From: a virus | DNA length: 64,000 nt | Direction: 5' to 3' (one strand) | IMG/VR virus record: IMGVR_UViG_3300045391_006216 | Span: 1 to 64,000 of that record | Shown: positions 1-64,000 of the stretch, in pieces | Layout: each line of letters starts with the position of its first letter | Position numbering within the stretch: the first letter of the stretch is position 1 | Translations under genes and position numbers: made by a program | Notes under the pieces: model-generated | What the model was told of the DNA's origin: nothing | The model's input: only the letters and a program-made list of their open reading frames with translations | Database searches by the model: none

Positions 1-73
1 CTAATCAGCACCTTAATGGCTCGATAGCTTTCTTGTCTATTCCCTCAACTAAAAATTGTCCGGAGTATTGCTG

Positions 74-364
74 TTAATATAATTTGAATCTGAAATTTTT
101 ATTAATATAGTTTTCAATTGCTGTATTAACTGGTAGTTGATAAACGTAAGGCATGTAGGAATGATTGTGCATCCACAAATCCCATTCATCTGATTCGATA
201 TCAGGTTCAGATTCACATCCAACTTCTAATTGTTCTGCTACCCAACCATCATCTTCCTCCACCCATGCATGGGCTTGGGCGTACAATTTTGATTCACAGT
301 AGGGGCACTTGGCTATGTGGAGAGGAATTTCAAAAAGGCAATCGGCAGGTACTAAGATTGTCAT
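74..364 (-). CDS. Hypothetical CxxC (Zn-ribbon-like) phage protein
   Basis: CPYC motif; ATG at 364 preferred because the upstream extension runs into a palindromic repeat. Confidence 0.65.
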   Translation of the reverse strand: MTILVPADCLFEIPLHIAKCPYCESKLYAQAHAWVEEDDGWVAEQLEVGCESEPDIESDEWDLWMHNHSYMPYVYQLPVNTAIENYINKNFRFKLY

Positions 365-389
365 GGAATTTTGACTTAATTTAACGAGA

Positions 390-454
390 GAATCAGGGTT
401 TGAGGGTTGCATCTGGCAACCTAGTTGCCAGATAGGGATCTGAAACCCTCATTC
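390..454. repeat. About 65-bp nested palindromic element, related to the copies at 43317-43457
   Basis: Outer arms GAATCAGGGTTT / AAACCCTCATTC; inner hairpin ATCTGGCAAC-cta-GTTGCCAGAT. Confidence 0.8.
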
Positions 455-1765
455 TTTCGTTCGCCGCATTTGCTCTGCAATATCTGGAGACAGACGAGCT
501 AACCCCTGTTCTAAAACATCTTGCCTATCTGCTTCGGGGTCTAGACCTGGGGCGCGTTGGAAGCTGGGGTCGGCAATGGTTTTTGGGTCGGGGGGGTTGG
601 CGAGGATTTGTGCGCCGATGCGATTAAGTAGGCGCTCATTGGCAGAGAAGAAGGAACAGCGACAGCCAAATGCACAAGCTGGGGTTGCAACTTTCCAAAA
701 AGGGTGATTTGCCGCGATCGCCTTATTATCCAACGCTAAATGATTGGGCCTGGGAACAACAGAATCGCGGTGCTTCCACACCCAGTAAGGGCGACTTTGT
801 AGAATTTCGGGATTAGTAGCTTGTTCGTAGCGGCCAGCAGCGTAAGCGCGGCGGGAATTAGTATCCAGTATGGTGTAGATGCGTTTGTCGTTTGGTTGCC
901 AACCTTTACGCCCAATTAACCTTTTGAATTGGTTTTTAAAGGTTTCATGGTCGTTACCTTCAGATATGGCTTTATCGACCAACCAGCGTACATCTTCAAG
1001 TAAATCTGCTTTAGTTAGTCCAGAGACGGTAAAGGCGAAATCATGGTTTTGGGCGGTGAATTCGTCCCAGCGTTGAGTGGGGATAACGATTTTTTTACGA
1101 AAATATGCGATCGCTTCTTTGAAGGGCTGACTGAGCCATGCTGGGACTTTAGCATCAGTTCTTTGAGTGGCGATCGCTTGTTTTAATTCCTCAGAAGAAA
1201 TGTAGCGAGTCGGCAGTTCCTCAACACCTTCTTTTTTTGCCTTGGAAAGCCTATGCACTCCATCAACTACCGCTATTTTACCTTTGTAGTCAGTAATTAA
1301 AATAGGGGTAGTTACATCTGCTTTTTTTGCCCTTTCTTCGTCTACATCAGTGTGTTTTAAAATCCAATCAAGCTTGTTAATGCCGATGTTGGAAACTGGT
1401 TTTTTGCTGACAAGCTCTAAAACTTTATTTAGATTGTAACGATTGCCGTCGTGGGTAAATTCTGAGTCGATTTCTTCTTGGTAGCAATCGTATCCTTGAG
1501 CAATATAGCTTTCTCCACAAGGCTTACCAGCACTATCAGTCTTTTCTTCTAAAAATTCATCTTCTACCTCTGTCATCCCTGCTAAATAGGAAAGCAATCG
1601 GCACTCTTCAATTACTTGACTGAACAGATTAGTTTTAATTTTTGGATAAAGTTCTGCCGTGCGATCGCGCAAATCTTCTAGTGACGAAAATTGCCCTAAA
1701 TTTTTATAGACAGTGCGAATAATATAATCGAGTGGCAGTTTTTTTGCATATTTTTTAACTATCAA
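449..1765 (-). CDS. Phage head morphogenesis protein (MuF / SPP1 gp7-like) with a Cys tag and an inserted ParB/Srx-like domain
   Basis: AFTVSG..., TNSRRAYAAGRY, RPNHLALD...HPFW...P.CAFGCRC (MuF); PILI...VVDGVHRL.KA (ParB-like); GKPCGESYIAQGYDC. Confidence 0.88.
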   Translation of the reverse strand: MIVKKYAKKLPLDYIIRTVYKNLGQFSSLEDLRDRTAELYPKIKTNLFSQVIEECRLLSYLAGMTEVEDEFLEEKTDSAGKPCGESYIAQGYDCYQEEIDSEFTHDGNRYNLNKVLELVSKKPVSNIGINKLDWILKHTDVDEERAKKADVTTPILITDYKGKIAVVDGVHRLSKAKKEGVEELPTRYISSEELKQAIATQRTDAKVPAWLSQPFKEAIAYFRKKIVIPTQRWDEFTAQNHDFAFTVSGLTKADLLEDVRWLVDKAISEGNDHETFKNQFKRLIGRKGWQPNDKRIYTILDTNSRRAYAAGRYEQATNPEILQSRPYWVWKHRDSVVPRPNHLALDNKAIAANHPFWKVATPACAFGCRCSFFSANERLLNRIGAQILANPPDPKTIADPSFQRAPGLDPEADRQDVLEQGLARLSPDIAEQMRRTKE

Positions 1766-1783
1766 ATCAACAATATCGAAGTC

Positions 1784-1857
1784 AGAAGGAAGAGGAAAGA
1801 CGGAAGAAGGATGAACTTCTCTACCTTCTTCCTCCTTCCTTGTGACTTCTTCCTTCT
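1784..1857. repeat. Imperfect purine/pyrimidine inverted repeat built from GAAGGAA-type units
   Basis: agaaggaagaggaaagacggaagaagg ... ccttcttcctccttcc...cttcttccttct, intergenic. Confidence 0.5.
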
Positions 1858-2142
1858 CTACGCTATCAACTTTTTTTTTACATCATCTTCAAGCACAAGA
1901 GTAATTGGTTTTTTACCATAAACAACGACGGCGTACATTTCTTGAGCGCAAGCCATTGTCATGCCATAAACGTATTCAATTAACTTTAAAATATCAAAAT
2001 AATAAATTCTAGCTCTGGCACATTTAATAATGTCGAACTCGTCTTCATTCAAAGAAATATTTTTATTATCAATAATATCTAAAGTTTCTTTACCTATTTC
2101 GTATTCTGTCATTAATACCACGCGAGTTTGGGCGTCAAGCAT
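1858..2142 (-). CDS. Hypothetical protein
   Basis: 94-aa ORF overlapping the portal stop, likely co-transcribed. Confidence 0.6.
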   Translation of the reverse strand: MLDAQTRVVLMTEYEIGKETLDIIDNKNISLNEDEFDIIKCARARIYYFDILKLIEYVYGMTMACAQEMYAVVVYGKKPITLVLEDDVKKKLIA

Positions 2143-5100
2143 CTTTTAACCATCCCTTTTCTCTAAACACTCTATCAAATTCTGGTTCTATAGTAGACCT
2201 AAATTCAGCTTCGTCCCAGTGACCGTTACCGAATCTACCCCCACCTCTTTTAGATGAAATTCCATATTCATTAATGTACTGCCGGAGGTTTTCATCTCCT
2301 GATTTAATCGCTATATATTGACTGTAGGCTCTTGCAAAAGTTTCGTGGGGCGATAAGAGATATTCACCGTAGGCTTTAATTTGGGGATTGGTTGCGGCGT
2401 CGGTTGTTTGGCGGATTCTGGCTATACCTTGAGAATTTTCTAAGGTTGAAACCAAAGATGTAAGTTGTGGGTCTGCGGTGTTGGGGTTGGTCGTACCGTC
2501 TAGGTTCATGTCTGTAGTAGCAAAGCGATCGCTCGAACTACCCAAAGCTGTTAAATCTAAGGTGTGCCCCATTTCGTGGACAGTGGTTAATCCGACTAGA
2601 CTTTTAGCTTCAGACATGTTTTTACCGCTTGCTAAAGAAGCTTCCAACGCCGCGATGTTGAGATTGAACCCACCGAGTCTGAAAGATTTATTGCCTGTAG
2701 CGTCCGTTCTCCCAATAGACACCATCCCACCATAGTCGCCTGGGTGTTGTTTGTCGTTTTGTAACTCGATGTCGAATTGGGGTAGACCCTCCAAAGAATG
2801 CACCTGCTTGATTGAATTTAAAGCAGTGTCAACCGATTCTGCCATGACATTGATTAAAGCCCCGCGTATTTGGGCTTCTCGTTCGGAATCTGCTTCTAGT
2901 AGGTCGTCTGCGATCGCAAGTCCGGGTCCAGATTCGTCAAATTCTTCTTGGGACTTGACTTTAATTTTATGCTCTACTGGTTCAGGCTTTTGGGCTTCAC
3001 CTTTGCGGAAATATCCACCACCTTTTACCGTTTTGTCATTGACCCAGGTGTAACCGGGTCGCACTGGGTCAGAGTCTTCAACAAAAGAAGAAGCTTGAAT
3101 GTCTTCATTCCTTCTGCCCTCTGCCCTCTGCCTTCTGCCTTCACTATTCAATTCCCGCTTCCAAGAATAGCCACAGTAATTATTTTTAATACCAAACCCA
3201 TAAACGCCAAGTGTCGAATAAAATTCGCCATCAACAGTACCATCGGCTTTATACTTCCAATCGCCCAAACCTAATACCTGTTCGGGGAAAGTGGAGGTAA
3301 CTATGCCTAAAATTTGATGATTGTCTGGGGGATTATTGGTAAGTAATTTACTATCAAAAATTCTGACGCCTGTATTTAACTGGGGTTCGGAAATTGCACA
3401 GTTGTCTTTTCTATAAACTTGCAATTCGCTTGGATTAACTTTTTCAATTCCCCCGAAGCGATCGCGCCCTGCATGATAAGTAAAGCAATCTCTAGCAGAT
3501 GCAGCATCTTCAAATCCAATAAAATATTTATCTTCATCAAGCATCCCTGTTTGGGGGTCAAGTTGCCTGATTTTGAAAACATTGGGGGACTCCAGATTTT
3601 CTCCAAGGTAAAAATCTAGTGCTTTACCATCTGGGGCACTACCATAGCTACGGCGCAAATGCCCATACTCTGCAACCATCGGACGAGCAAGAGGAAATCG
3701 CGTATCTCCAACTTCATGAGTGATGCCAATTGATAGCCCATTCCAATTGACAATTTTTTTGGGTGGGTCGGCAGCATCTTGGTGACACTCTTTGTTACCT
3801 GGAATAAAACCATCGCCACACGGTTTACCACTACCTCCCCCTTTTTTTCCTTGATACAAAGTACTACCGTCGGCGGGAAGTTTTTTATTCCACAAATCTT
3901 TTCTGGCCCAGTAATTTGGGCTAAATGGATCGTTTTTGGTTAAATTGCCGCTTTTATCTTTGATTCCGGCAGAACGAGTGAGGTAATTTTTTTTCGCTTG
4001 CTCTGAGTAGTTGTGCTGATAGCCTTCTGCACCGTAATGAACCAACTTGACGCGATCGCCAACTTTGGCCAGCACCATCCGCTTTTTATCTTGACGGCTA
4101 CTTGCTATCGGTTTATTGGGTTGCCACCACTTACCCAGATAGCGAACCCGTCCTTGTTCGTCCTTTGGTAATTCGGAATACAAGGCATCATACCTTTCTG
4201 AGTCCTGATTTGTTGCTTCTTCGGGTGCTGGTTGTTCGTCTGGTGGTAATTCTTCTTCACCAAACCCTTCAAATCCACCAAATTGTTGCTGCTGTGCTTC
4301 TTGTTGTTTCTTAGAGAAAAGTTTTTCGTCTAAAACAGTTTCAATGGAGTATTTCGACCCGCCAAAACGGGAAGCTCGGACTTCTTCAGGAAGCAGCACA
4401 CCAGTGGCTAGATAAGTGTTATCGATTGAAGATTGGCTAGACCGAGCGCTGACAATTTCAGTCTCAGACTGTTGCAGCAAGGAGGGGAATTCATAATCCC
4501 AATCCTCCGGTTCTTTTCCTGCTGTGGGGCCATCTTTAGCCAAAAAAATGAGTCTTCCAAAGTCTTTTAGTTTAGGCTTCCATTCAGTCTGCTGAAAAGA
4601 AGCGACATCAGAGGCCCAGTTTTTCTCTTCGCTTTCGCCGGTTGCCCCTAATCCACTAGGGGATTCACCAAATAATCGGTCGTGGGGAATGCCAGTTGAG
4701 CCGATGAAAGCGTCTCTGAGTTGAGTGGCAACTTGATCCACGCCTGCAAAGGTGCGGCTAGGAAATTCAATATTTTCACCGTCGGCGTCAGCTGCGAACC
4801 CTCCAAAAACCGAAATCATCATCCGCATCAATCGCAGACGAGATTTAAGGAGCATCTCATCTTGGGCTTTAATCATTTGTGCTAAGCCTTTGAGCTTGTA
4901 CACAAACACCGAGCAATCATGGAGCATCGCGCCGAGCGCTTTTAGTGCAGTTTTCCAATCCCGATAATCTTCCCAAAGTAACTCTAGAACGCTGCCTCCC
5001 CATCCTTCGTTATAGGAAAGCATATCGGGTGTGTACGAAACACCATCAAATCGAATAATTCGAGATGCGTGAATTTTAAAATCTGTACCTTGATTAGGGA

Positions 5101-5650
5101 ACAGTTCATTAAATTTACGCTGCAAAAATTCCGGCAGCAATAACCGATAAAACTCCGGATTTGCTGGATTAATACCTAGACTTAGTTCTGGTTGAATTTT
5201 GTGACGGTCAAGGACTTCTAACGCAGTAATAGTCTTGATTTTTGTTACATCTAAAGGCTCTGAAGCATTTTTACCGTCGTTGACGACGATTACAATCACT
5301 GCACCACCGTAGATATTGGCTTGGATTTGAGCTTCGTGAAAACTTTCTTTGACCTTTAATTTATCGTGATATTTAGTAAATTTAGAAATTATTTTTTGGT
5401 CTGATTTTTCACCGCCCAAAGTTAAATGCCATCCCTTTAGCACGGCGCTATCCGCCCTTGCCCTAACCACTCTCCGGCAAATGGGGACTTTATATAGTTC
5501 TTCTAAATCTTGTTTGGGAATTTTGTAACTTCTACCAACTGTAGTGTGTTCGGAGCGATCGCCACTAGTCCCCATTTGAGTAATCAAATTGACTAAAGCC
5601 GCGTCTAGCCGAATATCGTCGTCTTCAAGTAAAAAAGGATTTGCATTCAT
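2135..5650 (-). CDS. Portal protein (DUF1073-like) with about 700 aa of C-terminal cargo domains
   Basis: Portal motifs IHASRIIRFDG, WGGSVL, GIPHDRLFGESPSGLGATGE; then a HYGA.GY...SPNYWARK.LW domain, a Cys tag, an InPase-like domain (EYG...DGKALDFYLG...DEDK.FIGF) and a zincin (HEMGH at 2564-2578 ... ETFARAYSQY). Confidence 0.88.
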   Translation of the reverse strand: MNANPFLLEDDDIRLDAALVNLITQMGTSGDRSEHTTVGRSYKIPKQDLEELYKVPICRRVVRARADSAVLKGWHLTLGGEKSDQKIISKFTKYHDKLKVKESFHEAQIQANIYGGAVIVIVVNDGKNASEPLDVTKIKTITALEVLDRHKIQPELSLGINPANPEFYRLLLPEFLQRKFNELFPNQGTDFKIHASRIIRFDGVSYTPDMLSYNEGWGGSVLELLWEDYRDWKTALKALGAMLHDCSVFVYKLKGLAQMIKAQDEMLLKSRLRLMRMMISVFGGFAADADGENIEFPSRTFAGVDQVATQLRDAFIGSTGIPHDRLFGESPSGLGATGESEEKNWASDVASFQQTEWKPKLKDFGRLIFLAKDGPTAGKEPEDWDYEFPSLLQQSETEIVSARSSQSSIDNTYLATGVLLPEEVRASRFGGSKYSIETVLDEKLFSKKQQEAQQQQFGGFEGFGEEELPPDEQPAPEEATNQDSERYDALYSELPKDEQGRVRYLGKWWQPNKPIASSRQDKKRMVLAKVGDRVKLVHYGAEGYQHNYSEQAKKNYLTRSAGIKDKSGNLTKNDPFSPNYWARKDLWNKKLPADGSTLYQGKKGGGSGKPCGDGFIPGNKECHQDAADPPKKIVNWNGLSIGITHEVGDTRFPLARPMVAEYGHLRRSYGSAPDGKALDFYLGENLESPNVFKIRQLDPQTGMLDEDKYFIGFEDAASARDCFTYHAGRDRFGGIEKVNPSELQVYRKDNCAISEPQLNTGVRIFDSKLLTNNPPDNHQILGIVTSTFPEQVLGLGDWKYKADGTVDGEFYSTLGVYGFGIKNNYCGYSWKRELNSEGRRQRAEGRRNEDIQASSFVEDSDPVRPGYTWVNDKTVKGGGYFRKGEAQKPEPVEHKIKVKSQEEFDESGPGLAIADDLLEADSEREAQIRGALINVMAESVDTALNSIKQVHSLEGLPQFDIELQNDKQHPGDYGGMVSIGRTDATGNKSFRLGGFNLNIAALEASLASGKNMSEAKSLVGLTTVHEMGHTLDLTALGSSSDRFATTDMNLDGTTNPNTADPQLTSLVSTLENSQGIARIRQTTDAATNPQIKAYGEYLLSPHETFARAYSQYIAIKSGDENLRQYINEYGISSKRGGGRFGNGHWDEAEFRSTIEPEFDRVFREKGWLKDA
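3110..3141. repeat. Heptamer tandem repeat (CTGCCCT/CTGCCTT) in frame inside the portal gene
   Basis: cttctgccctctgccctctgccttctgcctt encodes EGRRQRAEGRR. Confidence 0.7.
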
Positions 5651-5706
5651 AGCATCGATGATGCAAAACCTTCAACTTGAATTCAATAAATTGGACTGCA
5701 TCAATG

Positions 5707-5731
5707 AAGTTTTGCTGAAACAGCAAAACTT
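5707..5731. promoter_or_regulatory. Palindromic operator-like site in a divergent promoter region
   Basis: AAGTTTTGCTG-AAA-CAGCAAAACTT is a perfect 11-bp inverted repeat; the TTTCAGCAAA core recurs at 34045, 46564 and 61583. Confidence 0.55.
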
Positions 5732-5789
5732 TTACTTTTAGCCAAGCAATCAATGAAAATAAAAAGCAGTTTTATCAATTGCATTCATT

Positions 5790-6440
5790 ATGCCAAGTGG
5801 AGTTATTGACTACGACCGCCCAAAAAATACGTCTACCACCCCAACTGAATTAGAGGCAGAATACAGAATTAGTTCTGTTGAAAGCAACAAAATCAAAGTC
5901 GAGTGGTATCTAACTTTAAATCCTGATAACATACCGCAGGTTTCTACTGTTACTATTACTGCTGGTAGCACGGGGGATGAATACGCTGCAAAAGTTACTG
6001 TAGGTAGTAGTGTTTTAACTTATAGGCACAAACAAGTAGCCAGCGAAACAGCTTCATCTATTGCGGCTTTTTTGGCAACTTTGATTAATACTAATCCCAA
6101 CGTCCAAGCTACAAGCACAGGGGCGGTAATTACAATTAAGTCGTTGATACCTGGGCAAGCATTTACACTTGCTAATACCGATTCGACTACAGTGGGCAAT
6201 GTGGTTATAGCCACTACTACTGCCAATTCGGGAACTGCATTGCACAGAAAAATTGCAGAGGCGGAAGTTAGTTTTAGCGCTAGTGAATCTGGGTTTCCAA
6301 AAATCAGTACTTCTGGTAAGTGGTACGATGCTGCATTATCACCAGTACAAAAACAAACCTTTGGCCCGTTAATTGGTACTGGATATGCCACGCTAGATGC
6401 TATACAGACCGCCCAAGGAATTACAAGACCTTCTAGTTAA
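5790..6440 (+). CDS. Putative virion structural protein (Thr/Ser/Ala-rich beta domain)
   Basis: VTIT...Y..KVT......TASSIA..LA..IN...V.A.....ITI resembles the insert in the decoration protein at 31780-32646. Confidence 0.6.
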   Translation: MPSGVIDYDRPKNTSTTPTELEAEYRISSVESNKIKVEWYLTLNPDNIPQVSTVTITAGSTGDEYAAKVTVGSSVLTYRHKQVASETASSIAAFLATLINTNPNVQATSTGAVITIKSLIPGQAFTLANTDSTTVGNVVIATTTANSGTALHRKIAEAEVSFSASESGFPKISTSGKWYDAALSPVQKQTFGPLIGTGYATLDAIQTAQGITRPSS

Positions 6441-6449
6441 TTTGCGGTA

Positions 6450-7118
6450 GTGGAAGTCAAAAAAATTTACCGGGCATGGATAGAGTCAAAGCAAGAAGTC
6501 ATCCAAGCTTTGGCTATACCGCATCTAGTAAAAGTATCTGCCGATAAATTGCAGATGACTTTTAGAACAAAAAATGAATGTAGCGAACTAAATGCCATTG
6601 CATTAGGTTTAGATTATCAAATTGAACACGATGTCCAAACCACAGAATTACTGCAAGCTCATCCAAAATCTCAAAGTAGCAGATTAAAAAATACTTCTGG
6701 TGAAACTAATTTTCAATTAGTCGAATCAGAGCTTAATAATGCTATGGCTTATTACTTAGTTGATTCTGCTCAAAAAACAGGTGAGGGAATTGGACTAGAA
6801 ATTGTTGAACATCCAGATGATGTACTGGATGATGACCAAATCGCTATTAGTCCTGAAGGTAGAATTTACGTCTCTAAAAACGTGAAGGACAAAGTAGTTA
6901 AAGTCCGCACATCTATTGTTTACCCTAGACAAGTGATAGTGATGCAGACTCCTTTAGAACAAATAAATGCTCATTTAGTTTATCTATCAAAAAACGGAAA
7001 TATTGAATATCTGGGTATCAAAGGAGAATTAGAACAAAATAAAGGTGTCTCTACAAAAAATAAATTGTCTACTGTAAAAATAAACATTACTGAAAAAAAA
7101 GTTGAGGACTTAGCTTGA
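6450..7118 (+). CDS. Hypothetical protein, possibly structural
   Basis: 222-aa ORF in the operon. Confidence 0.65.
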   Translation: MEVKKIYRAWIESKQEVIQALAIPHLVKVSADKLQMTFRTKNECSELNAIALGLDYQIEHDVQTTELLQAHPKSQSSRLKNTSGETNFQLVESELNNAMAYYLVDSAQKTGEGIGLEIVEHPDDVLDDDQIAISPEGRIYVSKNVKDKVVKVRTSIVYPRQVIVMQTPLEQINAHLVYLSKNGNIEYLGIKGELEQNKGVSTKNKLSTVKINITEKKVEDLA

Positions 7119-7636
7119 TTTATTTTTTAGACGCTGAATTTATCGAAAACGGTAAAACAATAGATTTAATCGATATTGGTATCACTAACTTAAGTGGTAA
7201 AGAAATTTATTTGTTAAATTGGGATTGTGATTACAGTAAAGCCAGTGATTGGGTAAAAGAAAATGTTTTAGCTGCCTTACCCCCTAAGCCAGATGAACCA
7301 CAAGGTTGGTGGATTAAAAAGCAAGATATGGCATCTATAGTTAAAGATTATATTACACTCAATTCAGATAATAATAAACCAGAATTTTGGGGCGAATGGT
7401 GCAGTTATGACTGGGTAGCTTTTTGTCAAATTTTTGGAACAATGATGGATTTACCTAGCGGTTTTCCCATGTATTGCAACGACATCATTCAATTTAGTGA
7501 AACTCATCTCGGAATCCCTACAAATCAACTACCACCTTCTTTAGAAACGCCAGGAAAACACAACGGATTATTGGGAGCCAGAACAGTCAAAATGCGTTGG
7601 TCGTGGTTAGTTTCTAAGCAATGTGGAAACGCCTAG
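7115..7636 (+). CDS. DEDDh 3'-5' exonuclease (Rv2179c/DUF5051-like)
   Basis: YFLDAEFIE.G.TIDLI, WVKENV, YDWV.FCQIFG.MM.LP.GFP, HNGL. Confidence 0.85.
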   Translation: MIYFLDAEFIENGKTIDLIDIGITNLSGKEIYLLNWDCDYSKASDWVKENVLAALPPKPDEPQGWWIKKQDMASIVKDYITLNSDNNKPEFWGEWCSYDWVAFCQIFGTMMDLPSGFPMYCNDIIQFSETHLGIPTNQLPPSLETPGKHNGLLGARTVKMRWSWLVSKQCGNA

Positions 7637-8274
7637 ATTTTATTGATGGGGATTTTGTTTTACTATTCAAAAGTGATATTCCAGCACATTTGCACTTGCA
7701 AATTCGTGCCTACCACATGGAATTACAGCAAGAATTATCTGGAATACCAGTTTGGCCGGTTGATGAGGTGTCTGCCGTTTTGTACAACAATTTTGGTAAG
7801 TATTTTTGCAAAGTTACTGACCTGCTGAAATTAGACTGCGATCGCCTAACCGATGAGTCCCGGCATTTACTTTTAGTTTGTAGCGCTCCAGTGGGAGAAG
7901 GAGAGAATTTAAGACCTGGGTTGTCTTACTTAGAACAGTTGATGGGTTACTCATTAGAGCAAAAGCCGCAACAATCTGCGCCTTCATCCACACCCCCACC
8001 GACGACTGGAGACTATGTATTAGATGTCAAAGCCGATTTATACCTGATATTTAAACGGCACGCTCCTCAACTTTGGCAGATGCACTCACTAGAAGAGTGC
8101 GCTTTGCTTTGCAAACAGGCATCAGAAAGGATGAAAGACCCAGATGAAAAAGAAGACTCTACAGGATGGGATAAAAAAGCCAAGGTGGTAGACGATGATA
8201 TTTTCTTAGAGAAAAAGTCTGAGGTGATATCTCGGCTTAGCGCAATCGGGGTTAGTGTACCGGAAGAATTTTAA
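7621..8274 (+). CDS. Hypothetical protein
   Basis: 217-aa ORF in the operon. Confidence 0.65.
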   Translation: MWKRLDFIDGDFVLLFKSDIPAHLHLQIRAYHMELQQELSGIPVWPVDEVSAVLYNNFGKYFCKVTDLLKLDCDRLTDESRHLLLVCSAPVGEGENLRPGLSYLEQLMGYSLEQKPQQSAPSSTPPPTTGDYVLDVKADLYLIFKRHAPQLWQMHSLEECALLCKQASERMKDPDEKEDSTGWDKKAKVVDDDIFLEKKSEVISRLSAIGVSVPEEF

Positions 8275-8519
8275 GGTATTATTCCTTCTAATGATTTTTT
8301 CATTTTTTCAATTTGAGCTTTCTTTCTTAATCCTACTTGATACTTTCTTTGATGTCGCGATCGCCTTTTTTGACGTATACCCATGTTTTTATTCGAGGGT
8401 GAATAATTTGTTGAGTAAATCATCTTATAAAGAGTTGACATGTACTGCTGATTAAGCCAAATCATCAAATCTTCGCTTGATAAATTAGTCATGATTTTAT
8501 GCCTAGCCCATATTCTCAA
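8271..8519 (-). CDS. Small basic hypothetical protein
   Basis: Lys/Arg-rich ORF that fills the gap between + strand genes. Confidence 0.35.
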   Translation of the reverse strand: MRIWARHKIMTNLSSEDLMIWLNQQYMSTLYKMIYSTNYSPSNKNMGIRQKRRSRHQRKYQVGLRKKAQIEKMKKSLEGIIP

Positions 8520-8984
8520 TTATGCTCAGATTTCTTTGTTGAACTCAATCAATATTTTGTTAACTATTTTGAACTTGCCCCCACCTACAGGTACGAAGGG
8601 ATTGCTGAAGGCGATCGCTTTGGAATCATTACCTTTAGATCATTGACAGAAGATAATAATAAAGCGGCAGGACGAGCAGTCAGGGGTGGGTTCCAGTTTT
8701 TAAATCTACAAATGGAAATCTTGATGACATTTGGCGCAAGCAATCGTATTGCATCTGAGGCGCTTTCTCTATCAACAGCATTAGATTTACATCACGGCAT
8801 ACCAGCTTTAAAGCAATTTTTTGAAGGACGGTTGATTTATGATTTAATGGTCAGTTCAGAGATTGTTTCTGTGAAAAGACAAACCCTCAAGCCTCCAAAT
8901 AATTGGATTGTAGATATTACTTGTGAAGCAACAGCAAATATGTCAATTTTTGTTGATATTAATGGGCAACATTTAATGAAATAA
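8499..8984 (+). CDS. Hypothetical protein, possibly tail terminator/completion-like
   Basis: 161 aa; the function is guessed from size and alpha/beta pattern only. Confidence 0.55.
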   Translation: MPSPYSQLCSDFFVELNQYFVNYFELAPTYRYEGIAEGDRFGIITFRSLTEDNNKAAGRAVRGGFQFLNLQMEILMTFGASNRIASEALSLSTALDLHHGIPALKQFFEGRLIYDLMVSSEIVSVKRQTLKPPNNWIVDITCEATANMSIFVDINGQHLMK

Positions 8985-9016
8985 GCATAATTGTAATTGA
9001 GTCTAGAGGAGTTAAT

Positions 9017-9235
9017 ATGACAACATCAACAGAGCAAATTTCTGGTGAAACAATTGGTAAGTTAGCTGAATTGGTTCAAAGATTGATTCAGGCTAAAAAC
9101 GTCGCCGAAGAAGAAAGGGACGCAGCAAAACAAGAAGCAGCAGAACTATTAAACCTTGGAGGTAGTAATTTAGAAAAAATAAATCAGTTAATAGATGCGG
9201 CTGCTGCGGCACTTCCTGATGTAACTGCTTTATAG
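9017..9235 (+). CDS. Small coiled-coil hypothetical protein
   Basis: Strong RBS (gaggag) before the ATG. Confidence 0.7.
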   Translation: MTTSTEQISGETIGKLAELVQRLIQAKNVAEEERDAAKQEAAELLNLGGSNLEKINQLIDAAAAALPDVTAL

Positions 9236-9329
9236 GAAGAAATTATACTTTTTTATTCTTCCTTTTTCTAAAGATTAGTAGTTGCCAAAAATTAGACATT
9301 TGGCAACTTTTATTTATAAGCGGGGAAAC

Positions 9330-9854
9330 ATGGAATTTAAAATTCGGGGAAAAGTTTTTGCGATCGCCAACAGTAGCGACACGCTACTGAGTAAAGTAGC
9401 AGCATCTCTGCAAAATGGCATGGTCAACCCAGAAGATGACGCTAGAGTTGCCTATGCGTTAGTCACTGCTTGTCCTACAATTACGCCAGATATTGCTAGT
9501 TACCAAAGTGCATCCAATTTTAAAATGACATTGGATAGCTTAGAAATTAGCAGATTCATGATAGCGTTAAACGTTACTATTTTGGAGCGCTCTAAGGTTC
9601 AAAATGATGCGGATAAAACGCCTTTGAAATATAAAATAATTGAACTCAAAAGAGCGTTGGTAGACTTAGAAAAAGGTTTAACACCAGAACAAGTAAAAAT
9701 TGTCATGAATCAAGTTCAAGTCAATCAAACTGATACAGAATCAGATGGTGAATTGAAGTCAGCAAATCCACCAGATGAATACGAAGAAGCACCGTTAACG
9801 CCAGAGCAACAATCATTAGCAAGGATGTTACTCAAGCAGTATAGCGAGACTTGA
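9330..9854 (+). CDS. Hypothetical protein
   Basis: ATG at 9330 after a ggggaaac RBS-like sequence. Confidence 0.65.
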   Translation: MEFKIRGKVFAIANSSDTLLSKVAASLQNGMVNPEDDARVAYALVTACPTITPDIASYQSASNFKMTLDSLEISRFMIALNVTILERSKVQNDADKTPLKYKIIELKRALVDLEKGLTPEQVKIVMNQVQVNQTDTESDGELKSANPPDEYEEAPLTPEQQSLARMLLKQYSET

Positions 9855-9974
9855 TTAATTGTTGCGATGCTATGGGACAATTAATTATTGTATAGTATCG
9901 CATCTGAAAAAATTCGAGAATTCACCTAAAGATTTAGAAAAATTTGTAGATAATCTTTATTGCTAACTTGTCAT

Positions 9975-10895
9975 ATGCCCAAAGAAACCACTGATTTAAT
10001 TCGTACATATCTTAAAGAAATTGGGAAATATCCCTTACTTTCCACCCAACAAGAAATCGTGTTAGGCAAGCAAGTTCAACAAATGCAAACTGTCAAGCAA
10101 CTGGCACAGCAAATGTGCCCATCAGACAGAGATGCCTATTTATCAAGTCGAGAAATACAAACTATTATTTTCGTAGGAGAGAAGTCCAAAAGACAAATGA
10201 TAACCGCAAATCTAAGATTGGTGGTATCAACGGCAAAAAAATACCAGAATCGCAATATGGAATTCTTAGACCTAATTCAAGAAGGTGGACTAGGTTTATG
10301 CAGGGCTGTAGAAAAGTTCGACCCTACCAAAGGTTATAAGTTTTCTACTTATGCTTATTGGTGGATTAGGCAAGCAATTACTCGCGCCATTTCGGAGAAA
10401 TCCCGTACCATCAGACTACCAATACATATAAATGAAAGATTGACCAAAATCAAGCAAGCGCGGTCAAAACTAAGCCAATCTCTGGGCAGAAATCCAACCA
10501 TTAGAGAAGTTTCTCAGTTATTGGGTATAGATTCTTCTAAAGTCAAAAAATATTTAGAAATTTTACAAGGCCAGCATACTATATCATTAAATATCAGATG
10601 TGGGGAAAGCAAGGAAAATGAATTGGGAGAGCTTTTAGAAAGTGGTGGATTATCAATTGAAGAGTATGTAGACCAAGAGCTTGCCAAAGACCAAGTAACT
10701 AAATTACTTGACCAGTTATCAGAAAAACAAAGGAGGATTATTACATTAAGATATGGATTAGATACCGAGCGTCCTTTGACTTTACGACAAGTATCTCAAA
10801 ACATCAAAGTCAGCAAAGAAAGAACTAGGCAAATTGAATTAGAAGCTATTAAAAAAATGAGGTCTTCCAAGTCTTCAAAACAATTCACAATTTAG
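9975..10895 (+). CDS. RNA polymerase sigma-70 factor, cyanobacterial group-2-like (no region 1.1)
   Basis: DLIRTYLKEIG.YPLL (region 1.2), ANLRLVV..AKKYQNR..LDLIQEG, KFDPTKGYKFSTYAYWWIRQAITR (region 2), VSKERTRQIE (region 4.2). Confidence 0.95.
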   Translation: MPKETTDLIRTYLKEIGKYPLLSTQQEIVLGKQVQQMQTVKQLAQQMCPSDRDAYLSSREIQTIIFVGEKSKRQMITANLRLVVSTAKKYQNRNMEFLDLIQEGGLGLCRAVEKFDPTKGYKFSTYAYWWIRQAITRAISEKSRTIRLPIHINERLTKIKQARSKLSQSLGRNPTIREVSQLLGIDSSKVKKYLEILQGQHTISLNIRCGESKENELGELLESGGLSIEEYVDQELAKDQVTKLLDQLSEKQRRIITLRYGLDTERPLTLRQVSQNIKVSKERTRQIELEAIKKMRSSKSSKQFTI

Positions 10896-11622
10896 TTTCA
10901 TTCTCGTTCTCTAATAATGGAAAATAACCCCTCAAATCGCGTTCAAATCTATAGTTATAATTTCTTTTCAAATTGGATAAAGCTTTTCTCAAACAGTGTT
11001 TATATTTAGTAATATCATTAGGTATAATACAATTTAAATCAGCATAACTGATAAATTCTTTACTTTCATATTTTTTTTTCAAAATCACAATTAATTCAAT
11101 GGTTTTAGTAGGAAAAATAATATCTTTTCGTACTGGGTAATATCCAGTATTGGTTAAAACATCAAATTCATAATTATATTCTTGCTTAAGGATTTCTAAA
11201 GCTTTTTCAATTAAAGAACTACATCGTGATTTATTTCTATTATTTCTAGCTTTATTGAATAAAATTGCTTTTATTTTCCTATCAGTTACAAATTTATTTT
11301 GTTCATAAGCTTCTTTAAATAGAAGAACTAGGTTATCTACAAGAGAAAATGGTTTTTCTATGCATTTTATATAATTAAAATGATATGAATCTCGCAGTGA
11401 AGGAATGTATCTTTTTCCATTTTTTGAATATTCAAAATCGAAAAAATATTGATGTTCTTTTTGTAGATTTTTGAAAATTCTATCTAGTAAATATTTATAA
11501 TTGGATGTAATTTCTGGAACAATTGCTTCCAATTGTTCATAGGTGACAGGGGTGTTATTTTCGTAAGCATTTCTTAAACATATAAATACTAATCTAGTTT
11601 TTAATTTAGGAACTTTAGCCAT
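10885..11622 (-). CDS. Very AT-rich protein with three internal winged-helix-like repeats
   Basis: Three units of L...Y E....[VI][TS]...L..I......L......L.....Y.F.....[GR]Y.P. Confidence 0.6.
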   Translation of the reverse strand: MAKVPKLKTRLVFICLRNAYENNTPVTYEQLEAIVPEITSNYKYLLDRIFKNLQKEHQYFFDFEYSKNGKRYIPSLRDSYHFNYIKCIEKPFSLVDNLVLLFKEAYEQNKFVTDRKIKAILFNKARNNRNKSRCSSLIEKALEILKQEYNYEFDVLTNTGYYPVRKDIIFPTKTIELIVILKKKYESKEFISYADLNCIIPNDITKYKHCLRKALSNLKRNYNYRFERDLRGYFPLLENENETKL

Positions 11623-11674
11623 AAGTAGCTACTAATAACTCCTCCATAGGAATTATAACAGTTACTTGCATTTG

Positions 11675-12097
11675 CTATTGACACAAGTACTGCCAAGACG
11701 CATAGCCAACTGTATTGCTGATTACTGCCTGAGTAGGAGGATTTGGCGTTGATGGAGTGCCGTAATAAACATTGAATAGTATTTTGCTGCTTGCATCATA
11801 GGTAGTATATCGATGCAAAGTTAGAGTTTGCTTATTACAATCGGCAGTGTAACTTGAACTGGATTTAATAGAACCGTTTGTCTGTGTTTGTGCGTATAAA
11901 GTAATTTGAGAAAAATAAACTTTATTTTCACCATAGCGATTTCTTCTTTTAACAGAATCAGATTGTATGTAAATCCGATCTCCATTTTCCCCCTTAGCAA
12001 CTTCTACAAATCTGCTTTCTTGGGAAGGTTGCGCTAAAGCAGCGAGGGGTAAAAAACTGCAAAATGCAATAAAAGGTGCAAGTATTGAAGCTTTCAT
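11675..12097 (-). CDS. Secreted protein, surface-adhesin-E-like
   Basis: Signal peptide ending ...LAALA; IYIQSDSVKR, YTADC, terminal YLC. Confidence 0.7.
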   Translation of the reverse strand: MKASILAPFIAFCSFLPLAALAQPSQESRFVEVAKGENGDRIYIQSDSVKRRNRYGENKVYFSQITLYAQTQTNGSIKSSSSYTADCNKQTLTLHRYTTYDASSKILFNVYYGTPSTPNPPTQAVISNTVGYASWQYLCQ

Positions 12098-12176
12098 TTT
12101 TGGCGAGGTAGAAAAACTGATCTCAGTTTAATATACTTAGTACTACATATTGCATTCGTATAAGTACTATAAATTA

Positions 12177-15100
12177 TTAGTAAGCACCAGCCATTTGTTT
12201 TGCATAATCAAGTACTTTTTCTAAGCTGACGTTACTACCGCTACCTGTGGCAGCAAGATTCTGTGTAGGGGCATCTATTTTAATATTGTAAGTATTATTA
12301 GCTTGATTAGTTAGTGGCTTTAGGTAATCTACTAATTTATCAACGCCTTGTTTGAATAACTTTCCAGAACTTTCTAGAGAAAGGGTTGCGGTTCTTTCAC
12401 TGGGTGCAGGCAATTTTAAAGATGCGTCTTGGACGAGGGAAATTGGTTGGTTTACTTGTCCCAAAATTTGTTGGCTTAAAGATTGCGCTCGCTGCACTTC
12501 CAAAGGCGTTTGCAATGGTGTTTTAGCGATGCCAGTAGTTAAAGCACCCGTGATGTTTGCAGTATTGCCGTATTCTTTATCAAACGTTTTGGTTGCATCA
12601 CCAATTGCTGCCGTTGCTGCCTGCCCTCCTACCATATCTAAGATTCCCCCAAGGTTGGGGCTGATGGCAGCCAAAATATCTGGTGTAGATGAAATGGGGA
12701 ACTCTTTAGCCGCTATTCCTCTAGATTGCGCGATCGCAGCATTGTAAAATTCCCTGATGTTCTTTTGTCCAAATAATTGGGCAATTTCTTGCTGCAATTG
12801 GCGTTGGGACTGCTGTTGTTTGCCTGGGGGTAAGGCGTTGGCAAGTTCAGCGCGAGCTTTGAGGGTGTCGAGGTTTTGCTTGAGATTTAATTGTTCTAGT
12901 TGAGCTTGGGCTTGGGTTTGTTGTCCTTGGAATTTTTGAGATATCAACCCTCCTTCAGCTTGCAAAAAACCCAAAGCATCGACTTCTGACTGCAATTTGA
13001 TTTGTAAAGCTTTAATCTTGGCTTGTCCTGCCACAGATTGATTTCTGGGGTCGGCTTCCATAACCGCGATGTCTGCTTTGACCCCTGCTATATCTGCTAG
13101 TTTTTGTCCCTGGTTGATACGGTTTTGGATAGCCTCTTGTTCTAGGGCTAGTTTATTTTGTTCGAGTTGGTTGAGAAGACTTTGACGCTCATATTCCTGC
13201 TGTTGGCGGAGTGACTGTAGTTTAATGCTGGCAGTAACTTCTGCTAGTTGTTTGCGACGATACTCACTACGTTCAACAGAACTCAATACCTCCAATTCAC
13301 CGAGTACAAAATCAGTCCCAGCTTTGGCTAAATCCCGACTAACTTCTAGTAGTTTGTTGCGTTGTTCTATAGCCTTTGTCAGAATTTGATATAAATCACC
13401 TTGGCGTTTTATAGATTGGTTTTGCTCGTCAATTTGGTTTTTGAGCTTTTGATTTTCAACTTCTAGTTTTTCTTGGCGGGTTTTAATTTCAGCATCTAGT
13501 AAAGCTGTTTTAGCTTTTTCAATCGCTAAAGCCAATTCTATTCTCTTAGATGCATCTCTAGTTTCTAGATTGTATTCCTTCTCTAAAGCAGATACCTTAC
13601 GTCTTGCTAATTCTTCATTGACTTGGGCTTGGGTGACGAGTCCTTTACGCGCTTGAGATTCTAATTGAGTTTCTCTAATATTATCTTCATCTTTGATTTG
13701 GGATTTTATGACTTCAATGTGTTGCTTATATAACGTCAATTCTGCTGATAAAGACTGCTTGACCAAATCTTGAATTTTCAACTGGGAAGCACGAATTTGA
13801 GCGTCAAAATCTGCTGCTTTTTCTTGATTTTTAGGTTTGGGTAGTGCTTGTAAAGCTTTGAGTCTAAGGCGTTCTTGGTTGAGTTGAGCGTCAATGTTTA
13901 CTTTACTTGCCTGAGTCTTCTTTTCCTCAACTTCAGTGCGGTCAAGTAGTCCCTTATTTTCTAATTGTTGAATTTGGATTAAGCGCTCATTTTGAGCTAT
14001 CTGTACAGCATCAAGAGCTTTTTTCTGATTACGTTCTAAAATTTTAATTTGAATTGCAGATTCTTTTTCTGCTGAATCTGCTTGGTTTTTTTGAATATCT
14101 GCATTAATTTTAGTGACTTCAGTTTTGTAATTTTGTTCTAGTAATAACAATGAAGCGGTTTTAGCTTTATTCGAGTTAATTAATTTGGTATTTAATGCTG
14201 AAATATCAGATTGGGCTGCTGCCAATGCTGGAGAATTTGCAGGAGCTTTACTAGCTTCAGATTGTTTTTTAGCAATTTCATCTTCTAGGTATTTAGTTGT
14301 ATTAGCAAAGTCACGTTCAATTATTTTACGGCGTTCTGAATAATTATCGTTAGTGTTACGTAGTTGAGTTTCTAGTTCAACTTTTTTAGCAAAAGTCAAT
14401 TGTTTTTCTGCTGCTAATTCTTGGGAGATGATGCCTTTATTTACTTTAATTCGCAAGTCAGCAGCTACTAAATTAGCTGATATTTCATTTTCAGCAATTT
14501 GAGAACTCAATTCAGAACTAATTCTAGTATTCCTAGTATTTTCTGAAATTAATGCAGCATTCTTATCTTTCTCAATTTGAATAATTTTAGCTTTTAAAGT
14601 TTCTGCTTGGGCTAATGGGGCGGATGCGTCTTGCCCTTGGGCAGATAGCTTAGCCGCTTCATCTTGTTTTTGCTTAAGAAGCGAATTATTAACGAATGTT
14701 TGGTCATCAAATTCTTTTTGAATTTGTTTTAGTTTAGTTTGATGTAACTCATTTTCGGCATCAAGTCGGGATTTCAATAAACTGTTTTGAGCATCCGAAA
14801 TTGCTTTAGCATTTTGTTCATAGTCAACTCTACCCAAAGCTAATTGTGCAGAAATAGCAGATTGCTGAGCCTGAACAATACTAATTCGTTTATCACTTTC
14901 ACGTTTAAATGCTGCGGTAATTCCTTGTTGAGCTTTGTCTTGGAGTTCTTGAGATGCGAAGGCGTTAGTTGCAACTAAATTGTAACGACGGATAGCTTCA
15001 TCAGCACTAATCTGACCTGCTTCTGCTTGTTTTTCAGTGGCAGATAGTAATTCTTCAGCTTTTTGTTTGAAAATAGCAGAATCACCAGAAGATTTGAGAA

Positions 15101-18100
15101 TAGCTTCTTCTGCCCCTGCGGCTTGTTTTGCTAATTGTTCGTAGCCAGAACCGACGCGTTCTAGGTCTTTGGGTTTAATTTTAATGTTACCGACAAAAGA
15201 ATCTATAAGTTTAATTCTGGCATTAAGTTCATCAATTTGCGATTGAATATTAGCTTTATTGGCATCTCCTTTTACAGTTTTCAATTGGTCTTGTAAATCA
15301 GCAAGTTGTGAACTTAGTTGTGTTTTCTGTTCCTTAGCTTGAGCAACTAATTTTTGGTTAGCTTTATACTGTTCATCACTCAGTCTAACGCCACGCTTAT
15401 CGGCATCTGATTGAATATCAGAGGCTTTTTTCAAGTCACGAGCAGTTTTGATTGCTTGTTCTGATAATTTAGCAGTGCGATCGCCAAGTATTTCTGTTGC
15501 TTCGTTGGCATCTTTAAGTTGGAGAGAGTACAGACCAATGCCAATTAAACCAATTGCAGCAGCTAGGGCAATTAGTGGTGCAGCGAGTAATAACAAAGGT
15601 GCGATCGCAGTATAAAGAGCGGTGGCAAAAGTAGCAAGTCCTACGGTTGCACCACCAGTGGCCGCGGTCAACCCAAATAAACTGCTAACAGTAATACCGT
15701 TGGCAGCTAAAAATTGTGCAGACGCAACAGTTCCTTGGGTCATAGCGATGCCCAACGCCCTAACTCCAATGGCGGCACTAGAAGCAGAAGCAGCTAGCCC
15801 TACAAACCCCACAGCACTCAATGTTGTTGCTAGACCTGCTAAGATTCCAGCTAAATTTACTGCCCATCCTGCTAAGGTTGTGCTGATTAATTTAGCAATT
15901 GAGGGGATCAGCCCTACATTGATAGCTATGGTTAATCCAACTACCGCTGTTGTAGCAAGAGCAAAAGGATTACCAAAAGCTATTTTTAGCATGTCTGCTA
16001 AAGAACCCAAACCTTGAATAACACCGTAAAGAATTTCTTTAACGGTTTCATTTTGTAGTACAAATTTATCAAAAGCCAGGAACGCTAAGTATGCGCCACC
16101 AGCAAGTAGCCCAAAAGTGAGGATTTGTCCTGCGATCGCAGTACCAATATTCTTGAGAACAGCAGCAAATTGCTGATTGAGCAACAGCACTCTATCAGTG
16201 GCATTGGCGTATAATCCCACTGCATTAGCGGCTTGGGTAAACAATGGAGCTAACGGGGCAAGGTAAATATTTGATGAAACGAAAGCACCAGCCGCGGTAA
16301 TCAAAGCTGGTGTCAGGGTAAGAAGGTTGCTTAAAAATGCCCCTATTGCCGGAAATAAAGTTATTAGCCCAGCAACTTGAATACCAACACCAGCGACAGT
16401 GGGAATAAACCCAACGAGTAATCCACCTAACGGCCCTAAAGCTACGGTTGCCGCTTCTGCCGCACCTGGTATTTCATTGAGGTATTTACCCAAAATTAAG
16501 AATCCGCCACCACCAGTACCAAGGACTTTAGATAAATTGATGAATTGATTTGCCACACCATTGGTTCGTAAATCCAGGGCAAACATCACTTCACCAAGTC
16601 CCGGAACCAGTTGAGTCAAAGTTCCGAAAACGTCGCCCAAGGTTGTCACGCCTACCGATAAAGCTTTGACTGTGACAAAAGATTGTAAAAATACTCCACC
16701 TAATGGGCCAGATGCCTTGACCAACTCTGTCATGAAACGAATTGCCGGCCCCAAAGCTTCTGCTACAAATTTAATTCCCCCTGCTAACGCTTCTGCTGCA
16801 TTAGCCAAAGATTTAAAAAGATATATGGGTGCTTCTGCAATCAATCCACCAACTGAAGAAAACACGGTTTTAGCGGCGTCTACAACTGCCAAACCAACTC
16901 TTAGTATCTGGTCACTAATTAATCCAAAGTAAGTAACAAATTGCTCTTGATTGGTTTTTAAGTAGTCATAAACACTAGTAACTTGTTCAATTAGGGGGTC
17001 GAGCAATCTTTCCCCTGCCCTTCTGCCAATTTCATCGAATACTTCCTGTATGTTACTAATTACACCTGAAAAAGAAGCGGCAGCTAACGCATTTCCAGCC
17101 CGGAAAGGAGCTAGTTTTTTTCGCAACTCCTCAACTAAACGACCTTGAGATTTCCAGTTGTTGACTTGTTCGTTACTAATGTTTAAGCTTTTGGCTAAAA
17201 CAGAATTTTGGTCGATGGTTCCAGATAAAATACTACCTATTTCTTGTCTTGATTGATACAAGGGAATTTGTAATGTACCTAGACTTGCGGCGAAATCTAA
17301 GGATAGGTCTTTGGCATCTGTAAGTTTCCCACCAATACCCGTAATTTGACCAGCAATTTGTTGGTACAGGGGAACTAAATCTTTACTTGTGACCCCGACT
17401 AAATCTAAAGATTCAAGCCTAAGTTTATCGATCGCGGTTTTGATTGGGTCTTCTAGCGATTGAATAGCAGTTTTAGGGTCGATAATTTGTTGTCCAGTAA
17501 ATCCGCTATAAATTTTTGATGTAGCAACTAAAGAAGATTGGGTCGAAAGTAGTTGCTCTCTTAGTTCTATGTTTTGCCCAATCAAAGTCTTGAAGGGGCC
17601 AGTGGTGGCAAACTGTTGGAGGGATGATAAACCTTGACTAAAAAACGCAACCCGCTCTACTACTGAAGAGATGCCATTAGCAAACCCAGCGATTGTATTT
17701 TGTAAATATCCGAATACTTTTAGTGGCTCATTAAACCCAGCGATCGCACCTGGAAATTGGGCAATGGTGTTAAGCGGGGCAGCTATTTTGCTGGGGAGAG
17801 TCGAGAGGGTATTGTAAATTCTAATGGCTGATTTATCAATCGCATCAATGGCAGGGGATACTCGCTCAAAACCAGCTCCAAAAAATCCGGCGAGGAATGC
17901 TCGATTAGCATTTTGTCCAATTCTGCCGAACAAACTAGAAAAAACTCCACCAAACAAACCGTTAATTCTTTCAGCTAATCCCGGAGGAAGTTCAGTAAAA
18001 TTTAAATCAATTTTCAAAATACTACCGATTATCTTGCCGAGGTTTGTTGCAACTACCCCTGCCACTGAACCGAAAGTCCTTCTAATAAAATTGACGACGT

Positions 18101-21050
18101 TGCCAAAACTTGTTTCTAGCGAAGTAACAACAGTATTAAAAATTGGCGTTAGCTTGGTAACAATTGCCCTAGCACTATCAACGGCTTCATTAAAAAATTT
18201 ACCAAATCCGCCTCTACCATTTGCACCTATGCCGACTAAAGCACTATTAATCAGTCCAGTTAAAGTTCTAACTGCACTAGGCACAACCGTATCTATAGCA
18301 TTGATGGTATTACGCAATCCAACGCTTAATCCAGACTGAATATTCCTTGCAGTGCCACTACTAAAAGCAGAAACCGCAGCGATGGCTCCTTGTAGCTTGT
18401 TACCAAAATCAATAAATAATCCGCTTGAATTTGCTACTTTGGTTTGGATAAACGATAAACTAGTATCTGCAATTAACTTTAAATCTGTAAATCTATCACG
18501 GACAAATTGTATTTGTGTAGCAAAGGTTGTTCCAAAACTAGTAGATGTTTGAAGAGTATTTAAAAACGCATCTATGTTAGAAAATCCTTGCCCTAAAGAA
18601 GTTCTTAAACTACTAATTGAACTAGCAATTTGAGCAACTATACTAGGAATTGCAGATTTAATAGAGTCTATTCCTCTAGACGTAAATATTAATAATGATT
18701 GAATGTTTCTATTTGCAATTGCAACGCCAGAGCTAACAGTGTTAAAAACACTTGTAATACCAAGTTTGATATTAGGAATTATATTTTGAGAAAAATTGTT
18801 AAGCCCTTGCAAGAAGTTACGAACATTATCAATGCCACCAATAGTAAAGCCTAAACTTGTGTTGGCGATCGCTTTGATTTTTGCTTGCAAAAACCCTATT
18901 GCTTGAATAGCTTTTTGAATGCCTTCTTGTAAAGCGTCAATTATGCTATCTCCAATAGTAGTACCTCTCAAGCTTTGAAGTGCAATGGAAGCATCAAGCA
19001 AAGTGTTAACAATATTTGCAGATATTTGGTCAATACCGTAGTTAAAATTCATTACAAAATCAATAGCATCTATTTTTAATCCAGTCAATCCTGCATCTGC
19101 ACTAGTTACTAAAGAATTAATCAACGATTGAGTGTTACCAAGAATATTGGGAATTCCTGCGACTCCACTTTTAAACCCACGTAACAGGGTATCAGTTAAT
19201 TTTAACCCGGCGTTAACATTAGTTTTTAAATTTCCAAGCACTCCATCTAAAGCAGCAAAATTAGATTTTAAATTTGCAGGTTTGAGATTTTCCAACAAAG
19301 CATCAAATACAAATCCCGGCGCTCCACTTTCTAGTAAACTGGTTTTAACAACATTTTTTAAATATCCGGGTAAAAATGCTGTTGCGGCAGAAGCTATAGC
19401 ATTAGCTCCTGCATCCTTGAAACGCTTAGTTACATAGTTGGCAGCACTGTCAACCAAAGGAGCTAAAATTACAGGTAATTGTGTATCAATGGCTTTCCCC
19501 AAACTTGCGGCTACTGCCCTACCTAAAATTGCATCAAGCTGCTTTAATCCAGGGATTTGGCCTTTAATACCTGTAACTTTAAAAAGTTGTTGAATAATGC
19601 CGTCAAAATCCAGCAGTTGATCAACAATTGCGCCAGGTACAGGGACAAAAGAAGTAATCAAATTTTTAATCTGGTCGTTTATAAGCCCTGATAGCACCCC
19701 TCCTCTAGAACTACTTAATAAAGGTAAATTGCTAGTTCCAAGTCCTAGACCTGCGGTAAATTTTGCCCCTACACCATCAAAAGTACTACCCAAAATTTCA
19801 CGGCTTCTTTGATTACGTTTTTTAATTTCTGGGTCGAGTCCATCGAATAATCGATTGGCTAATCTAACTCCTGAATTGTAAGCTACATTTTCTACAGAAG
19901 TATTAGTTAAATTAAATAGATTTCCTAATGGTGCTGATATACCTTTTTGAGTAACTTTTAATAAAGCATCGCTAAAAGAACCATTTAATAAATCTTGAAT
20001 TGAAGAAGAAAGCACACTTTTAACAGCAGAATTTTTCAGAATACTTTTAACCAATCCAGTGGAAACATTGTTACCTAGAACTTGTCCAATTCGCTGATCG
20101 ATTACAAAATTTGCTATTTGAGAATCTAATTTAGCAAAGCCACTAGTTGTCTCAATTTTTAAATTTGCTAGTACTTCTATTTGATTTTTCAATCCACTTT
20201 GGTTTAATAAATCAGCGAGTGGCTTGAATTGTGAACTTTTAATTTGTTGAGAGATATCAAGTAGTAAACTATCAATTGCACCTGCCGTAGAACCAGTAAG
20301 TAAAGATTTAAGAAAAGTAGGAGAATATTGTGCGATCGCTGGGTTAGTAGCAATATTTTTAATAATATCTTGACTTGTACCTTCGCCAATTGCTAACCCA
20401 AAAGTAGCATCAATAATACTTTGTGATAATTGCTTGTCTAATCTCTGAGCTATTTTACCAACAATTTTTAACCCTTCATTGTCAAAAGTTCCCAGAGCAT
20501 TTTTTAAAGGATTAAAAACTTTTTCGCCAATACGTCCAACACCTAGACTAATGCCATCATCTAGTTGTTGAGAAATACTACGAGTATCAAGGTTAAATAA
20601 TTTTTGACTAAACCCAGCACCAATATTAGTCCCAACAGAACTAACTTCTTTAAGTAAACTACTAAGAGGCGCTAATTCTTTGGTCGCTTCTTCAGCAGAT
20701 TGTTGTATTTGCCCAATAAAAGTTTGACCAATTGGCGACTGAATACCTTCTTTAATTTTACCAACTACTGAAGTTAATCCAACAAGTTTAGAGATTGCGC
20801 CTCCCAAAGCGCCAGTAGTTGCTACACCCAATCCAATGATAGCTACACTAGTGTCAGTTACCTTAACTCTAGTTAAATCTGCATAGTTAATGACAAATTG
20901 TAACGCCTGTCCAGTTCCAATTAAAGATTTAGAAAGTATCGCGGTTTCTTTATTTAGATTATTAAAAGAAATACCAGTTTTTTTAATTACATCACTGGCA
21001 ACATCTTTGGCTTCTATAACTACTTGAACTTTATTATTTGATGTTGCCAT
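12177..21050 (-). CDS. Tape-measure-like protein, 2957 aa
   Basis: N-terminal V.VVIEAKD.AS; long A/G/L/I amphipathic region; central tape-measure-like segment (EIGSILSG.IDQNS.LAK.L); hydrophobic segments; C-terminal coiled coil. Confidence 0.8.
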   Translation of the reverse strand: MATSNNKVQVVIEAKDVASDVIKKTGISFNNLNKETAILSKSLIGTGQALQFVINYADLTRVKVTDTSVAIIGLGVATTGALGGAISKLVGLTSVVGKIKEGIQSPIGQTFIGQIQQSAEEATKELAPLSSLLKEVSSVGTNIGAGFSQKLFNLDTRSISQQLDDGISLGVGRIGEKVFNPLKNALGTFDNEGLKIVGKIAQRLDKQLSQSIIDATFGLAIGEGTSQDIIKNIATNPAIAQYSPTFLKSLLTGSTAGAIDSLLLDISQQIKSSQFKPLADLLNQSGLKNQIEVLANLKIETTSGFAKLDSQIANFVIDQRIGQVLGNNVSTGLVKSILKNSAVKSVLSSSIQDLLNGSFSDALLKVTQKGISAPLGNLFNLTNTSVENVAYNSGVRLANRLFDGLDPEIKKRNQRSREILGSTFDGVGAKFTAGLGLGTSNLPLLSSSRGGVLSGLINDQIKNLITSFVPVPGAIVDQLLDFDGIIQQLFKVTGIKGQIPGLKQLDAILGRAVAASLGKAIDTQLPVILAPLVDSAANYVTKRFKDAGANAIASAATAFLPGYLKNVVKTSLLESGAPGFVFDALLENLKPANLKSNFAALDGVLGNLKTNVNAGLKLTDTLLRGFKSGVAGIPNILGNTQSLINSLVTSADAGLTGLKIDAIDFVMNFNYGIDQISANIVNTLLDASIALQSLRGTTIGDSIIDALQEGIQKAIQAIGFLQAKIKAIANTSLGFTIGGIDNVRNFLQGLNNFSQNIIPNIKLGITSVFNTVSSGVAIANRNIQSLLIFTSRGIDSIKSAIPSIVAQIASSISSLRTSLGQGFSNIDAFLNTLQTSTSFGTTFATQIQFVRDRFTDLKLIADTSLSFIQTKVANSSGLFIDFGNKLQGAIAAVSAFSSGTARNIQSGLSVGLRNTINAIDTVVPSAVRTLTGLINSALVGIGANGRGGFGKFFNEAVDSARAIVTKLTPIFNTVVTSLETSFGNVVNFIRRTFGSVAGVVATNLGKIIGSILKIDLNFTELPPGLAERINGLFGGVFSSLFGRIGQNANRAFLAGFFGAGFERVSPAIDAIDKSAIRIYNTLSTLPSKIAAPLNTIAQFPGAIAGFNEPLKVFGYLQNTIAGFANGISSVVERVAFFSQGLSSLQQFATTGPFKTLIGQNIELREQLLSTQSSLVATSKIYSGFTGQQIIDPKTAIQSLEDPIKTAIDKLRLESLDLVGVTSKDLVPLYQQIAGQITGIGGKLTDAKDLSLDFAASLGTLQIPLYQSRQEIGSILSGTIDQNSVLAKSLNISNEQVNNWKSQGRLVEELRKKLAPFRAGNALAAASFSGVISNIQEVFDEIGRRAGERLLDPLIEQVTSVYDYLKTNQEQFVTYFGLISDQILRVGLAVVDAAKTVFSSVGGLIAEAPIYLFKSLANAAEALAGGIKFVAEALGPAIRFMTELVKASGPLGGVFLQSFVTVKALSVGVTTLGDVFGTLTQLVPGLGEVMFALDLRTNGVANQFINLSKVLGTGGGGFLILGKYLNEIPGAAEAATVALGPLGGLLVGFIPTVAGVGIQVAGLITLFPAIGAFLSNLLTLTPALITAAGAFVSSNIYLAPLAPLFTQAANAVGLYANATDRVLLLNQQFAAVLKNIGTAIAGQILTFGLLAGGAYLAFLAFDKFVLQNETVKEILYGVIQGLGSLADMLKIAFGNPFALATTAVVGLTIAINVGLIPSIAKLISTTLAGWAVNLAGILAGLATTLSAVGFVGLAASASSAAIGVRALGIAMTQGTVASAQFLAANGITVSSLFGLTAATGGATVGLATFATALYTAIAPLLLLAAPLIALAAAIGLIGIGLYSLQLKDANEATEILGDRTAKLSEQAIKTARDLKKASDIQSDADKRGVRLSDEQYKANQKLVAQAKEQKTQLSSQLADLQDQLKTVKGDANKANIQSQIDELNARIKLIDSFVGNIKIKPKDLERVGSGYEQLAKQAAGAEEAILKSSGDSAIFKQKAEELLSATEKQAEAGQISADEAIRRYNLVATNAFASQELQDKAQQGITAAFKRESDKRISIVQAQQSAISAQLALGRVDYEQNAKAISDAQNSLLKSRLDAENELHQTKLKQIQKEFDDQTFVNNSLLKQKQDEAAKLSAQGQDASAPLAQAETLKAKIIQIEKDKNAALISENTRNTRISSELSSQIAENEISANLVAADLRIKVNKGIISQELAAEKQLTFAKKVELETQLRNTNDNYSERRKIIERDFANTTKYLEDEIAKKQSEASKAPANSPALAAAQSDISALNTKLINSNKAKTASLLLLEQNYKTEVTKINADIQKNQADSAEKESAIQIKILERNQKKALDAVQIAQNERLIQIQQLENKGLLDRTEVEEKKTQASKVNIDAQLNQERLRLKALQALPKPKNQEKAADFDAQIRASQLKIQDLVKQSLSAELTLYKQHIEVIKSQIKDEDNIRETQLESQARKGLVTQAQVNEELARRKVSALEKEYNLETRDASKRIELALAIEKAKTALLDAEIKTRQEKLEVENQKLKNQIDEQNQSIKRQGDLYQILTKAIEQRNKLLEVSRDLAKAGTDFVLGELEVLSSVERSEYRRKQLAEVTASIKLQSLRQQQEYERQSLLNQLEQNKLALEQEAIQNRINQGQKLADIAGVKADIAVMEADPRNQSVAGQAKIKALQIKLQSEVDALGFLQAEGGLISQKFQGQQTQAQAQLEQLNLKQNLDTLKARAELANALPPGKQQQSQRQLQQEIAQLFGQKNIREFYNAAIAQSRGIAAKEFPISSTPDILAAISPNLGGILDMVGGQAATAAIGDATKTFDKEYGNTANITGALTTGIAKTPLQTPLEVQRAQSLSQQILGQVNQPISLVQDASLKLPAPSERTATLSLESSGKLFKQGVDKLVDYLKPLTNQANNTYNIKIDAPTQNLAATGSGSNVSLEKVLDYAKQMAGAY

Positions 21051-21053
21051 AAA

Positions 21054-24000
21054 TTATTTATTTTTGATTAGATTAGATAAATTTTGTTGAATACTTTTGA
21101 CTGTATCTGATATCTTTTCAGGAGATTCAGCAACAAAATCTGAGAAGTCGATTAATTTTTCATCTACTGTCTTTAAAGTTTTAGAAACTGTACCTTGCCC
21201 TAAAAATACACCTAGCAATTTAGCTTCATGGGCTAGCGTTTCTTTAATCTTTTCTTTACGGGTCAGTTGTTGTTTTTTAGTTAAATTACGATGCCCTTGT
21301 TTAACCAGTCTAGATGTCCTCAGATATGCTCTTTCTAAATCTTGTCCTAATCCACCAATGGTTTGAGACACAGCACCTCTACCAAGTTTTGCAGATATTT
21401 TTCTAGGATCGAATTCTTTAATACGACATTTACGACCAACTGGTAGGCAAATATCACCGCAAGGATTTCCGGTTTTACATTTTTTAATGAAATCAAGATG
21501 TATAAGTTCTTTTTCTAATCTATAAGCTTCTGAGTCTAATTTAGACGTATTCAACTTTTGTTCTAAAACTTGAATCAATTTGTCAGTATTTCTGTAGTTA
21601 TTTTCTATGTTTGTAATTGTTGAATACTTTTTCAATAAATTCCAATCTCCTTTCTCATGCTTGAAATAAGAAATGTACCTACTTTTAATTTCGTCAACAG
21701 TATGTTCGCTGCGGAGTTTTTTAAGAGTTTTTAAGTATTGCGATAAAGCGTTGCGTTCTGACAAACTAATTTGTCCAACATCTAAGTTTTTAAAATTATC
21801 TAGAGTTTTTGAGGATAGGTTTCGCGTAAAAGCTAATCCATTATCTATGCCATTAAATGAATTTGTTCTAGAGTCATATATTAAATTTTCAGACTTCCTA
21901 TCCCAATTGCCAATAAAAGTGTCAAATGCTGCGATTTTAGGTAGGTCTGAATGTTTTGATAAACCTAAAAGCATTGCTGGAGTTAAGCCCGACTGCTGCT
22001 TGATATTAAGATTTTCAAAAGCAGAATTTGAATTAGTTTTTAATTCAGCTAATGTTTTTCCGGGAACGATGGAGTGCAAGGATGCCCCAGCAAATCTTGT
22101 TTTTAATGGAGATTTAAGGTTTGCTGGAATTAAAGAAACTTTATTGATATTAATGCTTGATTTTTGAGCAATATCAGAAGCAGTAGCTTCTGAAGCCGCT
22201 TCTAAAAGGTGGAAGTTGTGCCTCACTTCTTTGAAAACAAATCTTTTGTTGCTAGCATCTTTAACAAATAAAGCCTTACCAATTGCTCCTTGTTTCGGAG
22301 AAGTACCATCTGGTTTTAATTTGTTGAGATATTTTTGATTGACAATTTGTAGCTGATTATCTGCAAGTAACGGAACGTCAAATTTAGTACCTAAATATAT
22401 AGCAGCGATCGCACCTGCACCTCCCACAGTTCCAATTGCTGCTGCCGTCGTTGTACCAGTAATTGCGGCATTTATGTGGCAGGTATTGGCTTTTGGAATA
22501 CAAATTTCGCCGCAGTTTTTAGTATCTGTGGAACATTGCGGAGTTTTATCTGAGTCTTTGCGCTTCCCAATTCTGCGTCTTACTTCTTCAGGGGAGCCTT
22601 GATAATATCCAAAAGCCTCTCGGATGGCATCCCTAACTCTCTCATCGCTCAAATAATCCCTAGCAGAACCGCCTGCAACAGAGCTAATCCATTGTTGCCT
22701 TGCGCCTTCTCCAAAAGTAGGAAGAATTGATATTGGGTCTTGGGGACTAATAATGGTGCGCTGTCGGCGAGATACATTTTCTGCAAATCCAAAATGTGGA
22801 GTTCCTAGATAAACAGCATTTACTTGCTCCATTACTTTTTTCCCGGATGGACTGCCTTTAAGTTCCATACGAGAAAGAATTTCTAGAGCCTCTTTAGTTA
22901 CCAGTCCCCCATTGCAGTGGGCCACTATATTGATTTTTTTGCTTCTGTTGACCAAAGTTTTGCCATCTTGGGGAGAAATGGCGATCGCATGAGCATAGAT
23001 AGAAGCGGCCAAATCAACCGCATCTTGATTGCGCTTGCGAGCAAAATTTTGGATTATGCCACCCACGCCATTAACCACAGTACTGGCGATTCCTGGTTCT
23101 CCGCCTCCTTCAGGTTGGGGTGTACCAAATTCTTTCAAATTAAAAGGAATCACGTAATTGCTATGGGTTAACCAGTAGTCTTTGGCATTGTCCGCGTTCT
23201 TTTCGCGTTGTAGCAACGATTTCATTTCTTCTGCGCCGTAGCCTTTACCAGACCCAATAGCAAAAGTGATGTTGTCTTGGTTGATGCGTGAAGTCATCCT
23301 TGGTTTGCCATTGGGTAACAAACTAGGTTCGCCGTCCCGTTCAAGTGGGTGTTGCAAATTCAGTTTGCTAGCTTGTTCTTCAGCCATCCTTGCCGATTCA
23401 TTAAATCCTTCACGATAACTTTGTTTCGCCTGTTCGTAGCCCTTGATGGTTCTACCGATGAGAAACGCGCCAACAGCAGCTGCGCTCCAAGAAACAGGGG
23501 AAGTGCTTGCAAATTTAGCCAACGCCTCTAGCTTGCGCCAAACGTCGGCAGTATTTTTGAGCGATCGCTTAGTAGAACGCTCTAGCGGCGTACCTCTACC
23601 CGATAATCCGGCAGACGCAATTGCCTTTGTACTGAATCCAGTACGCTTTGAAATACCACGGGTAATTTTGTCCCGTGATTCTGGTTTTTGATCATAGAGT
23701 TGCAATGTACCTTGTAACTCTTTAATAGTCATTGACCCGTAACCATAGATTCTTTTTTCTTGAGCTTGCTTCCTTAATTCGCGGATGGTGTAGGGAATTC
23801 CAGTTTGTGGGTTAACAATGTATTTGGATTTTACTGGTATGTCATTATTTTCAGGATTTTGAGGTATTGACGCGATCGCTTGGTTTTGTTCAAGTTTGAA
23901 TTGAACTATTGATTGTTTGAGTCTAGCTATTTCGTTAGGCGTTGCAATTTGATTAATTGACAACTTACAGGTATCATTAGCTTCGATGCAAGTATCACCA

Positions 24001-27000
24001 CAACTTATGCCCTTACGGCACTTTTTTTTTAAAATTTTTCTATCTTGTCTATAATAACTATCTAATTTAGCAGAATTTCTACTTAATTTATAAGTGAATT
24101 TATTATCTTTAAATGTAAATTCTAGGATTTTACCAAGACTATCTTGAGCTAATCCAATCACATTGTTATCTAGAGTGATTTTTATACCACCGACTTTAAC
24201 AATTGGCTTACCATAACTCCTAGATAATAATATTGAGAATTGATTTTTGATTTGTTGAAGATTATCATCAGATGAATCTTTAGATACGCGAGATGATTCT
24301 ATATTTTTATTTCGATCAAAATGTTTTATCAGAACTTCTTTAACACTTTCATTTGGAACAGATTCATTAAATATATTACTAGAAACTCCTTTCTTCCAAA
24401 CTCCATTTTCATCGTATAATTTATATGGTGTATTGGAAAAATAACCCATGTGTCCAACCACATTTACAGGTACTTTATTAGGCATTGTTGCCCCATAAAT
24501 TTTATCTACAGGGTCTTTTTTGGGGTCAATTAAACTAATTCCAGATGGAGAAGTTAGCCCAAAATATGGACTACCTGCTGTAACAACTCTAATATCTTTA
24601 ACACCTATTTTTTTAAGGATTTCTTCTGCTTCCCTCACTGGCATTCCTCCGCCAGATTGACCAATTAAATTGATAGGTAATCCAGGGTGTTTTTGATGAT
24701 AAGCATAAGCACGAGCAGCAATTCTCACAGCTACTTCACTTCTACCTTTTGTTAGGTTGTCTTTCAACAAAGCCGAGACAACTTTTTTTAAATATCTAGG
24801 ACTAGCAACAGTATCACCTTGAGCAAAAGAAACTTCTTGCTCTGGAGTTTCAATACCTACAACATGATGGTCGGATAACATTTTGGCAACTTGCAATCCC
24901 ATGTGGTCACCTTCAAGTCCATCCACTGCACCTATCCCACCTGCAAAAAAAGTTATTTGGTGTGCTGGTTTTCCTGTGTTTACACTTGTTACATCGGATT
25001 TAATAGAACTACCAGGCAATTGTTGATCGCTTATTGACCTGAATCCGGTAAAAGTAGTATTAGGAACTTTATAGGTCTTGGCTTGTTCTTTGGCTAGCTC
25101 CGCTGAATTTGAAAACCCTGCTTTAAACCTTGCTTTTTGGATTAAATAGGCCGCTGTTGGTATTCCCATAATTGCAGCACCAGCAGCTATTCCAGACCCG
25201 ATAGCTAACTGATTGCTTGGGTTTTGACTTAATTTAAGATTATTATTTTCTACCTTACAAGTAGACGTTTTAGGAATACAAATATCACCGCAATTATGTC
25301 CAATTTTACATTTAGCTTTATCTATTCTAAATACTGAATCTGCCTTTTTCTGCCCAAAAACTAACCTTTGCATTTGCTGTTGATTAGTAACGGATAGTTT
25401 TCTTCTGATAGTTGCATTTTCTCGAATAGCATTGCTTTTTCCGTAAAAAAATCCTCTAGCTTCTTCGTAAGTCTGGTCTAGTTGTCCATATCCTCGATAG
25501 CCTTTTTTGTAATCATCACCCGCAGGATTTTCAAGCCAGTTATGAACGCTAGGAACATTGAGTGGTTGAAAATTTTGTACCGGAAGTACCATCATTTTAT
25601 CAACTGGTAAAACCCGTTTAATCCCTTCATGGAACTCCTGAGATGCAGTTTTTTCATCAGAAGTATCTTTGTCTTTAGATTGCAATTTTTCCCTAGAACC
25701 AATTGTAACCAATTCATCTTTTTTTAATTCTGTCAATCCAAAATAAGGAGTAGCAATCAAAAATCCCTTAGATTTTATATTTTTTTGTTTTAAGATTTCC
25801 ATTGCTTCTGCTGCAACTATACCACCACCAGAATGCCCAATAAAATGAATGTCTTTATCAGGAAATAATCGTTTATACATCATGGCATGAGCCGCAGCAT
25901 CTATAGCATCAGCATTATTTAGTTTTTGTGTAGCATTATCATAGAGCATTTGAAGGTCAGACTTATACCTAATCAATTCCCTAGCTACAGGTTCTATAGA
26001 TTTATATTGTTCTGAAGTCCGGAGTTTATTATCTCTAAAATCGTTCCAATTTTCCTTACCAACTACATTACCCATAAAGTCATCAAATCCACGGCGACTT
26101 AGATATCCCCGCTTAACTTTTCCACCTTTACCATCATCATCTAATTCCTGTGCCATAATGTCATTCATAGGCAACCAAGTCATTTCAGGTGTAATATTAA
26201 CTTTTTTATTAGTTAAAGGAATTAAACTATGATTTGGCAAATCTGAAGCCATTTGATTTGCTAAACCAAATCCTAATTCTCCATAATCATTAAATCCACC
26301 AATAGTAAAGCCAATACTAGGACGTTTGGGGTCTACAGCATAAACACTGCTACGAGTGACGTTACCTTGAGCATCCCATTTATCAGCTTTAACAATTGCT
26401 GTTTTTTGAGTGTTGGTTAACTTTTCAGGAGGAATATTTAATTTTTTGGATATTTCTTCAGTCATTTGTTTCTCTAAAGCAAAACTTTGAATTTCTGCTT
26501 TTTCTGCTGAAGCTTTAAATCCTTCTCTGTATCTATTACGAAATCCTAAATATGCAGATGCCGGAATTCCAATTAACGCTGCTCCTGCGGCTACAGGGGT
26601 TATCAACCCAATTGCCAGTCCAAGTCCTAAGCTTGTTTTGATTTCTTGGTTATCGTTACTGGGAGATTTAATCGACAAATTTAATCCACTACGGCATTTT
26701 AATTTTGCAGATATATATCCTTTGCCACAGGGCTTACCATCAGCTTTATCTCGACGAATAGAACTTAGTCTTTGTTTGATGAATTCGCGGAAACTACTGT
26801 CTGCAAAATAACTATTTTGTCCGTGGTCTAAAACATTATCAAAATTTTTACCATTAACTCCTCGACCAGTAGTCATTTTAAGGATACCGTCGTGTTTGCT
26901 AACAGCAGTTACTAAATCCCCAGTTCCAGGAATTAATCCAACATCCGGAGAGCCAATAGCAGTAGTTCTCATCTTGATTCCTGCTTTGTGCAGTATTTCG

Positions 27001-27707
27001 TGTGCTTCTTGCACAACTAATCCACCGCCAGAATGCCCCATCAATTGATATTGTTTTTCTGGATAAACTTTTTTTGTGGCAATAATTTTAGCAGCAACAG
27101 ATACAGCGACAGGGTTGTAACCTTTCTCAAAAACTGTTTTGATAAATAAATTTTTAGCTTCTTGTTGTGCTTGTTTTTTAGTAGCTTCGTCTACAGGACG
27201 GGTAGGAACATTAAATTCTGCATAAGATTGAGGTTCTACGTAAAGTCCTTTTATCTCCAAAGATTCAATGTTTTTTCTTAAAACTTCACTTTCTGAGTAA
27301 GCATCTTTAGTACCAAATCCACCTACAGTTAAAATAACCGTCTCAACTTCTTTACCTAAAGTAGGCGCTTTAATATTTTTAGATTCAACTTCAGCACGAA
27401 CAGCGCTAACAGCAAAATTCTCTTGATATCTTTTTCTGGCTTGGTACAACGTCGCTGCCCCAAAAACACCCAAGCCGGCTGCGATCGCAGCCGCACCTAA
27501 TGTTGCTCCAATGGCAACACCACCAGTAACATAGCCTGCTTTATTTTCAGTGGTAGTTTTAGGATTTTTTAGTGTGGCAGATTTAGTTGAGCTAATATTG
27601 CATTTATGCTCTTGAGAAATACAGGTTTCACCGCATAATTTACCTGTATTGCATTTAATAGAATCAAAAACTAATTTCTTTGATTCTAGGTATTCAATTG
27701 ATGACAT
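21054..27707 (-). CDS. 2217-aa modular polyprotein: 6 Cys tags, 4 alpha/beta hydrolases, a HipA/PI3K-like kinase and a Rho-N-like helix motif
   Basis: GHSGGG (about 27030), GHSGGG (about 25830), GQSGGG (about 24655), AHCNGG (about 22915); FDTFIGNWDRKSEN...GIDNGLAF kinase motifs; a hydrophobic Gly/Ala helix precedes each enzyme. Confidence 0.85.
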   Translation of the reverse strand: MSSIEYLESKKLVFDSIKCNTGKLCGETCISQEHKCNISSTKSATLKNPKTTTENKAGYVTGGVAIGATLGAAAIAAGLGVFGAATLYQARKRYQENFAVSAVRAEVESKNIKAPTLGKEVETVILTVGGFGTKDAYSESEVLRKNIESLEIKGLYVEPQSYAEFNVPTRPVDEATKKQAQQEAKNLFIKTVFEKGYNPVAVSVAAKIIATKKVYPEKQYQLMGHSGGGLVVQEAHEILHKAGIKMRTTAIGSPDVGLIPGTGDLVTAVSKHDGILKMTTGRGVNGKNFDNVLDHGQNSYFADSSFREFIKQRLSSIRRDKADGKPCGKGYISAKLKCRSGLNLSIKSPSNDNQEIKTSLGLGLAIGLITPVAAGAALIGIPASAYLGFRNRYREGFKASAEKAEIQSFALEKQMTEEISKKLNIPPEKLTNTQKTAIVKADKWDAQGNVTRSSVYAVDPKRPSIGFTIGGFNDYGELGFGLANQMASDLPNHSLIPLTNKKVNITPEMTWLPMNDIMAQELDDDGKGGKVKRGYLSRRGFDDFMGNVVGKENWNDFRDNKLRTSEQYKSIEPVARELIRYKSDLQMLYDNATQKLNNADAIDAAAHAMMYKRLFPDKDIHFIGHSGGGIVAAEAMEILKQKNIKSKGFLIATPYFGLTELKKDELVTIGSREKLQSKDKDTSDEKTASQEFHEGIKRVLPVDKMMVLPVQNFQPLNVPSVHNWLENPAGDDYKKGYRGYGQLDQTYEEARGFFYGKSNAIRENATIRRKLSVTNQQQMQRLVFGQKKADSVFRIDKAKCKIGHNCGDICIPKTSTCKVENNNLKLSQNPSNQLAIGSGIAAGAAIMGIPTAAYLIQKARFKAGFSNSAELAKEQAKTYKVPNTTFTGFRSISDQQLPGSSIKSDVTSVNTGKPAHQITFFAGGIGAVDGLEGDHMGLQVAKMLSDHHVVGIETPEQEVSFAQGDTVASPRYLKKVVSALLKDNLTKGRSEVAVRIAARAYAYHQKHPGLPINLIGQSGGGMPVREAEEILKKIGVKDIRVVTAGSPYFGLTSPSGISLIDPKKDPVDKIYGATMPNKVPVNVVGHMGYFSNTPYKLYDENGVWKKGVSSNIFNESVPNESVKEVLIKHFDRNKNIESSRVSKDSSDDNLQQIKNQFSILLSRSYGKPIVKVGGIKITLDNNVIGLAQDSLGKILEFTFKDNKFTYKLSRNSAKLDSYYRQDRKILKKKCRKGISCGDTCIEANDTCKLSINQIATPNEIARLKQSIVQFKLEQNQAIASIPQNPENNDIPVKSKYIVNPQTGIPYTIRELRKQAQEKRIYGYGSMTIKELQGTLQLYDQKPESRDKITRGISKRTGFSTKAIASAGLSGRGTPLERSTKRSLKNTADVWRKLEALAKFASTSPVSWSAAAVGAFLIGRTIKGYEQAKQSYREGFNESARMAEEQASKLNLQHPLERDGEPSLLPNGKPRMTSRINQDNITFAIGSGKGYGAEEMKSLLQREKNADNAKDYWLTHSNYVIPFNLKEFGTPQPEGGGEPGIASTVVNGVGGIIQNFARKRNQDAVDLAASIYAHAIAISPQDGKTLVNRSKKINIVAHCNGGLVTKEALEILSRMELKGSPSGKKVMEQVNAVYLGTPHFGFAENVSRRQRTIISPQDPISILPTFGEGARQQWISSVAGGSARDYLSDERVRDAIREAFGYYQGSPEEVRRRIGKRKDSDKTPQCSTDTKNCGEICIPKANTCHINAAITGTTTAAAIGTVGGAGAIAAIYLGTKFDVPLLADNQLQIVNQKYLNKLKPDGTSPKQGAIGKALFVKDASNKRFVFKEVRHNFHLLEAASEATASDIAQKSSININKVSLIPANLKSPLKTRFAGASLHSIVPGKTLAELKTNSNSAFENLNIKQQSGLTPAMLLGLSKHSDLPKIAAFDTFIGNWDRKSENLIYDSRTNSFNGIDNGLAFTRNLSSKTLDNFKNLDVGQISLSERNALSQYLKTLKKLRSEHTVDEIKSRYISYFKHEKGDWNLLKKYSTITNIENNYRNTDKLIQVLEQKLNTSKLDSEAYRLEKELIHLDFIKKCKTGNPCGDICLPVGRKCRIKEFDPRKISAKLGRGAVSQTIGGLGQDLERAYLRTSRLVKQGHRNLTKKQQLTRKEKIKETLAHEAKLLGVFLGQGTVSKTLKTVDEKLIDFSDFVAESPEKISDTVKSIQQNLSNLIKNK

Positions 27708-27718
27708 CAGTTTTCTCT

Positions 27719-28669
27719 CTATTTTTTAGGAGGTCTACCACGCTTTGGTTTGGATGAAGTTTTTGCAGGAGGTAAGCTAGGTGGTGGAACTGGCGTAACT
27801 GTAACTTGCCGAGGTTTAGGAGCTTGTTTTTGTGGATTTGGAGGATTTATTGGCGTAGCTTCTGACTGATTAGTAGTCTTTTTACCAAAAAATGTTTCAC
27901 TGATATTTCTAGCTTTTCTTGTAGTAGTCTTAGCACTATTCTTAGCAGTGGTTTTGATATCTTCCCCAGCTGCTTTTAAGTTGCGCCCAATTGCTCTAGA
28001 CGCATTTTCAGCCCCCGCCACCGTAAGTTCTTTAGCAGTTTCAAATCCTGCCTTGAGGCTCATCTTAGCTCCTGATAAACCTGTTTTTAATTCATCACGC
28101 CCTTCTGTCCCTGCACGCTTTAGTCTTTCGGCAACTGCTTTACCACCTCTTGCTAGATTTTTACGGTTTGCATAAGCTAATCCTCCCGCAGCAGTAGCTC
28201 CAGCGGCTAAGGCAACACCACCAGCAACACCACCAGCAAGAGCAAGTCCACTACCACTTTTGAGCTTGCCTGTGCCCCCACTCCCACCACCATGTTTACG
28301 ACAAACAGAACCTTTGGGCAGGCAAATTTTACCGCACGGCGTACCTCCTTTAGTACACCTAACTTGAGCATCAAGATTTAACATGCCAAAAGTGTATTCA
28401 ACAGGGAAATCACTATCTGTCTTTATGCCATACCCGGCAAGTAAACCTTGGGCATATTCATTTAATTCTGCGGTTTCTTCTTCATGATGTAGAACGCCTA
28501 TATTTTCATCATCGAAAGCATAAGTGTAAAAATCTCCAGAACTTAATAAATTTCCATATATCACCCCATTTTCATCTTCATTTGCAGTTAATACTTGTAC
28601 GGGCGCATCAAATTCTTCTACAATAATCTCCCCAATAGCTTTGTTTCTTTCTGCAATTTGATTAACCAT
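27719..28669 (-). CDS. Cys-tag protein with a hydrophobic helix and a basic/Pro-rich tail
   Basis: CTKGGTPCGKICLPKGSVC; GLALAGGVAGGVALAAG; C-terminal KRGRPPKK (AT-hook-like). Confidence 0.8.
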   Translation of the reverse strand: MVNQIAERNKAIGEIIVEEFDAPVQVLTANEDENGVIYGNLLSSGDFYTYAFDDENIGVLHHEEETAELNEYAQGLLAGYGIKTDSDFPVEYTFGMLNLDAQVRCTKGGTPCGKICLPKGSVCRKHGGGSGGTGKLKSGSGLALAGGVAGGVALAAGATAAGGLAYANRKNLARGGKAVAERLKRAGTEGRDELKTGLSGAKMSLKAGFETAKELTVAGAENASRAIGRNLKAAGEDIKTTAKNSAKTTTRKARNISETFFGKKTTNQSEATPINPPNPQKQAPKPRQVTVTPVPPPSLPPAKTSSKPKRGRPPKK

Positions 28670-28676
28670 AAAACTC

Positions 28677-29348
28677 CTAATTGATGACTGTTCGTAAATA
28701 CTGCATCCCTAGTTTTGATGCTGTTCTTTTAATCACTTCGTGGTGATAGTCTGCTTCTGCTTCATCTATTCTTTTTTTACCTGTAATAATTTGTGTTAAA
28801 TATTCTTTATAAACCTGTTTTTCATATTGTTTATAAGTCGGTTTGACACGCGATCGCCAATAATTTTCATTCCATCCAGTTGGAGGTGGCTTGAGTGAAT
28901 GGCGATAACTGCTAGACACTGCCCTAATCTCTGCCATGTTCACTCTACAAGCAACTTCAACATCTGAAGCCGAAAAACTTAACCCCTTGCTTCTAGCGTC
29001 ATTTTCGCTCCACCCTAAATTGGGGTGATTGTGAGTAACAACCGCACCTCGCATTTGTTGTAAATCTTGAGAAGATAAGTAAACACTGGTTGAATCACCT
29101 CCTTTAGAAACAAGTATTTTACCAGTGGTTGGATGAAAAGCAATGGCTTTCTCTTTTGGTAAGTCTTTAATTTGGTTTTCTACTTTCTCAACAAGAGCGT
29201 TTAACTCTTGAGAATTTAAACGGCATTTATGAATTTTGGGAATGCAAGCTTCCCCGCACCGCTTTGATTTGTTGCTGCACTTGGGATTGAGGTTTTTTAT
29301 ATCCTGGCGAACTTGGAGGTAAGTTTTGACTCTTGTTAGTGCTAGCAT
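28677..29348 (-). CDS. Cys-tag protein with a JAB/MPN-like metalloenzyme domain
   Basis: CSNKSKRCGEACIPKIHKC, then E.A...G..L...G...SV...THNHP...SFSASD. Confidence 0.75.
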   Translation of the reverse strand: MLALTRVKTYLQVRQDIKNLNPKCSNKSKRCGEACIPKIHKCRLNSQELNALVEKVENQIKDLPKEKAIAFHPTTGKILVSKGGDSTSVYLSSQDLQQMRGAVVTHNHPNLGWSENDARSKGLSFSASDVEVACRVNMAEIRAVSSSYRHSLKPPPTGWNENYWRSRVKPTYKQYEKQVYKEYLTQIITGKKRIDEAEADYHHEVIKRTASKLGMQYLRTVIN

Positions 29349-29407
29349 TTACATCAGAAAAAATATTACCTTTTAAGTGAGAGTCATCAATAATAAACCC
29401 TTCTTGG

Positions 29408-29800
29408 TTATCCATAAATTTGCTGTTCTCCTAATTTCTGTTCTACCCTTAAGTCCCAAGTTAATGTATTTTCTTTAATATCAATAAGCTGGCAATCAAT
29501 ACCACCTTCTATTTGAAAATCTATAAATTCTGACTCTAGTTGAATACGTTCATATTTCTTACTGACTCCTTTTATTTGAAAAACTTTAGAAGCAGTTTTT
29601 AAACTATTTAAATCTTCAACGTTCTTAAGTTCTAAAGTAATTTCTTCAACCATTGGAGTAGGAAGAACTTCCTCAATTACCAATCCATTATTTTCCCTGC
29701 GGCAAATATAGAATTTTTTCAGGCTACTAATATTAAATGCTGTGGCTACCGGAGGAAGAGAATCTCGTAGAGCAATCATTTGAAAGATGAAATCACTCAT
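29408..29800 (-). CDS. Hypothetical protein at the head-closure position
   Basis: Follows the head-tail adaptor with a 4-bp overlap. Confidence 0.6.
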   Translation of the reverse strand: MSDFIFQMIALRDSLPPVATAFNISSLKKFYICRRENNGLVIEEVLPTPMVEEITLELKNVEDLNSLKTASKVFQIKGVSKKYERIQLESEFIDFQIEGGIDCQLIDIKENTLTWDLRVEQKLGEQQIYG

Positions 29801-30195
29801 AGCGGAAATCCAATGCCAAACTTAGGAGTACCGTTAAAAGCTTCATCTTTCAGTGGTGAGATAGTGCCATCAAACAATCCTTTACGTAAAAAAGTAAACC
29901 TCCTTCCCCATGTGGTCAATTGGAAATCATCTTCTTGAGCAGTGGGAGAACGCCCACCATTCCCTGCCGCAATTGCTGTAGCGGAACCAGCAGTTTCAGA
30001 TGTCTGAAACCATTCCATCTCTAAAAAATGTGCCGCACATAACATAATGCCGTTTTTACGATGCACTCCCCACAAAGATGCCGGGACGTAAGATAAAGCT
30101 GCAAAATCTAACCAAATTTGTATGTTGGCAGGATTAATAGTACTAAATCTGCCAAAACCCTGTGCCAAAAACTCATCAGTAGTTATTAAACTCAT
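29797..30195 (-). CDS. Head-tail adaptor (DUF4054-like)
   Basis: F..F...I..WLDFA...W......G..L.AAHFL...T.WGRRF; located downstream of the capsid gene. Confidence 0.75.
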   Translation of the reverse strand: MSLITTDEFLAQGFGRFSTINPANIQIWLDFAALSYVPASLWGVHRKNGIMLCAAHFLEMEWFQTSETAGSATAIAAGNGGRSPTAQEDDFQLTTWGRRFTFLRKGLFDGTISPLKDEAFNGTPKFGIGFPL

Positions 30196-30212
30196 GACTA
30201 ATTACCTAAACT

Positions 30213-30248
30213 TGCTCCCGCTACACCCGCAAGGGTTAGCGGTGAGAG
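30213..30248. other. Intergenic hairpin
   Basis: ctc-ccgcta-c-accc-gcaa-gggt-tagcgg-t-gag. Confidence 0.45.
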
Positions 30249-30252
30249 GATG

Positions 30253-30744
30253 TCAAGAAAAGGAACTTGCGGCAACTCGTTGCCGCTGACTTGCAATTTC
30301 TTCATTCAAGTCTTTGATGCGCTCGCTGATTAATTTCCGCACATTCAATCGGCGGTCTACATTCAAGCAAAGACCCAACCACTCTAAGTCTTTACTATTT
30401 TCAACCAATTCTTGGACTGTAGATTCTTCAGCAAAATCGGTAGTGTCTTTACCACAGGATTCTGGATTATCTGGGGTGTAAATAGTAATTGCTCTTAATC
30501 TGACTAATCTAGTTAGCTCAGATTCGTTAGATGGATGAATGCTGACTGCTTGCCAAGCTTCAGCATCAATGAAATTAGTACCTTTTTTTAAAACAATTGA
30601 TTCCAATTCAACTTTTTCTTTTTCGCCTTTTTGGGGTTTTGGACGCTCAATTTGATAATAAAATATGCGATCGCCTTTAACGCCAAAAGGTAAACCACTG
30701 GCTTTTTCAAATTCGGGACTGTAGATGATTGCAGTGTAAGACAT
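30253..30744 (-). CDS. Hypothetical head-module protein
   Basis: 163-aa ORF between the capsid and adaptor genes. Confidence 0.7.
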   Translation of the reverse strand: MSYTAIIYSPEFEKASGLPFGVKGDRIFYYQIERPKPQKGEKEKVELESIVLKKGTNFIDAEAWQAVSIHPSNESELTRLVRLRAITIYTPDNPESCGKDTTDFAEESTVQELVENSKDLEWLGLCLNVDRRLNVRKLISERIKDLNEEIASQRQRVAASSFS

Positions 30745-30746
30745 CA

Positions 30747-30836
30747 GGTATTGGGTGTTAGGTATTGGGTGTTAGGTATTGGGTATTAGGTATTGGGTAT
30801 TGGGTGTTGGGTATTGGGTGTTGGGTATTGGGTATT
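30747..30836. repeat. STRR-like heptamer tandem repeat (GGT[A/G]TT[G/A]) of about 13 units
   Basis: Direct reading; typical of filamentous cyanobacteria. Confidence 0.9.
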
Positions 30837-31761
30837 AGATGCCAATCATGACGTGGCAGCTGTAGCGGCGATAAACCACTAAACCAGCAAACTTGAAAGA
30901 ATAGGCACGATACACCTTAAAAGGGCCAACAGGTTGTAGTGGGCGTGGACGAAAAGCATCGGTGATTCTTGCTTTGAAACAATTGGGGTCGCGCTTATAA
31001 AAGATTGCCAAGTCTTCGCCATTGGGGCCAGCTTGTTCCAATTCAGCAAGTGGTTCGATATTCTTGATACTAGGGTTATTCTCTAAGAAAAAACGCAAGA
31101 CACTTTTTTCTTGGAAATCATTGAGTCGCAATTGAGACATTAAAAAGTCGTAGCGGCGCTCGGATAAAAGTAATGTATCGGGAGCCATTACTTTATTGGT
31201 GGCATTCTTCATACCTTGGACGCCAGCATTTAAAGTCGCAAGTATGGAATTGGCAGAAGTAACGCTGCCATCTAATTTATAAGGTGCTATTGAACGCAAC
31301 CAAGCTGGGTGATTAATAAAACCAGGATTGCCAGTTTTTTTGTCGCCAACTAGCAATAGTTTGTTCATTGTCTCAGTGTAAGCTTGCTGAACAAGAGAGA
31401 TTTTTTGTTCCTCAATTGGTATACCACGGTGTAATGTAGCTGCTATTTCATCTTCATCAAAATAATAACCAGAGCGATATCTAAAAGTACGTTGGTAGTA
31501 CTCATCGCCTACCATATCTACATAAGGTAAATTAGTAGTATCCCCAGTATCTAGCTCAAATGAGCCTACTCCGTCAATACTAGTAAAACTAGTAGTTTGT
31601 GCCCAAGGCGCGTTAATTTCTTCTATTTGAAATAACTTTCCTGAAGCTGCCTTATATTCTGGCAGCATTCGTTTCATCACTTCTGTTTCTTTTAATTCTA
31701 GTTGTTGCTCAAATGCCCCTACAGTTGGAGCATCTAAGCGAATTTGCGATGAAATTCCCAT
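30835..31761 (-). CDS. Major capsid protein (DUF2184-like, HK97 fold)
   Basis: 308 aa; LP.VD, Y....EI, N..LL.GD....PG.IN.P, PDTLLL, AG..G.D.AI.Y, AG...YR; synteny with protease and decoration genes. Confidence 0.85.
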   Translation of the reverse strand: MGISSQIRLDAPTVGAFEQQLELKETEVMKRMLPEYKAASGKLFQIEEINAPWAQTTSFTSIDGVGSFELDTGDTTNLPYVDMVGDEYYQRTFRYRSGYYFDEDEIAATLHRGIPIEEQKISLVQQAYTETMNKLLLVGDKKTGNPGFINHPAWLRSIAPYKLDGSVTSANSILATLNAGVQGMKNATNKVMAPDTLLLSERRYDFLMSQLRLNDFQEKSVLRFFLENNPSIKNIEPLAELEQAGPNGEDLAIFYKRDPNCFKARITDAFRPRPLQPVGPFKVYRAYSFKFAGLVVYRRYSCHVMIGI

Positions 31762-31779
31762 TTATTTTTAATTCCTAAA

Positions 31780-32646
31780 TTAAAGTTTAATATCGACTAA
31801 GGCAATATTTCTGCCGAAAGATTGTTGAGCGGCGGAAATGATTTTGATGTTGCTGCCAGCTGCTAAATTTCCGCTAGAAGTTTTGGTAATTTTACCTTCA
31901 TTACCTGCCGCAACTGCAATGTAAGGTGTGTCACCAATCGCTAAATCTGCATCAACTGTTTCTACCCAAACACCTTTATAAGTACCAATATTTTTTAAAA
32001 CATTCATTACAGTATCAAAGGCATATCCGTCTTTAGCAGCAGAAAAACGCCCTACTTTTTGGGTATATTGAGACGAAAGAGTTACACCTAAAACTTCGTA
32101 GCCAGAGGTGGCATCAATTAAAGTTGCTTGACTTACACCTTCTAAAGGATCGCGGGTATAAGTTGATTTCCGTCCTACAAATCGGCCAAAGGGAATAATT
32201 GCATTACTTGAAGTACTGACTGTTTTAGCGATCGCAATATCGTTGGTTGTATCAGCACTATTAGTGGTAACAAGAAGAGGAAGGTCTACAGTGCGTGCAG
32301 TCAGAGTAATAACAGAAGTACCAGTATTTAAGGCAACATCAACCAAACCATAAACAACTGGGTCTTGTTGAATTGCTGCATATAATCCAGAACCCAATTC
32401 CGCAGTTGTGGCGTTAGCATCGGTGATAAAACTGACGGTTGTGCCATTGATGGTAACTTTGTATTCTTTGGAGTTATCTACAGTAGCAGGAGGCGTAATT
32501 GTCACCGTATCAAAAGTTGCCACGCTATTAATGTGTGGCAAAATAGTGCAACTACCAAATCCAGACAACATGCCAGGTAGACCCGTTGGCATGTAGCGAG
32601 AAAAGTTTGTTTGCCCAGTAATGGCGGTATTAGATGAAAATGTCAC
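31780..32646 (-). CDS. Head decoration/cement protein with an inserted beta domain
   Basis: G.PGML, IPFGRFV, VLK..G.VWV; lies between protease and capsid. Confidence 0.75.
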   Translation of the reverse strand: MTFSSNTAITGQTNFSRYMPTGLPGMLSGFGSCTILPHINSVATFDTVTITPPATVDNSKEYKVTINGTTVSFITDANATTAELGSGLYAAIQQDPVVYGLVDVALNTGTSVITLTARTVDLPLLVTTNSADTTNDIAIAKTVSTSSNAIIPFGRFVGRKSTYTRDPLEGVSQATLIDATSGYEVLGVTLSSQYTQKVGRFSAAKDGYAFDTVMNVLKNIGTYKGVWVETVDADLAIGDTPYIAVAAGNEGKITKTSSGNLAAGSNIKIISAAQQSFGRNIALVDIKL

Positions 32647-32655
32647 TTTTTTGAA

Positions 32656-33972
32656 TTACCTACTTAAAGACAAAGGTTCTTGCCAAGCACTAGCTAATGA
32701 TTGAGCGCGTTCGTTTTGACGAGTTTCAGCTATTGAAGCACTTGGAATTCTTGCAATTTTAATCATGTCTTGCAGCGTGCTATCTGTATGTGGTTCTTCT
32801 TCCTCATCTTCTAATGAACTTTGTAAATGCATAGCATCAAAAAGCCCCTCCACCCAACCAGAAGAATAACCACTCAAATCTGTTTCAGGCAATAGTTCTT
32901 GTAAAGTTGAACGCCTGATTAAATCTGCATCTAAACCGTCAGAATCAAATCTTGAATCGTCAAAATTTTCACCTAATAACACTTCGGCTTTTCTTAAGGC
33001 AGAGACAATTTGAGCTACTGAATCAGTTTTTTTAGTTTTGCGTTTGGAAGGGAGTTGCTCTTCTTGTTCTTCTTGATTGTCGTCTTCTTCATCTTCAGGT
33101 TCTTCCTCCCATTCCTCATCAGGCATAGTTTTTTTGGATTTCTTACTTGCTGTAAATTCAGCAGAATCAGAATTCCAGGTATATCCTTGTTCTTCAAGAA
33201 TAGGGATGGCAGAATCAACAACTTCTTGATAAGCATCAGCGCGACCCATGAGGCGATCGCGTTCTTCTTCTAGTTGTTTTATTTGAGATTCAAGACTATC
33301 AAGTTTTAACTTCGCTTTTTCATATTCACTGATTTTTGCCCCAACTACGGAAGCAAAAATTTCTGGAATTTCGTCATAACTAACACTATCAATAGTTACT
33401 CTTGCCATAGGTTTTTTAAATTCTTGAACTTCAAAACCAACATCTTTATCCCCTAAGTCGCTATCAAAATGAATTGCAACTTCTTCACCAGCTCTACCTT
33501 TTCGAGTAATAGCAATGTGGTTAATTTCTAAATCTGTCTGAATTGCGTCGTATTTTTCACCTTTCCATACACCAGGACAATGAATAATATTGCATTTATA
33601 ACCAGCAGAAATTTGTACGGATTCTCTATCGCTAATGCTTTTTACAGTTTCGCTGTCAAGAACCGTAATTACTCCTCTTACGAAACCATTTTCATAAACA
33701 ACTGTGGAATCAGTTAACCCAACAGAATATTGCTTGGCGTTTTGGGAATTGATTAGTTCGCGTGGATGCTCAAAGGAAATTGGCTTTAGCCCAAAACTGG
33801 TTAAAGCTTGCTTGTTTGCTTCGGGAGTTCTCAACTCGCGGCGAATTGTGCCATCGAGATTACGATATTGCAAAACACCGTCTTTAGCAAAAGTTGCTTC
33901 AGCACGAAAATATCCTTCCGGCGTAAACTCATGTTTTTTTGTTGTTGTTCCGGCATCAAACCTAATCGCCAC
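32656..33972 (-). CDS. Prohead protease/scaffold (DUF2213-like)
   Basis: TPEGY, G...Y, LTSF..KP...EHP, ISAGY, G.W.G..YDAIQ....NHIAI..KGRAG; acidic coiled-coil C-terminus. Confidence 0.9.
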   Translation of the reverse strand: MAIRFDAGTTTKKHEFTPEGYFRAEATFAKDGVLQYRNLDGTIRRELRTPEANKQALTSFGLKPISFEHPRELINSQNAKQYSVGLTDSTVVYENGFVRGVITVLDSETVKSISDRESVQISAGYKCNIIHCPGVWKGEKYDAIQTDLEINHIAITRKGRAGEEVAIHFDSDLGDKDVGFEVQEFKKPMARVTIDSVSYDEIPEIFASVVGAKISEYEKAKLKLDSLESQIKQLEEERDRLMGRADAYQEVVDSAIPILEEQGYTWNSDSAEFTASKKSKKTMPDEEWEEEPEDEEDDNQEEQEEQLPSKRKTKKTDSVAQIVSALRKAEVLLGENFDDSRFDSDGLDADLIRRSTLQELLPETDLSGYSSGWVEGLFDAMHLQSSLEDEEEEPHTDSTLQDMIKIARIPSASIAETRQNERAQSLASAWQEPLSLSR

Positions 33973-34090
33973 TTTACGACCAAAAATTTTGTTGGACTTG
34001 CATAGATCCTAATTTCAATTATTAAAGTTTTAAAATTTTTGACGTTTCAGCAAAATATAATGGATTATTTAGTAGTACGAGGAATTAAAA

Positions 34091-34399
34091 ATGCCACAAC
34101 TAGCAGGACTGCCATTGCTTGAAAGCCTAGAAATTTACAGAATTATTGGAGAGAACGTCAAAGAAGTCCGTAAAGAAATACCTATGAGTCAACTGGAATT
34201 TGCCCAATATCTGGGAATTTGTAATGAATCATTATCGAGAATTGAGTCTGGCAAAAATCGTACTGAGTACGCGCTACTTAAAGATATTGCTAATATTTTT
34301 GGCGTTAGCACCGATGATTTAGCAATCAAAAATCAATACACTCAAATCAGAAGCGGGAATATAGAAGCAATTAGACTACGATTGAATATAATCGTCTAA
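34091..34399 (+). CDS. XRE-family HTH regulator
   Basis: IGENVKEVR...MSQ.EFA..LGI....LSRIESG....IA..FGVS.DDL. Confidence 0.9.
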   Translation: MPQLAGLPLLESLEIYRIIGENVKEVRKEIPMSQLEFAQYLGICNESLSRIESGKNRTEYALLKDIANIFGVSTDDLAIKNQYTQIRSGNIEAIRLRLNIIV

Positions 34400-34807
34400 A
34401 ATAGCTGTAATCTCTTCTTTATCATCAGTACCAACACCTAAAAACTCTCGTTTATCAACACCTATTCCCAATTGATGCTTTTTAGCTTTCTCATCATTGA
34501 CTCCTACAATACATTGATTATCACTGACTTGGTAGTTGACACGCGATCGCATTAAACCGGTGCTTTGAAGTATTTTGAGGATTCTACCTTTAGCTTGTTT
34601 TTCACGGAGTGTAAATGGCGCAAGAGGCTTCCAAGGGACACCTTGAGGATCGGTTTCAGTAACAAAGTGCTGATCTGTAGAATAAAGCATGTATTCGCCA
34701 ATATCTTGTAAAGCGGGGCGAAGATTACTAGTTTTAGCCAAAAGACGAGAAAAGCGATCGCTTACTTGTTTGTCAGAGTATGTAATTGAAAATATTAGAT
34801 CTGCCAT
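34376..34807 (-). CDS. Virion morphogenesis protein (Mu gpG / tail-completion S-like)
   Basis: IGEYML.ST..HF..E.DP.G.PW.PL...T, IL..TG.M, HQ.G...REFLG. Confidence 0.88.
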   Translation of the reverse strand: MADLIFSITYSDKQVSDRFSRLLAKTSNLRPALQDIGEYMLYSTDQHFVTETDPQGVPWKPLAPFTLREKQAKGRILKILQSTGLMRSRVNYQVSDNQCIVGVNDEKAKKHQLGIGVDKREFLGVGTDDKEEITAILDDYIQS

Positions 34808-34808
34808 A

Positions 34809-35282
34809 ATGAATGAAGTATATTACCCAAGAATAAATATAGTTGACAAAAGTGGTGAAGTTATTGAGCAGTTTGGTAATGAGGCTAGTAGCGACGATGC
34901 TTCCGCTACTAATCAACAAGCTCAGATTGTTTTAGAAACTGCGATCCGCGATCGACTATCCGGATTAGAACGCCCATTAATTAATGTCGTCTCTTCAACA
35001 GTCAGTAGCAGTGGAGACAATACAATTGTCGCCGCGCCAGGGGTAGGATTATCGATTAATATTGCCTATCTTAAAATCCAGCTTGAGGCAGCTACAGCAA
35101 CTACCGTATTGCTAAAAGGAAGTGGTACTAAAGAAAGGGTGCTTTGCCAAAATCAAGGCGATGGGCTTGCTATTAATTTCACTCAAAATCGAGAGTTAAG
35201 GCTGGATGCAAATACAGCTTTAATTCTTAATTTGTCGGGTGCAAATTCTGTAAACTATACATTTCATTACTTCACATCATGA
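34809..35282 (+). CDS. Putative virion structural protein
   Basis: ATG at 34809; beta-rich C-terminus (TIVAAPG.G..I). Confidence 0.6.
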   Translation: MNEVYYPRINIVDKSGEVIEQFGNEASSDDASATNQQAQIVLETAIRDRLSGLERPLINVVSSTVSSSGDNTIVAAPGVGLSINIAYLKIQLEAATATTVLLKGSGTKERVLCQNQGDGLAINFTQNRELRLDANTALILNLSGANSVNYTFHYFTS

Positions 35283-35737
35283 GTAAAATTACAATTCTTC
35301 AAACCGAACTAGAATCTTCAGAATATACAGTTTTAGTATCAAACCAAGACTATCCCGCGATCGCTAATTTGTTAAACAATAAACCGCTAATTGATAATCC
35401 AGAACCACAGGCAGACGTACCAACGCAGCTTAGCTTATTGGCTTTATTTGAAGCTATTACACCCTTAGAAGGTGCAGAATTTTTTAAAAATTATAACGGT
35501 AGTTTTATCAATAGAATTGAACAAGCTGTCAATGCGAACGACAGACAAAATATTGAAGCTTTGTTCGGTATCGTCAAAACTTTTATTTCTCAAGAAAGCC
35601 AAAATAATGTTACAGCTTTACTTGACCTTACAGAACCCGATCCAAACTGGCAACCTCAAGTCTTAGGACAGTCCAGGGCAGAAGAATTAGATATCTATCC
35701 TGTTAGCGCCCAAGAAGTACAAGAAGCGTTGAATTAA
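35279..35737 (+). CDS. Hypothetical protein
   Basis: Translationally coupled; C-terminal SRAEEL motif. Confidence 0.65.
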   Translation: MSKITILQTELESSEYTVLVSNQDYPAIANLLNNKPLIDNPEPQADVPTQLSLLALFEAITPLEGAEFFKNYNGSFINRIEQAVNANDRQNIEALFGIVKTFISQESQNNVTALLDLTEPDPNWQPQVLGQSRAEELDIYPVSAQEVQEALN

Positions 35738-36558
35738 TGTTGCTACTTAAAGGTAGTTCTCGTGTTCTAAAATCGAATAGCTCGGAAATACAAAGTTTTG
35801 CAAGCAGAATTACCGTCGCTGGGGGAAGTATTTCTAATGCTTCCCTAGAAGCAAATAGAGTTTTTTTGCAAACTTTAAAAAATAATAATATCCGCAGTAA
35901 ATTTTTAGAGATTGGCACTTTTTCAGGAAATAACTTAAATGGTGCTTTAGTAAAACTTATTTATCCTTCGGGCGTACAATCAACACTTACGAATTTTAAT
36001 TTTATTCTTTCTGATTACTCGGAAGTAACAGGATTAGCAGGAGATATAACAGGCACAAAATATTTACTTACAGGATTTATCCCTTCAATTCAATTATCTT
36101 CTTCTTTAAATGCCCATCTTAGTGTTTATGCTAGAAATTCGCTGAGCATTATGGGTGATTCTGTTCCTGCATATTTAGGTTCTAATTCGGGAGGTAATTT
36201 TAGAATAGAAAGAAGTGGAACGACGGTTAGAGGACTTTTAGGTTCTGGGTCTGAAATGGTAGCTTCAGTTACAAACACTACAGTGCCAGGGCATTTAATA
36301 ACTACAAATATAGCGGCAAATCAAGGGTATTTGATTTATAACGGATCTCAAGTCGGATTAGATACATCATTTATTGCTAATAGCTTATCACAAGCACAAG
36401 TAGCTGTTTTCAATAGTTATAGTGGCACTGGTTTTGGTAGAGGTTCTAATCTAATTTGCGGATTTTATTCGATAGGGTATGGATTAACAGTTTCTGAATG
36501 TAGTATTTTTTATAATGCAGTTCAAGTTTTACAAACTGCATTAGGGAGACAAGTCTAA
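35737..36558 (+). CDS. Putative fibre / receptor-binding beta-sandwich protein
   Basis: G/S/T/N-rich; GD...KYL.TG..P; C-terminal IGYGLT..E...FYNAVQ.LQTALGR. Confidence 0.6.
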   Translation: MLLLKGSSRVLKSNSSEIQSFASRITVAGGSISNASLEANRVFLQTLKNNNIRSKFLEIGTFSGNNLNGALVKLIYPSGVQSTLTNFNFILSDYSEVTGLAGDITGTKYLLTGFIPSIQLSSSLNAHLSVYARNSLSIMGDSVPAYLGSNSGGNFRIERSGTTVRGLLGSGSEMVASVTNTTVPGHLITTNIAANQGYLIYNGSQVGLDTSFIANSLSQAQVAVFNSYSGTGFGRGSNLICGFYSIGYGLTVSECSIFYNAVQVLQTALGRQV

Positions 36559-36582
36559 ATCAACAGATTTTACTAAAATAGT

Positions 36583-37254
36583 ATGAACAAATATAAAGTC
36601 GATTTACCTTACCCAATTCCTCAAAGGATATTGTCTTTACCAGTACAAAACGGTTACCCTGTGCCTTGGTTTGTTGCTCAAGTTGACGGAAAATATGATT
36701 TCCGAATCACGGACGGATCGAAACTAAAAAAAGCTGTAAATTTAAAACGGTGCTGGATTTGCGGAGAAAGGTTAGGGAGTCATTTAGCATTTCCTATTGG
36801 GCCGATGTGTGCAATAAACAAGACAATTTCTGAGCCTCCCTCACATACCGAATGTGCTGAATGGTCAATTAAAACTTGTCCTTTTTTAGCGCAAAAACAA
36901 GAGATTCGCAGAGAGACCAATTTACCCGAAGGAATCAAAGAACCAGGTGGGATTGCAATTGCACGACAACCAGGTGTAACTTGCCTTTGGGTAACCAACT
37001 TCTATAAAGTCGTTCAAGTCGCAAATGGAGTAATTTTTAAAATTGGAGATCCCCTAAAAATTAGTTGGTTTAGAGAAGGCAGGGAAGCGACAAGAAAAGA
37101 AGTCATGGAATCGATTGATAGTGGATATCCGATACTTCTTAATATGGCTATCAAAGAAGGGGATTTTGCAGTTAAAAATCTTGAGGCTATGCGACTTGAA
37201 GCTTTGAAGCTACTACCTGCTGACAGTGAGCAAATAGCAGTTTCGCAAAGCTAG
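36583..37254 (+). CDS. Conserved hypothetical phage protein, Cys/His-rich
   Basis: GYPVPWFV, CWICG, EPPSHTECA, CPFL. Confidence 0.75.
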   Translation: MNKYKVDLPYPIPQRILSLPVQNGYPVPWFVAQVDGKYDFRITDGSKLKKAVNLKRCWICGERLGSHLAFPIGPMCAINKTISEPPSHTECAEWSIKTCPFLAQKQEIRRETNLPEGIKEPGGIAIARQPGVTCLWVTNFYKVVQVANGVIFKIGDPLKISWFREGREATRKEVMESIDSGYPILLNMAIKEGDFAVKNLEAMRLEALKLLPADSEQIAVSQS

Positions 37255-39676
37255 GTGGTACAGAATAGCCGATAATCGACCCTGCGGTGGCAACTTCGGA
37301 TGGAAACTGATACCAACTAGGAAACCCTTGCAGGATTGCTGCTGCTTCGATAGTTAGAGACTTCACCATACCATTGGGCAGCCAGATATCGGCGAACTTA
37401 GTACGGTTAGATCCTTTATCGTCAGTGAACTGCGATCGCACTATAGTATTACAAGGTAAATGTCCTGGTTTATATTTGGGTTTTTTACTACGAATTCCAG
37501 TACGCTGGATGAGTAGTGGTTGGGGTGAATTAGAAATTAAAAATTCATCAACCACTTTTTGCTGACTGGTCAGTAGTTTGGAGTCGGGCATAGTGTAGAT
37601 GAGATGAGCAATTGCTTCATACCATCCAACTTGTTTATCTGATGGTGGGGGTAGTGGGATGTGAAAACCTTTTCCTGCCGTAAGTATCAGGCGTTTACGC
37701 GATTGGGGTAGTCCATAGTCTGCAAAGTTGATAATTTCGTAGTTGATTAAATATCCAGCAGATTTTAGGGAATCGAGAATGCTATCAAAGCTTTGACTTT
37801 CTACATAACCAGGAACATTCTCTAAGGTAAATATATTGGGAAGTAGTTCTTTGATTGATTTAGCTACTGCTTGTGCTGCCGATATATCTTCATTAGTTTC
37901 ACCTCGTTGTCCTGCTTTTGCCGTGTGGGATTGGCTAAATCTCGAACAAACTGAAGAATCGTGCAAGTAATCTGGATATAAAGGAAAGTCGATAAAACCA
38001 GACTCAGCAACTTGTTGAACCGTTTGCTGTATAACTTTGCAGTCCGGGAAATTTTGACGATGAACTTTTGTCATCGCACTGCTGAGTTTTGGTTTAGTCG
38101 GGTCGTGTTCCACTGCAATGGCTGGACGAATACCAGCTTCTACCATACCGGCTTCAATACCACCACCACCAGCAAACAGGATGACGGCACTAGGAGCGCT
38201 CTTTGGTAATGAGTTAGGAGTAATGGGTAATGAGTTAGAGGCTTTTTGTTGCTTGGCCCTAACAATGAAATTAACAATTTCTTCTCGACTAACTTTTTGA
38301 AACTGCATTGTGCGGATTTGAGCGATCGCAGTTATAGGTATAGACCCAATACTCCTGCCCTTCCAAGCACCGTTACGTTTCTCCTTCCAGTTAAAGCCCC
38401 AACGCCAATGGCTAGGGTTATTGGAGTCGCGCTCTCCAACAACACGAGGATAAGTGACCATAGATCCGTCATGAAGTTTTTTAGACTCCACATATTGATA
38501 TAGACATCCAACCGATTCGCTTTGATAATCCTCAATAGGTTTATCTATTGATTGTGTTTCTAGTTCATGCGTCTCTCCATTTTTTTGTTTTAATTGATTA
38601 ATTACGCCATTTTTTTGAGCCTGCACGCTGTACCAAAACTCAAATTGTTTATTCAAAGACAGATTCAAGGCCGAATAGCATCCCTGTTGTTGTTCCTCAA
38701 TATTTCTGTTCCCATCGCTCCAAACTGCTTTACAATACCTACTAGCAAGTTTCATCGCATAATTCGCATCCAAGCTAATCACGTTCATCTGAAAATACGC
38801 TAAAGCTTGTTTTTTAGGAGATCCGCCCAATAGATGAACAGGGCGTTCTCCAAACCACCTTGGATTAAGAGGCGTCGATCCATATGTAGAATCAACGCTG
38901 TAACCAAGCCAGTATTTTTCGGGTATGTCAACATCGCATTTAGGTATTATTAAAACCCTTCCTGAATATTGTGCTAGTTCTTCCGCTTGTCTTAAAATTT
39001 CTGGCAATAATTCAGGGCTAGTTACGTCTAACGCCGTTGCAATCAAAGGTTTATTATTTTTCACCATCTCAAGATGTTGATGGTGTTTATAATTTTTATA
39101 ATCATTATCGACCATCATCATGTGGCAATAGTATTTATTTTTACCACTACTGTTGATGCCTAAATTCCATCCAACCTGAAAAGCAATCGCATCGTATTTA
39201 CTTTTTCCACCACCTCCGCAGTAAAACAATAAAGGCAGTTTGATGGAATATCGCCAGTGATTAATGAGGCTTTTCCTGCCTAGTTGTACAGTTTCTAATT
39301 CAAAACCGAGTTTTTGATAAAAATTATTAGCAGATAACTTCTCAGGACATTTGAGAAAAACACTAGTTTTACCTTCTTCAATAGCTCTACAAATTACACG
39401 ATAAATCAAAAGCCGTCCCCATCCTTGGTTTTGATATTGGGATAAAACAGCCAGTTTTCGGATAGTTACTTGCTCATCTTTTCTAATGTGGTAATAACAC
39501 GCTCCTATTCCTTCAATTACCTCTATTTGAGATTCTGATAGTTCAATCGATGATGTGAATCCCCCTAACTCATTCCTAAAGCTGTTAAAAATAATTTGAG
39601 CCTTTGATATTTCAGAACTGATATTTTCGCTTAATTTTAAGACTTCTTCGGTTTTCTCTAAGAATTTATTGGGCAT
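37187..39676 (-). CDS. Fusion of a GNAT acetyltransferase, a DUF6610/TGT-like domain and a C5 cytosine DNA methyltransferase
   Basis: LAV...YQNQGWGRLL and ANNFYQKLGF (GNAT); IIPK...LGYSV...VHLLGGSP..Q...SLD (barrel-like); LFAGGGG, SVC, ENV, YGLPQSRKR, LQGFP, IG.SVPP (Dcm). Confidence 0.8.
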   Translation of the reverse strand: MPNKFLEKTEEVLKLSENISSEISKAQIIFNSFRNELGGFTSSIELSESQIEVIEGIGACYYHIRKDEQVTIRKLAVLSQYQNQGWGRLLIYRVICRAIEEGKTSVFLKCPEKLSANNFYQKLGFELETVQLGRKSLINHWRYSIKLPLLFYCGGGGKSKYDAIAFQVGWNLGINSSGKNKYYCHMMMVDNDYKNYKHHQHLEMVKNNKPLIATALDVTSPELLPEILRQAEELAQYSGRVLIIPKCDVDIPEKYWLGYSVDSTYGSTPLNPRWFGERPVHLLGGSPKKQALAYFQMNVISLDANYAMKLASRYCKAVWSDGNRNIEEQQQGCYSALNLSLNKQFEFWYSVQAQKNGVINQLKQKNGETHELETQSIDKPIEDYQSESVGCLYQYVESKKLHDGSMVTYPRVVGERDSNNPSHWRWGFNWKEKRNGAWKGRSIGSIPITAIAQIRTMQFQKVSREEIVNFIVRAKQQKASNSLPITPNSLPKSAPSAVILFAGGGGIEAGMVEAGIRPAIAVEHDPTKPKLSSAMTKVHRQNFPDCKVIQQTVQQVAESGFIDFPLYPDYLHDSSVCSRFSQSHTAKAGQRGETNEDISAAQAVAKSIKELLPNIFTLENVPGYVESQSFDSILDSLKSAGYLINYEIINFADYGLPQSRKRLILTAGKGFHIPLPPPSDKQVGWYEAIAHLIYTMPDSKLLTSQQKVVDEFLISNSPQPLLIQRTGIRSKKPKYKPGHLPCNTIVRSQFTDDKGSNRTKFADIWLPNGMVKSLTIEAAAILQGFPSWYQFPSEVATAGSIIGYSVPPSFAKLLFAHCQQVVASKLQVA

Positions 39677-39724
39677 AACAAATAGTTCTTTCTTTGGTAG
39701 CTATAAGTATTAGATTGGGCATTT

Positions 39725-40297
39725 TTATACATGTTTACTTTGACGCATCGATATTTTTCTAGCCAAGTCTTTGATTTGTGCTTTTGTTTCTTCTGGCATT
39801 GGTACAAATTCTTCTTGCCGCTCTGGTTTTCGTGGTGATGCAGATGCGGACGGTAAAAAATGAGAATCTTTATCAGAACACTGGCAATAAATTGTGGTGA
39901 AATTTTTTTCCATTTTTTCACGCAGTCTTTCCTCCGCCAAGCTGACCGCGTTTAACCCGCCAATTGCGTTTAGGGCTACTTTACCCCTGGCGGACAAATA
40001 AGCGATCGCTTCTTTCCTCCCAGATGCAGCTGATAGGACATCTTGCCATTCCCTGATTGCTTGTGCCTCTTTGCCACCATTGACAAAAGCAACAAGCTCT
40101 TTAGGAGTCGGCATAAAGCTGGGATGAGGCCTACATTGGATAATGGCTTGCTTGACGGATTGAGTCAATTCATCATCGGTCAAATTATCGCTAAGATATT
40201 CCTGCCAAATAGCTAACGCGCTTTCGGGCTGGATTTGCTTGCTGAAATAAGTTTGCAGCACAGCGATCGCTTTTTCAAATTTTTCTTGGGTAATCAT
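39725..40297 (-). CDS. Helicase loader/inhibitor-like protein (lambda P position, DUF6475-like)
   Basis: W...L.D.L, FMPTPKEL, AIGG...V, F...Y; directly downstream of the initiator. Confidence 0.65.
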   Translation of the reverse strand: MITQEKFEKAIAVLQTYFSKQIQPESALAIWQEYLSDNLTDDELTQSVKQAIIQCRPHPSFMPTPKELVAFVNGGKEAQAIREWQDVLSAASGRKEAIAYLSARGKVALNAIGGLNAVSLAEERLREKMEKNFTTIYCQCSDKDSHFLPSASASPRKPERQEEFVPMPEETKAQIKDLARKISMRQSKHV

Positions 40298-41427
40298 AGT
40301 TCAAATTTTTTGCTACTGGCGCGCCTAATCCGTTCTAGTTCCGATTCTTCACTGATTTGCTGTAAAACCTGCTTGCCGCTTGTGCCATTCGATGACATCT
40401 CTGCCATGCGGACATAGTCCATAAGCTGATTGAAATCCTTGAGTGCATTGACACAGTTTGCATTTCTGATGCCCCTTTCCAAAGAATTGAGGCGATCTTT
40501 GATTTTTTTTAAATTCGTGGTTCCATCCCCAAGCGAATACCACTCAGGATTTGCCGCGAAAACGGCTTTACAGACCTCTGGACTAAATTCCGTGGCATTT
40601 ATCCTCCAAGGAGCAATTGAAGGGTTGTAAGACAATTTTTGGGCTTGTTTTAAAATTTCGTACTCTTGTTCAGAGAGCGACCAATTTACCATCGCTGTCT
40701 CGTTTTCCACAGCAACCAAATTTTTACCTTGGGAGGTAGGAGGGTCTTCTTCTTTGTTTGTATTCTTTGTATTTTCTTTGTATATGAATGTAGATGACCT
40801 TTGGGCAGTTACGTAACTGCCCAAAGGTAAGTTACAGGGTTCCCAAAGGTCATCTACTGTAGATGACCTTTGGGCAGTTACGGTAGATGACCTTTGGGCA
40901 GTTACAGTAGATTCCCTTTGGGCAGTTACGGTAGATTCCTTGCTAGTTGGACGTTTACTAGCTTTTGGCTCGTCTATTTTGATTAACTGCTCAATCAAAT
41001 CATCGACTTTATCATGGTTGCGGAAGTACCAAGTCAGCCCTTTTTGTTTGTCATGATAGCTACAGTAATATTTCTCTTCCCCTTGCTCGTTGATGAAAGG
41101 GTTATCAGCTTGAAGGTAAGCAGTTTTGGAGCTATGCCTAACTCCCAATTGATCGAAGGCTGCTCTGAATTCCTTTTCACTAAAAGCTAATTCTTCAACC
41201 CAGCTATCACCTTCTCGATAATCTGGATGCCCTGGCGTAGGCGCGAGGAATTTATATATTCCATCAGGATAATCGGCAAAATGAAAATCCAATTGCTGAA
41301 TTAAAATAGTTGCGGCAATGCTGCCGACGTGTTTTCGCAGAGATTTTCTATAAGGAATACCCTCCCTTATATCTGCTAAATATTTGTATTTCATGCCCAT
41401 GACTTTGCCTCTTGTAAATTTGAGCAA
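40294..41427 (-). CDS. Phage replication initiator (lambda O-like position) with internal iterons
   Basis: N-terminal wHTH-like region (A.ILIQQL, SW.EEL.FS..E); TAQR[ES]STV repeats; ENT.NT linker. Confidence 0.75.
   Translation of the reverse strand: MLKFTRGKVMGMKYKYLADIREGIPYRKSLRKHVGSIAATILIQQLDFHFADYPDGIYKFLAPTPGHPDYREGDSWVEELAFSEKEFRAAFDQLGVRHSSKTAYLQADNPFINEQGEEKYYCSYHDKQKGLTWYFRNHDKVDDLIEQLIKIDEPKASKRPTSKESTVTAQRESTVTAQRSSTVTAQRSSTVDDLWEPCNLPLGSYVTAQRSSTFIYKENTKNTNKEEDPPTSQGKNLVAVENETAMVNWSLSEQEYEILKQAQKLSYNPSIAPWRINATEFSPEVCKAVFAANPEWYSLGDGTTNLKKIKDRLNSLERGIRNANCVNALKDFNQLMDYVRMAEMSSNGTSGKQVLQQISEESELERIRRASSKKFEL
40790..40941. repeat. Iteron array / candidate replication origin
   Basis: GTAGAT[GA/TC]CCTTTGGGCAGTTAC at 40790, 40859, 40883 and 40907 (24-bp period), partial copy at 40931, inverted partial copies at 40813 and 40842; T-rich tract adjacent. 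Confidence 0.85.
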
Positions 41428-41510
41428 AAGCCATAAACATTAGTCGATTGATTGATGCTATAATAAATCATACAAAGCTTATTTCCATGTCGATAAATTA
41501 TGGTTGCCAG

Positions 41511-41543
41511 TACCGCATTTGTTGGTTCAAATGCGGTATTTTT
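41511..41543 (+). terminator. Intrinsic terminator-like hairpin
   Basis: TACCGCATTTG-ttggtt-CAAATGCGGTA-TTTTT. Confidence 0.6.
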
Positions 41544-41546
41544 ATG

Positions 41547-41747
41547 TCAAATGTGGTTCGTCCAGTAAGAGCGATCGCCAATATTCGCATATAAATAACG
41601 GGATATGCGAATATTGCTAGTTCTTTCATAAAAAGTACATCGTGTTCCAATCTGAATTTGGTTGTCTGGAAGTGAAATCATTCCGCCCCTCAACACACGG
41701 ACAAAGTCTTGAGAAGATAACCAAAAACAAAACAAGGAAGGTTCCAT
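41547..41747 (-). CDS. Small hypothetical protein
   Basis: 1-bp overlap with the upstream stop codon. Confidence 0.5.
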   Translation of the reverse strand: MEPSLFCFWLSSQDFVRVLRGGMISLPDNQIQIGTRCTFYERTSNIRISRYLYANIGDRSYWTNHI

Positions 41748-42256
41748 TAGTTATCCTTTTGATCTCCTAAATAACTATCTAACGTCATTTGTTGGGCTTC
41801 TCGTACACCATTGATATAGTCTTCAAGTTCAGCAATTAAGTTGTTAACTTTATCTAAGAATTCACCCTTAGGGTACATTTCTTCAACACCAGAAATTGCT
41901 ACTGCTTCATCTGACACAACTCTAAGCGTAATCGACAACATTGTGCCCTGCTCTTGTTCTTTGAAGCGAATAGAAGTAATTCGCCCTGCTTGCCATATCT
42001 TCTTATCTAATCCGCAAGCAGTATAAAGGTTGGGCTTTAACTTTTCAAAAGCCTCTATAAACTGTTTTGTGGGACGTTCCTTGCAAAAAAGCTTGACGTT
42101 TTTTCGTTCCGTGTCTTGGGATGGTAGTTCGTAATCAATTTGAATTTCCCAATCGCCCTTGATAACAATTTTGTTGATTGATACTTGGTATTTAGGTTTT
42201 CTTAGAGCATTGATTTGAAGTAGTTCCATGTCTTGATTTCCAGTTAATAAACTCAA
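41747..42256 (-). CDS. Hypothetical protein
   Basis: Operon context; ends EDYING.R..QMTL. Confidence 0.7.
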   Translation of the reverse strand: MSLLTGNQDMELLQINALRKPKYQVSINKIVIKGDWEIQIDYELPSQDTERKNVKLFCKERPTKQFIEAFEKLKPNLYTACGLDKKIWQAGRITSIRFKEQEQGTMLSITLRVVSDEAVAISGVEEMYPKGEFLDKVNNLIAELEDYINGVREAQQMTLDSYLGDQKDN

Positions 42257-42262
42257 ACAGTG

Positions 42263-43963
42263 TTAAATTAAGCGCAACTCGTTTTTAAAATACCTCCTGG
42301 GGCGCTTTTCTTCATCGTGGTTCCAAATCACCATAACTTCATCAGATGAAATCTCCTCTACCACTAGCCCTTCTCTAAGGTAGAGTTCGCTGTAGATATC
42401 GCTGGAGGCGACTGTTTTATCTAATTTGATGGGAGATGAAAGTTGGGTTTCGTGGTTGTGTTTGATTGTCCTGATGAAGTCTTTTTCAGAACTGTCCAAT
42501 TTTGTCCAATACAGTTCTTTTACTTCTTGGTACTTCTCGGCTACTGACCAAAACTGTTCCCAAGTGCATTTTGTTGATATGATTGCGCGGATATCTTCAA
42601 TCGCTTTTTCAATCATTATCCTTTGAGCGATCGCACTTTTGGTAGCCTCACATCCCAAGAGAATTGCCGCTGCTTCCAATGCCTGGGTATTATTGATGGC
42701 TTGGGCTAAGTTCCCCAAAGCCAATCCCATCAATTGCAGGCACAGTACGGCATCTTTGGGAGGTTCAACGGCCAACTGTCTTAAATCAATGGTGTTTGTC
42801 AACGCTTCCTTCACCTCTTGATTCAAGACTTTAGCTGCTGCTTTCGGAATTGGGTTTGCCCATTCCATAGGTTTTTGGGCAACAAGCTTTTCTAGCTCTG
42901 CGTTCCGAGCCTGGAGACGCTGATTTTCTTCCTCCAAAAGCCTCAGTGCCTCTAATTGTTGTATTTTTTGTTGGAGTTTGCTGTTCTCCGTTTTCATCTG
43001 CTGCACAAGGTTCCTGGAGGCTTGCAGCTGTTCTTGTAGTTGACGGGCGGCCAACTCCTCAATTTCTACTTTCCGCCCAATCAAGGCCTCTTCTATGCAT
43101 TTGGTGAGTTCTTCTTCTGTGTAGGTTTTGGCAGTAACAGGTTGTGGATACGGGACGCTACCACTATCTAAGTCTAAGTCCGCGATCGCAACCAATTCAC
43201 TCGGACAATCTGCAAAAGCAACGAACACATGCGTCATGTTTGCTTGACCAGTGATTGTGCCTTCTTGCCCATGCCGAATATGTAATTGTGATGAAACCTT
43301 GACTTTTGCTACATAAGAATCAGGGTTTGATGGTTGTTCATGTCCAGTGGTGGACATGAAGGAGCTAGAATCCTGATTATTAGGTTCTACAAAGGAATCA
43401 GGGTTTGATGGTTGTTCATGTCCACTACTGGACATGAAGGAGCTAGAATCCTGATTCTTCCGTTCAAGAATCTTTCCTTTGCGGGTATGCTTTCTCCTTT
43501 GAAAAAGAAGTATTTTTCCCTCCTTCTCTAATTCCTTCCTGGCTTCCCCAACAGTCGTTGGGCTACATTCGAGAATTCGGCTAATTTCCCTATCGCTCCA
43601 CTCCACAAAAGAAGCATTTTGCAGTAAAAATTGCACAGATTCGCGCTTGTTGGGTATTTTGTGTGCTTCGATTACCTCTAGTGCAAGCGATCGCACATTA
43701 GTAGCCGTGACGGAGGAAAGCAGCATACCTAACCTGATGGAAGCCCTTGGCGTCCATCCGTTCGCTACTTCTTGTTGAAACTCTTGCCAATGGGCTTGCA
43801 GGAGTTCTGAAATTATGTCTGTGCTTACGCCGTAATATTCGGCGACTTTTTCAGTGGATACTGCACCTTTGGGATTATGCCAGATTGCGGAAAATAAGCA
43901 TTCTGCCTTGGTGAGGATTGAATAAGATGCGGTTTCGTTGAAACTATCTGGTAATGTATTCAT
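42263..43963 (-). CDS. HTH- and coiled-coil-containing protein with in-frame repeat insertions
   Basis: STEKVAEYYGVS and WSDREISRILECSPTTV..AR HTH-like motifs. Confidence 0.75.
   Translation of the reverse strand: MNTLPDSFNETASYSILTKAECLFSAIWHNPKGAVSTEKVAEYYGVSTDIISELLQAHWQEFQQEVANGWTPRASIRLGMLLSSVTATNVRSLALEVIEAHKIPNKRESVQFLLQNASFVEWSDREISRILECSPTTVGEARKELEKEGKILLFQRRKHTRKGKILERKNQDSSSFMSSSGHEQPSNPDSFVEPNNQDSSSFMSTTGHEQPSNPDSYVAKVKVSSQLHIRHGQEGTITGQANMTHVFVAFADCPSELVAIADLDLDSGSVPYPQPVTAKTYTEEELTKCIEEALIGRKVEIEELAARQLQEQLQASRNLVQQMKTENSKLQQKIQQLEALRLLEEENQRLQARNAELEKLVAQKPMEWANPIPKAAAKVLNQEVKEALTNTIDLRQLAVEPPKDAVLCLQLMGLALGNLAQAINNTQALEAAAILLGCEATKSAIAQRIMIEKAIEDIRAIISTKCTWEQFWSVAEKYQEVKELYWTKLDSSEKDFIRTIKHNHETQLSSPIKLDKTVASSDIYSELYLREGLVVEEISSDEVMVIWNHDEEKRPRRYFKNELRLI
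43317..43457. repeat. Two 63-bp palindromic elements (78-bp period) inside a CDS
   Basis: GAATCAGGGTTTGATGGTTG-TTCATGTCCA-N4-TGGACATGAA-GGAGCTAGAATCCTGATT, two copies. Confidence 0.9.
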
Positions 43964-44793
43964 ATGTGATTAAGGTAGGCAAGTAAAGGAAGATTATTTG
44001 CGCTGCAACTTGGCGAAATCCATAGCGACTCAACAGCACTAACTTTCTTGCCGTTGACTTGGCTTATCCATTGGATTAGTTGCCAATCTTTATAAAGTTC
44101 TCGGTACAATTCGCAGTTGTATCCGGAGAGGACTACCATCGCTTTGGTCGAATGTAGAGATTCGGCCAATTTTTTATGATCGTCATCCGACATTTCGTAA
44201 AGATAATTGCTTGACTCAGTTCTCGTTGAATGGACGTATGGGGGGTCGCAGTAAATCAGACAATTTGGATTACGCCCATAACGCTCTATAACTGTTATTG
44301 CTGGGTCATTTTCAATTTGCACCTGCTTGAAACGGTTTGCCAAACCCCATAAATGCTCCACTCTATTGAAGTTGGCAACTACATTATTGAAGCCTTCGTG
44401 CTTACGATATTGGAAGCGCCAACCAGATTTCTTGTAAGCGATCGCATCTGCGGAGTAAGATTGCCACGACCTCACATACAATCGCCTGGCTGCCTCTACT
44501 GGGTCATCTGCAATTTCAAAAGACTTCTTCCATTCGCCCCTACTGTAGGGAGTAAGTTCAATTGCGCGAATCAACTCATCTTGGCGATCGCGTAGAACCT
44601 GAAAAAAGTTTGTTACATCGCTGCTGAGGTCGTTGTAAATTTCAAACTCCGCAGGAGTTTTTTGCAGCAAAACAGAAGCTCCTCCGCCAAACACCTCACA
44701 ATATATTTCGTGCGGAGGAAAGTTGCTGATGATTTTAGCGGCGTCCCGATGCTTGCCGCCAAAGTAGCGCAATACGGGCACATTAGCACTCAT
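43960..44793 (-). CDS. DNA adenine methyltransferase (Dam/D12 class)
   Basis: LRYFGGK, Y.EVFGGGASVL, YND, YCDPPY. Confidence 0.95.
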   Translation of the reverse strand: MSANVPVLRYFGGKHRDAAKIISNFPPHEIYCEVFGGGASVLLQKTPAEFEIYNDLSSDVTNFFQVLRDRQDELIRAIELTPYSRGEWKKSFEIADDPVEAARRLYVRSWQSYSADAIAYKKSGWRFQYRKHEGFNNVVANFNRVEHLWGLANRFKQVQIENDPAITVIERYGRNPNCLIYCDPPYVHSTRTESSNYLYEMSDDDHKKLAESLHSTKAMVVLSGYNCELYRELYKDWQLIQWISQVNGKKVSAVESLWISPSCSANNLPLLAYLNHI

Positions 44794-44928
44794 GACTTTT
44801 CCCCAGTTGCAATTTTGGGGCGCAGCCGGCTATATTCATAATTAATGCTCCTAGTAGGTTTTGATTTGATAGGAGTAGCCTTTCCCCAAACTGCTTGCGA
44901 CAGTGTTGGGGATTTTAATTTTAGGGCG

Positions 44929-45093
44929 TCATTGCGATTCTTGCTGATATTGCTCATCAAGCTGACGAGCAAAAGCCAATACCTGTTCTTTAAGCTTTTT
45001 GGGGATTCTAATTGATGTCGTTTCCCCAGATTTCCAAGTCGGTGTTCTGGGTAAAAGCCCCCTATATTGGGGATTATTGCATTTAGTTGGCAT
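44929..45093 (-). CDS. 54-aa ribbon-helix-helix-like protein (not in the ORF track)
   Basis: MPTKCNNPQYRGLLPRTPTWKSGETTSIRIPKKLKEQVLAFARQLDEQYQQESQ; same motif as the helicase N-terminus. Confidence 0.65.
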   Translation of the reverse strand: MPTKCNNPQYRGLLPRTPTWKSGETTSIRIPKKLKEQVLAFARQLDEQYQQESQ

Positions 45094-45473
45094 AAATAAT
45101 TAACAGATCCACTACCAAAATAGTATACACTTATGTTTCGTGAGTGTACAGCTATTTTTAAAAGAAAAAAAAATAAAGAATGTCTGAACATCTTTTTATA
45201 GCAATTAACCAGATAGTGGCGGGATGAAACAGGTGTGCGACTTGTAATCTGTAAGCAATTGTGTAAATGCACAATTTAAATACCCTTGCCAAATGTCCGT
45301 TTATTTTGGTACATATAAATTCCCAATAAAAGTCAGGGCTAGCCCAGCCCTAAAGTTGTTAGGGCCATGCTGCCTTTTTATCATCAGTACATACATGATG
45401 ATACATCAGCATGTTGCTAATAACACGGTTTATTTTTTATATGCAATATTTGTACAAAATCGGGTGTTAGGAC

Positions 45474-45809
45474 GTGGAGAAACAAAAATTAGCCGATATA
45501 GTCAAAGAAATTCGCAGCGAAAGGGGAGACTCGCAAGAGGATCTTGGTATGCGTTTAGGCGTATCACAGACTACAATACGCAATTGGGAGCAAGCTAGAA
45601 CTTGGCCTACTATAGATAATTTGATTGCGATCGCTGAGGTTTGGGGGCAAGGCGATATATTGCAACTTTTAGCAGTGGTCAAAGGCGAACAACAACAACA
45701 GCATCCAAAACCAAAAGTTGCTGAAGACATGCTTAGCAATATCAGATCTCTCGATAAGACAGAGCAGGTAAGGCTACTACATTTGATTGTTGATATTGTT
45801 GCTGGATAG
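45474..45809 (+). CDS. XRE-family repressor-like protein
   Basis: SQEDLG.RLGVSQTTIRNWE....P...NL..IA; divergent from the replication operon. Confidence 0.9.
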   Translation: MEKQKLADIVKEIRSERGDSQEDLGMRLGVSQTTIRNWEQARTWPTIDNLIAIAEVWGQGDILQLLAVVKGEQQQQHPKPKVAEDMLSNIRSLDKTEQVRLLHLIVDIVAG

Positions 45810-46221
45810 CGGTGGCTGCATCTTCAAGCAGCTTAACTGCTGCAATCAAATCTCTTTCTTTGGCATACTTCGTCAGCACGATGACAACTTCGTCGATCGT
45901 GTAGCCATTAGCCTCTACGATGCAAAGAACGTCAACAAACACTGGCGTTAAGGCTTCAATTCGGTTTTCTTGCAGTTGCTCTTGAATTTCGGCCAATTGC
46001 ACTAAATTATGTTTTTGCTGTTGAATTTGCACGACATTAACTGCTTCTTCAAGCAGCTTAACTGCTGCACTTAATTTGCGCTCCTTAGCATACTTGCTTA
46101 ATACAATTAAAACTTCATCTATTCTGTATCCATTAGACTCAACGATACACAGGACATCTGCAATAACTGGCGTCAGCGCTTTGATTCTGCTTTCTTGGAG
46201 TCTTTCGTGTAGCTCGTTCAT
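45742..46221 (-). CDS. Hypothetical protein with a tandem duplication of about 75 aa
   Basis: LQE.RI.ALTPV..DVLCIVE.NGY.IDEV.IVL.KYAKER.L.AAVKLLE occurs twice. Confidence 0.75.
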   Translation of the reverse strand: MNELHERLQESRIKALTPVIADVLCIVESNGYRIDEVLIVLSKYAKERKLSAAVKLLEEAVNVVQIQQQKHNLVQLAEIQEQLQENRIEALTPVFVDVLCIVEANGYTIDEVVIVLTKYAKERDLIAAVKLLEDAATAIQQQYQQSNVVALPALSYREI

Positions 46222-46277
46222 GTTTGTTGCTGCTGATGTTGGATTTGGCTAAATAAAATATTACGGCGGTAAAAAAA

Positions 46278-46538
46278 TTAACTTTTTGATAATTTATCAA
46301 ATTCTTGCTGGAATCCTAAATTAACTTGGAGGGCTTCTTGTACCCTTAATAAAGTTTCTTCCGGTATCACGCCTTGTTCCTTTTCAATGACGTGCCAGTG
46401 ACCCTCTGATATTCCAGCTTCTTTGGCTATTTCTTTGAGTGTTCTTCTATCAAGCTTTCTTGCTGTTCTTATTCTGTTCCCCAATCCTTTAATCTCAATG
46501 TAAGTTGTCCGAGCAATCCGCATAGAATCTCCTATCAA
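46278..46538 (-). CDS. XRE-family HTH regulator
   Basis: LG.RIR.ARK....L.EIA..AGIS...W..IE. Confidence 0.85.
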   Translation of the reverse strand: MIGDSMRIARTTYIEIKGLGNRIRTARKLDRRTLKEIAKEAGISEGHWHVIEKEQGVIPEETLLRVQEALQVNLGFQQEFDKLSKS

Positions 46539-46662
46539 GCTGAATGCTGCATATATTCCAGACTTTCAGCAAATAATATCATATATGAAATGATGAATAT
46601 CACCTACAATATGATATTCTAATTAGTAGAGTTCTAATAAGTCATTCACACATAACTAATAT

Positions 46663-47799
46663 ATGCCTATTTCTGGTCTGACAAACCGTTACGATGCAAA
46701 TTTCAATCCTCTAGGCAGGATAGAGGTATCTGCATTTAAAGGCAGTCGCAAGGTAAAAAATAGGACTGACGGAGGGAAAGAATACGAGGGTTATGGCAAA
46801 GATCTGGGACGTAATATCCGCTTGGTTACTACTAATAGAGAAGCCTCTATCATTTTCTCCAAAAGTTATGGGAATCCCGATGGCAATGGAGATTTTCTGA
46901 TTCAAGCTCTGGATATATATCTGCCTTTTGATGAGGTGGATAGAACTTTCGCGACTTCAATGTCTAGCTATAAAGGGTCAGGGTTGCAATTGGTGTGCGA
47001 TCGCACAAATATCCTTAAAAAATCTGTGACGTTCCAGGACAAAAAAGGGCAGTATCCCAAACTTGTGGATTGTCACGATACGCCTTGTCCCATGCAAGGG
47101 CAATCGTTATCTATGCAGTGTCAGCATGGGTGTAAAGCTGAAGGAAAGTTATATTTCTACGTCAAGGAGTTGCTAGATAACGACTTGATGATTCCTGGGC
47201 AAATGACTCTTCATTCTCTGGAAGACATTAGTTATCTGGATATCAAATTACGAGAATTCAAGGAGATGCTAGGAAGTATTACCAACGCTCCTTTTCCTTG
47301 TTCCCAGTACAAACATAAAGTCCCATTTATTTTGACTAGAACTGAGATTAAAACTAAAGTCCCGATTTTTGAAAATGGTCTGCGTACTGGGAAAAGAGGG
47401 GATAAGACAATTTATGCAATGTCAATTCAGATTGACCCCAACTATATGGCACTGCGTAGGGCTTGGATTGAATTCAACGAGTATCAAGCCCGACAGATTC
47501 CAGTATCTCAGTCTGTGGTGAAGGGTCTGCTTCGGGGAGATGCAAGGGCTATTGATTATATAGATGTCGATGTTCAGGTGGTTGAGCCAGTCAAGATGCT
47601 TGAACCAGCTTCAGAGTGGCATAAGTGGAAAAGTCCCCAAGATGCGATCGCCTGGGCCAAGAAGAAGCTACCACACGCAACAGACGATCAACTGTGGCAA
47701 GAGTTTAATAAGTTGACCCCGATCAACGGTAAAAAAGCTCCTGCTTGGTATGCCTTAATCCAGTCAGTCCGTGATGATAAGAAAAATTATGCAGACTAA
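46663..47799 (+). CDS. Phage recombination-associated protein (Gp3/RDF-like)
   Basis: MPI.GLT start, G.I...KG, CD, CP, CKAEGKL.F; first gene of the early operon. Confidence 0.55.
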   Translation: MPISGLTNRYDANFNPLGRIEVSAFKGSRKVKNRTDGGKEYEGYGKDLGRNIRLVTTNREASIIFSKSYGNPDGNGDFLIQALDIYLPFDEVDRTFATSMSSYKGSGLQLVCDRTNILKKSVTFQDKKGQYPKLVDCHDTPCPMQGQSLSMQCQHGCKAEGKLYFYVKELLDNDLMIPGQMTLHSLEDISYLDIKLREFKEMLGSITNAPFPCSQYKHKVPFILTRTEIKTKVPIFENGLRTGKRGDKTIYAMSIQIDPNYMALRRAWIEFNEYQARQIPVSQSVVKGLLRGDARAIDYIDVDVQVVEPVKMLEPASEWHKWKSPQDAIAWAKKKLPHATDDQLWQEFNKLTPINGKKAPAWYALIQSVRDDKKNYAD

Positions 47800-48205
47800 T
47801 CAAATTTCTCTCGAAACCGAAATGGCTTTAATAGCGATCGCCAAGCAACACTATCCCTACGCCCATTTCAAATTAAATTCAAACGTAGAAGAAAATTGGG
47901 CAAATATTGACTTCGTGGCGTATTTCACCGAGTCTGCGCTGTGTGAAAGACCGTACGCTGACCCATGCCACGAATGGTATTCGATGGATGATTCTAGTTT
48001 TGGAGTTAGTTTTAATCCTCAAAGCACCTTTTTGTTTCTGTTTGGAGATTGGAGGGGCGCTAGTTTAACCCTCCATTACGACGGATGTGAATATCTCTGG
48101 AGCGATGAAGGCAAAGATATTCCACGTCCTTATCCCGATGGGGATAAGTTTGAAGCAATTGCTCAACAGATATATCCAATTTTGATAAAGGCTAGTGAGC
48201 AATGA
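47789..48205 (+). CDS. Hypothetical protein
   Basis: Operon context. Confidence 0.6.
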   Translation: MQTNQISLETEMALIAIAKQHYPYAHFKLNSNVEENWANIDFVAYFTESALCERPYADPCHEWYSMDDSSFGVSFNPQSTFLFLFGDWRGASLTLHYDGCEYLWSDEGKDIPRPYPDGDKFEAIAQQIYPILIKASEQ

Positions 48206-48492
48206 AAAGAAGGTTTTATGGGTTTGGGTCAAACGAAATTGTTTTGCAGCATATCGCCCAGGTCAAAACATTACGGGATTTGTACCAGTTGTCTGACGAT
48301 ATTTATTTGTCTGGAACAAATTTAGTTAAATTTTACCAATCTTCAACTGTAGATGGTATTTGGGAAATCCAAGATTTAACTGAATTAAGTAATACAAAAA
48401 GGCATTTATTTTTTACCAAGGAATCCTGGGAAGAAATAGGGGGATTAAGTGATGAGGAAAAAGCTTTAGCCGCAACCATTACTATTTTATGA
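48202..48492 (+). CDS. Hypothetical protein
   Basis: ATGA overlap with the upstream gene. Confidence 0.6.
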   Translation: MKRRFYGFGSNEIVLQHIAQVKTLRDLYQLSDDIYLSGTNLVKFYQSSTVDGIWEIQDLTELSNTKRHLFFTKESWEEIGGLSDEEKALAATITIL

Positions 48493-48963
48493 AAGAGCGT
48501 CCTTTGTTATTTGCTTTGGGTGCGCGAAACTTGGAGACAGGCGTCATTTGATGATGCTGTATGTTTTGCTTATAAGGCGGATATGTCTTATAAATGCTTC
48601 CCCTCTGTCCCAAAGCTTGAGAAACTTGTAGCAGTAAATAGTGCGTGGAAACCTTCTATCCATATGCCAAAACAAGCCGCTTGTATTTGGCTTAAAATAG
48701 TCAATATCCGAGTAGAAAAGTTGCAGAATATTACTCAAAAAGGTGCGATCGCAGAAGGGGTGAAAAAAGTTTTTAGGGATGCAAGTTATAACCAACCAGC
48801 AAGAGAATTATATAAAGACTATCATTCAGGTGCTTTTGTTTACACACGCGCAAGAACGTCTTTTAAGAGTCTTTGGGAATCGATTAATGGGGCAAATAGC
48901 TGGGTTATAGACCCTTGGATTTGGGTTGTGGAGTTCAAAAAATATGACGACGCAGGGACGTAA
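48489..48963 (+). pseudogene. ASCH/PUA-like phage protein with an apparent internal deletion and frameshift
   Basis: ATG 48489 gives MKERPLLF, out of frame with LWVRETW...WKPSIHMP...RVEKLQ.I...A.AEG...PWIWVVEF. Confidence 0.65.
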
Positions 48964-49492
48964 TGAAAATGGGAAATTTGCGCCTAAATCAAATGAATTA
49001 CGCATAGTCAGAAGTATTCGTACAACAGATTTCACCTGGGAACTATTAGGTGAATTAGCACAAAATGAGGGATTAACTAGAGCAGATTTATTGGAAGAAT
49101 TAGGTACAATTATGATAGCTTCAGAGAAACTTTTTTTGTCAGGACGCGTGCCTCAAGAACTTTGGGAAGCAGTTGATAATAATGCTAAGTTGACTAGTCG
49201 GACGCGTACTCAGGTAATGATTGCCGCAATTACTCAATATCTGAATCTACCAAATTCTGCTGATGATTGTCACTCAAAAGTTGCGGAAATAGAGCAATTA
49301 GAAAACAAGCTTCAACAAGTAGAAGAAAGTTTGGGGCGTCTGACAGAACAAAATGCCCAACTACTTCAAAAATATGAAGATTTAGAAAGCCGCTTATCAA
49401 TAATTGAATCTGTTAAATCTGATAACTCAAAAAAATCTATGTTCCCAGTTGATGATATTTGGAACAAGCATTACGGAAATGGCAAAAAATGA
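48944..49492 (+). CDS. RHH-like / coiled-coil protein
   Basis: RNENGKFAPK; RSIR.T...W..L..LA...G.TRADLLE. Confidence 0.65.
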   Translation: MTTQGRNENGKFAPKSNELRIVRSIRTTDFTWELLGELAQNEGLTRADLLEELGTIMIASEKLFLSGRVPQELWEAVDNNAKLTSRTRTQVMIAAITQYLNLPNSADDCHSKVAEIEQLENKLQQVEESLGRLTEQNAQLLQKYEDLESRLSIIESVKSDNSKKSMFPVDDIWNKHYGNGKK

Positions 49493-49564
49493 GCGGCGCA
49501 AAACAGTATAGAGAAAGGTGCGATCGCTGTAAGAAGTTCGTGAATATTGGGATAAAAGCGTCCA

Positions 49565-50131
49565 ATGACAAAAATGACAATCAATCAGGCTATTAAAATT
49601 TTAGGATTAAAGTCTCCTTTTTCTATGGCAGAGTTAAAAACTGCTTATCGAAAATTATGTTTGCTTACACATCCAGATTGTGGAGGTAAATCTGAAAATT
49701 TTATAGCAGTTGACTCAGCCTATGATTTGCTAAAAACTTATACTAATGATTTTAAAGATATCAATGACGAATACTGGGAGAAATATTGGAATAAGCGAAT
49801 CAAAAACCTTGAAAAAGAATTCGCTAAGTCCTGGAAGCAGACTTTTGAAATTGCTAAATCAGAAAAAAATGGAATGTGGTTTTCTACATGTATAGAGCGT
49901 TTTGCCCGTGCCTACATGCGTCCTAGAGTTGAATGGTTTCAAGGCGTATTGTTTCAAGATGCAACAACCGAAGCCAAGAATTTATATCGAGAACTACTGC
50001 TAGAAATTGCTCCCAATCAACGTTTACGGGAGCAATGGGCAATTAAATATTATCGTTTGGAGTTTGGTTATGAAACTCCATACACGTTCTATTTACCACC
50101 AGCTAAGGAATTATTAAATGCAAGTACTTGA
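49565..50131 (+). CDS. DnaJ (J)-domain protein
   Basis: ILGL...ELK.AYRKL...HPD.GG..E.F..V..AY. Confidence 0.85.
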   Translation: MTKMTINQAIKILGLKSPFSMAELKTAYRKLCLLTHPDCGGKSENFIAVDSAYDLLKTYTNDFKDINDEYWEKYWNKRIKNLEKEFAKSWKQTFEIAKSEKNGMWFSTCIERFARAYMRPRVEWFQGVLFQDATTEAKNLYRELLLEIAPNQRLREQWAIKYYRLEFGYETPYTFYLPPAKELLNAST

Positions 50132-50753
50132 GAGACATCCATTAAACTTTTACGAGTCGCCGTCATGGTTCACGACTGAATTACTGCGCTACGTGAAAAT
50201 TGAAGGAGTAGTGGGAGAACCGTGTGTGGGTGGTGGTGCGATCGCATCTCTGTTAAATGTGTGGCCCCACACCAGAGGCATCTGGACAAATGACATCGAC
50301 CCCAAAAAACAAGCTGATTACCATCTAGATGCAACGCTATCTAAGTCTTGGGAAGAGTTTCCCAATGCCGATTGGATAGTGACCAACCCACCATACTCAG
50401 AATTTGCAGCGCCCATCATTAAAAATGCTTACCAGAGAGCGCGTGTAGGCGTCGCAGCGTTTTTGTTGACTAGTTTTTTGGAACCCTGCGACGATAGGGC
50501 AGAATTCTTAGAGAAAAATCCGCCGAATTTAGTGCTGGTTTTTCCCCGATACTGCTTTCGCAAGGATAAGAGGGGTATTCGGTGGGCTACTGATAACATT
50601 ACTATCTCATGTTTTGTTTGGGATAAGCGATTGACTACACAACGTATTATCGTCCGTTCCAAGCACCAAATCATTGGGTTTTATAAAACTCCTGATGCTG
50701 CTATTAGTCAGGAAAAAGCGGAAGATATTGTAAGAGCGATCGCTGCACAGTAG
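50118..50753 (+). CDS. Amino (N6A/N4C) DNA methyltransferase
   Basis: FYESP, EPC.GGG, DID, IVTNPPY, FLE...R. Confidence 0.85.
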   Translation: MQVLERHPLNFYESPSWFTTELLRYVKIEGVVGEPCVGGGAIASLLNVWPHTRGIWTNDIDPKKQADYHLDATLSKSWEEFPNADWIVTNPPYSEFAAPIIKNAYQRARVGVAAFLLTSFLEPCDDRAEFLEKNPPNLVLVFPRYCFRKDKRGIRWATDNITISCFVWDKRLTTQRIIVRSKHQIIGFYKTPDAAISQEKAEDIVRAIAAQ

Positions 50754-50763
50754 AAGAAAATAA

Positions 50764-51504
50764 ATGCGAAAAATAATTGGTAAGAACCTAAAAGAACTCC
50801 GTGAAATGGCGAAAGAATATAACATTAAAGGTCGCAGCAAAATGAATTATGAATCATTGCAGCGAGAACTATGGAAAGTCGTTTATGGAGAAAATTATAT
50901 CCCTAAAAATAGAGAAGAATCATCTGAATTTTTGCTATTACATCCGAATCATCTGGTTCAAAATATCTCAGATATGTGGATGACGTATGGCGGGAAAAAG
51001 ATTGTTGAAGCCTTAGAAACAGTTAGTAGATGTCATGCCACAACATTGCATGAAAAGTCAAACCAAAATCCTGTTTTTACGATGTCTCAAGCATTGGGAG
51101 ATCAAGCATTGGAAGATATGGTTAAAGCGAATGTAGCAGCAATCTACTCTAACATTTCTTGCTTGTCTGTCGTATTACAAAATATTGAGAATCAGTATTA
51201 TGCTGAAAAATATTTAGAGAAATGGGAGGGAGATGTGCTTTATCTCGTTTCTGAGCAAGGATTTTTATCTGAAAATCAAGCTCCTTTTCAGTTATTTTTC
51301 TACCAATCAGGAAAAACTCGCCCTAACAATACCTCTGGATGGATATTGTTAAAATCTGGGCAAAAAGAATTAGCTAAAAACTTAATTAAGCAACGCTGGG
51401 AATACGATGAAAGTAGTGAATGCTATTGGGTATCAATTTCGGAAGTTGAATCATTAAAAGAATATTTGGATGTTATTGAAGTGAGTGGAGGCATGAATGA
51501 TTAA
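50764..51504 (+). CDS. Protein with an N-terminal Rho-N-like domain
   Basis: LKELREMAKEYNIKGRSKM...L. Confidence 0.7.
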   Translation: MRKIIGKNLKELREMAKEYNIKGRSKMNYESLQRELWKVVYGENYIPKNREESSEFLLLHPNHLVQNISDMWMTYGGKKIVEALETVSRCHATTLHEKSNQNPVFTMSQALGDQALEDMVKANVAAIYSNISCLSVVLQNIENQYYAEKYLEKWEGDVLYLVSEQGFLSENQAPFQLFFYQSGKTRPNNTSGWILLKSGQKELAKNLIKQRWEYDESSECYWVSISEVESLKEYLDVIEVSGGMND

Positions 51505-51918
51505 AGCAATATGACTTTGGGAACCTTGGGCAAGTTTAATCGGTATGGAAGTGAAACGATATGAAACCCGCTCTTGGGGCACAGATTATCGCGGTCGCCT
51601 GCTAATTTGTGCTGCCAAGAAAAAGAGTTCAGAGCAAAAATATGCCTGGACTTATTTAAGAAATAAGCACTTTGCTAACGAGCAAAAAACTTTTGAATCA
51701 TTACCGTTTGGGTGTGCGATCGCACTAGTTAACCTTGTCGATTGCATTCAAATGACCCCCAATTAATTAACCAACAGTCTCAAAGAGAAAGAGATTGTGG
51801 TGATTGGCAAGTAGGGAGATTTGCTTGGAAGTTAGAAATTGTAAGTTTGGTTGAAAATGTTTCTGTAATTGGGAAACAAGGATTGTTTGTAGTTGATATT
51901 GAATTGAATTACAAATGA
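51497..51918 (+). pseudogene. ASCH-domain pseudogene
   Basis: MIKAI*LWEPWASLI (TGA at 51512), ETRSW.T.YRG.LLI.A, a frameshift near 51760, then GDW..GRFAW.L...GKQGLF. Confidence 0.85.
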
Positions 51919-51930
51919 AGGAGGAATTGA

Positions 51931-52273
51931 GTGAAGTATCCATGTAATGATTGTCCATTTAGAAAAAAACGTGAGGTATGTACTTTGCACTGAAAAAGTG
52001 AACAGTATTTTAAATGCAATTACTCACGATGGCGCTTTCCACTGCCACAAAACTTTAGATTATTCCCAATCGTTTGAAGGGAAAGTTACCAAAGATTCAA
52101 AGCTATGTTTTGGGGCAGTATTATTCTTAGAGAATACTGTGCGTGGTGGTTGTCGGTCTAATGTGGCTTTTCGATCTGGATTAAGAGCAAAGGAATTTAC
52201 TCTTACTGATTTACGTCAAGATGCAAACATTTATGATTCTTTTGAAGAGTTTTTAAAAGGAGTTTCGCTGTGA
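51931..52273 (+). pseudogene. Cys-rich phage protein frameshifted at an A7 run (or a sequencing error)
   Basis: GGAGGA RBS and GTG give MKYPCNDCPFRK; one extra A at 51963-51969 shifts it from the frame carrying FHCHKT...C.G. Confidence 0.6.
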
Positions 52274-52327
52274 CTTCCTTGCAAGATAAATCAAGAAACA
52301 GATGACATACCTTTTTGAAAATATAAA

Positions 52328-52519
52328 ATGACGAAACGTTTTTTTGCTCGAAGAGTAAATGGCTTTTACGGAATATTTGATAAAGTTCAAAAAAACTTTC
52401 TTACAAATGAGCAAGGTATCATGTTTGGATTCAAGCGAAAATATGAAGCTTCCGCTTATATTCAAGAGCATGAAAAAGAGATTTTATCCTACATTGCGAA
52501 AACAGGACTTTCATCATGA
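52328..52519 (+). CDS. Small hypothetical protein
   Basis: ATGA coupling to the next gene. Confidence 0.55.
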   Translation: MTKRFFARRVNGFYGIFDKVQKNFLTNEQGIMFGFKRKYEASAYIQEHEKEILSYIAKTGLSS

Positions 52520-53490
52520 GTACTAATATTCAGTGGACAGATGAAACGATTAATCCAATAGTCGGTTGCTCTCGCGTTAGTCCCGGATGTGCAAACTGTT
52601 ATGCATCCACCGCAGCGGCATCAGCAAGACTGCAACAATTCCCCCAATATCAAAAAGTTAAAGATTGGGATGGTACTGTAGAGTTTGTAGAGTCGCAGTT
52701 ACTCAAACCACTTTCGTGGAAGAAACCCAAGCGGATATTTGTCTGCTCAATGTCTGACCTATTCCATGAAAATGTACCCGACGAGTGGCGCGATCGCATT
52801 TTTACAGTAATGGCACTGACTCCGCATCATGCATACCAATTGCTAACTAAGCGTCCTGAGAATGCGCTTCGGTATTTATCTGATTTGAAATTAAGATGGT
52901 ACGCAATTGCTAAACAAGCAATGCAGATTGAAGTATTGAAATCAATTCCTGCTGAATTTTACTTGCCTCTTGATAATGTTTGGGTAGGAACAACGATTGA
53001 AAATCAGGCAATGGCAGATAAGCGCATTCCTGTGCTGCTCCAAATTCCTGCTGCTGTGCGTTGGCTAAGCATCGAGCCACTATTAGAGAAAATAGCTTTG
53101 GATAGGTATACCCACTCCGATGGTGTTGGATGGTTTGGCAATCAAATTCGATGCAGTATATGTGGTAATGCAGGTATCCGCCCAAGGAATAAATCCTATT
53201 CTCGGTGCTGGATTTGCAGTATAGGCAAAATGCAAGAATTTGATTCAGGAATCTCTTGGTGTGTGATTGGAGGTGAATCTGGTAAAGGGGCGCGACCTTG
53301 TCATGTCGAGTGGGTGCGATCGCTTGTTAAGCAGTGCGAATTCGCCAAAGTTCCAGTATTTGTGAAGCAACTGGGAGCAAATCCTATTATCTGTGCTTCT
53401 CAAATGAACTTGTGCGACGCAAAAGGTGGGGATATTGCTGAATTTCCAGAAGATTTACAAATTAGGGAGTTTCCAAATGGGCGAGTCTAA
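52516..53490 (+). CDS. DUF5131 / phage Gp37-Gp68 family protein (radical-SAM-like)
   Basis: T.I.WTD.T.NP..GC..VSPGC.NCYA, FV.SMSDLFH, LTKRP, S.EPLL, W...GGESG..ARP, FVKQ.G. Confidence 0.92.
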   Translation: MSTNIQWTDETINPIVGCSRVSPGCANCYASTAAASARLQQFPQYQKVKDWDGTVEFVESQLLKPLSWKKPKRIFVCSMSDLFHENVPDEWRDRIFTVMALTPHHAYQLLTKRPENALRYLSDLKLRWYAIAKQAMQIEVLKSIPAEFYLPLDNVWVGTTIENQAMADKRIPVLLQIPAAVRWLSIEPLLEKIALDRYTHSDGVGWFGNQIRCSICGNAGIRPRNKSYSRCWICSIGKMQEFDSGISWCVIGGESGKGARPCHVEWVRSLVKQCEFAKVPVFVKQLGANPIICASQMNLCDAKGGDIAEFPEDLQIREFPNGRV

Positions 53491-53845
53491 GCGTAGAAAA
53501 CAAATACTTGGGGATAACTATGGAATTCCCAATATTAACGAACAAGTACAAGCATTTTGGGACTATATAGCTTTTTCAATTGAGAAAGCAAGAATTGATA
53601 AAGCCGACTACTTGATTACTCAATGTACAAACAACGATAGATATTTCCATCCAGATGCGATCGCGCAGGTAAAAAAAGAAATTGAACATTGGAAGTGCGA
53701 TTTACATATCCCAATTATAATTCAAATGTTGCCCCAAGGATTTAGACCTTCTGAAACTAAATTGTTTGATGGGTTTATTACAGTTTGGTGCAATTCTCCT
53801 GATTTTGAAATTTGGAAAGTTTTATTTGAAACTGATATTAAATAA
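53477..53845 (+). CDS. Hypothetical protein with an MGESKRRK N-terminus
   Basis: Start motif typical of small cyanobacterial/phage proteins; GGGAG RBS. Confidence 0.65.
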   Translation: MGESKRRKQILGDNYGIPNINEQVQAFWDYIAFSIEKARIDKADYLITQCTNNDRYFHPDAIAQVKKEIEHWKCDLHIPIIIQMLPQGFRPSETKLFDGFITVWCNSPDFEIWKVLFETDIK

Positions 53846-53849
53846 TAAA

Positions 53850-53876
53850 TAAGCGATGTTTATCAAGCATCGCTTA
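53850..53876. terminator. Hairpin at a convergent gene junction
   Basis: TAAGCGATG-N9-CATCGCTTA. Confidence 0.55.
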
Positions 53877-54058
53877 CTTCCCAAATTTGACTTTTAGCTA
53901 TTTCGCAACCTAAAAGTGGACTCTATCATTTTGCCATAAAAAAGCGATCGCTCCTGATTTATGCGATCGCTTTGTTTATATCCCAAAGATATAGATATGT
54001 CTTGCCACGATAACAACTCAATTAGTATACTTTAAATCACATGATTACCGCAAATTTA

Positions 54059-54424
54059 TTAACCATAATTTCCAAAATCTCCTCCAGAACCATAATCGGA
54101 CATTGTACCGGAATCGCCACCAGAACTATAATCAGATGTTGTGCTGTAATCCGAGCTAATTCCAGAACTAATTGCAGCATTGTTAATGATTTCTGTGCTT
54201 AAATCCGCACTGGTCGTTGTTGGTGAAGAGTAATAAGTACCAGATTGCTTTTTTTCAAATCGTTTACTTCGTTTTACAACTTCATCAGCGATATCAGTAT
54301 TATTATTTGCTAATTTTGTATTTTCCCCGGCACTATCAACACCCATGAATATCATGGTTATAGCAATTGTAAACATTACGATTAAAATTGTAATTACTAA
54401 AGCTGTTACTTCTTGGTAGCTCAT
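54059..54424 (-). CDS. Single-pass membrane protein with a Ser/Gly/Asp-rich tail
   Basis: Hydrophobic N-terminus; SDYSSGGDSG repeats; GAGG RBS. Confidence 0.75.
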   Translation of the reverse strand: MSYQEVTALVITILIVMFTIAITMIFMGVDSAGENTKLANNNTDIADEVVKRSKRFEKKQSGTYYSSPTTTSADLSTEIINNAAISSGISSDYSTTSDYSSGGDSGTMSDYGSGGDFGNYG

Positions 54425-54732
54425 TTTTGATTACCTCATTACTTTTCTCTAAGAAAATCCTCGTAAGCCTCTGTTAGTTTTTGGGTAAAATTCAGATGCG
54501 ATTGCGTTAATCTATCAACAATGCGATCGCACTATATTTATTTATCCAATAAATGAGTTCCCAGAGTACCTTCGGACTCTCTGCGATTCCTGCGAGATCT
54601 ATGTTTTTTATTGTTGGTAGTGATGATGGTTCTGGGTCGAAATACAAAGTCACTATTCAAATTGAAGAAGTTTAGATAAGTTGTCAGGTGCGATGCCTGC
54701 GGCGGGCTATGCCTACGCACTTTCATCCACGC

Positions 54733-55174
54733 TTACCAGCGGCCCAACAACCCACCTTCTATAAAATAATCTCTGAGTTCTTGCTCGGTTCGCCCAGAGA
54801 AAAATAGTTGAATGTCGTTGGAATTGGTAATCTGAGCTTGTGTCTCAAAGCTCCATAGTGGCGTACTCCTCATTTTTTCCATGATGCTTCTAGCAATTGG
54901 AAACACGCTCAATGTTTCTCCAGTTACGCCGTGTTTTTCATTAATAAAGGGTATGCTGCGATCGCTGACTACCGCTTCACCATTTGCGCTAATTTCTTCA
55001 GGTGTTTCAAATTGCCCCAAATATAAAATTAACCCAAATAGTTTGGGATGTCCCGCATACTCAAAACTAAAAAATATTGGTTCGTCGTTAAACTCTAATC
55101 TATTAAGGTTGGATTCTGCTAATCCAAATCCATATAAAGTTCCACCATTTTGCATCTTAGCAGTGAATTTAAGC
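54733..55174 (-). CDS. Hypothetical protein (likely starts at MLKFTAK; the upstream part looks like a separate gene remnant)
   Basis: 3' part of the 219-aa ORF; its 5' end overlaps ORF 55260-55730. Confidence 0.5.
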
Positions 55175-55259
55175 ATATTTTTTACCCAGTATGGATGCTT
55201 GGGAGGAAATTGTACGGGACGAGGATCTTCAGAATTTGTTCTAAACCTGATTCTCAGCA

Positions 55260-55730
55260 TCAATACAACTTCCTGTACAAATCGCCAATTTTTGTTGGGT
55301 CTTGTTGGCTCAAGGGAGTGCCACCAAGTCTTATTTCCAATTCTTTCAACCGAGAAAATGCTTCTTCCGTGCTTACTGATTCCATACAGCAAGGGGATTT
55401 AACTGCGATCGCACCAAAATTCTTCTTTAATATTTCTACAATTTCGTTGCGCGTGTAACCGTGAATTAAATAATTTGAATGCGGGTATTCCAGTGGGGGA
55501 TAACCAAGTTCTTGTCGTATCTTATTAACATTTTGAGCTTTTGGGAAAAACTCCAGTATTTGCAGTATATCCCCTTGGCCCATCAAATTTGAAAACAACA
55601 AATGTAGTGAAATACGACCACCAAGGCAAGCGGGTGGAGTATCTTCACTATGAACTGCCACGCCACTGTTTTCGTTTAACCAGTTAATAGCGTTAGGGTA
55701 ACAATCAAATTTAAAAACTTGGAGTTCCAT
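55260..55730 (-). CDS. Hypothetical protein
   Basis: 156-aa ATG ORF. Confidence 0.6.
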   Translation of the reverse strand: MELQVFKFDCYPNAINWLNENSGVAVHSEDTPPACLGGRISLHLLFSNLMGQGDILQILEFFPKAQNVNKIRQELGYPPLEYPHSNYLIHGYTRNEIVEILKKNFGAIAVKSPCCMESVSTEEAFSRLKELEIRLGGTPLSQQDPTKIGDLYRKLY

Positions 55731-56430
55731 AGGTTTATTCTGAGGGGAAAGATTTTACTTCGTCGGGTTTAACTTGATATTTTAGTGTTTTAATTGTAGA
55801 TGCGAATACTGCGATTGTGTTTCAGAACTAAGCTATTTTCATAGTAAAATGATTATAATGCGACAAGCCTCTGCTGAACACAAATACACTTTAAATCTCA
55901 TACTCTAATTAGTTGGGAATCTCAAATTAAAGAAATAGAAGTGATTGCAAGTAGTGATGCTTCATGAGGCATCATTGTGGATTATTTTTCTTGCAAATAA
56001 GCTTCTTCCTCGTCACACCATTTTTTCAACTCTTCGAGTATTCGCTGTTTAACTCCGCCAGATTTTTCACTTTCTGCTATTCCTCTGCGAATAACTAAAA
56101 TTACTTCCTCTAAATCTTCCTCTGGTACGCTTAAAATCTCATTTGCCATTTATTAAACTCCTAAATTACTATCTTTCTTCACCGGACACCAATTGATAGA
56201 GCCGATATCTTCATATTATCCTTTTCTGGTTCGTAAACTTTATAGTCTTCACCATCCTCGTTCAATTCTGGCAGCTTTTAGCCCATTTTTTCAATTGTTT
56301 AACCGTTGTGTTGTGATTTTCCCATTTGATTACTCCAGTTTAAAATCTGTAATTCGGGTAGATAGCATTTTTGGTGGTTAATTGTGTAGTTAATCTTTAT
56401 AATAGGCTAGCATTGATAGTCACTATTAAC

Positions 56431-57975
56431 ATGAAATTATCTTCTTTACGTAGATCACTTGATAGAGGTAAAAAAGAAGAGCGAGGGGTTTCCACTGTAG
56501 AAAAATTAGAGAAGTTGTGGAAACCCCAAGAGGGGCCGCAGACTCAGGCTTATTATCATCAGGCAGATGAACTCCTGTATGGAGGAATTTTTTTATTTAT
56601 AAATAGATAAATCAGGTATCGAGGAGCGGCAGGAGGTGGAAAAAGCGCGTTACTTTTAATTCTTGGTACTACTGCCCAAAAACGAGCCATCATTTTTAGA
56701 CGCGAATATCCCCGGTTAAAAGACTTAATTGAAAAAGCCCGAAGTTTACTTGCGGGAATTGCCAGATATAACAGCAACGATAAAATCTGGCGTGGCATTC
56801 CAGGCGATCGCACTTTAGAATTTGGTGCAGTACAACACGAACAAAGCGTGGAGGCGTACCGGGGAGTAGAACATGACGGTAAATTCTTCGATGAATTGGG
56901 CGAATTTACCAGAAAACAATATGAATTCCTGATTACCTGGAATCGTTCATCTGACCCATCAGTTAAATGTCGGGTCGTGGCCACTTGCAACCCTCCCAGT
57001 GAAGAATCCGCAATGTGGATTAAAGAGTACTGGGCAGCATGGCTCGACCCCAATCACCCAAACCCAGCTGCTCCAGGCGAAATCAGATGGTACGCCATGA
57101 TAGATGGTGAGGAGAAAGAATTAGAGTCGGGCGAACCATTTGAACACGATGGGGAAATGATTCAACCGCGATCGCGCACCTTTATCCCATCCCGACTAGA
57201 AGATAACGCTTATCTAAGAAACTCGAATTATCGCTCAGTACTGCAAAGATTACCAGAACCACTGCGATCGCAGTTATTGAGAGGTGATTTTGGTACGGTT
57301 GCAAAGGTAGACCATCCTTGGCAAGTCATACCGAGCGCTTGGGTGGATGCCGCTGTTAAACGCTGGACGCCCGTACCCAATGCCCCGCAATCTCATTTGG
57401 GCGTAGACGTAGCTAGGGGAGGACGAGATGAGAGCATAATCATCTCTCGGCATCACTACTGGATAGCTCCAATTATTGCTTTGGCAGGTAAAGAAACGCC
57501 AGATGGCGATTCGTTAGCCGACCAGATAGTGGTAGCAAGGAAGTCAGCAAAAGTTGAAATTAGGGTGGATACGTTGAATGTTGGGTATGCGGTAGTGGAC
57601 GCCCTAAATCGCCGGGGAACAAAATTGGTGTTTGGGTTGAATGGGGGAGGGTCTACAGATGCTTTAGATAAAAGTGGATTGTTGAAGTTTTTTAATTTGC
57701 GATCGCGCTGGTGGTGGCATCTAAGGGAACTCCTCGACCCCGCCAATGGGTATAATGTAGCGCTGCCCAACGACCCAAAACTAATTGCCGACCTCACTGC
57801 CCCCAGATGGAGTCGTACCGGGTCTAGGAATAAGTTTGGTGAGATTCGGGTGGAGAGTAAAGAAGATATTATTAGAAGACTTGGGCGCAGTCCCGACAGA
57901 GGCGACGCTCTCGCTTATAGTTTCGCAGAAGATGTGGACGATGCTAGCAGTTATGATTGGTTGAATCAGTTGTGA
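56431..57975 (+). CDS. terL: Terminase large subunit interrupted by an in-frame 39-nt insert containing a stop codon
   Basis: P.EGPQ...ADELLYGG / AAGGGKS Walker A, IFRR.YP.L, FDELGEF Walker B, TCNP, GVDVARGG.D, SPDRGDA; both halves are in the same frame, TAA at 56608. Confidence 0.9.
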
Positions 57976-58009
57976 CAACCTTGATAGTTGAAATTATGGA
58001 GATAGTAAA

Positions 58010-58450
58010 ATGAGAGAGTTTAAAACTTTTCAGATATACGATGACGGGGATTTGCACCCAAGTGACTCAATGGCTGATGGTGTAATACTTCCGAATGGAC
58101 AAGTTGCACTAGAATGGCGTGGTAACAATCGCACATTCAATCTTTATCCCAGTATTGAAGCACTGCAAGCAATCCAAGATAAGATAGGGAGAAAAATATT
58201 TTTTGGTGGATTTGCACCTGACGGTTATCATCTCACAACTTTTAAATTAGTACGTAAAGAAGATGTGACTGGTGTCAGTGGAACAGGAATTGTTGCTTTT
58301 GGGTGTAATCTTGGGATTGGTGCGGTTTTACAATGGAATGGTGAGATTGCTTCTATTGCCTACTATCCCGAAGGTGTTAGCCAAATAGAAAAACTGCACG
58401 GACATGGAAATAAAACAATAATAGAAGAAGACGTTACACCTTCTTGGTAA
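58010..58450 (+). CDS. Phage protein with two related internal domains
   Basis: F.L.R.EDVTGVSGTG.VA.G ... HGH; a degenerate copy at the N-terminus. Confidence 0.7.
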   Translation: MREFKTFQIYDDGDLHPSDSMADGVILPNGQVALEWRGNNRTFNLYPSIEALQAIQDKIGRKIFFGGFAPDGYHLTTFKLVRKEDVTGVSGTGIVAFGCNLGIGAVLQWNGEIASIAYYPEGVSQIEKLHGHGNKTIIEEDVTPSW

Positions 58451-58535
58451 TCCTGAAGATGGTTGAAATATGAATTTTTTATTTATTACCACTTTCGGAT
58501 TCGCTTTTGCAGCAATGATTCATTAGTCACGTAAG

Positions 58536-59024
58536 TTGGAGAATCAATTGCATGAGCTAGGTTCTAAGATTAAATTCTATGAATTTAAAGAGATGAAAAA
58601 TGGCATTTATCTAGGATTTGAAGATTTACCAACAATACCCGATGCTCATGTGTGGGCTAACGAGTTTATAAAAATAACTCAGCAAAATCCAGCGATCGCA
58701 CTTGACCTGCAAGCTATGGAAGCGTGGTTTGCAAATTCAATCATGGCTGGGTATGATTTAGCTCAAAAGGAATATCAACAACAACGAGATATTGCCCAAT
58801 CCGTAGATAAATTGCTCAAAATAAACAACACAATACAAGCAATACTGTTGGGAATTGAACTTGTAACAAAATATCAAAAAGATGCTCCAATAGATGCACA
58901 GCATGGAATTATTTTTATTGGTAATCATGAAAGAACTCATGCATTAATGTCAGAAGAAGAGCGAGCGTTTATGAACAACTGGGGGTGGTTCCAAAAATAT
59001 AAAGCATGGGCAATTCGCGTTTAA
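58536..59024 (+). CDS. Hypothetical protein
   Basis: DA..WA.EF...WFANSIMAG.D. Confidence 0.6.
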   Translation: MENQLHELGSKIKFYEFKEMKNGIYLGFEDLPTIPDAHVWANEFIKITQQNPAIALDLQAMEAWFANSIMAGYDLAQKEYQQQRDIAQSVDKLLKINNTIQAILLGIELVTKYQKDAPIDAQHGIIFIGNHERTHALMSEEERAFMNNWGWFQKYKAWAIRV

Positions 59025-59040
59025 AATTTTGGACATATCT

Positions 59041-59428
59041 TATGAATTGGGTGAATTTTGAAGAAATAGACATCAAGACTGGCGACATTTTAGAATGCCC
59101 CGCAAATCGCTATGTATTTGTCATTACAGTAGATAGCGAGTTAATTCAAATGCTTTCTTATGTTCCAGAAAATAACTTTGGATACAACTTATTTATTGAA
59201 TCTCTTGCTTTCCCAATTTTATGGGAAAACTATAGGATACTAGCAGGCGAAGAAAAAAATGAGATTACACGTAACATTTTATCTGCGATTTGTTACAAGC
59301 GTAATTTATTATCTGCCGATATGGAATTGTACAAAAACTTGAATGAAGTTGTTGCCATATCTAATACTCTAGATAATTATAAAAATAGAAAAATTCAATT
59401 AGAAGCAACTCGCAATAATCTCATATGA
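59041..59428 (+). CDS. Hypothetical protein
   Basis: Operon context; start uncertain (ORF track 59006, internal ATG about 59042). Confidence 0.5.
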
Positions 59429-59721
59429 ACTATTTATGGATAATAACATTTACATTTGCTTTTTGTGCAATGCTTTTCTTGTCACATAAAATTGAAAAAC
59501 AACTACTCGCACTCAAGCACAAGCAATGCCAAAACTATACTTATAAAGTAGTAAATGAAAATTCTTATTTAATTACACCTTGTCCCGCTAATTATGTAAT
59601 TCTTGAGAATTTATCAAATGTAGTTTGGGTAGCACGCGATAGTGATAATTTGCTGATTAAAGCTGAAAGTCGTCAAGCTATCGAAGATTTAATAATTGCA
59701 CTTAATAGTACTTATTTTTAA
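59425..59721 (+). CDS. Small membrane-anchored hypothetical protein
   Basis: Hydrophobic N-terminus; ATGA overlap. Confidence 0.55.
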   Translation: MNYLWIITFTFAFCAMLFLSHKIEKQLLALKHKQCQNYTYKVVNENSYLITPCPANYVILENLSNVVWVARDSDNLLIKAESRQAIEDLIIALNSTYF

Positions 59722-59722
59722 T

Positions 59723-59917
59723 ATGCTAGAACTACGAGACAGAGTTAGGATTAATCAGTTAGATCAGAAAAAATTCAGCCATCAAATTGCTGCCTACGGC
59801 ATTAGTGAAGGAGTAGTAGAAGGGCTGCATGATTTTATAATTTCGGTTGCTTTTGAGACTACTCAAGGAAAAATACATAGAAAGGATATTCAGCGTATGT
59901 ATTTAGAGAAACTATAA
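59723..59917 (+). CDS. Small hypothetical protein (SH3/KOW-like)
   Basis: MLELRDRVRI...EG.V. Confidence 0.5.
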   Translation: MLELRDRVRINQLDQKKFSHQIAAYGISEGVVEGLHDFIISVAFETTQGKIHRKDIQRMYLEKL

Positions 59918-59919
59918 AA

Positions 59920-60372
59920 TTAAGCGCCGATTTTCCAAATAACTAATTTTTCTAAATATTTGTAATAAGTATCAATTTCTGCGATCGCACTAATTAAACT
60001 TGTCTGTCTAGAAAGTGGGTTAGTAATTTGAGTTAAACATGGAATAACGCTAAATTCCAACACTGGGTAAGGAGCAGAAACCTTTTTCGTGGATAAAATA
60101 TAAGAGCGGAGATTGTTTCTGTCTACTAGGTTATTACATTCTGTTTCCAAAGCTTTAGCTGACTCCAACAACATTGTTTCAAAATCAATTTTTCCATGAC
60201 GCCAATAATTTAAAAACCTCATAATTGTAGGATTTTCTTCAGAAATTGCAAATAATACGTAAGGATTACTCATTTGGATAGTGTAGTAAATTTTGCCAGT
60301 ATAACTAAAATTCAATCTTTGAGTGGTTGTTTGTGTGGTATGGCGATCGCTATGAATTACTAGTACTGCCAA
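59920..60372 (-). CDS. Hypothetical protein
   Basis: ORF; start uncertain. Confidence 0.5.
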   Translation of the reverse strand: MAVLVIHSDRHTTQTTTQRLNFSYTGKIYYTIQMSNPYVLFAISEENPTIMRFLNYWRHGKIDFETMLLESAKALETECNNLVDRNNLRSYILSTKKVSAPYPVLEFSVIPCLTQITNPLSRQTSLISAIAEIDTYYKYLEKLVIWKIGA

Positions 60373-60875
60373 AAAAAATAATACGCACTAGTAGCTCCAC
60401 ACCAACCAGCTAGGACAGCATTGTTAGAAATGTTTTTGAGAACTACTAAGTTATCTTCTTTATTGAGATAGTAAGGTAAAGGTTCAGCGCTTAACCAACC
60501 ATAAGCGATCGCCTGGGAGTCTCGCTCAAAAAAAGTTAAGACTTCTAAACTTTGTTCGTATTTTGAGTAATAGTAAGGTAGATGACAAGATGGATATTCT
60601 CTTAATGATTCGCGATTAACTGTGTGCGATCGCCAGTGGTTCCTACCGCTCTGAACTTTCCAAGAGAGTCGATCGCCTTTGATTTCTTTTGGATTAGCTT
60701 CTAACCAATCGTAAAGTTTCTTAGCTTGCTGCAATGCGTGGTCTGATCCTTCAAAAACGACGTTTGGGGAAAAAATATCACCATCAAAATGCACCGCGAC
60801 TTCAAATAAGTTTTCATCATCCTCATATTCTGCTTTTATTACCTCGATAATTCCATTTTTATATAGTTCTGCCAT
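60360..60875 (-). CDS. Hypothetical protein
   Basis: Downstream of the recombinase. Confidence 0.65.
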   Translation of the reverse strand: MAELYKNGIIEVIKAEYEDDENLFEVAVHFDGDIFSPNVVFEGSDHALQQAKKLYDWLEANPKEIKGDRLSWKVQSGRNHWRSHTVNRESLREYPSCHLPYYYSKYEQSLEVLTFFERDSQAIAYGWLSAEPLPYYLNKEDNLVVLKNISNNAVLAGWCGATSAYYFFWQY

Positions 60876-60881
60876 GTAATT

Positions 60882-61532
60882 TTAAATTGTATTTACGTTG
60901 CGATCGCTAAAATTGGAGATGTCGTCAAACACCCATTTCCCGACATTTTCTTCCACAGGAGAGAGCATTGATAAGGCAGAAGCGGCTCCTAGCACCTGTT
61001 CGTCTGTTACTTCTAAGTAACGCTGCAACTGCTCTAAGCTTTTGTGCCCAGAAATTTCTTGAATCACCCGCAACGGTACGCCGGCGTTGCTCATCTGGGT
61101 CAAGGCAGTGCGGCGAAAACTGTGGGTGCTGGCCCCCAAGATGCCGACTTGCTGGCAAGCCATTCTCAATATCCTAGAAGCTGAATCGTGGCTGATATGC
61201 CCGTCGCTGCGACCGGGGAATAAATACTCACTTCCTGCCAAAGGATGATATTTAATAAGTAATCTTCGCAAGTCTTCAATCACTGGGATGGAGCGAGTTG
61301 CCAGCTTGCCCTTGGTGTTTGCTTTTCTAATGATAAAGTGCGACCTGACTTGCCCTTTGGGGGTGTATATATCAGGGGTTAACAGAGTGCAGGCTTCGCG
61401 GATTCTGGCAGCACTAAATAAACACACGCCAAACAAAGTGCGATCTCTGTCATTTTCTAGACCTGATGCAAAAATTAGCTGTATCTCTTTTTGAGTTAGC
61501 ACTTTAGCTTTGCCATGTCGATTAATTTTCAT
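60882..61532 (-). CDS. Short tyrosine recombinase (catalytic domain only, cyanobacterial type)
   Basis: ARIREA, TKGK, HSFRRT, GH..L..LQRY. Confidence 0.93.
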   Translation of the reverse strand: MKINRHGKAKVLTQKEIQLIFASGLENDRDRTLFGVCLFSAARIREACTLLTPDIYTPKGQVRSHFIIRKANTKGKLATRSIPVIEDLRRLLIKYHPLAGSEYLFPGRSDGHISHDSASRILRMACQQVGILGASTHSFRRTALTQMSNAGVPLRVIQEISGHKSLEQLQRYLEVTDEQVLGAASALSMLSPVEENVGKWVFDDISNFSDRNVNTI

Positions 61533-61718
61533 TGCTGCTGTGTAGTCCCCAATTTAAACACTACAGGAGTTTGATGCAGTCATTTCAGCAAAAATGTTGT
61601 GACTAGATAGCTTTGTTCGTCCTTCAGAAATTCATCATATAGTAGATTTTAATTATTTTATATGCAGTGTACACAGGATATATGGTAAAATTTTTACAAT
61701 AATATCCGACCAAAAACT

Positions 61719-64000
61719 ATGCCTAATCCACATCCTAAGGTTGAGAATTTAGTCAAGCAAAAAACGGTTTGGAAGAACTTACCAACTAAGCCTTTGCGAG
61801 TTCCGGAAATTTATTGCGAAGAAATTGAAAATTATGCGCGATTGCTCGATGCTGGGATGGAGTCTAAATTTTGGGATGGGGAAGATGACGAGCCACCATC
61901 AGCATCGCAGTTAGAATTTGTCCTTAATTCAGTTAGATCTTGGCAACTAGAGGATATCGTCAAGCTTCAGTCAGAGTTACCCGCAATTATTGATGAGAAG
62001 AAAGAGAAGACATCCGATCGCCGACTTGAAAGGGCAATCTGTTATTTGTCATCACAGTGTGATGGTGCTAATTCTTTAGATGGTCAAGGTTTTAATAAAG
62101 CCGACTCAGGCTTTGGGCATTGGTTAGCTGGTCAAATTCGACAGCAAAGGCCACTGCTCCAAGCACACGCTCTAGCTGCATACAACATGATTAAAAAGTA
62201 TAGTAAGCAGATGAGTAAAGCGGGTTTATCGTTACCTTTATGGGATGCGATCGCTCATCAATATCCTGTTAATTCAGCACCAGTAATTGTTACTCAAGAA
62301 GACAAAACCATTACCCCAGAACATAGGGTAGAAGTCAAAGGGGATATGATTGCTGTGTACGCTCCTTATGATTCATCTGGTAAGTTTCAGCGTGATTCTA
62401 AAACTATTGAGGGGTATAAGTTTGAAGGTAGCGATAAATCCTGGCGTTTTCCTCTCTCGAAAATTCAGGAAGTTATAGAAAAGCTGACAAATGACCAATT
62501 TCACCTGACACCAGAGGTTGAGGGAGCAGTAGCACTAGCCCAAAAAGAGCGTGAGGAGGAAGAAGCAGCTAAGAATGCAGCGGCGTTGGTAGCTGCTGAT
62601 GAAATTGTGAAACTGGTAAAACAGGCCAGTTTAGATGCGCCCTTGGCTAATGGCTGGTATCTACGCGATTATCAAAAGCAGGGTGTAGAGTGGCTCCTTG
62701 CACACCGTCGCGGTGGAATTTACACCGGGGGTATTCTCTCAGATCACATGGGATTAGGAAAATCGCTTACAGCGTTGGTCGCAGCAAGGGCAATGCAGCG
62801 TACACACGATTGTCCAATATTTGTGATTGCTCCTGTGTCTGTGATGGATAACTGGGTACGCGAGGCGGAAAGGGCAGAGGTGAAGATTGAGTGTTTCAGT
62901 TGGGCTAAACTTCCAAAACCACTTGAGACTAAGAAATATGTGTTGATAGCTGATGAGTGCTTTCTTTATAGCACAACAATATTGACTAATATCGGTTGGC
63001 TGCCTATTGGGTCTATAGTCGAATTGAAGCTTAATGTGTTCATTGCATCTTTAAACATTGAGCGTAATGTGATAGAGTGGAAGCCTATAAATAGATGGAT
63101 TTCACGTACTAGAAAAAATAACTTGGTAAAAGTTATTCATACTACAGGTGAGTTCATTTGCACTGCAAACCACAAAATTTGGACTGAAGAAAACGGATAT
63201 GTTAAAGCAGAAACGCTCAAATGTGGAGCGAGTTTGCGAATATTGCCAGAGTATTTTTCTGACACCAACCAAAGGCAAGAACACAGCGAGATTTTGCAGT
63301 CGTACTTGTGCAAGCAAGGCAAAATACAGCACATCGGAAGCAAGGGAAAAGCATTCACGGACAACCAGACAACCATTAGTACAGAAAGCTTGTCAGTGGT
63401 GTGGACAGATTTTTCAAATGAGACAGAACAAGAAACTCAATCAGAGGAGGCAGTTTTGCAGCAAGGCTTGTGCGAATACTCACAAAGCCAATCAACCACA
63501 AGAGAAAGAGCGATCGCGTCAATTAGTTCGTCATGCCATCGAATCAAACAAGGGCAGGACGCGACCCGATGCAAGCAAGCGCATGAAGGAAAGAAACCCG
63601 ATGAAAAACCCTGCTACTTTGTTGAGGGTATCTCAAGCCCTCAAGGGCAGGACATTTTTAGCCAGAGGCGGCAACTCAAAAATTACAGAACCTCAGATGA
63701 ATTTAGCTACTGCATTGCTGCTGACAGATTATATGGAATATCCGATATCTACCAGTTCAGTAAAACATTTGTTTCCTTGCCTTCCGCCCTCTTACAAGGT
63801 GGATATAGCTTATCCAGAGAAGAAAATAGCTATCGAGGTAGACGGGAGGACTCACAAGCTAAAGAAACAGAAGTTTTTGGATCAAAGGAAAACAGAGGTT
63901 TTGAATGCTCTAGGGTGGTCAGTGTTGAGGTTTTGGAACGAGGAGATATTGAACGACTTGGAATTAGTTTTACTGAAAGTCAAACAGTTTATAACTTAGA
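61719..64000 (+). CDS. SNF2-family helicase/ATPase containing an intein; runs off the window and is absent from the ORF track
   Basis: Manual translation is open from ATG 61719 to the end: LRDYQKQGVEWL, GILSDHMGLGKS, VIAP.SV..NW..E, VLIADE followed by the intein. Confidence 0.92.
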   Translation, partial: MPNPHPKVENLVKQKTVWKNLPTKPLRVPEIYCEEIENYARLLDAGMESKFWDGEDDEPPSASQLEFVLNSVRSWQLEDIVKLQSELPAIIDEKKEKTSDRRLERAICYLSSQCDGANSLDGQGFNKADSGFGHWLAGQIRQQRPLLQAHALAAYNMIKKYSKQMSKAGLSLPLWDAIAHQYPVNSAPVIVTQEDKTITPEHRVEVKGDMIAVYAPYDSSGKFQRDSKTIEGYKFEGSDKSWRFPLSKIQEVIEKLTNDQFHLTPEVEGAVALAQKEREEEEAAKNAAALVAADEIVKLVKQASLDAPLANGWYLRDYQKQGVEWLLAHRRGGIYTGGILSDHMGLGKSLTALVAARAMQRTHDCPIFVIAPVSVMDNWVREAERAEVKIECFSWAKLPKPLETKKYVLIADECFLYSTTILTNIGWLPIGSIVELKLNVFIASLNIERNVIEWKPINRWISRTRKNNLVKVIHTTGEFICTANHKIWTEENGYVKAETLKCGASLRILPEYFSDTNQRQEHSEILQSYLCKQGKIQHIGSKGKAFTDNQTTISTESLSVVWTDFSNETEQETQSEEAVLQQGLCEYSQSQSTTRERAIASISSSCHRIKQGQDATRCKQAHEGKKPDEKPCYFVEGISSPQGQDIFSQRRQLKNYRTSDEFSYCIAADRLYGISDIYQFSKTFVSLPSALLQGGYSLSREENSYRGRREDSQAKETEVFGSKENRGFECSRVVSVEVLERGDIERLGISFTESQTVYNL
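62958..64000 (+). mobile_element. Intein inserted at helicase Walker B (after DE)
   Basis: Block A CFLYSTTILTNIGWLPIG, block B FICTANHKIW, C-terminal RVVSVEVL...TVYNL (block F); terminal His-Asn lies beyond the window. Confidence 0.9.
63199..63999 (+). CDS. Zn-finger plus Vsr/DUF559-like endonuclease, nested in the +1 frame of the intein
   Basis: CEYCQ..F...FCSRTC and CQWCG..F...FCSKAC; YKVDIA.....IAIEVDG.TH......D.RK...L..LGW.VLRFWN; ATG 63199 (GTG 63148 possible). Confidence 0.9.
   Translation: MLKQKRSNVERVCEYCQSIFLTPTKGKNTARFCSRTCASKAKYSTSEAREKHSRTTRQPLVQKACQWCGQIFQMRQNKKLNQRRQFCSKACANTHKANQPQEKERSRQLVRHAIESNKGRTRPDASKRMKERNPMKNPATLLRVSQALKGRTFLARGGNSKITEPQMNLATALLLTDYMEYPISTSSVKHLFPCLPPSYKVDIAYPEKKIAIEVDGRTHKLKKQKFLDQRKTEVLNALGWSVLRFWNEEILNDLELVLLKVKQFIT

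Follow-up and report, generated by a model that had tools for sequence, protein, structure and literature searches.

The window, by which we mean the whole 64,000-nucleotide stretch of DNA analyzed here, ends inside a cyanophage gene for a SNF2-family helicase. This gene carries an insert with the splicing blocks and predicted fold of a class-1 intein, and a second open reading frame (ORF), shifted by +1 on the same strand, lies over the center of the insert and encodes a predicted homing endonuclease. The features are as follows, with the numbering continued into the full contig where a feature passes the end of the window:

61719 to 64000 in the window, on to contig position 65135, + strand: SNF2-family helicase ORF hosting the intein (ORF list, Pfam, PHROG)
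61719 to 62957, + strand: N-extein, ending ...VLIADE in helicase motif II (DExH box)
62958 to 64000 in the window, true end 64049, + strand: predicted class-1 intein, 364 aa (splicing blocks, Pfam, AF2/Foldseek)
62958 to 63257, + strand: N-terminal Hint half, intein aa 1-100, with block A Cys1 at 62958-62960 and block B TANH at 63162-63173
63258 to 63902, + strand: helicase-frame linker, intein aa 101-315, a stop-free, domain-less translated spacer
63903 to 64000, on to 64049, + strand: C-terminal Hint half, intein aa 316-364, with strand RVVSVEVL, block F TVYNLEVADNHNYFA and block G VLVSN
63199 to 63999, + strand: predicted homing-endonuclease gene in the +1 frame, 266 aa, from ATG 63199 to TAG 63997-63999
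63235 to 63309, + strand: zinc ribbon 1 of the nuclease, CEYC...CSRTC, aa 13-37, a beta-hairpin (E8-12/E19-23) in the model
63391 to 63471, + strand: zinc ribbon 2 of the nuclease, CQWC...CSKAC, aa 65-91, a family-wide ribbon matching zf-FCS
63784 to 63996, + strand: predicted Vsr-like/EDxHD catalytic domain, nuclease aa 196-266 (D202, E213, D215, H219, D228, GW..R)
63912 to 63933, + strand: doubly functional codons, in which nuclease strand GWSVLRF and intein strand RVVSVEV share the same bases

The helicase gene and its intein

The sequence-only reading that preceded this work had the helicase frame running without a stop from 61719 to the end of the window, and this holds: the ORF starts at ATG 61719, is open throughout the window, and continues in the full contig to 65135, giving 1138 aa with the intein and 774 aa once spliced. 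It matches the Pfam families SNF2-rel_dom (E 9e-25) and Helicase_C (E 4.5e-17), as well as PHROG 62, DNA helicase (E 4e-76). The insert begins with the Cys at 62958 (CFLYST...) and ends with ...VLVSN at 64049, 49 nt past the end of the window, followed by the +1 Cys of CHYAQN. A stop before the C-terminus would have spoken against a contiguous intein, and since none precedes the intein end in the full contig, this objection falls away. The insertion point lies between the DE and the CH of helicase motif II, where intein-less orthologues read ICDEAHYAQN. Excision of the intein leaves ...IADECHYAQN, which aligns with the DEAHYAQN of 51 intein-less orthologues, so that the insert interrupts a conserved host motif and its removal gives back the host sequence.

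In an alignment with 10 homologues, C1, T69 and H72 are invariant, the latter two bounding block B (T69-A-N-H72), as are V320, V344, Y345, E348, Y355 and N364. The C-terminus, NHNYFASGVLVSN followed directly by Cys, places the block G Asn and then Cys downstream of block F, which is the class-1 arrangement. The earlier expectation that an extended sequence would reveal the intein end and a resumed helicase was right in both respects but wrong in detail, as the intein ends in Ser-Asn and not His-Asn; the same penultimate Ser, in place of the usual His, is found in about half of the family. The Pfam model Intein_splicing matches this intein at E 1.2e-6 and 28.9 bits, below its 35.8-bit cut-off, while relatives L004 and L011 score above it. 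In the AF2 model the N-terminal Hint half has a pLDDT of ∼90 and the C-terminal half of 70-93, and Foldseek aligns the model with the solved intein splicing domains 7cfv, 8ubs, 2in0 and 4kl5 (the DnaX, NrdJ-1, RecA and DnaE inteins) at an rmsd of 1.5–2.6 Å, all with a probability of 1.00. Blocks, modeled Hint fold and insertion site together point to a class-1 intein that is predicted to splice.

A predicted nuclease gene in the +1 frame

Read at +1, the sequence is open from 63130 to 63996 and closes with the TAG at 63997-63999. The sequence-only reading had recognized in this frame an intact Vsr/DUF559-like nuclease with two zinc fingers, in accordance with what our searches return: DUF559 above its cut-off (E 1.1e-14), zf-FCS (E 1.8e-5), and two CxxC...CxxxC ribbons within an ORF that extends from 63199 to 63999. 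Across 10 homologues of 31–83% identity the catalytic and zinc-binding residues are all invariant, among them C65, C68, C87 and C91 of ribbon 2, D202, E213, D215, H219 and D228, and G239, W240 and R244 of the GW..R motif. In a profile alignment, the spacing of the catalytic residues parallels that of Asp196, Asn208, His213 and Asp222 in I-Bth0305I (PMC3239194), and the profile built from the 10 homologues finds PDB 3hrl at E 7.5e-11 and 3r3p (I-Bth0305I) at E 3e-3. The AF2 model has a mean pLDDT of 79.6, rising to 87–96 in the catalytic domain, and its best Foldseek matches are 3r3p, 3hrl and Vsr (1vsr, 1cw0). By modeled fold and composite motif, the protein is a predicted DUF559/Vsr-like nuclease of the EDxHD, I-Bth0305I type.

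The nuclease likely starts at ATG 63199 and not at GTG 63148, the start given in the mechanical ORF list. Of the 62 loci surveyed, 52 have an ATG no more than 20 codons ahead of the first CxxC, where simple arithmetic gives ∼27% by chance, and in 19 of those 52 it lies, as here, 12 codons before the first CxxC, within the Gly-Tyr-Val codons of the intein. The Shine-Dalgarno sequence at this locus is weak (GAAGAAAACGGAT before ATG 63199), and a crude consensus scan, which does not show absence, found no sigma-70-like promoter on the + strand between 61400 and 64000. Taken with the 23 codons of open nuclease frame upstream of the ATG, these features would allow for a different mode of expression, programmed +1 ribosomal frameshifting from the helicase frame, in which the product would be a fusion of N-extein, N-terminal Hint half and nuclease with no internal initiation. 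We regard this as improbable, because frameshifting would not need an ATG, and yet one is kept just upstream of ribbon 1 in most of the loci surveyed, often at the same codon. Several relatives also have a good Shine-Dalgarno sequence (GGAAAGG in L006, GGGAGG in L017), and no slippery motif common to the loci was noticed on informal inspection. We infer instead that the nuclease is translated separately from its own, independent start, probably at a low level.

Constraint on the two overlapping frames

To ask how unusual the open helicase frame is, we held the nuclease protein fixed, permuted its synonymous codons 20,000 times, and counted stops in the helicase frame. The permuted sequences had a mean of 17 stops and a minimum of 6, with none of the 20,000 reaching the zero observed in the natural sequence; the third frame over the same region has 26. 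Stop avoidance was seen in all 10 loci that were examined in detail. Across these loci, nuclease codons ending in T were used 0% of the time before codons starting with AA, AG or GA, versus 11–38% elsewhere. The double coding is non-random and held by selection.

The two frames are not constrained alike. The intein aligns with that of its orthologue L003 without indels. Outside the overlap, 20 of the 40 differences fall at position 3 of the helicase-frame codon, while inside it 96 of the 150 fall at helicase-frame position 1, which is position 3 of the nuclease codon, and over the shared DNA the identity is 83% in the nuclease frame versus 55% in the helicase frame. The nuclease frame is under amino-acid-level constraint, and within the linker the intein frame need only stay open and in phase. 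Only at the two ends of the overlap are both proteins truly constrained. At the 3′ end, the codons for GWSVLRF in the nuclease (63913-63933) share their bases with those for RVVSVEV in the intein (63912-63932), each segment is modeled by AF2 as a confident beta-strand, and on the intein side V320 is invariant and R319 is present in at least 90% of the aligned sequences. The proposed overlap between the nuclease tail and block F is real, since the nuclease TAG lies over the Leu-Glu codons of TVYNLE, but RVVSVEVL, which had been counted as part of block F, is the beta-strand before it. Likewise, the proposal of a homing nuclease overprinted on a contiguous intein stands on the stop avoidance, the switch in codon phase, the family, the folds and the conserved internal ATG, but the selection on both frames that it assumed has proved unequal.

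An inactive relic would read differently: the nuclease ORF would no longer matter, only the open helicase frame would be under selection, and the whole would be inherited vertically. The three orthologous inteins have diverged about as much as their own exteins, which is consistent with this. Nevertheless, we consider a relic very unlikely, as substitutions in the overlap concentrate at third positions of the nuclease, whose frame is also the better conserved of the two, the invariance of its catalytic and zinc-binding residues persists down to 31% identity, and the ORF is intact in nearly all of the ∼90 loci.

The converse, that the linker is a functional domain such as a regulatory or binding module and more than a spacer, is less probable still. 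Pfam returns for the linker alone a sub-threshold match to SAWADEE (E 6.5e-4, 20.2 bits against a 28-bit cut-off), and AF2 predicts a short helix at intein aa 105-119. However, over aa 128-313, between the two confident Hint halves, the model has a pLDDT of 27–38 and is predicted to be disordered, the in-frame linker (intein aa ∼101-315) matches no Pfam family above threshold and no PHROG, its identity among orthologues is 33–55% where their Hint parts reach 64–90%, and the majority of changes fall at its first codon position. We therefore rejected a domain in the linker on the Pfam and PHROG results, and the earlier description of ∼230 domain-less codons between blocks B and F is borne out.

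Finally, that the nuclease truly lies in frame and only appears shifted through two compensating frameshift errors in the assembly, a reading that the metagenomic origin and low depth of the contig (Logan contigs have a depth of 2–4) might invite, can be dismissed with near certainty: sequencing errors cannot yield ∼800 nt free of stops where 17 are expected, the same +1 relation recurs in independent contigs and throughout the family, none of the ∼90 homologues examined has the nuclease in frame, and in three soil-metagenome runs, among which may be the sample that yielded the window, the Logan contigs show no indels over the stretches they cover (62876-63265, 63291-63591 and 63392-64000).

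Distribution, related systems and meaning

The layout is conserved well beyond this locus. Each of 9 independent contigs, viral or genome, has a long SF2-helicase ORF with the nuclease at +1 to it. Metagenome matches to the family comprise at least 548 stretches; 80 loci were examined for layout, and 78 of them have the +1 nuclease within a continuous host ORF. Wherever the junction is readable, the host is an SF2 helicase with the intein at motif II, and among 70 distinct complete inteins 48 are inserted directly after DE, 8 after DExH and 11 after DExHx. The identity of the N-terminal Hint half co-varies with that of the nuclease (Mantel r 0.40, with 0 of 999 permutations as high). One locus, L028, has a single host-frame stop and differs from L027 at one base; it may be natural, as a null or split allele, or come from a read error, and was left out as evidence.

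Among orthologous helicases the presence of the intein is patchy. A viral scan with the C-extein alone found one match, the L003 contig, and a third orthologous carrier, P0115, is known only from its 364-aa in-frame intein. The closest orthologous helicases, on Nostoc plasmids (85–94% C-extein identity), have no intein; their plasmid records served as the intein-less reference DNA, and P0002 is the closest intein-less allele. The extein tree requires 3 changes to account for the three intein-bearing alleles, with the window allele nested among intein-less ones at 99% support. The intein-bearing alleles also share changes in the flanks (IADE/CH...NL versus ICDE/AH...NI, the slash marking the insertion point), which look like co-conversion. 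Since inteins and exteins are about equally diverged, nothing points to a very recent transfer, and a recent horizontal exchange among the three carriers is unsupported. The patchy distribution could also come from repeated loss.

The general layout is not new, as out-of-frame and antisense intein endonucleases were described in preprints of 2025-2026. The non-canonical inteins of actinobacteriophages (Gosselin, Arsenault, Gogarten; bioRxiv 10.1101/2025.01.02.630785) are, like the present one, contiguous, with a structureless in-frame center and an endonuclease read differently from the same DNA; here, too, the host and intein frame stays open across a nuclease ORF in another frame. That set includes a VSR-like/EDxHD enzyme matching PDB 3R3P, but encoded on the antisense strand, where ours is on the sense strand at +1; its sole sense-strand out-of-frame case is endonuclease VII-like, in frame 3. 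Its hosts are polymerase, minor capsid, terminase and thymidylate synthase genes, in contrast to the SF2 helicases, with hundreds of relatives, found here. A cyanobacterial dnaX intein (bioRxiv 10.64898/2026.09.14.751524) shares with ours a cyanobacterial lineage, an endonuclease out of the intein frame and a patchy distribution. A count of terms over the full text of that preprint finds LAGLIDADG and never VSR, DUF559, SNF2, HNH or GIY-YIG, so both nuclease family and host gene appear to differ from those here. For the Synechocystis dnaX intein, 10.1101/2025.01.02.630785 cites an antisense LAGLIDADG (Gorbalenya 1998).

Closer in nuclease family are the ‘fractured genes’ (Dassa et al. 2009, PMC2677866), in which a free-standing gene for a Vsr-like endonuclease separates the halves of a split intein; the same authors stated that no Vsr-like enzyme was then known inside an intein. 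As here, the nuclease occupies the endonuclease insertion point of the intein, the hosts are mostly phage replication or repair genes, and the C-terminal intein part begins within the 3′ end of the nuclease gene, in their case with 6–69 bp in common. Unlike the fractured hosts, which are split into two ORFs and must trans-splice, the host here is one 1138-aa ORF that overlaps the whole nuclease gene, and it is continuous in nearly all of the relatives as well. I-Bth0305I, the prototype EDxHD homing endonuclease (Taylor et al. 2011, PMC3239194; PDB 3R3P), is the best structural match of our catalytic domain, with the corresponding acidic and His residues, and both proteins have an N-terminal DNA-binding region before a C-terminal Vsr-like domain. 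Their sequence similarity is weak (the profile match given above), however, and I-Bth0305I lies in a group I intron of phage recA and carries NUMOD motifs, where the present enzyme has zinc ribbons and lies inside an intein in another frame. In the ShiLan insertion, an HNH endonuclease hidden out of frame in a phage methylase (Arsenault et al. 2025, PMC11855218), the host frame is likewise stop-free across an insert coding for a homing nuclease, but that insert lacks a splicing domain and remains as a loop of the host protein, whereas here a complete Hint domain is predicted to remove it.

We consider it highly probable that the locus is a mobile intein in which the homing endonuclease has a gene of its own, overprinted in the +1 frame on the central linker. 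In this mechanism, the helicase mRNA would be translated straight through the intein, and, linked through ∼215 residues of disordered spacer, the two Hint halves (aa 1-100 and 316-364) would fold together and splice to give a DECH-box SNF2 helicase. The same mRNA would also be read in the +1 frame from ATG 63199, and the resulting protein of 266 aa would combine two zinc ribbons and a basic, helical region for DNA binding with a catalytic domain of the Vsr-like/EDxHD kind. Acting as a dimer, by analogy with I-Bth0305I, this nuclease would cut intein-less helicase alleles (ICDEAHYAQN) near the insertion point, those on the Nostoc plasmids pNOS7524.01 and pANSO36C being candidate substrates, and repair from the intein-bearing copy would spread intein and nuclease together. 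The helicase gene looks essential for replication or repair and would be destroyed by any stop in its frame, and the nuclease would therefore be left to use only those synonymous codons that make no stop there.

A possible, more tentative extension is that the helicase motif-II family is the contiguous counterpart of the fractured genes described by Dassa et al., and perhaps an evolutionary bridge to them. A mini-intein may have been invaded in the +1 frame by a free-standing Vsr-like homing gene, which survived because synonymous choice alone avoids stops in the host frame, the two having since co-evolved as one unit that hops among the DE, DExH and DExHx positions of unrelated SF2 helicases.

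The locus is a clean natural case of a long (∼800 nt) same-strand overlap in which one frame is informative and the other is open purely by synonymous choice, with short stretches at the ends of the overlap that are truly doubly functional. From the way gene callers handle overlaps, an ORF nested wholly in a longer one is expected to go unreported in most cases, and if they skip such ORFs, hundreds of these nucleases would be absent from protein databases. The family itself is a source of numerous inteins in which linkers of over 200 residues are tolerated, each paired with a candidate site-specific nuclease against helicase motif II. Vsr-like/EDxHD homing enzymes appear as regular partners of contiguous inteins and are not confined to split inteins and introns. 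This supports the view that inteins gain endonucleases through invasion by free-standing homing genes, and offers a testable route between contiguous and split inteins.

Helicase gene, intein and overlapping nuclease

A 100,096-bp IMG/VR virus record begins with the 64-kb window, and we analysed positions 60001-75000 of this record. In the full record this ORF is stop-free from 61719 to 65135 (1138 aa) and contains SNF2-rel_dom and Helicase_C domains (Pfam), with a further match to PHROG 62, DNA helicase. Helicase residues 414-777 form a 364-aa intein (62958-64049 in window coordinates) with N-terminus CFLYST, block B TANH and C-terminus TVYNLEVADNHNYFASGVLVSN, followed by Cys, and its removal joins the extein as ...VLIADE-CHYAQN..., the DExH box of motif II. 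The sequence-only reading had claimed an open helicase frame with a contiguous intein, and the extension past the window end that it proposed as a check bears this out: the intein C-terminus is reached at 64049 and the helicase resumes as CHYAQN.

The +1 frame has no stop from 63130 until the TAG at 63997-63999. It matches DUF559 at E 1.1e-14, exceeding the Pfam cut-off, as well as zf-FCS, in agreement with the intact Vsr/DUF559-like nuclease reported there, while these bases translated in the helicase frame matched no family above threshold in Pfam or PHROG, as expected from the earlier remark that it reads as no recognisable domain. Residues D202, E213, D215, H219 and D228 of the nuclease are invariant in an alignment of homologues and have the spacing of the active-site residues of I-Bth0305I, the homing endonuclease with whose characterisation the EDxHD family was named (Taylor et al. 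2011, PMC3239194). A sequence profile of the nuclease matched 3hrl (E 7.5e-11) as well as 3r3p (E 3e-3).

The AlphaFold model of the nuclease, built from an alignment of 10 homologues, had a mean pLDDT of 79.6 (87-96 in the C-terminal domain), and its best PDB matches were the I-Bth0305I catalytic domain (3r3p), a DUF559 protein (3hrl), E. coli Vsr and TnsA. In the helicase-frame model the two Hint halves are confident (pLDDT ∼90 for aa 1-100 and 70-93 for aa 316-364), these ordered parts matching solved intein splicing domains with probability 1.00, and the 186 residues that join them lie at pLDDT 27-38. Bases 63912-63933 code a confident strand in both models: the intein reads them as RVVSVEV, the nuclease as GWSVLRF. 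This is where the earlier sequence statements, all otherwise correct, need a refinement: RVVSVEVL does overlap the nuclease, but it is the strand preceding block F rather than block F. Logan contigs from three soil-metagenome runs, one of which may be the source sample, match exactly over the covered parts, which include both overlap borders, with no indels.

Stop avoidance, selection and putative translation start

As a chance test, the nuclease protein was kept constant and its synonymous codons were permuted in 20,000 trials. The permuted helicase frame contained a mean of 17 stops and a minimum of 6, against 0 in the real sequence, whose third frame contains 26. A helicase-frame stop requires a T-ending nuclease codon followed by a codon beginning AA, AG or GA; T-ending codons were used 35% of the time ahead of harmless neighbours and never (0/87, 0%) ahead of dangerous ones.

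We compared the window intein with that of contig L003, which carries the same helicase, also with a 364-aa intein; the alignment has 194 differences and no indel. Outside the overlap differences are commonest at helicase-frame codon position 3 (20/40), whereas inside it they are commonest at position 1 of that frame, the third position of the nuclease codons (96/150). Identity is 83% between the nuclease proteins, 55% between the helicase-frame linkers and 80-90% between the Hint halves. From these substitution phases and frame identities, of the two frames proposed to be selected, the nuclease frame is under purifying selection on its amino acids, whereas the helicase-frame linker is constrained only to remain open and in phase.

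Of the 62 loci whose 5′ end is complete, 52 have an ATG no more than 20 codons before the first CxxC, compared with ∼27% by chance (our own arithmetic). In 19 of the 52, the window included, it lies 12 codons upstream, within the intein's Gly-Tyr-Val codons (GGN TAT GTN). A Shine-Dalgarno sequence is clear in some relatives, the window having only a weak purine run, and a consensus promoter scan of the plus strand over 61400-64000 found no sigma-70-like site for the nuclease. We infer that ribosomes would start internally on the helicase mRNA to make the nuclease, probably in small amounts.

The family of +1 intein nucleases

Scans with the nuclease found relatives, 30-83% identical, in 9 independent viral or genome contigs; one scaffold of a Desmonostoc geniculatum MAG carries a close relative of the locus. 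In 9/9 contigs the nuclease lies at +1 within a long ORF with ResIII/DEAD or SNF2, Helicase_C and a split Intein_splicing match, and each host frame has 0 stops where 3-16 are expected. A metagenome scan found at least 548 relatives; of the best 80, 78 have no host-frame stop across the nuclease, so that the homologue comparison suggested earlier favours the overprinted layout. The two exceptions are a free-standing copy (L097) and contig L028, a match to L027 except that one base change creates a stop. That sole difference, G-to-T at L028:962, makes TAA in the helicase-frame linker and may reflect either a read error or a naturally occurring null or split allele. Free-standing relatives with no overlying host frame occur at L097:2-661, on a short GC-rich contig, and at L018:3162-4046, where the protein has several zinc ribbons and is placed between phage head genes.

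In a set of 70 distinct inteins that are complete (274-481 aa), insertion in motif II follows DE in 48, DExH in 8 and DExHx in 11. The intein with nuclease at L011:3239-4348 is inserted in an SNF2 helicase three residues further along, between DESHR and CK, a point common to eleven metagenome relatives, which suggests that the homing site shifts within motif II. The nuclease ORF passes through blocks F and G to 2-6 codons short of the intein end in 4/10 loci. Across loci, nuclease identity correlates with that of the N-terminal Hint part outside the overlap (Mantel r 0.40; 0/999 permutations as high), and the two have therefore diverged together. Two helicase genes (L006:1298-5086 and L015:1874-6385) have a second, canonical intein upstream of the motif-II intein with its +1 nuclease; this second intein has an in-frame LAGLIDADG domain (Hom_end_hint, LAGLIDADG_3), so both intein architectures occur in a single gene.

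Stop avoidance, substitution phase, family layout, predicted folds and the conserved internal ATG support the interpretation of the locus as a predicted self-splicing intein overprinted with a putative homing nuclease. The general kind, an intein endonuclease out of the intein frame, is already known. Vsr-like homing genes were described between split-intein halves and stated to be then unknown inside inteins (Dassa et al. 2009, PMC2677866); contiguous actinobacteriophage inteins are reported to have antisense LAGLIDADG, antisense VSR-like and frame-3 endonuclease VII-like enzymes, with unstructured in-frame centres (2025 preprint, bioRxiv 10.1101/2025.01.02.630785). An out-of-frame endonuclease is also reported for the cyanobacterial dnaX intein in a 2026 preprint (bioRxiv 10.64898/2026.09.14.751524), where term counts give no mention of VSR, DUF559 or SNF2. 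A phage methylase insert has a hidden out-of-frame HNH and no splicing domain (2025 paper, PMC11855218). In the literature searched we did not find a Vsr-like version read at +1 on the sense strand, its confinement to motif II of helicases, or a family of this size and regularity.

Intein-less alleles and mobility

The nearest orthologous helicases among the relatives listed (85-94% C-extein identity, 764-888 aa) have no intein; two examples are encoded on plasmids, pNOS7524.01 of Nostoc sp. PCC 7524 and pANSO36C of Nostoc cf. commune SO-36. Among the 120 relatives listed, the intein described here is confined to the window, L003 and the orthologue P0115, and is 364 aa long in all three. On the extein tree the three carriers require three state changes, and the window allele lies among intein-less ones with 99% support. 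Carriers read IADE before the intein and CH...NL after it, versus ICDE-AH...NI in empty alleles, and these carrier-specific changes look like a short co-conversion tract. Divergence among the three inteins is similar to that among their exteins, and the distribution would fit old homing followed by loss as well as it would recent transfer.

One intein-less orthologue among P0001-P0120 reads DECHYAQN where empty alleles usually read DEAHYAQN, and may represent precise intein loss or a pre-adapted site. More distant orthologues of 1086-1210 aa (P0060, P0066 and P0099) have LAGLIDADG_3 intein domains, motif II being an intact DEAH in two, and these domains are therefore other inteins at other sites in the same helicase family.

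By motif reading, the helicase has two putative neighbours:

Window 60882-61532, minus strand: putative tyrosine-recombinase-like ORF, just upstream of the helicase
Contig 65358-66077, plus strand: putative ParA-like ATPase (MLKIAVFNFKGGTAKST...), just downstream of the helicase

Together with the orthologues on Nostoc plasmids, these recombinase-like and ParA-like neighbours hint at a phage-plasmid lifestyle or at exchange with plasmids.
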